The notes under the pieces are model-generated. The model was not told where the DNA came from, searched no databases, and was given only the letters and a program-made list of their open reading frames with translations. Below are positions 1 through 7,771 of a stretch of DNA of 7,771 nucleotides, one piece after another. Both the position numbers and the translations under genes were made by a program. Every line of letters begins with the position of its first letter. Position 1 is the first letter of the stretch. The stretch comes from a virus (taxonomy: Duplodnaviria > Heunggongvirae > Uroviricota > Caudoviricetes). The DNA lies in the IMG/VR virus record IMGVR_UViG_2740892422_000009, positions 1 through 7,771 of that record. One strand, given 5' to 3'.

Positions 1-201
1 TTACCCATTGGCGCGGCTTAAGAGCTTATTTTTGAATTCACAATGGTCACGATATAACCATCTTGCTCGTCCGTGGATAACTTTGGCTTTAGGCAGGTCG
101 CCGGACTTAATCCGGTCATAGATGAAGGTCTTACCGAAGCCAGTATCAGCCATGATGAATTTCAAATCAACCAGTGAATCAGGCTGTAGTTCGTGTTGCA
201 T
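1..201 (-). CDS. AlpA-family helix-turn-helix protein, putative excisionase or prophage regulator (66 aa)
   Basis: Complete ORF: ATG at 199-201, TAA at 1-3 (minus strand). GGAG lies 7 nt upstream of the ATG. The protein (…IMADTGFGKTFIYDRIKSGDLPKAKVIHGRARWLYRDHCEF…) fits the AlpA / small excisionase pattern as I recall it (TG.s..tiY......g.fP.p.k.g.r...W...e...w). Position at the distal end of the pL operon matches where lambdoid phages carry xis. Confidence 0.6.
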   Translation of the reverse strand: MQHELQPDSLVDLKFIMADTGFGKTFIYDRIKSGDLPKAKVIHGRARWLYRDHCEFKNKLLSRANG

Positions 202-246
202 GAGTGCTATCTCCGGATAGGGAATCGAACCTGCAAATCAGGCAAT

Positions 247-266
247 AAAAAACCGCCATCAGGCGG
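247..266 (-). terminator. Intrinsic terminator-like hairpin between the 142-aa ORF and the excisionase-like gene
   Basis: Plus strand reads aaaaaa-CCGCC-atca-GGCGG. On the minus strand this is a 5-bp GC stem, 4-nt loop, followed by a run of six U. Confidence 0.45.
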
Positions 267-438
267 ATTGGTGTTCTTTCAGTTCTTCAATTCGAATATT
301 GGTTACGTCTGCATGCGCTATCTGCGCCCATATCATCCAGTGGTTATAGCAGTCGTTGATGTTCTCTGCTTCGATAACCCTGTTGAATGGCTCTCATTCC
401 ATTCACCTGTGACTCGGAAGTGCATTTATCATCTCCAT

Positions 439-463
439 AAAACAAAACTCGCCGTAGCGAGTT
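439..463 (-). terminator. Intrinsic terminator-like hairpin downstream of the 142-aa ORF
   Basis: Plus strand 446-463 is AACTCGC-cgta-GCGAGTT (7-bp stem, 4-nt loop). On the minus strand it is followed by UUUUGUUUU (complement of plus 439-447). It lies about 45 nt after the ORF stop at 509. Confidence 0.5.
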
Positions 464-508
464 CAGATATAATTTCCACCAAAGGCAGTAGTTGCTTGAT
501 GCTAAGAA

Positions 509-937
509 TTATTCAATATCTATTCCTGTAATATCTTTTATCTTTTTCCTTGCAAAGCCTTTTGCTAGTGATTTTGAAACACTCATAAGTGTACTAATTC
601 CCTCATCCTTAAAGTTTGTTTTTATAGCTTGCCAGACATCCTTTTGACGTAAGTCAGCAATAAAATCATGCCCTCTTGCTGTCAACCTCAGTGGTACTTC
701 GATCCAACTATATCCAACACCTTCCCCTAACGCTTTGGACATTATATGACCGAACCCAGGTTTTCCATCAACCCTGACTATTAATTCGTAGTCACATAAT
801 AATCGCATATGGAAAATAAAATCTTGGTCATATCTATTAAAGCCATTATCCTCTAGTTCACTAAGCATCGTGTCAGGGCCACGAGTTTTTTCGAATGCGA
901 TAAGTAGATCTTTTAGATATTGCTGGTCTAATTTCAT
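509..937 (-). CDS. Hypothetical protein, A+T-rich accessory (moron-like) gene (142 aa)
   Basis: ATG at 935-937 is preceded by GGAGG with a 5-nt spacer. The ORF is visibly A+T-rich compared with the exo/bet core. The protein has no motif I can assign; the N-terminal MKLDQQYLKDLLIAFEK loosely recalls small DUF-type prophage proteins, but that is not verified. Confidence 0.6.
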   Translation of the reverse strand: MKLDQQYLKDLLIAFEKTRGPDTMLSELEDNGFNRYDQDFIFHMRLLCDYELIVRVDGKPGFGHIMSKALGEGVGYSWIEVPLRLTARGHDFIADLRQKDVWQAIKTNFKDEGISTLMSVSKSLAKGFARKKIKDITGIDIE

Positions 938-947
938 TGCCGCCTCC

Positions 948-959
948 GTGACATGTCAC
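948..959. promoter_or_regulatory. Perfect 12-bp palindrome GTGACATGTCAC directly 5' of the 142-aa ORF ribosome-binding site
   Basis: Plus 948-959 equals its own reverse complement. It sits in the 28-bp gap between the 112-aa and 142-aa ORFs and abuts the GGAGG Shine-Dalgarno. It could be an operator or an mRNA hairpin. About two perfect 12-bp palindromes are expected by chance in a window this size, so support is weak. Confidence 0.25.
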
Positions 960-965
960 AGAGAT

Positions 966-1304
966 TTATATCATTAATTTTGTTTCGTGCCAGCCTTTGG
1001 TCACCCAGCATTGTGAGTCACCATTACACGGGCATGAATTAACAGGAACTCTCTCGCCGCACTTACCGCAACGTTTTCTGCTGATCGATTTTATACGCCA
1101 GCGCACACGTGCATCATCCTGGCGGCTCAGTAACGCGATGTACTCACCAAACTCGCAAGGCGCACGCCTGAAACGACGCGTGGCACAGTTACGCTCCAGC
1201 ATTTCAATTTCCTGAGCATCAAGTACAAGCTCCAGCTTACGCATACCGGATGATGCTTGCTTGGCTCTCTGATCGGCTTTGTGCTCTGTTGCTGATTTAG
1301 CCAT
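966..1304 (-). CDS. Hypothetical protein with C-terminal Cys-rich putative zinc-ribbon motif (112 aa)
   Basis: ATG at 1302-1304 is preceded by AGGAAAAGCAGA. The C-terminus carries C-x2-C-x8-C-x-C-x5-C (…RCGKCGERVPVNSCPCNGDSQC…), preceded by an Arg-rich helical region, suggesting a small zinc-binding nucleic-acid-binding protein. No family assigned. Confidence 0.5.
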   Translation of the reverse strand: MAKSATEHKADQRAKQASSGMRKLELVLDAQEIEMLERNCATRRFRRAPCEFGEYIALLSRQDDARVRWRIKSISRKRCGKCGERVPVNSCPCNGDSQCWVTKGWHETKLMI

Positions 1305-1345
1305 TCTGCTTTTCCTGCATCAGGAGAAAGACAATCATGGCGGCG

Positions 1346-1447
1346 CGGATACTTCCGGTATCTTTTTACGCGATATTCTCCTTCAATGGCACATACAAGA
1401 AGAGAGCCATCAACAGGAGTGATTGAGGAATCGACAACCAGCAACGC
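1346..1447 (-). pseudogene. Remnant of the C-terminal part of an S24-peptidase (UmuD / LexA / cI-like) gene
   Basis: The minus-strand frame directly after an in-frame TAA (1448-1450) reads ALLVVDSSITPVDGSLLVCAIEGEYRVKRYRKYP. This resembles the recalled UmuD segment [34 protein letters not shown]. There is no ATG (the six-frame track starts it at a TTG), no catalytic Ser/Lys region upstream, and the similarity stops after about 34 codons. Confidence 0.35.
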
Positions 1448-1497
1448 TTAATTATCTATAGTGTCGTATTTGCTTCATAAAATATGGCGAATAACAC

Positions 1498-1532
1498 AAA
1501 GCCCGCAGCAGCTCATTGTGCGGGCTTTTCTT
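1498..1532. terminator. Intrinsic terminator hairpin, possibly bidirectional, downstream of the secreted-protein gene
   Basis: AAAGCCCGCA (1498-1507) pairs with TGCGGGCTTT (1519-1528), giving a stem of 7 GC-rich bp plus A:T extensions. UUUUCUU follows on the plus strand and UUUGUGUUAUU on the minus strand. It lies about 70 nt beyond the stop of the 204-aa ORF. Confidence 0.55.
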
Positions 1533-1597
1533 ATACCTACTTCCTAGAGATAATTCTATGGAGGCATTAAATCAATACTGTCATTGGTAATATCATA

Positions 1598-2212
1598 TTA
1601 TCTAAAAGTCTTTCCACTTTTAACATCTAGGTATATTCTGTTCGACAACGTCATTCCTCCGCAATATGTGAAATAGATGTTTTCACCCTTATTGCTTGAT
1701 GCCATCCACCCTCCGATTTCCTTAAAATCGCTTTCCGTGCAGACCCCTTCATTTATTAACTTCCTAGCTGCCGAAGAAAACTCTTTTTTGTATATACGGT
1801 AGTCATCAGATCCTTTGATTAAAGTATCATCTCCGCTCGCATTTTCAGCAGGATCTGATGGCCTTTCACTGCTAAGATCACTAAGTTTAACCCATTCTGA
1901 AAACTTGCCATTAACGATTCCATTTTTTCTTGTGCAGGATTTATTACCTTCTTTAATATATTCGCTTTCCCCTCCAACACATGAGGCTGAATATGGCTCA
2001 GTTATACGAACCCATTCACCTTTTTTTTCTAGAAAATCTACGCCTTCCCTGAAAAATAGTTTCCCAGCCACTCCACATTTACTTGAAGGGCAGGTATGTC
2101 TTTCCGTTCGATCAACAACAACCCATAGTTTTGATTCATTTTTTGCCATTGCCGATGGTATTTGAGATGAGACAATTAACGTAAGCCCTAAAATTAGTAT
2201 TGATTTTTTCAT
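1598..2212 (-). CDS. Secreted or periplasmic hypothetical protein with Sec signal peptide (204 aa)
   Basis: ATG at 2210-2212 is preceded by AAGGAAAT. The N-terminus MKKSILILGLTLIVSSQIPSAMA|KNE has a basic n-region, a hydrophobic core and an AxA signal-peptidase-I site; there is no lipobox Cys. The mature part has several Cys and two W-containing segments that might be SH3-like repeats (speculative). Moderately A+T-rich. Confidence 0.65.
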   Translation of the reverse strand: MKKSILILGLTLIVSSQIPSAMAKNESKLWVVVDRTERHTCPSSKCGVAGKLFFREGVDFLEKKGEWVRITEPYSASCVGGESEYIKEGNKSCTRKNGIVNGKFSEWVKLSDLSSERPSDPAENASGDDTLIKGSDDYRIYKKEFSSAARKLINEGVCTESDFKEIGGWMASSNKGENIYFTYCGGMTLSNRIYLDVKSGKTFR

Positions 2213-2351
2213 TGTAATTTCCTTTTACTTTTTACAAAGCGTTTAATCATGGCTGATTATCTCTAAGCGTAGTAACAGCCTTGTGCGAAACATGTTACCA
2301 AATCGCCATTTCAGTGTATCCGCAGTTAGGCTGCCACTTCAAGGATTCCTA

Positions 2352-2510
2352 ATTACATGGTACGTAAGCGTAAAATCCCGTTGGTTGGCGGGTAATAACT
2401 CTGATCAAATCTCCCTTGTCTTTTGCTCTTACGTATGCAGCTCTTGTGTATTCAACCCAGGCCTCCAGTTCAGCAATACGCTTACTTCCATCCGAGATAA
2501 CACCTTCTAC
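2352..2510 (-). pseudogene. 52 open codons in frame with, and directly downstream of, the 83-aa ORF past its TGA stop
   Basis: After the TGA at 2511-2513 the same minus-strand frame continues VEGVISDGSKRIAELEAWVEYTRAAYVRAKDKGDLIRSYYPPTNGILRLRTM and ends at TAA 2352-2354. The composition looks protein-like. This suggests a nonsense-interrupted gene of about 136 codons (2352..2762), or a sequencing error. Confidence 0.3.
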
Positions 2511-2762
2511 TCACGCTGCTCGTTGAGTTTTGATTTTTGCTGTCTCCAGCTCAACACGCAGTTTCCCCACCGTTAGCGCAATATCCTCGTTCTCCTGGTC
2601 GCGGCGTTTGATGTATTGCTGGTTTCTTTCCCGTTCATCCAGCAGTGTCAGCACAATCGATGGTGTTACCAGCTCATGGAAAAGGTCCGCGTCAAATCCC
2701 CAGTTGTCATGCATTGCCTGCTCTGCCGCTTCACGCAGTGCCTGAGAGTGAATTACGCTCAC
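2511..2762 (-). CDS. Hypothetical phage protein, 83 aa as called; possibly the N-terminal part of a TGA-interrupted Ea22-like gene
   Basis: ATG at 2760-2762 overlaps the stop of the upstream TraR-like gene (ATGA). The protein MSVIHSQALREAAEQAMHDNWGFDADLF… is acidic and helical. My impression that it resembles N-termini of Ead/Ea22-like prophage proteins is unverified. Confidence 0.55.
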   Translation of the reverse strand: MSVIHSQALREAAEQAMHDNWGFDADLFHELVTPSIVLTLLDERERNQQYIKRRDQENEDIALTVGKLRVELETAKIKTQRAA

Positions 2763-2980
2763 TTCGAACCTCTCTGTTTACTGATAAGCTCCAGATCTTC
2801 CTGGCAACTTGCACAAGTCCGACAACCCTGAACGGCCAGGCGTCTTCGCTTATCTATGGGATCGCCACACTCACAACAATGAGTGGCAGATATAGCCTGG
2901 TGGTTCAGGCGGCGCATTTTTATTGCTGTGTTGCGCTGTAATTCTTCAATTTCTGATGCTGAATCAATGAGGTCTGCCAT
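2759..2980 (-). CDS. TraR/DksA-family C4-type zinc-finger protein (73 aa)
   Basis: 73 aa with C-x2-C-x17-C-x2-C (…CCECGDPIDKRRRLAVQGCRTCASCQ…). Length and Cys spacing match the F-plasmid TraR / phage TraR-like family, which binds the RNA polymerase secondary channel. ATG at 2978-2980. Confidence 0.75.
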   Translation of the reverse strand: MADLIDSASEIEELQRNTAIKMRRLNHQAISATHCCECGDPIDKRRRLAVQGCRTCASCQEDLELISKQRGSK

Positions 2981-3035
2981 CTTCCATTAATCCCTGAATT
3001 GTTGGTTAATACGCTTGAGGGTGAATGCGAATAAT

Positions 3036-3056
3036 AAAAAAGGAGCCTGTAGCTCC
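3036..3056 (-). terminator. Weak intrinsic terminator-like hairpin between the 71-aa ORF and the TraR-like gene
   Basis: Plus strand aaaaaa-GGAGC-ctgta-GCTCC. On the minus strand this is a 5-bp GC stem followed by UUUUUUAUUAUU. Confidence 0.35.
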
Positions 3057-3078
3057 CTGATGATTTTGCTTTTCATGT

Positions 3079-3294
3079 TCACCGTTCCTTAAAGACGCCG
3101 TTTAACATACCGATTGCCAGACTTAAGTGAGTCGGTGTGAATCCCATCAGCGTTACCGTTTCGCGGTGCTTCTTCAGTACGCTACGGCAAATGTCATCGA
3201 CGTTTTTATCCGGAAACTGCTGTCTGGCTTTTTTGATTTCAGAATTAGCCTGACGGGCAATACTGCGAAGGGCGTTTTCTTGCTGAGGTGTCAT
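3079..3294 (-). CDS. Hypothetical small phage protein (71 aa from ATG 3292-3294; the upstream in-frame ATG at 3358-3360 would give 93 aa)
   Basis: The ORF occupies the position of lambda orf61 but is longer and does not overlap orf63 as lambda orf61 does. The first 22 codons of the 93-aa version are Cys/His-rich with no Shine-Dalgarno, so the internal ATG (MTPQQENALRSIARQ…) is favoured, though its RBS is weak (GGGA). Confidence 0.45.
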   Translation of the reverse strand: MTPQQENALRSIARQANSEIKKARQQFPDKNVDDICRSVLKKHRETVTLMGFTPTHLSLAIGMLNGVFKER

Positions 3295-3370
3295 TGAACA
3301 AGTCCCATGTCGGCAAGCATAAGCACACAGAATATGAAGCCCGCTGCCAGAAAAATGCATTCAGTGGTTG

Positions 3371-3562
3371 TCATACCTGGTCTCTCTCATCTGCTTCTGC
3401 TTTCGCCACCATCATTTCCAGCTTTTGTGAAAGGGATGCGGCTAACGTATGAAATTCTTCGTCTGTTTCTACTGGTATTGGCACAAACCTGACTCCAATT
3501 TGAGCGAGGCTATGTGCCATCTCAATGCTCGTTCTTAACTCAACAGGAGATGCTTTGTGCAT
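3371..3562 (-). CDS. Lambda orf63-like small protein (63 aa)
   Basis: 192-nt ORF immediately distal to orf60a, overlapping it by 28 nt out of frame. This is the same length and overlap geometry I recall for lambda orf63. GGGGAG lies upstream of the ATG at 3560-3562. Confidence 0.6.
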   Translation of the reverse strand: MHKASPVELRTSIEMAHSLAQIGVRFVPIPVETDEEFHTLAASLSQKLEMMVAKAEADERDQV

Positions 3563-3717
3563 ACAGCTCCCCGTTTATTATTTATCTCCTCAGCCAGCCG
3601 CTGTGCTTTCAGGGGATTTCGGGTAACAGAAAGGCCGGGAAATACCCAGCCTCGCTTTGTAACGGAGTAGACGAAAGTGATCGCGCCTACCCGGATATTA
3701 TCGTGAGGATGCTTCAT
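3535..3717 (-). CDS. Lambda orf60a-like small protein (60 aa)
   Basis: ATG at 3715-3717 overlaps the exo stop (TGA 3714-3716) as ATGA. The 183-nt length matches lambda orf60a as recalled. The six-frame track begins two codons earlier, at ATG 3721-3723. Confidence 0.55.
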
Positions 3718-4394
3718 CGCCATTGCTTCCCAAATACAAAACCAATTTCAGCCAGTGCCTCGTCCATTTTTTCGATGAACTCCGGCACCATCTCGTCAAA
3801 ACTCGCCATGTACTTTTCATCCCGCTCAACCACGACATAATGCAGTCCTTCACGCTTCATCCGCGGGTCATAGTTGGCAAAGTACCAGGCATCTTTTCGT
3901 GTCACCCACATGCTGTACTGCACCTGGGCCATGTAAGCCGACTTTATGGCCTCGAAACCACCGAGCCGGAACTTCATGAAATCCCGGGAGGTAAACGGGC
4001 ATTTCAGCTCAAGGCCATTGCCGTCACTGCATAAACCATCGGGAGAGCAGGCGGTACGCATACTTTCGTCGCGATAGATGATCGGGGATTCAATAACATT
4101 CACGCCGGAAGTGAACTCAAACAGGGTTCTGGCGTCGTTCTCGTACTGTTTTCCCCATGCCAGCGCCTTAGCATTAACTTCCGGAGCCACACCGGTGCAA
4201 ACCTCAGCCAGCAGGGTGTGGAAGTAGGACATTTTCATGTCAGGCCACTTCTTTCCTGAGCGGGGCTTTGCTATCACGTTGTGAACTTCTGAAGCGGTGA
4301 TGACGCCGAGCCGTAATTTGTGCCATGCATCATCCCCTTGTTCGACAGCTCTCACGTCGATCCCGGTACGCTGCAGGATAATGTCCGGTGTCAT
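3714..4394 (-). CDS. exo: Lambda exonuclease (Red-alpha), 5'->3' dsDNA exonuclease (226 aa)
   Basis: The translation [37 protein letters not shown]… matches phage lambda Exo as I recall it over its full 226 aa. Its start overlaps the bet stop (ATGA at 4391-4394), as in lambda. Confidence 0.96.
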
Positions 4395-5176
4395 GCTGCC
4401 ACCTTCTGCTCAGTGGCTTTCTGTTTCAGGAATCCAAGAGCTTTCACTGCTTCGGCCTGTGTCAGTTCTGACGATGCGCGAATGTCGCGGCGAAATATCT
4501 GGGAACAGAGCGGCAATAAGTCGTCATCCCATGTTTTATCCAGGGCGATCAGCAGAGTGTTAATCTCCTGCATGGTTTCATCGTTAACCGGAGTGATGTC
4601 GCGTTCCGGCTGACGTTCTGCAGTGTATGCAGTATTTTCGACAATGCGCTCGGCTTCATCCTTGTCATAGATACCAGCAAATCCGAAGGCCAGACGGGCA
4701 CACTGAATCATGGCTTTATGCCGTAACATCCGTTTGGGATGCGACTGCCACGGGCCGGTGATTTCTCTGCCTTCGCGGGTTTTGAATGGTTCGCGTCGGC
4801 ATTCGTCCATCCACTCGGTAACGCAGATCGGATGATTACGGTCCTTGCGGTAAATCCGGCATGTACAGGATTCATTGTCCTGCTCAAAGTCCATGCCATC
4901 AAACTGCTGGTTTTCATTGATGATGCGGGACCAGCCATCAACGCCCACCACCGGAACGATGCCGTTCTGCTTATCAGGGAAGGCGTAAATTTCTTTCGTC
5001 CACGGATTAAGGCCGTACTGGTTGGCAACGATCAGTAATGCGATGAACTGCGCATCGCTGGCATCACCTTTAAATGCCGTCTGGCGAAGAGTGGTGATCA
5101 GTTCCTGTGGGTCGACAGAATCCATGCCGACACGTTCAGCCAGCTTCCCAGCCAGCGTTGCGAGTGCTGTACTCAT
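4391..5176 (-). CDS. bet: Red-beta (Bet) single-strand annealing recombinase (261 aa)
   Basis: The translation [66 protein letters not shown]… matches lambda Bet as recalled, at the same 261-aa length, positioned between gam and exo. Confidence 0.96.
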
Positions 5177-5181
5177 CCGTT

Positions 5182-5598
5182 TTATACCTCTGAATCAATA
5201 TCAACCTGGTGGTGAGCAATGGTTTCAACCATGTACCGGATGTGTTCTGCCATGCGCTCCTGAAACTCAACATCGTCATCAAACGCACGGGTAATGGCTT
5301 TTTTGCTGGCCCCGTGGCGTTGTAAATGATCGATGCAGAGTGATTCAAACAGGTGCTGGGGCAGACCTTTTTCCATGTCGTCTGCCAGTTCTGCCTCTTT
5401 CTCTTCACGGACGATCTGCTGGTAGTGACGCGCCCAGCTCTGAGCCTCAAGACGATCCTGAATGTAATAAGCGTTCATGGCTGAACTCCTGAAATAGCTG
5501 TGAAAATATCGCCCGCGAAATGCCAGGCTGATTAGGAAAACAGGAAAGGGGGTTAGTGAATGATTTTGCTTGATCTCAGTTTCAGCATTAATATCCAT
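5182..5598 (-). CDS. gam: Gam, RecBCD inhibitor (138-aa long form; the internal Met of …[10 protein letters not shown]… would give the 98-aa GamS form)
   Basis: The translation [24 protein letters not shown]…HQVDIDSEV matches lambda Gam as recalled, with a few substitutions. It lies 5 nt upstream of bet. Confidence 0.94.
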
Positions 5599-5696
5599 TT
5601 TTTATAAGCGTCGACGGCTTCACGAAACATCTTTTCATCGCCAATAAAAGTGGCGATAGTGAATTTAGTCTGGATAGCCATAAGTGTTTGATCCAT
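5553..5696 (-). CDS. kil: Kil, host cell-division (FtsZ) inhibitor (47 aa)
   Basis: ATG at 5694-5696 gives [47 protein letters not shown], matching lambda Kil as recalled. AGGAG lies upstream. The track ORF (89 aa from ATG 5820-5822) is an upstream in-frame extension that runs through cIII and is rejected. The 3' end overlaps the gam start. Confidence 0.75.
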
Positions 5697-5829
5697 TTTT
5701 TGGGACTCCTGGCTGATTAAGTATGTCGATAAGGCGTTTCCATCCGTCACGTAATTTACGGGTGATTCGTTCAAGTAAAGATTCGGAAGGGCAGCCAGCA
5801 ACAGGCCACCCTGCAATGGCATATTGCAT
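5665..5829 (-). CDS. cIII: cIII, inhibitor of FtsH-mediated cII degradation (54 aa)
   Basis: Not in the track because it is under 60 aa. Manual translation from ATG 5827-5829 gives [54 protein letters not shown] with TAA at 5665-5667, matching lambda cIII as recalled. AAGGAG lies 6 nt upstream. It overlaps kil by 32 nt in another frame, as in lambda. Confidence 0.88.
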   Translation of the reverse strand: MQYAIAGWPVAGCPSESLLERITRKLRDGWKRLIDILNQPGVPKNGSNTYGYPD

Positions 5830-5855
5830 GGTGTGCTCCTTATTTATACATAACG

Positions 5856-5878
5856 AAAAACGCCTCGAGTGAAGCGTT
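5856..5878 (-). terminator. Intrinsic terminator-like hairpin between ea10 and cIII (tL2-like position)
   Basis: Plus strand aaaaa-CGCCTC-gagt-GAAGCG-tt is an imperfect 8-bp stem with one mismatch. On the minus strand it is followed by UUUUUCGUUAUG, immediately upstream of the cIII Shine-Dalgarno. Confidence 0.4.
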
Positions 5879-5901
5879 ATTGGTATGCGGTAACGCCGCG
5901 C

Positions 5902-6270
5902 TCAGGCGGCTTTGATAGTCATATCATCTGAATCAAATATTCCTGATGTATCGATATCGGTAATTCTTATTCCTTCGCTACCATCCATTGGAGGCCATCC
6001 TTCCTGACCATTTCCATCATTCCAGTCGAACTCGCACACAACACCATATGCATTTAAGTCGCTTGAAATTGCTATAAGCAGAGCATGTTGCGCCAGCATG
6101 ATTAATACAGCATTTAATACAGAGCCGTGTTTATTGAGTCGGTATTCAGAGTCTGACCAGAAATTATTAATCTGGTGAAGTTTTTCCTCTGTCATTACGT
6201 CATGGTCGATTTCAATTTCTATTGATGCTTTCCAGTCGTAATCAATGATGTATTTTTTGATGTTTGACAT
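5902..6270 (-). CDS. ea10: Ea10-like protein (lambda ea10/ssb homolog, 122 aa)
   Basis: The translation MSNIKKYIIDYDWKASIEIEIDHDVMTEEKLHQINNFWSDSEY… matches the lambda Ea10 sequence as I recall it, at the same 122-aa length, and the gene sits directly promoter-proximal to cIII as ea10 does in lambda. GAGGA lies upstream of the ATG at 6268-6270. Confidence 0.8.
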   Translation of the reverse strand: MSNIKKYIIDYDWKASIEIEIDHDVMTEEKLHQINNFWSDSEYRLNKHGSVLNAVLIMLAQHALLIAISSDLNAYGVVCEFDWNDGNGQEGWPPMDGSEGIRITDIDTSGIFDSDDMTIKAA

Positions 6271-6378
6271 CTATTCATATCCTCATAGATAAAAAATCGC
6301 CTTCACACTGGAGGGCAAAGAAGATTTCCAATAATCAGAACAAGTCGACTCCTGTTTAGTTACGAGCGACATTGCTCC

Positions 6379-6406
6379 GTGTATTCACTCGTTGGAATGA
6401 ATACAC
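6379..6406. repeat. Inverted repeat GTGTATTCA-(10 nt)-TGAATACAC in the leader between the novel ORF and ea10
   Basis: Plus 6379-6387 is the exact reverse complement of 6398-6406 (9-bp arms). An adjacent direct repeat cagtg-cagtg lies at 6407-6416. It could be an RNA stem-loop in the pL transcript or a protein-binding site. Confidence 0.45.
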
Positions 6407-6442
6407 AGTGCAGTGTTTATTCTGTTGTTTGCGTGAAAATGA

Positions 6443-6460
6443 AACCCGCCTGAGCGGGTT
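6443..6460 (-). terminator. Intrinsic terminator-like hairpin overlapping the stop codon of the novel ORF (tL1-like position)
   Basis: Plus strand AACCCGC-ctga-GCGGGTT is a 7-bp stem with a 4-nt loop. On the minus strand it is followed by UCAUUUUCAC. The TAA stop (6459-6461) of the 289/293-aa ORF lies inside the stem. Confidence 0.5.
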
Positions 6461-7328
6461 ATGACCACTTTTTGTTTGGATTTCGTTGGTGAGCGTGGTT
6501 TACAGGATTATTTGATATACCCCATAACTCTGACTCGCTTATCTCTACACGAGAGAAAGACCTGCTTTCTTTCAGTTCTTTTATAAACCTAGAACCTACG
6601 ATGACATCTATTGTCCCAGAAAGTTCTTGTAAAAGATCTTTGTTTTTTCTGAGGAAGAAAACATCTTCTTTATATTTAATTTTTACATAGAATTTATTCT
6701 GTATTTTTAATATATCAAAGCATGGCAGATATCTATATCCCTCATGCTTTCGCCACTGCTTAACAATTATAACATCTCTTTCATTTACTGCATTAATCAG
6801 CCCAAGACCAAGTATAGGTATGAATATTCTATTGTCTGCCGAAAGCGTACAATTATCACCACCAGGCAAATATGTATAAATCATGTCGGAATTTTTATAC
6901 GCATCAACGAATGCACGTAAGAATCGTACATATTTTTGCCATCCGTTTATACCAAATTTACCATATAAGTATTCTTTATTTGTTAGAAGAAAACTATTTG
7001 TATCAGGAGCCTTATCTACAGACCTGTCGATAAGATCTCCAACTACGTTTACAAAGTCAAAGACAGAGTTTAATAAGAACAATTGTCTTTCAGTCGGGCG
7101 AATTTCAATTATGTAGCCTGGATGAAGACGATATTGCATCTGCTTACGAAGTATACTGAACGCTTGGGTCCGGGCATCTGAAAGCAACTTCCTGTCGCCA
7201 TCGCCGTGAGCATTGTTTCTAATAAAACTGATATAATTTGCTAATTTTTCAGCCTCTTTTTTGTGTTTTTTTCGCTCTGATGCTGAGTCTATTGGTTTTG
7301 GTATGGACTTGTAATCAATTTTCTTCAT
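6459..7328 (-). CDS. Novel A+T-rich hypothetical protein in the N-to-ea10 hotspot (289 aa from ATG 7326-7328; 293 aa from ATG 7338-7340); candidate superinfection-exclusion or abortive-infection gene
   Basis: A long uninterrupted ORF of very low GC (6661-6720 has 9 G+C in 60 nt, against 38 in 60 for bet at 4741-4800). GAGG lies 6 nt upstream of ATG 7326-7328. The alternative ATG at 7338-7340 overlaps the N stop as ATGA. It occupies the slot held by ral/sieB in lambda but is unrelated to either. I see no Walker A motif, transmembrane helix or signal peptide. Confidence 0.7.
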   Translation of the reverse strand: MKKIDYKSIPKPIDSASERKKHKKEAEKLANYISFIRNNAHGDGDRKLLSDARTQAFSILRKQMQYRLHPGYIIEIRPTERQLFLLNSVFDFVNVVGDLIDRSVDKAPDTNSFLLTNKEYLYGKFGINGWQKYVRFLRAFVDAYKNSDMIYTYLPGGDNCTLSADNRIFIPILGLGLINAVNERDVIIVKQWRKHEGYRYLPCFDILKIQNKFYVKIKYKEDVFFLRKNKDLLQELSGTIDVIVGSRFIKELKESRSFSRVEISESELWGISNNPVNHAHQRNPNKKWS

Positions 7329-7336
7329 TACGTACC

Positions 7337-7660
7337 TCATGCCAATGGAATGGATTTCCCTTTAACCTTTTGTCTTCCTTGACAAGTTATACCGAACTCA
7401 CTTGGCTTGCTATACCAAACTCGATGATTCTTGCGCTCAATACGTTGCAGGTTGCTTTCAATCTGTTCGTGGTATTCAGCCAGCACCGTAAGGTCTATCG
7501 GATTCAGTGCGCTTTCTACTCGTGATTTCGGTTTGCGATTCAGCGAGAGAATAGGGCGGTTAACTGGTTTTGCGCTTACCCCAACCAACAGGGGATTTGC
7601 TGCTTTCCATTGAGCCTGTTTCTCTGCGCGACGTTCGCGGCGGCGTGTTTGTGCATCCAT
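7337..7660 (-). CDS. N: N antitermination protein (107 aa)
   Basis: From ATG 7658-7660: MDAQTRRRERRAEKQAQWKAANPLLVGVSAKPVNRPILSLNRKPKSRVESALNPIDLTVLAEYHEQIESNLQRIERKNHRVWYSKPSEFGITCQGRQKVKGKSIPLA. The arginine-rich boxB-binding motif and N-terminal two-thirds match lambda N as recalled, with substitutions clustered in the C-terminal third. The track ORF (144 aa) is an in-frame extension into the leader. TGA stop at 7337-7339. Confidence 0.95.
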   Translation of the reverse strand: MDAQTRRRERRAEKQAQWKAANPLLVGVSAKPVNRPILSLNRKPKSRVESALNPIDLTVLAEYHEQIESNLQRIERKNHRVWYSKPSEFGITCQGRQKVKGKSIPLA

Positions 7661-7771
7661 CTGGATTCTCTTGTCAGTTAGGGAAGGTGCGAATAAGCAG
7701 GTCATTTCTTCCCAAGCTGACTCGCTGATTAAAATTTCGCGGATCTGGGCCGATTTTTTTCCCGCAAACAC
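7661..7771 (-). promoter_or_regulatory. Partial N leader (5' UTR of the pL transcript); nutL and pL are expected just beyond the window edge
   Basis: The minus strand reads …TAACTGACAAGAGAATCCAG-ATG. This matches the lambda N ribosome-binding region as recalled, except AAGAG replaces AGGAG. No lambda-type boxB (GCCCTGAAGAAGGGC) is present in the 111 nt available, consistent with nutL lying about 150 nt upstream of the N start. Confidence 0.4.

What the first reader, a model, noticed from the sequence alone, without database searches (positions are those of the whole stretch)
247..1304. Two-gene accessory block (Cys-rich 112-aa ORF plus A+T-rich 142-aa ORF) bracketed by a palindrome and tandem terminators
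The 112-aa ORF has an Arg-rich region plus a CxxC…CxC…C motif, suggesting zinc-dependent nucleic-acid binding. It is followed after 28 bp by the 142-aa ORF, whose strong Shine-Dalgarno abuts a perfect 12-bp palindrome (GTGACATGTCAC). Two consecutive terminator hairpins follow (439-463 and 247-266) before the excisionase-like gene. The arrangement resembles a self-contained regulator-plus-effector cassette, possibly a toxin-antitoxin or exclusion pair. This is inference only.
Basis: inference. Interest (0 to 1): 0.45.

Follow-up and report, generated by a model that had tools for sequence, protein, structure and literature searches.

The report
Phage DNA-binding gene, its palindrome, passenger gene
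The block is not a toxin-antitoxin pair but a mosaic junction: a decaying phage gene for a ribbon-helix-helix/zinc DNA-binding protein, the conserved 12-bp palindrome that travels with that gene family, and an independently mobile winged-helix passenger gene that appears to use the first gene's 3' end as its promoter.

Summary
The sequence features are real, but the layout differs from the description. The palindrome lies between the two genes. The two hairpins flank a frameshifted lambda p35 gene.

The 112-aa protein ("p112", phrog_536, no Pfam) is predicted to be ribbon-helix-helix plus a Cys4 zinc knuckle. The 142-aa protein is DUF2513, a MarR/PadR-like winged helix.

A toxin-antitoxin or obligate pair is not supported:
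- Most copies of each gene lack the other.
- Each is pseudogenised while its partner stays intact.
- Neither resembles a toxin.

The palindrome GTGACATGTCAC is ordinary by single-window statistics, yet it is the notable feature:
- It overlaps or abuts the p112 stop codon across the family, down to about 38% identity (N15 gp46).
- Its centre dinucleotide co-varies with the p112 beta-strand.
- Extra perfect copies sit beside terminators in epsilon15, phiV10 and TL-2011b.
- It is about 50-fold enriched in p112-carrying phages.

DUF2513 genes always carry a conserved 62-nt element: -35, -10, palindrome, SD. This holds even where p112 is deleted.

Best reading: p112 binds this site, and DUF2513 is a moron under a promoter/operator in p112's 3' end. 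Binding and promoter activity are inferred, not shown.

The parts
966..1304 (-). p112: 112-aa gene of the phrog_536 family (no Pfam model). Predicted N-terminal helix + ribbon-helix-helix + Cys4 zinc knuckle + C-terminal helix.
948..959 (.). GTGACATGTCAC: conserved 12-bp palindrome of the GTGAC-N2-GTCAC family. Proposed cognate DNA site of p112.
   Evidence: Exact sequence. It overlaps or abuts the p112 stop codon whatever gene follows. N15 gp46 has GTGACTGGTCAC. There are extra perfect copies next to terminators in TL-2011b, phiV10 and epsilon15, against 0.003 expected per genome. Density is 5.3 per 100 kb in p112-carrying phages and 0.41 in control DNA. The centre dinucleotide co-varies with the p112 beta-strand. 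The site is degraded by 1 mismatch in 3 of 4 lineages that lost p112.
943..993 (-). Conserved cis element carried by DUF2513 genes. Predicted sigma-70 promoter: -35 CTGGCA at 988-993, 17-nt spacer, TG at 972-973, -10 TATAAA at 965-970. Then the palindrome at about +1 (948-959) and SD GGAGG (943-947). It overlaps the last 9 codons of p112.
   Evidence: The element is present upstream of DUF2513 in E. coli, E. mori, Yersinia, Cronobacter, C. freundii, Serratia and Pectobacterium, including loci where p112 is deleted. Homology begins at GGCTGGCA. The consensus scan flags CTGGCA-17-TATAGT at the homologous place in Serratia and Yersinia. Mean identity is 0.72, against 0.30 at four-fold sites of the adjacent gene. 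The TATAAA box is absent where p112 is followed by other DNA. Promoter activity is inferred.
509..937 (-). DUF2513 gene (142 aa): winged-helix protein with an extended wing and C-terminal helices. A+T-rich (36% GC), independently mobile moron-like gene.
435..464 (-). Rho-independent terminator-like hairpin (GAACTCGCTACGGCGAGTTT + TGTTTT), 45 nt after the DUF2513 stop. It lies in DNA shared with lambda, HK630 and HK022, upstream of p35.
   Evidence: Homology to lambda-type phages starts at about 473. HK022's annotated tL4 lies immediately beside the homologous position.
259..425 (-). Homologue of lambda p35/orf55, frameshifted here by a 1-nt deletion near 395.
   Evidence: Three-frame translation and alignment to intact copies in Chlobot, HK630 and PK8568. 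Annotations.
243..266 (-). Rho-independent terminator-like hairpin (CCGCCTGATGGCGG + TTTTTT) whose loop holds the p35 stop codon.
   Evidence: Conserved in lambda-type phages. Annotated as a rho-independent terminator in HK140.
1305..1444 (-). Mosaic scar upstream of p112. About 58 nt are homologous to the 3' end of the gene that precedes p112 in TL-2011b (1305-1362). A HumD/UmuD-like gene fragment lies at about 1334-1444.
   Evidence: The TL-2011b match extends to window 1362. HumD/UmuD hits cover only part of the profile. RefSeq annotates an incomplete 'DNA repair protein' there.
1..201 (-). AlpA-type excisionase-like gene that follows the block.
   Evidence: phrog_66 and a weak HTH_17 hit. 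PADLOC mad1 model hit, 7.6e-14.

Best explanation
The block is a recombination mosaic inside the accessory (ea/b) region of a lambda-like prophage. It is not a two-protein system.

(1) p112 belongs to a widespread, uncharacterised phage family (phrog_536, including epsilon15 gp49, phiV10 p55, TL-2011b gp20 and N15 gp46). The protein is a ribbon-helix-helix DNA binder fused to a Cys4 zinc knuckle. In its native setting it is the last gene of an early operon. Typically it sits just before terS/terL or xis.

(2) Its cognate site is the palindrome GTGAC-N2-GTCAC. One copy overlaps or abuts the gene's own stop codon. In epsilon15-type phages further copies sit beside the intrinsic terminators that close other transcription units. 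p112 therefore most likely controls transcription across operon boundaries, by repression, roadblock or modulation of termination.

(3) DUF2513 is a stand-alone winged-helix 'moron'. It inserted immediately after that palindrome and acquired a -10 box. It is now expressed from a sigma-70 promoter embedded in the last 30 nt of p112, with the palindrome at about +1 acting as operator. When p112 is made (early lytic transcription) it would modulate DUF2513. In a repressed prophage the promoter would run free.

(4) In this lambda-type lineage p112 is a decaying passenger, while its 3' end persists because it supplies the DUF2513 promoter. Transcription ends at the hairpin at 435-464.

Shown: the folds, the conservation, the distribution and the independent decay of the two genes. 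Inferred: p112 binding to the site, promoter activity, and the direction of regulation.
For: Folds:

The site travels with p112:
- The palindrome sits at the stop codon in about 95% of loci, whatever gene follows: terminator plus terS, a 75-aa gene, xis, DUF2513 or LexA-box genes.
- N15 gp46, at 38% identity, keeps the half-sites, the stop-codon overlap and the abutting SD.

The site behaves as a target of a trans-acting factor:
- Epsilon15 has 3 perfect copies, phiV10 has 2 plus 2 near-copies, and TL-2011b has 2 plus 1. All lie at the 3' ends of transcription units beside terminators. The expectation is 0.003 per genome.
- A Vibrio phage with a 36%-identical homologue has 4 sites, against 0.065 expected.
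- Site density is 5.3 per 100 kb in p112-carrying phages, against 0.41 and 0 in the two controls.
- DUF2513 is absent from epsilon15, phiV10 and TL-2011b, so it is not the binder.

Co-variation between protein and site:
- Beta-strand K-x-E: AT centre in 86 loci, never GC or GT; 10 further loci had no stop-codon site.
- Beta-strand E-x-R-x-R/K: GC or GT centre in 22 loci, never AT.
- The site decays by 1 mismatch in 3 of 4 lineages that lost p112.

Evidence for the promoter element:
- A 62-nt unit is retained upstream of DUF2513 in seven genera.
- Homology starts at the -35 hexamer in p112-less loci.
- Its identity is 0.72, against 0.30 at four-fold sites of the adjacent gene.
- The consensus scan flags the promoter in Serratia and Yersinia.
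- The TATAAA box is specific to DUF2513-linked junctions.
- A terminator follows the gene, both in the window and in Serratia.

Evidence for independence of the two genes. In Cronobacter the adjacent genes diverge discordantly (p112 dN 0.036, DUF2513 dN 0.32).
Against: - There is no experimental or docking evidence that p112 binds the palindrome.
- The co-variation rests on only 2-3 clades, and the site is physically linked to the gene. Shared descent alone could therefore produce it.
- One p112 subfamily ("...LMLTTL*", 17 loci) and the Vibrio homologue have no site at their stop codon. Copies do lie nearby.
- An operator at the 3' end of the regulator's own gene is unusual.
- The window's -10 box (TATAAA) fails the scan's T6 rule, and no promoter was flagged on the minus strand here.
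- In the window the palindrome also extends to a 9-bp RNA hairpin that includes the SD (-10.8 kcal/mol). An RNA-level role therefore cannot be excluded.
- The function of DUF2513 remains unknown.
Confidence: 0.55

Rival explanations
1. Type II toxin-antitoxin or abortive/exclusion pair. p112 would be an RHH antitoxin and autorepressor, DUF2513 the toxin or effector, and the palindrome the operator.
For: - The gene order (small RHH gene, then a second small gene 28 bp away) and the adjacency recur in E. coli, Cronobacter and Yersinia.
Against: - DUF2513 is intact without p112 in E. mori, C. freundii, Serratia and Pectobacterium. It is also intact in 9 E. coli-type loci where p112 has a stop codon or a truncation.
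- 57 of 59 species-level DUF2513 loci have no p112 at all.
- Most p112 genes are followed by a terminator and terS, or by other genes.
- DUF2513 has a MarR/PadR-like winged-helix fold, not a toxin fold.
- PADLOC finds nothing.
- The palindrome lies between the genes, not upstream of the pair.
Confidence: 0.05
2. The palindrome acts at the RNA level: as a hairpin that masks the downstream SD, couples termination of p112 translation to initiation of the next gene, or serves as a processing or termination signal. p112 would have an unrelated target.
For: - In the window the palindrome plus flanks fold into a 9-bp hairpin (-10.8 kcal/mol) whose 3' arm is the DUF2513 SD.
- The site repeatedly overlaps stop codons and lies 6-20 nt before start codons.
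- In the GC-centre clade, two copies form a strong hairpin (-26.9 kcal/mol, z = -5.2).
- Copies lie next to intrinsic terminators.
Against: - The core 12-mer alone gives only a 4-bp stem.
- The window hairpin has z = -1.6.
- The flanking pairing to the SD is not conserved in other DUF2513 loci.
- The conservation pattern (fixed half-sites, variable centre, no compensatory stem changes) is that of a dimeric protein site.
- The copy after the terL terminator lies downstream of the T-run, so it would rarely be transcribed.
Confidence: 0.15
3. The palindrome is recognised by something other than p112, for example a host nucleoid protein or another phage protein. Alternatively it is a recombination 'linker' that marks module boundaries, and its link with p112 is only positional.
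For: - The half-sites equal those of matS (GTGAC-RNY-GTCAC), the MatP site (PMC3116907, PMC3603311).
- One of the Vibrio phage sites is a 13-mer that fits matS.
- Mosaic breakpoints fall exactly at the palindrome.
- Divergence is discordant on the two sides of it in Cronobacter.
Against: - The 12-bp spacing differs from matS by one base.
- Prophages are reported to avoid matS (PMC3603311).
- The centre dinucleotide co-varies with the p112 beta-strand.
- The site decays where p112 is lost.
- Enrichment was seen in every p112-carrying phage examined.
- A pure recombination scar would not be kept perfect at three syntenic places in epsilon15 and phiV10.
Confidence: 0.15
4. p112 and DUF2513 are two cooperating DNA-binding regulators that act together, for example as a hetero-complex or a regulatory cascade, to control phage or host genes.
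For: - Both are predicted DNA binders.
- The adjacency is maintained over about 47-75% protein identity in three genera.
Against: - Each gene is lost independently of the other.
- Most family members of either protein are unpaired.
- DUF2513 alleles are swapped next to near-identical p112 genes.
Confidence: 0.07

Closest known systems
Ribbon-helix-helix regulators with palindromic operators (Arc/Mnt of P22, CopG, MetJ, NikR, PutA RHH domain)
   Same: - A short palindromic site of 10-12 bp.
- The beta-strand residues co-vary with the central bases of the site.
   Different: - No Pfam RHH model is met.
- p112 has an extra N-terminal basic helix and a C-terminal Cys4 zinc knuckle.
- The site lies at the 3' end of the regulator's own gene, overlapping its stop codon. 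It is also dispersed beside terminators rather than sitting at the gene's own promoter.
MatP/matS of enterobacteria (RHH protein; 13-bp site GTGAC-RNY-GTCAC)
   Same: - Identical half-sites, GTGAC and GTCAC.
- An RHH protein, with several dispersed copies of the site.
   Different: - The spacer is 2 nt rather than 3 nt.
- There is no sequence relationship (hhalign probability 0.3%).
- p112 lacks the four-helix bundle and coiled coil of MatP.
- It is phage-encoded and acts on phage DNA. The resemblance may be coincidental.
Morons of lambdoid phages (extra genes with their own promoter and terminator, inserted between conserved genes; concept of Hendrix and co-workers, cited from my own knowledge)
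   Same: For DUF2513:
- Atypical composition (36% GC).
- Presence/absence polymorphism at the lambda ea8.5 position.
- A predicted promoter upstream and a terminator downstream.
   Different: The predicted promoter is embedded in the coding 3' end of the neighbouring gene. It carries that neighbour's palindrome at the start site. The moron is therefore potentially wired to a phage regulator.
DksA/TraR-type C4 zinc-finger proteins (PF01258), including the lambda orf73-like gene at 2759-2980 in this window
   Same: The layout 'long helix, then CxxCG-xx-(L/I)P, then Cys' in the C-terminal half of p112. Weak profile hits to YbiI (E=0.044) and TraR (E=0.14).
   Different: - Below any significance threshold: hhalign probability 9.7% over 16 columns, and no Pfam hit.
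- The fourth Cys is displaced.
- There is no DxxDxA tip motif at an equivalent distance.
Late-gene switches placed at the end of early operons (lambda Q, P2 Ogr; cited from my own knowledge)
   Same: - In TL-2011b, phiV10 and epsilon15, p112 is the last early gene before terS/terL.
- It is small and zinc-binding.
- Its sites lie next to terminators.
   Different: There is no homology to the Q or Ogr families. No function has been tested. In epsilon15 an annotated repressor operator lies just upstream of terS (annotation, sequence).

Membership tests
Type II toxin-antitoxin module | The two genes co-occur as an obligate pair | tested here: not met
   - The pair is in 142 of 5426 E. coli genomes, against about 540 more with p112 alone.
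- 1 of 59 species-level DUF2513 loci has an adjacent p112.
- 59 of 80 viral p112 loci lack DUF2513.
Type II toxin-antitoxin module | The toxin gene is not maintained intact without a functional antitoxin | tested here: not met
   DUF2513 is intact while p112 has an internal stop or truncation in L006, L081 and L083-L089. It is also intact with p112 deleted in E. mori, C. freundii, Serratia and Pectobacterium.
Type II toxin-antitoxin module | The second protein has a known toxin fold or family | tested here: not met
   It has a MarR/PadR/TubR-type winged-helix fold. It matches only Pfam DUF2513. PADLOC finds nothing.
Type II toxin-antitoxin module | Growth inhibition by the toxin, relieved by the antitoxin | not testable with these tools
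   Requires expression experiments.
Ribbon-helix-helix (CopG/Arc/MetJ) superfamily | Beta-strand, helix, helix fold | tested here: met
   [not shown]
Ribbon-helix-helix (CopG/Arc/MetJ) superfamily | Match to a curated RHH sequence model | tested here: not met
   No Pfam family matches the window protein. Only 1-2 of 44 relatives touch RHH_1, RHH_5 or RepB-RCR_reg, at E = 0.01-0.07.
Ribbon-helix-helix (CopG/Arc/MetJ) superfamily | Dimer binds a repeated or palindromic DNA site through the paired beta-strands | tested here: inconclusive
   There is a conserved palindrome, and its centre co-varies with the beta-strand. There is no binding assay or complex model.
MatP/matS system | 13-bp site GTGAC-RNY-GTCAC | tested here: not met
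   The phage sites are 12-mers, GTGAC-N2-GTCAC. The matS consensus comes from PMC3116907 and PMC3603311.
MatP/matS system | Protein homologous to MatP | tested here: not met
   [not shown]
DksA/TraR C4 zinc-finger family (PF01258) | CxxC-N17-CxxC finger scoring above the Pfam threshold | tested here: not met
   No Pfam hit. PDB profile hits at E = 0.04-0.16. hhalign probability 9.7% against the window's own DksA-like protein.
DUF2513 (PF10711) | Score above the Pfam gathering threshold over the full domain | tested here: met
   42.7 bits against a cut-off of 29.6. Residues 2-115 match profile positions 1-100 of 100. Precomputed PF10711 hits are listed for nearly all of the 99 homologues.
MarR/PadR-type winged-helix regulators | Winged-helix fold with a C-terminal dimerisation helix | tested here: met
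   [not shown]
Moron (autonomous extra gene in a lambdoid genome) | Own promoter upstream and terminator downstream | tested here: inconclusive
   Terminators are found in the window at 435-464 and in Serratia. The promoter is predicted from conservation and a consensus scan only.
Moron (autonomous extra gene in a lambdoid genome) | Atypical composition and presence/absence polymorphism between otherwise collinear phages | tested here: met
   36.4% GC against 44.7% for the window. It occupies the place of ea8.5 in lambda and HK630. It is deleted in L090-L092.

The most novel reading that the evidence does not exclude
The phrog_536 proteins (epsilon15 gp49, phiV10 p55, N15 gp46 and this window's p112) and the dispersed GTGAC-N2-GTCAC palindromes form an undescribed phage system. 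In it a DNA-tethered RHH/zinc-knuckle protein acts at the intrinsic terminators that close transcription units. It would do so by enforcing or relieving termination, and so would set the early-to-late switch. Its site is a one-base-shorter version of the host's matS, which could mean interplay with, or evasion of, MatP.
Probability: 0.2. Interest if true: 0.75.

Novelty: new variant of a known kind. Interest (0 to 1): 0.5.

Why it matters
For this window, the result removes a tempting but wrong annotation (a toxin-antitoxin or exclusion cassette). It replaces it with a concrete picture of how a moron becomes wired into a phage. The passenger gene keeps exactly the 62 nt of its former neighbour that it needs for expression, while the neighbour itself decays.

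More broadly, it links a widespread protein family labelled only 'transcriptional regulator' to a specific 12-bp site. That family occurs in epsilon15-like podoviruses, N15/phiKO2 telomere phages, ZF40, and Yersinia and Vibrio phages. The site is unannotated even in the carefully annotated epsilon15 record. It sits beside terminators at three syntenic positions.

This gives an immediately testable handle on late-gene or operon-boundary control in these phages. For them I found no described late regulator in the searchable literature.

Tried and rejected
1. **cos-site idea.** The phiV10 record ends exactly at the TGA inside the palindrome. However, the record simply starts after the last gene's stop codon (CATGTTAC...). 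Its large terminase is annotated as PacB-like. Other records do not break there. I dropped the idea.
2. **MatP homology.** hhalign gives probability 0.3%. The resemblance is limited to the RHH fold and the half-sites.
3. **DksA/TraR membership.** Only marginal hits.
4. **Prophage repressor operators.** The operators annotated in epsilon15 are ATTACC-N5-GGTAAT, a different sequence.
5. **DUF2513 as the palindrome binder.** Rejected, because epsilon15, phiV10 and TL-2011b carry the sites but no DUF2513 gene.
6. **Defence-system models.** PADLOC finds nothing for either protein. Only the neighbouring xis-like gene hits a model, 'mad1'.
7. **Sequence search of the PDB with single proteins.** Nothing found.
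8. **Literature.** No paper in the library mentions DUF2513 or the 12-mer. Searches for N15 gp46 and epsilon15 gp49 gave nothing functional. A 'gp46' detected in lysogens of telomere phage NAR688 (PMC12042878) could not be matched to this family.
9. **Conserved partner of distant DUF2513 genes.** None; the largest neighbour cluster covers 3 of 51 loci.
10. **Technical failures.** A pattern search with the most remote p112 relatives failed because the alignment was too diverse. The first dN/dS attempts were flawed by indels and an unnoticed internal stop, and were redone.
11. **Naming the 435-464 hairpin as lambda tL3.** I recall tL3 lying in this region, but I could not confirm its coordinates. 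Only HK022 tL4 (adjacent) and the HK140 terminator (at the p35 stop) are documented.
Full report
**Setting.** The window is the leftward early/accessory region of a lambda-like E. coli prophage. All genes discussed lie on the minus strand.
- gam, bet (4391-5176) and exo (3714-4394), then small ea-type genes.
- A 204-aa lipoprotein-like ORF (1598-2212).
- The block in question.
- A lambda p35/orf55 homologue.
- An AlpA-type excisionase-like gene (1-201).

Phage Chlobot is 99% identical across the block. Identical 7771-base stretches exist in IMG/VR contigs.

**Checking the observation.** The ORFs, their 28-bp spacing, the GGAGG next to the perfect palindrome GTGACATGTCAC (948-959), the A+T richness of the 142-aa ORF and both hairpins are all present. 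Three corrections are needed.
- The palindrome lies between the genes, not around them.
- The hairpins are not tandem. Between them lies a 167-nt homologue of lambda p35, frameshifted here by a 1-nt deletion near 395 and intact elsewhere. The hairpin at 253-266 holds the p35 stop codon and is annotated as a terminator in HK140. The hairpin at 445-464 lies in lambda-homologous DNA next to HK022's tL4.
- A perfect 12-bp palindrome is expected about twice per window of this size. On its own it is not evidence of anything.

**The proteins.**
- *The 142-aa protein.* It is Pfam DUF2513. The model (pLDDT 93.7) is a winged helix with an extended wing and C-terminal helices. It is closest to MarR, TubR, HxlR and PadR regulators. 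No paper in the library mentions DUF2513.

**Is it a pair?**
- Only 142 of 5426 complete E. coli genomes carry both genes together. About 540 more carry p112 beside ASCH, NinX, DUF2591 or other genes.
- Among 59 species-level DUF2513 loci, one has an adjacent p112 homologue (Yersinia). One more has it 3.7 kb away.
- Among the 80 best viral p112 loci, only the near-identical E. coli lineage has DUF2513.
- Within that lineage, p112 has an internal stop or truncation in 9 loci with DUF2513 intact. DUF2513 is frameshifted in 2 loci and deleted in 3, with p112 kept.
- p112 is under strong purifying selection in its native contexts (omega 0.06-0.11). The window lineage shows omega 0.32 and substitutions at near-invariant positions.
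- Distant DUF2513 genes have no recurring neighbour.

These facts exclude an obligate pair. In particular they exclude a toxin that needs its antitoxin.

**Why the two genes are nevertheless found together.**
- Sampling diverged DUF2513 genes (60-76% identity) showed an intact p112 directly upstream in Yersinia and in two Cronobacter alleles.
- In E. mori, C. freundii, Serratia and Pectobacterium p112 is gone. About 62 nt of its 3' end remain, and homology begins at GGCTGGCA.
- This unit reads: -35 CTGGCA, 17 nt, (TG)n TATAAA/TATAGT, 5-6 nt, palindrome, GGAG, ATG.
- The consensus scan flags it as promoter-like in Serratia and Yersinia.
- It is 72% identical on average across loci whose adjacent four-fold sites are saturated (30%). 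The next 100 nt upstream are at the alignment baseline.
- The TATAAA box is present only in DUF2513-linked junctions. Elsewhere the p112 stop codon is itself part of the palindrome.
- A terminator follows DUF2513 both here and in Serratia.

I therefore read DUF2513 as a moron whose promoter sits in the 3' end of p112. Adjacent genes diverge discordantly in Cronobacter (p112 dN 0.036, DUF2513 dN 0.32). So the junction is also a recombination point.

**The palindrome.**
- It belongs to the p112 module. It overlaps or abuts the p112 stop codon whether the next feature is a terminator plus terS (46 loci), a 75-aa gene (26), DUF2513, an xis-like gene or a LexA-box gene.
- Diverged branches keep the half-sites and the stop-codon overlap but change the centre. 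One branch at about 40% identity has GTGAC-GC-GTCAC, often with a second partial copy 33 bp away. N15 gp46 has GTGAC-TG-GTCAC.
- The predicted DNA-reading beta-strand partitions cleanly with the centre. K-x-E goes with AT (86 loci with an AT centre, none GC or GT; 10 further loci had no stop-codon site). E-x-R-x-R/K goes with GC or GT (22 loci, never AT). Few independent clades are involved.
- The site is also dispersed. Epsilon15 has exactly three perfect copies: at the gp49 stop, after the terL terminator, and at the gp18 stop before its terminator. phiV10 has them at the same places. TL-2011b has a second copy abutting the terminator after ant.
- A Vibrio phage with a 36%-identical homologue has four sites, against 0.065 expected. 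One lies 19 nt before terS.
- Density is 5.3 per 100 kb in five complete p112-carrying phages. It is 0.41 in 493 kb of control DNA and 0 in 83 kb of related loci without intact p112.
- In lineages that lost p112, three of four copies have acquired a mismatch.
- DUF2513 is absent from epsilon15, phiV10 and TL-2011b, so it is not the binder.
- The epsilon15 repressor operators are a different sequence.

**Mechanism proposed.** p112 is the best candidate for the factor that recognises GTGAC-N2-GTCAC. In its native place it is the last early gene before terS/terL. There its sites flank intrinsic terminators. This suggests control of transcription across operon boundaries. Whether it represses, blocks or relieves termination cannot be decided here. 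In the window, the site would lie at about +1 of the DUF2513 promoter. p112, made from early lytic transcripts, could then modulate the moron. In a repressed prophage, or where p112 is a pseudogene, the promoter would be unregulated. An RNA-level role is a live alternative. The window's palindrome extends to a 9-bp hairpin that includes the SD (-10.8 kcal/mol, z = -1.6), but the extension is not conserved.

**Comparison with known systems.**
- It is a member of the RHH fold class by structure prediction only.
- DUF2513 is a bona fide PF10711 member and resembles MarR/PadR regulators by fold only.
- Nothing supports membership of TA, defence, Q or Ogr families.

**Verdict.** The features are real and the TA/exclusion reading is wrong. 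The p112/site association appears undescribed in the literature I could search. It is a new variant of a familiar theme, and it is readily testable.

Noticed in passing
window 259-425 (-), deletion near 395: The lambda p35/orf55 homologue is frameshifted by a single-base deletion (GGAATGGAGAG becomes GGAATGAGAG). It is intact in Chlobot, HK630 and E. coli PK8568. This could be a real pseudogene or a sequencing error in a G-run.
   Followed up: partly
window 1334-1444 (-): A fragment of a HumD/UmuD-like (peptidase S24) gene. It matches only profile positions 47-99 of 129 and lies just upstream of p112. RefSeq annotates it as an incomplete 'DNA repair protein'. It marks a mosaic scar.
   Followed up: partly
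window 1598-2212 (-): A 204-aa A+T-rich (38% GC) ORF. It has a signal-peptide/lipoprotein-like N-terminus, a weak SH3_3 hit and a full-length match to phrog_8310 (unknown function). It is probably another moron.
   Followed up: no
L255 (epsilon15) 2142, 19517, 39612; L253 (phiV10) 2262, 19493, 39101: Three syntenic copies of GTGACATGTCAC per genome, each next to a rho-independent terminator. Two of them overlap a TGA stop codon. They are not annotated in the otherwise richly annotated epsilon15 record.
   Followed up: yes
L168 (TL-2011b) 11577-11620; L255 (epsilon15) 12-27: Repeats of the prophage-repressor operator type (ATTACC-N5-GGTAAT) lie directly upstream of terS, downstream of the p112 terminator. 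The packaging/late operon therefore seems to be under direct repressor control in these phages.
   Followed up: no
L229, L233, L239: about 45-65 nt after the p112 stop: After the palindrome comes a TTGACG -35 hexamer and a near-consensus LexA box (TACTGTGTATTTATACAGTA). A small gene follows. This is an SOS-controlled module at the same junction.
   Followed up: no
L256 (Vibrio phage K233) 19491: One of the four sites in this phage is a 13-mer, GTGACACCGTCAC. It fits the host matS consensus GTGAC-RNY-GTCAC exactly and overlaps a stop codon. Prophages are reported to avoid matS (PMC3603311).
   Followed up: no
L156-L159 versus L162-L164 (Cronobacter prophages): Nearly identical p112 genes (dN 0.036) sit next to very different DUF2513 alleles (dN 0.32), both followed by terS/terL. 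This indicates allele replacement by recombination at the palindrome/promoter junction.
   Followed up: partly
L090-L092 (IMG/VR contigs): A deletion fuses codon 105 or so of p112 to the 3' end of lambda p35. It removes the palindrome, DUF2513 and most of p35. The chimeric ORF ends at the p35 terminator.
   Followed up: partly
window 1-201 (-): The AlpA-type excisionase-like protein hits the PADLOC model 'mad1' (E=7.6e-14). This is probably just shared AlpA/HTH_17 homology rather than a defence role.
   Followed up: no
window 6459-7340 (-): A 293-aa very A+T-rich ORF of unknown function lies between the kil/cIII-side genes and the N-side region. I did not examine it.
   Followed up: no

Follow-up and report, generated by a model that had tools for sequence, protein, structure and literature searches.

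A stranded internal fragment of a phage-plasmid humD gene at a mosaic junction in the exo-xis region of a lambdoid phage

A stretch of about 34 codons that resembles UmuD, placed immediately after a stop codon and between accessory genes of a temperate phage, raises two questions: from which gene it derives, and whether it still encodes anything. The whole stretch of DNA that was analysed (7,771 nt, hereafter the window) corresponds to the early-left arm of a lambdoid phage, and every gene in it lies on the minus strand. Its gene order starts with N, a 293-aa ORF, DUF2528, cIII, kil, gam, bet, exo and homologues of orf61, orf63 and orf60a, and it ends with a TraR/DksA-like gene, an Ea22-like remnant, a 204-aa gene, the UmuD-like fragment (designated humD fragment below), orf112, DUF2513 and xis. 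With Escherichia phage Chlobot the window shares 99.6% identity, and it is near-identical to E. coli prophages integrated beside ybhC (the lambda attB side). The mosaic junction that had been proposed to lie in an accessory region is thus placed in the exo-xis region of a lambdoid phage.

Several features of the surrounding DNA were recorded along the way. The only Rfam match in the window, Lambda_thermo (the cIII thermoregulator; 5784-5842, minus strand; 88.5 bits, E = 4e-21), confirms a lambda-like cIII leader. The interval between N and cIII contains the AT-rich 293-aa ORF (6459-7340, minus strand) and the DUF2528 protein (5902-6270, minus strand). In lambda, ral and sieB occupy this position; the 293-aa ORF, for which no Pfam or PADLOC match was obtained, could be a candidate exclusion or defence moron. 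PADLOC gave no match for the neighbouring accessory proteins either. The segment running from int-xis through the humD fragment to DUF1317 was also found, with 98-99% identity, on plasmids of 118-454 kb (pABWA45_1, handle L009, and matches H155-H169) from E. coli, Klebsiella, Citrobacter and Enterobacter; its neighbour in pABWA45_1 is Rac-type rrrD and trkG DNA, to which it has been joined. The segment is therefore a chunk of chromosomal prophage that plasmids have captured and carried into several genera.

The fragment itself and the stop codon that precedes it are located as follows.

1342-1447, minus strand: internal humD fragment (UmuD'-like, S24 family), codons 46-80 of 129 plus one base, encoding ALLVVDSSITPVDGSLLVCAIEGEYRVKRYRKYPR
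1448-1450, minus strand: TAA in the humD frame, directly upstream of the fragment

The 34 codons that follow the TAA (1450-1448) start GCG TTG CTG GTT GTC GAT and encode ALLVVDSSITPVDGSLLVCAIEGEYRVKRYRKYP at 1447-1346 of the minus strand, exactly where the original prediction had put them without stating the strand. Nucleotide homology extends a little further, to 1342, so that the remnant comprises 106 nt or 35 codons (27% of the gene). Codons 1-45 and the C-terminal 49 codons (81-129) are absent, and the 45 codons on the 5' side have been exchanged for unrelated cassette DNA. The fragment had been described as C-terminal; both BLASTN and the HumD profile (below) place it in the interior of the gene instead. 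It begins at the equivalent of UmuD residue 70/71. Most of the S24 beta-fold is missing from it, both the Ser60 region (the 'GDSM' segment of UmuD), which falls in the absent first 45 codons, and the C-terminal strands. The assertion that no catalytic N-terminal region is present holds for the Ser60 region, but the Lys97 equivalent, the general base, is still encoded, as K28 of the fragment in a VKRY motif that aligns with K97 of UmuD. Lacking the remainder of the fold, this residue is without consequence.

BLASTN aligned the region 1342-1447 with intact humD genes (129 codons) from phage-plasmids of the P1, D6 and SSU5 types at 83-92% nucleotide identity (E from 1e-33 to 1e-38). The alignments to humD of PhiR41_1 (94 of 104 identities, E = 7e-38) and of D6 (92 of 106, E = 2e-33) are ungapped, and in both cases the homology stops sharply at the two edges of the block, the flanks being without similarity. 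Identity to humD of P1, P7, SJ46 and RCS47 is 82-83%, and about 640 plasmid-borne full-length humD genes match the block at 92% or less. No full-length allele more than about 92% identical to the fragment was found among the alleles searched, so that the direct parent allele is unsampled. At the protein level, 32 of the 35 residues are identical to PhiR41_1 and 31 to D6. The NCBIfam equivalog profile for HumD (NF051876) was matched with E = 2.1e-14 over profile positions 46-80 of 129; the score of 53.6 bits does not reach the cut-off of 120 bits, with 35 of the 129 positions present, and the intact HumD of PhiR41_1 scores 215.5 bits. The E-values for the NCBIfam UmuD subfamily and LexA profiles were 1.5e-5 and 0.097, respectively. 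PHROG families named 'UmuD-like' matched the fragment with E = 2e-12 to 2e-13, and solved UmuD/UmuD' chains were aligned (E ~4e-4) over UmuD residues 71-101, the very segment with which the original prediction had compared the fragment. The sole Pfam match was Peptidase_S24 (PF00717; E = 0.009, 16.2 bits, below the gathering score of 23.3 bits). Its alignment covers profile positions 54-84, and the score is weak because only 31 of the 116 positions are present. As Pfam alone is sub-threshold, the DNA-level and NCBIfam searches are decisive.

That sub-threshold Pfam score is what could be held in favour of a coincidental or low-complexity similarity, an outcome that the original prediction had named as fatal to its own claim. 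However, the DNA matches, with E-values down to 1e-38, involve many independent intact genes, the HumD profile gives 2e-14 and the fragment is not of low complexity. Chance similarity was ruled out on these grounds, and its probability is practically nil. The proposal of a 'umuD-like or repressor-like' parent fared differently in its two halves. A LexA- or cI-type repressor shares the S24 fold with UmuD, and the LexA profile does give a marginal match (E = 0.097), but this is to be set against 2e-14 for HumD and 1.5e-5 for UmuD, against 83-92% nucleotide identity to humD genes and against a location in the exo-xis region rather than the immunity region. In addition, the longer form of the gene described below starts MGFPSPAADY, like UmuD', and has no HTH domain. 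The BLASTN matches to humD, this start and the relative strength of the HumD and LexA profiles ruled out a repressor remnant, for which the probability is negligible. Taken at the level of sequence, the evidence identifies the parent as humD, the UmuD'-type gene of P1/D6/SSU5-like phage-plasmids.

Intact humD genes are found in a different setting. Among the best 80 IMG/VR loci, 77 are full-length in phage-plasmid contexts, and nearly all full-length copies have hot, phd-doc, Mrp or other phage-plasmid markers as neighbours. In E. coli chromosomes, no humD copy exceeds a form consisting of nucleotides 1-241, with the exception of one that is near-full-length (H94). As for the intact version that was to be sought in related prophages, a longer form with codons 1-80 exists (L008, below), but none of the best 80 IMG/VR loci carries a full-length humD in a lambdoid context.

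On its downstream side the fragment abuts the remains of another gene, followed by an intact one.

1342-1362, minus strand: downstream crossover patch GATACCGGAAGTATCCGCGCC, delimited by a four-way base-level alignment
1297-1341, minus strand: 3'-end remnant of ninX (DUF2591), the last 14 codons AMIVFLLMQEKQNG plus TAA, from alignment to ninX of TL-2011b and 2G7b
966-1304, minus strand: orf112, intact (phrog_536 'transcriptional regulator'), from the PHROG match and its likeness to TL-2011b/phiV10

When the window, the ninX-regulator region of TL-2011b, ninX of 2G7b and humD were aligned, the minus strand was seen to track humD through GATACCGGAAGTATCCGCGCC and ninX from GCCATGATTGTC onwards. 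The switch lies inside TCCGCGCC (1342-1349), an 8-nt exact microhomology within a 17/21 match. This match, between a D6-type humD allele and ninX, is the best ungapped 21-mer similarity between the two genes, and 17/21 was attained by only 2 of 200 shuffled versions of ninX. With the humD allele of PhiR41_1 the crossover patch gives 15/21, which is still the top match. The ninX remnant and the humD fragment are in different frames. The TAA of the ninX remnant overlaps the ATG of orf112, as it does in TL-2011b and phiV10, where ninX and an orf112-type 'transcriptional regulator' are adjacent; window positions 973-1362 are 90% identical to this gene pair in both phages. It appears from this arrangement that orf112 arrived together with the tail of ninX, as a ninX-orf112 module. 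We also observed that orf112 is Cys-rich at its C-terminus and that PGAP reports an internal stop in its homologues in four related prophages (L008, L011, L013 and L014), and orf112 may itself be dispensable. Two IMG/VR contigs (L033 and L034) carry an extra deletion of about 190 bp, equivalent to window positions ~1150-1340, between the near-repeats GCCGCCATGAT and GCCGCCAGGAT, which joins the humD frame in-frame to the Cys-rich C-terminal half of orf112 (...RYRKYPRRQDDARVRWRIKSISRKRCGKCGERVPVNSCPCNG...). This is one more deletion at a microhomology in this spot, and its product is a predicted chimera.

The upstream boundary is formed by a cassette of different base composition.

1448-2390, minus strand: AT-rich cassette, GC 38% versus 44-46% in the flanks; the edge at 1448 is sharp and that at 2390 approximate
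1598-2212, minus strand: 204-aa gene, signal-peptide/lipoprotein-like, with a lipobox-like N-terminus
1498-1528: hairpin in the cassette, -26 kcal/mol, z = -2.4

The junction falls between 1447 and 1448, and the homology of the window to the longer form L008 ends exactly at 1447. The scar is thus a recombination remnant, as had been proposed, but one with two separate flanking junctions and not the trace of a single deletion. The cassette and the short fragment occur together in 133 of 5,426 complete E. coli genomes, the short form always being accompanied by the cassette, and the hairpin sequence occurs in 30 IMG/VR loci, each with the short form and the same junction. A native context for the cassette was not found: the phage collection yields only Chlobot, the E. 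coli genomes always show the same junction, and neither the 30 IMG/VR contigs nor the GTDB representative genomes provide another one. The nearest relatives of the 204-aa protein in GTDB representative genomes were detected at the protein level, in Pseudomonas paracarnis (66%) and Roseateles (35%), and the gene is a moron-like import. Pfam gives only weak hints of SH3_3/LPAM for the protein, and its PHROG match is phrog_8310 (function unknown). IS1 is inserted into, or replaces, the 204-aa gene in several prophages of E. coli. Beyond the cassette lies a third decayed gene within about 1.4 kb, an ead/Ea22-like gene that is frameshifted and truncated (2511-2762, minus strand, continuing to ~2363) and is marked as a pseudogene by PGAP in relatives; 69 nt of the window (2391-2459) are 90% identical to the eaA-like gene of L008 and of SSU5-like phage-plasmids.

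Whether the fragment could nevertheless be translated depends on one open reading frame.

1127-1444, minus strand: mechanical 105-aa TTG ORF, made of 34 humD codons and ~70 out-of-frame codons through the ninX remnant, overlapping orf112

The fragment had been reported to have no start codon. There is indeed neither an ATG nor a GGAG-type Shine-Dalgarno sequence before the TTG, but a TTG is present at 1444-1442 and the humD frame stays open past the fragment, as RRHDCLSPDAGKAEW, down to 1127; an ORF lister therefore reports 105 aa. This ORF might be taken for a genuine truncated UmuD-like protein, for example a dominant-negative form or decoy for UmuD'/UmuC or RecA. It is open in the window and in most of the copies that are nearly identical to it, it retains the Lys97 equivalent, it is matched by the PHROG UmuD-like families (E ~1e-13) and it is annotated as 'UmuD-like protein' in the record of phage Chlobot. 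Yet only 34 of its 105 residues derive from humD, the rest being out-of-frame read-through of the ninX remnant and orf112, and most of the S24 fold is missing. The family phrog_10470 ('UmuD-like protein', 79 positions) aligns 20 residues beyond the humD/ninX junction, and because the alignment runs past this junction the family was probably built from these same truncated pseudogene ORFs; the name given in Chlobot is due to the PHROG matches. The exact 105-aa product is absent from a collection of 15 billion proteins. No LexA box (CTGT-N8-ACAG) was found in the window, no Rfam family was matched at the locus when the whole window was scanned, and a scan of 900-2500 for promoter and terminator consensus sequences gave counts not above those in shuffled sequences. 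From the sequence we infer that the ORF would not be expressed.

The alleles point in the same direction. When eight related alleles were compared base by base, an in-frame stop was found in three and loss of the TTG in two. The former are those of three sister prophages (L011, L013 and L014) which share both junctions and in which GAA has become TAA at humD codon 69 (E69>stop); in L013 and L014 the TTG is lost as well (TTG>TTA). The derived changes in L013 and L014 (T>I, V>A, S>C and A>V) affect second codon positions for the most part. The opposite holds between the window and intact humD alleles: of 10-14 differences, 8-12 fall at third positions and second positions are unaffected, the signature of divergence accumulated while the gene was still functional, before its truncation. 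Among these alleles the reading frame is not maintained by selection, and PGAP/RefSeq has a pseudogene at the same locus ('DNA repair protein; incomplete; partial in the middle of a contig'). A real truncated protein is thus extremely unlikely, and the 'UmuD-like protein' of Chlobot is judged spurious.

A search of E. coli genomes with intact humD revealed a chromosomal copy in a prophage of E. coli 13C1065T (L008; match H97) that matches nucleotides 1-239 of the gene. There, a LexA-box-like sequence TACTGTATATATACACAGCA (CTGT-N8-ACAG), an AAGAGG ribosome-binding site and an ATG precede humD codons 1-80, and past codon 80 follow the identical ninX junction, orf112, DUF2513 and the xis-proximal genes. 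The window is 97.9% identical to L008 from 1447 down to 243. Of 5,426 complete E. coli genomes, 4 carry the long form (L008 and three more), as do 3 IMG/VR contigs. Over positions 2600-4239 (1,640 nt) L008 shows 98.5% collinearity with pLF82, an SSU5-like phage-plasmid, and this collinearity stops at the humD/ninX junction. The window and L008 differ at 10 of 106 positions in the patch versus 15 of 1,099 downstream of it (Fisher, P = 2e-5); the 3' 36 nt of the patch (1342-1377) are identical in the window, L008 and D6, and are one base different in PhiR41_1. Since L008 carries a humD allele different from that of the window, it is not simply the ancestor, nor is the order of events proven. The simplest reading of these alignments is that one of the two lineages later swapped its part of humD with a resident phage-plasmid, with a crossover in the 3' 36 nt. 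The same junction could also have formed twice independently, since it lies at the best microhomology, but this is less parsimonious because the flank is 98.6% identical.

The step in divergence inside the patch and the collinearity between L008 and pLF82, which reaches as far as the junction, agree with a homologous crossover at this place, and they could also be taken to mean that the fragment is kept by selection as a recombination 'linker' for the exchange of modules between lambdoid prophages and phage-plasmids. Use in recombination needs no selection for the patch, however, and the patch gathers stop codons and second-position changes. The exchanged form is limited to 4 of the 5,426 genomes and neutral persistence accounts for all of the data, so that a selected linker is very unlikely. 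A less demanding proposal is that the remnant records gene flow from SSU5/P1-like phage-plasmids to lambdoid prophages and may still be a working substrate for it, the long form having arisen, or having been re-allelised, when a prophage crossed over with a resident phage-plasmid by homology inside the patch. We regard this as a tentative possibility, somewhat on the doubtful side.

The reading that we prefer, and consider very probable, is that 1342-1447 is a non-coding, non-functional internal remnant of humD, stranded by two recombination events in the exo-xis accessory region; the core of the original prediction, a non-functional recombination scar of a UmuD-like/S24 gene, is thereby supported. 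In one event, a short-homology illegitimate crossover would have joined humD at nucleotides 234-241 to the last 14 codons of ninX, bringing in the ninX-orf112 module at the cost of humD codons 81-129. In the other, with a breakpoint at humD nucleotides 135/136, the AT-rich cassette with the 204-aa gene and the hairpin would have been placed directly upstream, and the LexA-box promoter, the ribosome-binding site, the ATG and codons 1-45 would have been lost. The sequences show the homology, the two boundaries, the long form and the decay of sister alleles directly; the order of these two events, like the mechanism of recombination, is something we infer. The remaining 35 codons would give no useful product and would drift neutrally. 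The only ongoing role of the remnant would be a passive one, as a stretch of homology to phage-plasmid humD that has apparently been used for allelic exchange.

According to McLenigan et al. (1999, J Bacteriol 181:7005; cited through PMC4713147), HumD of P1 is a functional UmuD' homologue. The fragment aligns to positions 46-80 of the HumD orthologues (P1, P7, D6, RCS47 and the SSU5/pLF82-like phage-plasmids; NF051876), but it differs from these genes in having no promoter, no start codon, no N-terminal 45 and no C-terminal 49 codons, and in lying in a lambdoid exo-xis region whereas theirs lie beside hot, phd-doc or Mrp. Judged by its domain, Ser60 region, signals and frame, it would descend from the HumD family without qualifying as a functional member. 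Compared with E. coli UmuD/UmuD' (PDB 1umu, 1ay9, 1i4v and 8gmt), the fragment matches residues 71-101, the beta-strands that bear Lys97; it is only ~50% identical, however, has no Ser60 and has an incomplete fold, and it is not the chromosomal umuD. The RefSeq/PGAP pseudogene of the ybhC-side prophages is the same locus, ~99.7% identical. The remnant is thus a scar of a familiar type, a pseudogene that RefSeq flags already. In most PGAP records the only defect noted is a missing C-terminus; the N-terminal truncation, the humD parent, the ninX junction and the long form do not figure there.

Mosaic junctions, 'moron' insertions and short-homology illegitimate recombination between modules are all familiar in lambdoid phages. 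The present locus resembles such junctions in its sharp boundaries, in the gene remnant at a module boundary, in the AT-rich hairpin-bearing cassette and in the microhomology crossover. Nothing categorical sets it apart; the one difference is that the donor of the remnant was a phage-plasmid gene and not a gene of a lambdoid phage.

For annotation, the main implication is that the 'UmuD-like protein' CDS of Chlobot is to be treated as a pseudogene ORF and that the same probably applies to phrog_10470; this family spreads a misleading name through PHROG-based annotation, Chlobot being an example. The fragment gives no sign of a capacity for SOS mutagenesis. The locus provides a base-resolved example of the assembly of a lambdoid accessory region, in which a crossover at the best microhomology that two unrelated genes offered, the abutment of a cassette and neutral decay would each have left their trace. 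It also documents DNA of pLF82/SSU5-type phage-plasmids in lambdoid prophages, which will not surprise a specialist. If the tentative proposal of continuing exchange within the patch is true, dead gene fragments would be bridges connecting two gene pools of temperate phages that are otherwise separate.

What the first reader, a model, noticed from the sequence alone, without database searches (positions are those of the whole stretch)
1498..2350. A+T-rich secreted-protein moron with its own terminator: possible lysogenic-conversion or surface-exclusion factor
The 204-aa ORF has a textbook Sec signal peptide (MKKSILILGLTLIVSSQIPSAMA, AxA cleavage site), several cysteines and lower GC than the Red core. 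It sits between regulatory-looking intergenic regions (about 140 bp upstream; a strong hairpin downstream at 1498-1532). Periplasmic moron proteins in prophages often act on the envelope, for example by blocking receptors or DNA injection, or as virulence or fitness factors.
Basis: partly seen in the sequence, partly recalled or inferred. Interest (0 to 1): 0.55.

Follow-up and report, generated by a model that had tools for sequence, protein, structure and literature searches.

The report
Mobile gene for exported wall-binding protein
A lambda-like prophage carries a self-contained, horizontally traded gene for a secreted, disulfide-bonded periplasmic protein made of a cell-wall-binding-type SH3b domain plus a small domain that resembles no solved structure; its job is untested, but it most likely acts at the cell wall.

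The parts
1598..2212 (-). Protein-coding gene, 204 aa plus stop. An exported two-module protein (E. coli WP_000748282-type, PHROG 8310).
   Evidence: ORF. phrog_8310, E 1.8e-136, function unknown. dN/dS 0.075 against the E. fergusonii copy. AlphaFold2 pLDDT 90.7.
2144..2212 (-). Signal peptide, aa 1-23 (MKK / SILILGLTLIVSS / QIPSAMA), with predicted SPase I cleavage after A-M-A.
   Evidence: Sequence. pLDDT is below 70 for residues 1-25 and the fold begins at residue 27. Homologues keep AxA/AxG sites or swap in a lipobox or a TM anchor.
1877..2137 (-). SH3b-fold module, about aa 26-112. It includes a Cys-bridged loop (C41, C46) and a Cys-rich inserted hairpin (aa ~74-100; C78, C93).
1829..1876 (-). 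Conserved linker, aa 113-128, with a near-invariant R-P-x-D-P motif. It is modelled with high confidence.
   Evidence: Alignment A1: P118 is invariant; R117, D120 and P121 are at least 90% conserved. pLDDT 94-97 over this block.
1601..1828 (-). C-terminal alpha-alpha-beta-beta-beta module, aa 129-204, with an invariant C158/C184 pair and the motifs SDD, GGW, YFTYCGG and NRIYL. It is an uncharacterised autonomous exported domain.
2213..2354 (-). Conserved 142-bp leader that travels with the ORF. It contains the SD (AAGGA, 2224-2220).
   Evidence: Homology to the E. fergusonii phage-plasmid starts abruptly at 2354. Identity is 81% against 59% at four-fold sites, p 6e-9. No LexA box, no repeats and no structured-RNA signal.
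2313..2342 (-). Candidate weak sigma-70 promoter: TTGAAG (2342-2337), 18 nt spacer, TACACT (2318-2313). Inferred only.
   Evidence: Both hexamers are invariant between the two copies while the spacer varies. The match is 8/12, below the scanner's 9/12 cut-off.
1487..1528 (-). G+C-rich hairpin (arms 1528-1519 and 1507-1498) followed by a U-rich tract. A plausible intrinsic terminator 70 nt after the stop codon. A-tract before and T-tract after, so possibly bidirectional.
   Evidence: Inverted repeat I6. -19 kcal/mol, z -2.9. It is not part of the cassette shared with L006.
1338..1447 (-). Internal scrap of a HumD/UmuD-like S24 peptidase gene (pseudogene remnant) on the downstream flank of the cassette.
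   Evidence: PGAP annotates it as 'DNA repair protein, incomplete'. It is 85-90% identical to humD genes of ~110-kb phage-plasmids and 75% to the humD-like gene next to the ORF in L006.
2381..2459 (-). About 80-bp internal scrap of a 208-aa hypothetical gene of SSU5/pHCM2-type phage-plasmids, on the upstream flank.
   Evidence: Short 86-90% hits to ~106-113-kb plasmids. Maps to L098 3996-4064, inside WP_024173390.
2464..2762 (-). 5' part of ea22 (truncated, frameshifted). This is the end of the lambda-type exo-xis sequence.
   Evidence: 95% identity to lambda 30094-30733 begins at window 2464. PGAP annotates it as 'ead/Ea22-like, frameshifted, incomplete'.

Best explanation
The locus is a single-gene cargo cassette (ORF plus a 142-bp constrained leader, window 2354-1596). 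It has been spliced into the exo-xis region of a lambda-like temperate phage, where it replaces the 3' part of ea22 and ea8.5.

Shown or strongly supported:
- The product is made with a cleavable Sec signal and is oxidised in the periplasm to three disulfides (C41-C46, C78-C93, C158-C184).
- It folds into one compact unit: an SH3b module of the type that docks enzymes onto peptidoglycan stem peptides, joined by a conserved RPxDP linker to an ~80-aa alpha-alpha-beta-beta-beta module.
- That second module is the autonomous core of a large unnamed family of exported proteins of Gram-negative (diderm) bacteria.
- The protein has no catalytic-domain signature and no conserved partner gene.

Inferred mechanism: it works alone as a binder. 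The SH3b module tethers it to the sacculus, and the C-terminal module engages a periplasmic ligand or protein.

Expression: the gene points the same way as pL, so it is transcribed with the earliest lytic genes. The constrained leader may add weak constitutive expression in the lysogen.

Most likely benefit (inferred): an envelope-level advantage for cells carrying the mobile element. Examples are shielding the wall against agents that must breach it, such as tail lysins of superinfecting phages, secreted wall-degrading toxins or lysozymes.

Confidence by step:
- Gene, export, disulfides, domain layout and cassette mobility: at least 0.85.
- Peptidoglycan tethering: about 0.5.
- Protective or exclusion role: about 0.25-0.3.
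For: - Real, constrained gene: dN/dS 0.075. Present at 99.9% identity in 129 of 5426 complete E. coli genomes and in the isolated phage Chlobot.
- Export: n-h-c/AxA signal. In the family sample, 83 members have an SPase-I-like signal, 26 a lipobox, and the 29 long forms mostly a signal peptide or TM anchor. Cysteines are gained and lost only in pairs: 136 members have all six, 41 only the last pair, 4 pairs 1+3 and 1 pairs 2+3.
- C-terminal module: confident model with no relatives. Stand-alone lipoprotein forms exist.
- Cassette: the shared segment is 2354-1596. The leader is constrained. Flanking scraps are colinear with a phage-plasmid. Lambda homology ends at 2464.
- Recurrence on mobile elements: integrase-adjacent in Pseudomonas islets, an Aeromonas prophage region, a ColE1-type 5.3-kb plasmid and plasmids with conjugative-transfer genes.
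- No conserved neighbour in 77 loci.
- Early pL transcription of the exo-xis region is established knowledge (PMC4195576, PMC8614690).
Against: - No experiment or homology links the protein to exclusion, immunity or any other phenotype. PADLOC, NCBIfam, Pfam and PHROG give no function.
- The Pfam SH3_3 score is below the gathering threshold, and peptidoglycan binding is inferred from the fold class only.
- Distant family members are ordinary chromosomal genes with genus-level synteny in Vibrio and next to pheST in another lineage. This fits a housekeeping envelope role at least as well as a defence role.
- No promoter reaches consensus thresholds.
- The hairpin is not part of the mobile unit.
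- In ATCC 8739 an IS1 sits inside the leader without the ORF decaying. This shows that leader integrity is not essential for retention over short time spans.
Confidence: 0.4

Rival explanations
1. General envelope or cell-wall accessory protein. [quoted passage not shown] The copies on mobile elements would simply give the host an extra dose or variant, with no role in phage exclusion.
For: - Chromosomal, syntenic members occur in Vibrio and next to housekeeping genes in other lineages.
- The module is found soluble, lipid-anchored or anchored by a transmembrane helix, which is typical of envelope housekeeping modules.
- TagV precedent: an exported SH3b plus a small disulfide-bonded C-terminal domain, likely binding peptidoglycan (PMC7614798).
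Against: - No conserved neighbour or operon partner was found in 77 loci.
- The clade containing the window's gene is almost entirely on mobile elements and sits next to integrases, which suggests a selectable, portable trait.
- One of the carriers is a 5.3-kb plasmid with only four annotated genes.
Confidence: 0.25
2. A function for the phage's own lytic cycle. Made early from pL, the periplasmic protein would modify or mask the wall during infection. It could exclude superinfecting sister phages, prevent re-adsorption losses or tune lysis timing, rather than serving the lysogen.
For: - It is co-directional with exo, bet, gam, xis and int, inside the exo-xis block that is transcribed first after infection (PMC4195576).
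- No strong independent promoter is present.
- It is present in a viable isolated phage, Chlobot.
- T4 Spackle and Imm are precedents, from general knowledge, for early-expressed envelope exclusion proteins.
Against: - The same protein is carried by non-phage elements: Pseudomonas integrase islets, plasmids, and chromosomes.
- The leader is constrained, which suggests regulation of its own.
- In one Pseudomonas and two E. coli genomes the gene persists in islets or prophages that carry mobile-element insertions or a pseudogenised neighbouring gene.
Confidence: 0.15
3. Lysogenic-conversion or virulence factor aimed at a eukaryotic host or at surfaces. The protein would be released or surface-exposed and bind host glycans or matrix.
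For: - The carriers include human and animal E. coli isolates.
Against: - The family is dominated by environmental and marine bacteria: Rhodobacterales, Vibrio, Pseudomonas, Acidobacteriota.
- There is no secretion-system context and no outer-membrane export signal.
- Carriage in E. coli is not linked to a pathotype in the hit list: giant panda, pigeon, wastewater, human.
Confidence: 0.07
4. A decaying hitch-hiker: a non-functional remnant carried along with the surrounding gene scraps.
For: The immediate flanks are pseudogene scraps, and IS1 insertions occur nearby.
Against: - dN/dS is 0.075.
- The reading frame is intact in all full-length copies seen, including ATCC 8739, which differs by only 2 aa.
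- The family is deep and conserved, with invariant residues.
- The fold prediction is confident.
Confidence: 0.02

Closest known systems
Bacterial SH3b cell-wall-binding domains (Pfam SH3_3 and related; e.g. lysostaphin SH3b, endolysin wall-binding domains, N-terminal SH3b of NlpC/P60 endopeptidases)
   Different: It is not fused to any hydrolase domain. It sits in the periplasm of a Gram-negative cell. It carries a Cys-bridged loop and a 27-aa Cys-rich insertion. The query scores below Pfam's threshold. Ligand binding is untested.
[quoted passage not shown]
   Same: An exported Gram-negative protein built from an SH3b-like domain plus a small disulfide-stabilised C-terminal domain. It has no enzymatic domain and is proposed to bind peptidoglycan. 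Its disulfide formation depends on DsbA.
   Different: TagV's C-terminal domain is about 27 aa of three short strands, whereas here it is ~80 aa of two helices and three strands. TagV lies in T6SS clusters; this gene has no T6SS neighbours. Sequence homology was not tested because the TagV sequence was not at hand.
Phage morons encoding envelope proteins (lambda bor and lom; see 'The moron comes of age', PMC3594210)
   Same: An extra gene of deviant base composition inserted between conserved phage genes. It is horizontally exchanged, encodes an exported protein and has a hairpin downstream.
   Different: An independent promoter and expression in the lysogen are not shown. The gene lies in the early-left operon and is co-directional with it. 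The hairpin is not part of the unit shared with the other copy.
Periplasmic or envelope superinfection-exclusion proteins (T4 Spackle, P1 Sim, T5 Llp, Cor, P22 SieA)
   Same: A small exported protein encoded by a temperate phage or mobile element that could act on incoming phage at the envelope. This is a functional analogy only. The comparison rests on general knowledge plus PMC10883804 and bioRxiv 10.64898/2026.03.26.714494, both known here only from the abstracts listed.
   Different: No sequence or fold similarity was detected to any of them. No phenotype is known.
PHROG 8310 / NCBI WP_000748282 'hypothetical protein'
   Same: It is this protein: full-length match, E 1.8e-136, and the identical RefSeq protein.
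   Different: These entries carry no functional or structural annotation. The domain analysis and distribution given here are additional.

Membership tests
Sec-exported, SPase-I-processed periplasmic protein | N-terminal signal with a positive n-region, a hydrophobic h-region and small residues at -3/-1 | tested here: met
   MKK / SILILGLTLIVSS / QIPS-A-M-A|K. Homologues keep AxA or AxG at the aligned site. SignalP itself was not available.
Sec-exported, SPase-I-processed periplasmic protein | Extracytoplasmic location supported independently of the signal sequence | tested here: met
   Family members carry interchangeable export devices: 83 SPase-I-like, 26 lipobox, and the 29 long forms mostly a signal peptide or TM anchor. 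Three cysteine pairs co-vary as pairs.
Sec-exported, SPase-I-processed periplasmic protein | Demonstrated cleavage and periplasmic localisation | not testable with these tools
   Needs PhoA or BlaM fusions, fractionation or N-terminal sequencing.
SH3b (bacterial SH3) domain | SH3-like beta-barrel fold matching solved SH3b domains | tested here: met
SH3b (bacterial SH3) domain | Sequence match to Pfam SH3_3 (PF08239) above the gathering score | tested here: not met
   16.2 bits against a cut-off of 27, E 0.012, aa 40-72. About a dozen homologues do carry a precomputed PF08239 hit.
SH3b (bacterial SH3) domain | Binding of peptidoglycan stem peptide or cross-bridge | not testable with these tools
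   Needs sacculus pull-down or NMR titration. Invariant W67 and W107 are compatible with binding but are not a test.
Phage moron (independent transcription unit added between conserved genes) | Inserted between genes that are adjacent in related phages, with deviant base composition | tested here: met
   Lambda homology ends at 2464 inside ea22. GC is 38% against 51%. The cassette 2354-1596 is shared with an unrelated phage-plasmid.
Phage moron (independent transcription unit added between conserved genes) | Own promoter | tested here: inconclusive
   No site of at least 9/12 on the ORF's strand. The leader is constrained. TTGAAG-18-TACACT is conserved with a variable spacer, but it matches only 8/12.
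Phage moron (independent transcription unit added between conserved genes) | Own terminator | tested here: inconclusive
   The hairpin with a U-tract is present. It lies outside the unit shared with L006 and was not called by the scanner on the ORF's strand.
Phage moron (independent transcription unit added between conserved genes) | Expressed from the repressed prophage | not testable with these tools
   Needs RNA-seq or 5'-RACE of a lysogen.
Known superinfection-exclusion or anti-phage defence proteins | Sequence similarity to a catalogued defence or exclusion protein | tested here: not met
   PADLOC: 0 families. PHROG: an unknown-function family only. Pfam and NCBIfam: none.
Proteinaceous lysozyme inhibitors (Ivy, MliC/PliC, PliI, PliG) | Match to the corresponding Pfam families or folds | tested here: not met
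TagV-like T6SS accessory lipoproteins | Location in a T6SS gene cluster | tested here: not met
   No recurrent T6SS neighbour in 77 loci or in the loci on mobile elements.
TagV-like T6SS accessory lipoproteins | Sequence homology to TagV | not tested
Only the published architecture was compared.

The most novel reading that the evidence does not exclude
The ~80-aa disulfide-locked C-terminal module would define a new, widespread periplasmic domain family whose fold has no solved relative. Its SH3b-fused versions on mobile elements (lambdoid prophages, phage-plasmids, Pseudomonas integrase islets, small plasmids) would then be a new class of single-protein, sacculus-anchored protection factors. 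They would block wall-breaching attack by superinfecting phages or by secreted wall-degrading toxins.
Probability: 0.2. Interest if true: 0.7.

Novelty: new member of a known kind. Interest (0 to 1): 0.4.

Why it matters
- Morons and cargo genes that encode envelope proteins are a main route by which prophages change their hosts, yet most remain 'hypothetical'.
- This one belongs to a large, strongly constrained family of Gram-negative bacteria: 1611 clusters at 50% identity. Its core domain has no Pfam entry and no structural relative.
- The family has been captured repeatedly by very different mobile elements as a stand-alone gene. That pattern implies a portable one-protein trait acting at the cell wall.
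- Finding its ligand would annotate thousands of genes. It could also reveal a new wall-anchored protection or scaffolding mechanism.
- If it turns out to be a generic periplasmic binder, the finding is ordinary.

Tried and rejected
1. Sequence profile against the PDB. The only 'significant' hits were de novo designed TIM barrels. They arise from summing four sub-threshold matches of an SDDxR-helix motif, and no single stretch passes. Rejected as artefact.
3. Foldseek against viral structures. Only SH3b-level matches, with no full-length analogue. The AFDB library was unavailable.
4. PADLOC, NCBIfam and Pfam on the protein and on its C-terminal module. Nothing found.
5. Conserved-neighbour analysis of 77 loci and annotation of the Pseudomonas islet partners. 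No informative partner; only a KilA-N-like regulator.
6. The leader as a LexA-regulated region, given its association with humD, as an operator with repeats, as a structured 5'-UTR (z -0.9, no compensatory pairs) or as a known RNA family. All negative.
7. The leader as a cross-genus conserved element. It is conserved only within the Escherichia lineage.
8. The identical plasmid copies as evidence of plasmid origin. Rejected: they are the same prophage fragment embedded in IncA-type and other large plasmids.
9. The equal spacing of the two flanking scraps in phage-plasmids as evidence that a diverged homologue sits between them there. Rejected: that 800-bp gap is free of ORFs, and tblastn found no homologue in those plasmids.
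10. Literature searches by accession, phage name and motif. No paper found.

Full report
**1. What is in the sequence**

The window is the early-left arm of a lambda-like prophage, read on the minus strand. In order it holds N, a 293-aa ORF, DUF2528, cIII, kil, gam, bet, exo, the exo-xis genes (DUF1317, DUF1382, an orf60a-like gene, a TraR/DksA-like gene, a truncated ea22), then the finding. After that come a 112-aa gene, DUF2513 and xis. In E. coli AMSHJX01 the same arm is integrated next to ybhC.

The finding's ORF is real. It spans 1598-2212 (minus strand), 204 aa, with an AAGGA Shine-Dalgarno 7 nt before the ATG. Its GC content is 38.0%, against 51.4% for exo-bet-gam.

The hairpin is a perfect 10-bp inverted repeat at 1498-1507 / 1519-1528. 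On the ORF's strand it folds at -19 kcal/mol (z -2.9) and is followed by UUUGUGUUAUU. The simple scanner did not call it on that strand.

**2. It is a functional gene for an exported protein**

- The E. coli copy and an 89%-identical copy on an E. fergusonii phage-plasmid differ with dN 0.056, dS 0.75 and dN/dS 0.075.
- The word-indexed search found 83 homologues, all unnamed. A profile search of the 50%-identity representative library found 1611 clusters at E up to 1e-3, 617 of them at E up to 1e-10.
- The N-terminus has a classical n-h-c signal with A-M-A at -3/-1.
- Across the family the same mature module is preceded by an SPase-I-type signal (83 members), a lipobox (26), or, in 29 longer forms, mostly a signal peptide or transmembrane anchor, sometimes behind a cytoplasmic zinc ribbon or ankyrin repeats.
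- The six cysteines behave as three units. 136 members have all six, 41 have only C158/C184, 4 have C41/C46 plus C158/C184, and 1 has C78/C93 plus C158/C184. There is only one odd case. This is the signature of three disulfides, and therefore of an oxidising compartment.

**3. Structure**

AlphaFold2 run on a 33-sequence alignment gives pLDDT 90.7 and pTM 0.73. Only the signal peptide has low confidence.

- *Stand-alone forms.* Versions of the C-terminal module alone, 106-115 aa with lipoprotein signals, exist in Marinobacter, Rhizobium, Methylophilaceae and others. It is therefore an autonomous exported domain and the core of the family. The SH3b module is an add-on, present with or without the Cys-rich insertion.

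**4. Mobility and anatomy of the insertion**

- Lambda-type sequence (95% to lambda 30094-30733) stops at window 2464, inside ea22.
- Homology to the E. fergusonii phage-plasmid copy runs from 2354 to 1596. That is exactly the ORF plus 142 bp upstream, and it ends at the stop codon. The hairpin is therefore not part of the shared unit.
- The leader is 81% identical where four-fold degenerate sites are 59% identical (p 6e-9), so it is constrained.
- Within the leader, TTGAAG (2342-2337), an 18-nt spacer and TACACT (2318-2313) are invariant while the spacer varies. This is only an 8/12 match, below the scanner's threshold.
- No LexA box, repeat, structured-RNA signal or Rfam family was found. 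The leader is not conserved in the Pseudomonas, Aeromonas or Citrobacter copies.
- The flanks are scraps. Window 2381-2459 is an internal piece of a 208-aa gene, and 1344-1447 an internal piece of humD. Both genes belong to ~110-kb SSU5/pHCM2-type phage-plasmids and are colinear with pEC7518-111k, where an ORF-free, A+T-rich 800-bp gap separates them.
- The 'identical' copies on IncA-type and other large plasmids are the same prophage fragment.

**5. Distribution and context**

- The full block occurs in 129 of 5426 complete E. coli genomes at about 99.9% identity and in the isolated phage Chlobot.
- Relatives at 57-69% identity sit directly downstream of tyrosine integrases in ~5-6-kb islets of several Pseudomonas species. 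Others lie in an Aeromonas prophage-like region, on a 5.3-kb ColE1-type plasmid, on a Pseudomonas plasmid with ICE-type transfer genes (two paralogues) and on a Chelativorans plasmid.
- More distant members (30-50% identity) occur in Rhodobacterales, Hyphomicrobiales, Vibrio, Shewanella, Burkholderiales, Campylobacterota, Acidobacteriota and Vampirovibrionales. Some are in ordinary chromosomal settings or in genus-level synteny in Vibrio.
- No neighbour is conserved across the family. The target is present in 69 loci and the next most common cluster in 11.
- GC content of the gene tracks that of its host or replicon, from 38% to 63%, so the family is old in each lineage.

**6. Interpretation**

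Shown or strongly supported: the gene is real, the protein is exported and disulfide-bonded, it has a two-module architecture, and it moves as a cassette.

Inferred: the SH3b module tethers the protein to peptidoglycan. The C-terminal module binds a periplasmic target. The protein acts alone, since it has no partner gene and no catalytic signature.

Because it is co-directional with pL inside the exo-xis block, it should be transcribed at the earliest stage of lytic growth (PMC4195576, PMC8614690). The constrained leader may add expression in the lysogen.

My preferred functional reading is a portable envelope-protection factor, with probability about 0.25-0.3. It rests on repeated capture by unrelated mobile elements as a single gene. 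The main rival is a general envelope accessory role like that of the type VI secretion (T6SS) lipoprotein TagV (PMC7614798), supported by the chromosomal members. A decaying remnant is excluded by the selection data.

**7. Comparison and novelty**

The gene already exists in databases as a 'hypothetical protein' (WP_000748282, PHROG 8310) with no annotation. No paper was found.

As a phage cargo gene for an exported protein it is a new member of a known kind. The novel element is the unassigned C-terminal domain and the breadth of its family.

It does not meet membership criteria for known exclusion or defence proteins, or for lysozyme inhibitors. It meets the fold criterion for SH3b but not the Pfam threshold.

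Interest is moderate (0.4). This is a well-defined, testable, widespread unknown, but there is nothing yet that a specialist would find startling.

Noticed in passing
window 6459-7340 (minus strand): A 293-aa, very A+T-rich ORF (31-35% GC) lies directly downstream of the lambda-type N gene. It occupies the place where a related prophage has sieB and a hypothetical gene (L001). It matches phrog_12139 (function unknown). Its last 20 residues (…HQRNPNKKWS) match the C-terminus of Nun-like transcription-termination factors (phrog_5632, E 4e-5). No Pfam or PADLOC hit.
   Followed up: partly
L008 4402-10411; L012-L015; L019; L020 (Pseudomonas spp.): A recurrent ~5-6-kb islet: tyrosine integrase, sometimes a Bro-N gene, the SH3b-module homologue, then unknowns of about 100-236 aa, 130-139 aa and 333-337 aa, and a ~175-aa KilA-N-like protein. 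In three of the genomes it is inserted between sdhE/cptA and nadB. It may be a family of small integrative elements, possibly satellite-like, with this protein as fixed cargo.
   Followed up: partly
window ~2270-2278; L099 3166-3863 (E. coli ATCC 8739). H1 and H2 (strains PSS-16 and OY754443) also carry an IS1 within window 1400-2500; its site was not mapped.: An IS1 element is inserted inside the conserved leader, about 57-67 nt upstream of the ATG and downstream of the candidate promoter. The ORF is still intact, with 2 aa changes. The insertion may uncouple or replace the native promoter.
   Followed up: partly
window 1338-2763 versus L098 (pEC7518-111k) 2812-5932: The stretch from ea22 to the humD scrap is colinear with an SSU5/pHCM2-type phage-plasmid: Ea22-like, DUF551, two hypothetical genes, a gap, then humD. 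This points to recombination between lambdoid prophages and phage-plasmids in this arm. In the E. fergusonii phage-plasmid the humD-like gene lies upstream of the ORF rather than downstream.
   Followed up: partly
window 966-1304 (minus strand), overlapped by the spurious 105-aa ORF 1127-1444: A 112-aa gene (phrog_536, 'transcriptional regulator') with a Cys-rich C-terminus (CGKCGERVPVNSCPCNGDSQC). In ATCC 8739 it carries an internal stop. The overlapping 105-aa ORF that one phage record annotates as 'UmuD-like protein' is only the humD scrap read through.
   Followed up: no
L003, L006, L008, L011, L012 (starts of the homologous genes): Most copies of the gene on mobile elements outside E. coli start with TTG or GTG instead of ATG. 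This suggests deliberately low translation initiation.
   Followed up: no
L004 3208-3852 and 5956-6588 (Pseudomonas veronii plasmid): Two paralogues of the gene lie on one plasmid, 2 kb apart, near ICE-type conjugation genes and a DsbA-family gene.
   Followed up: no
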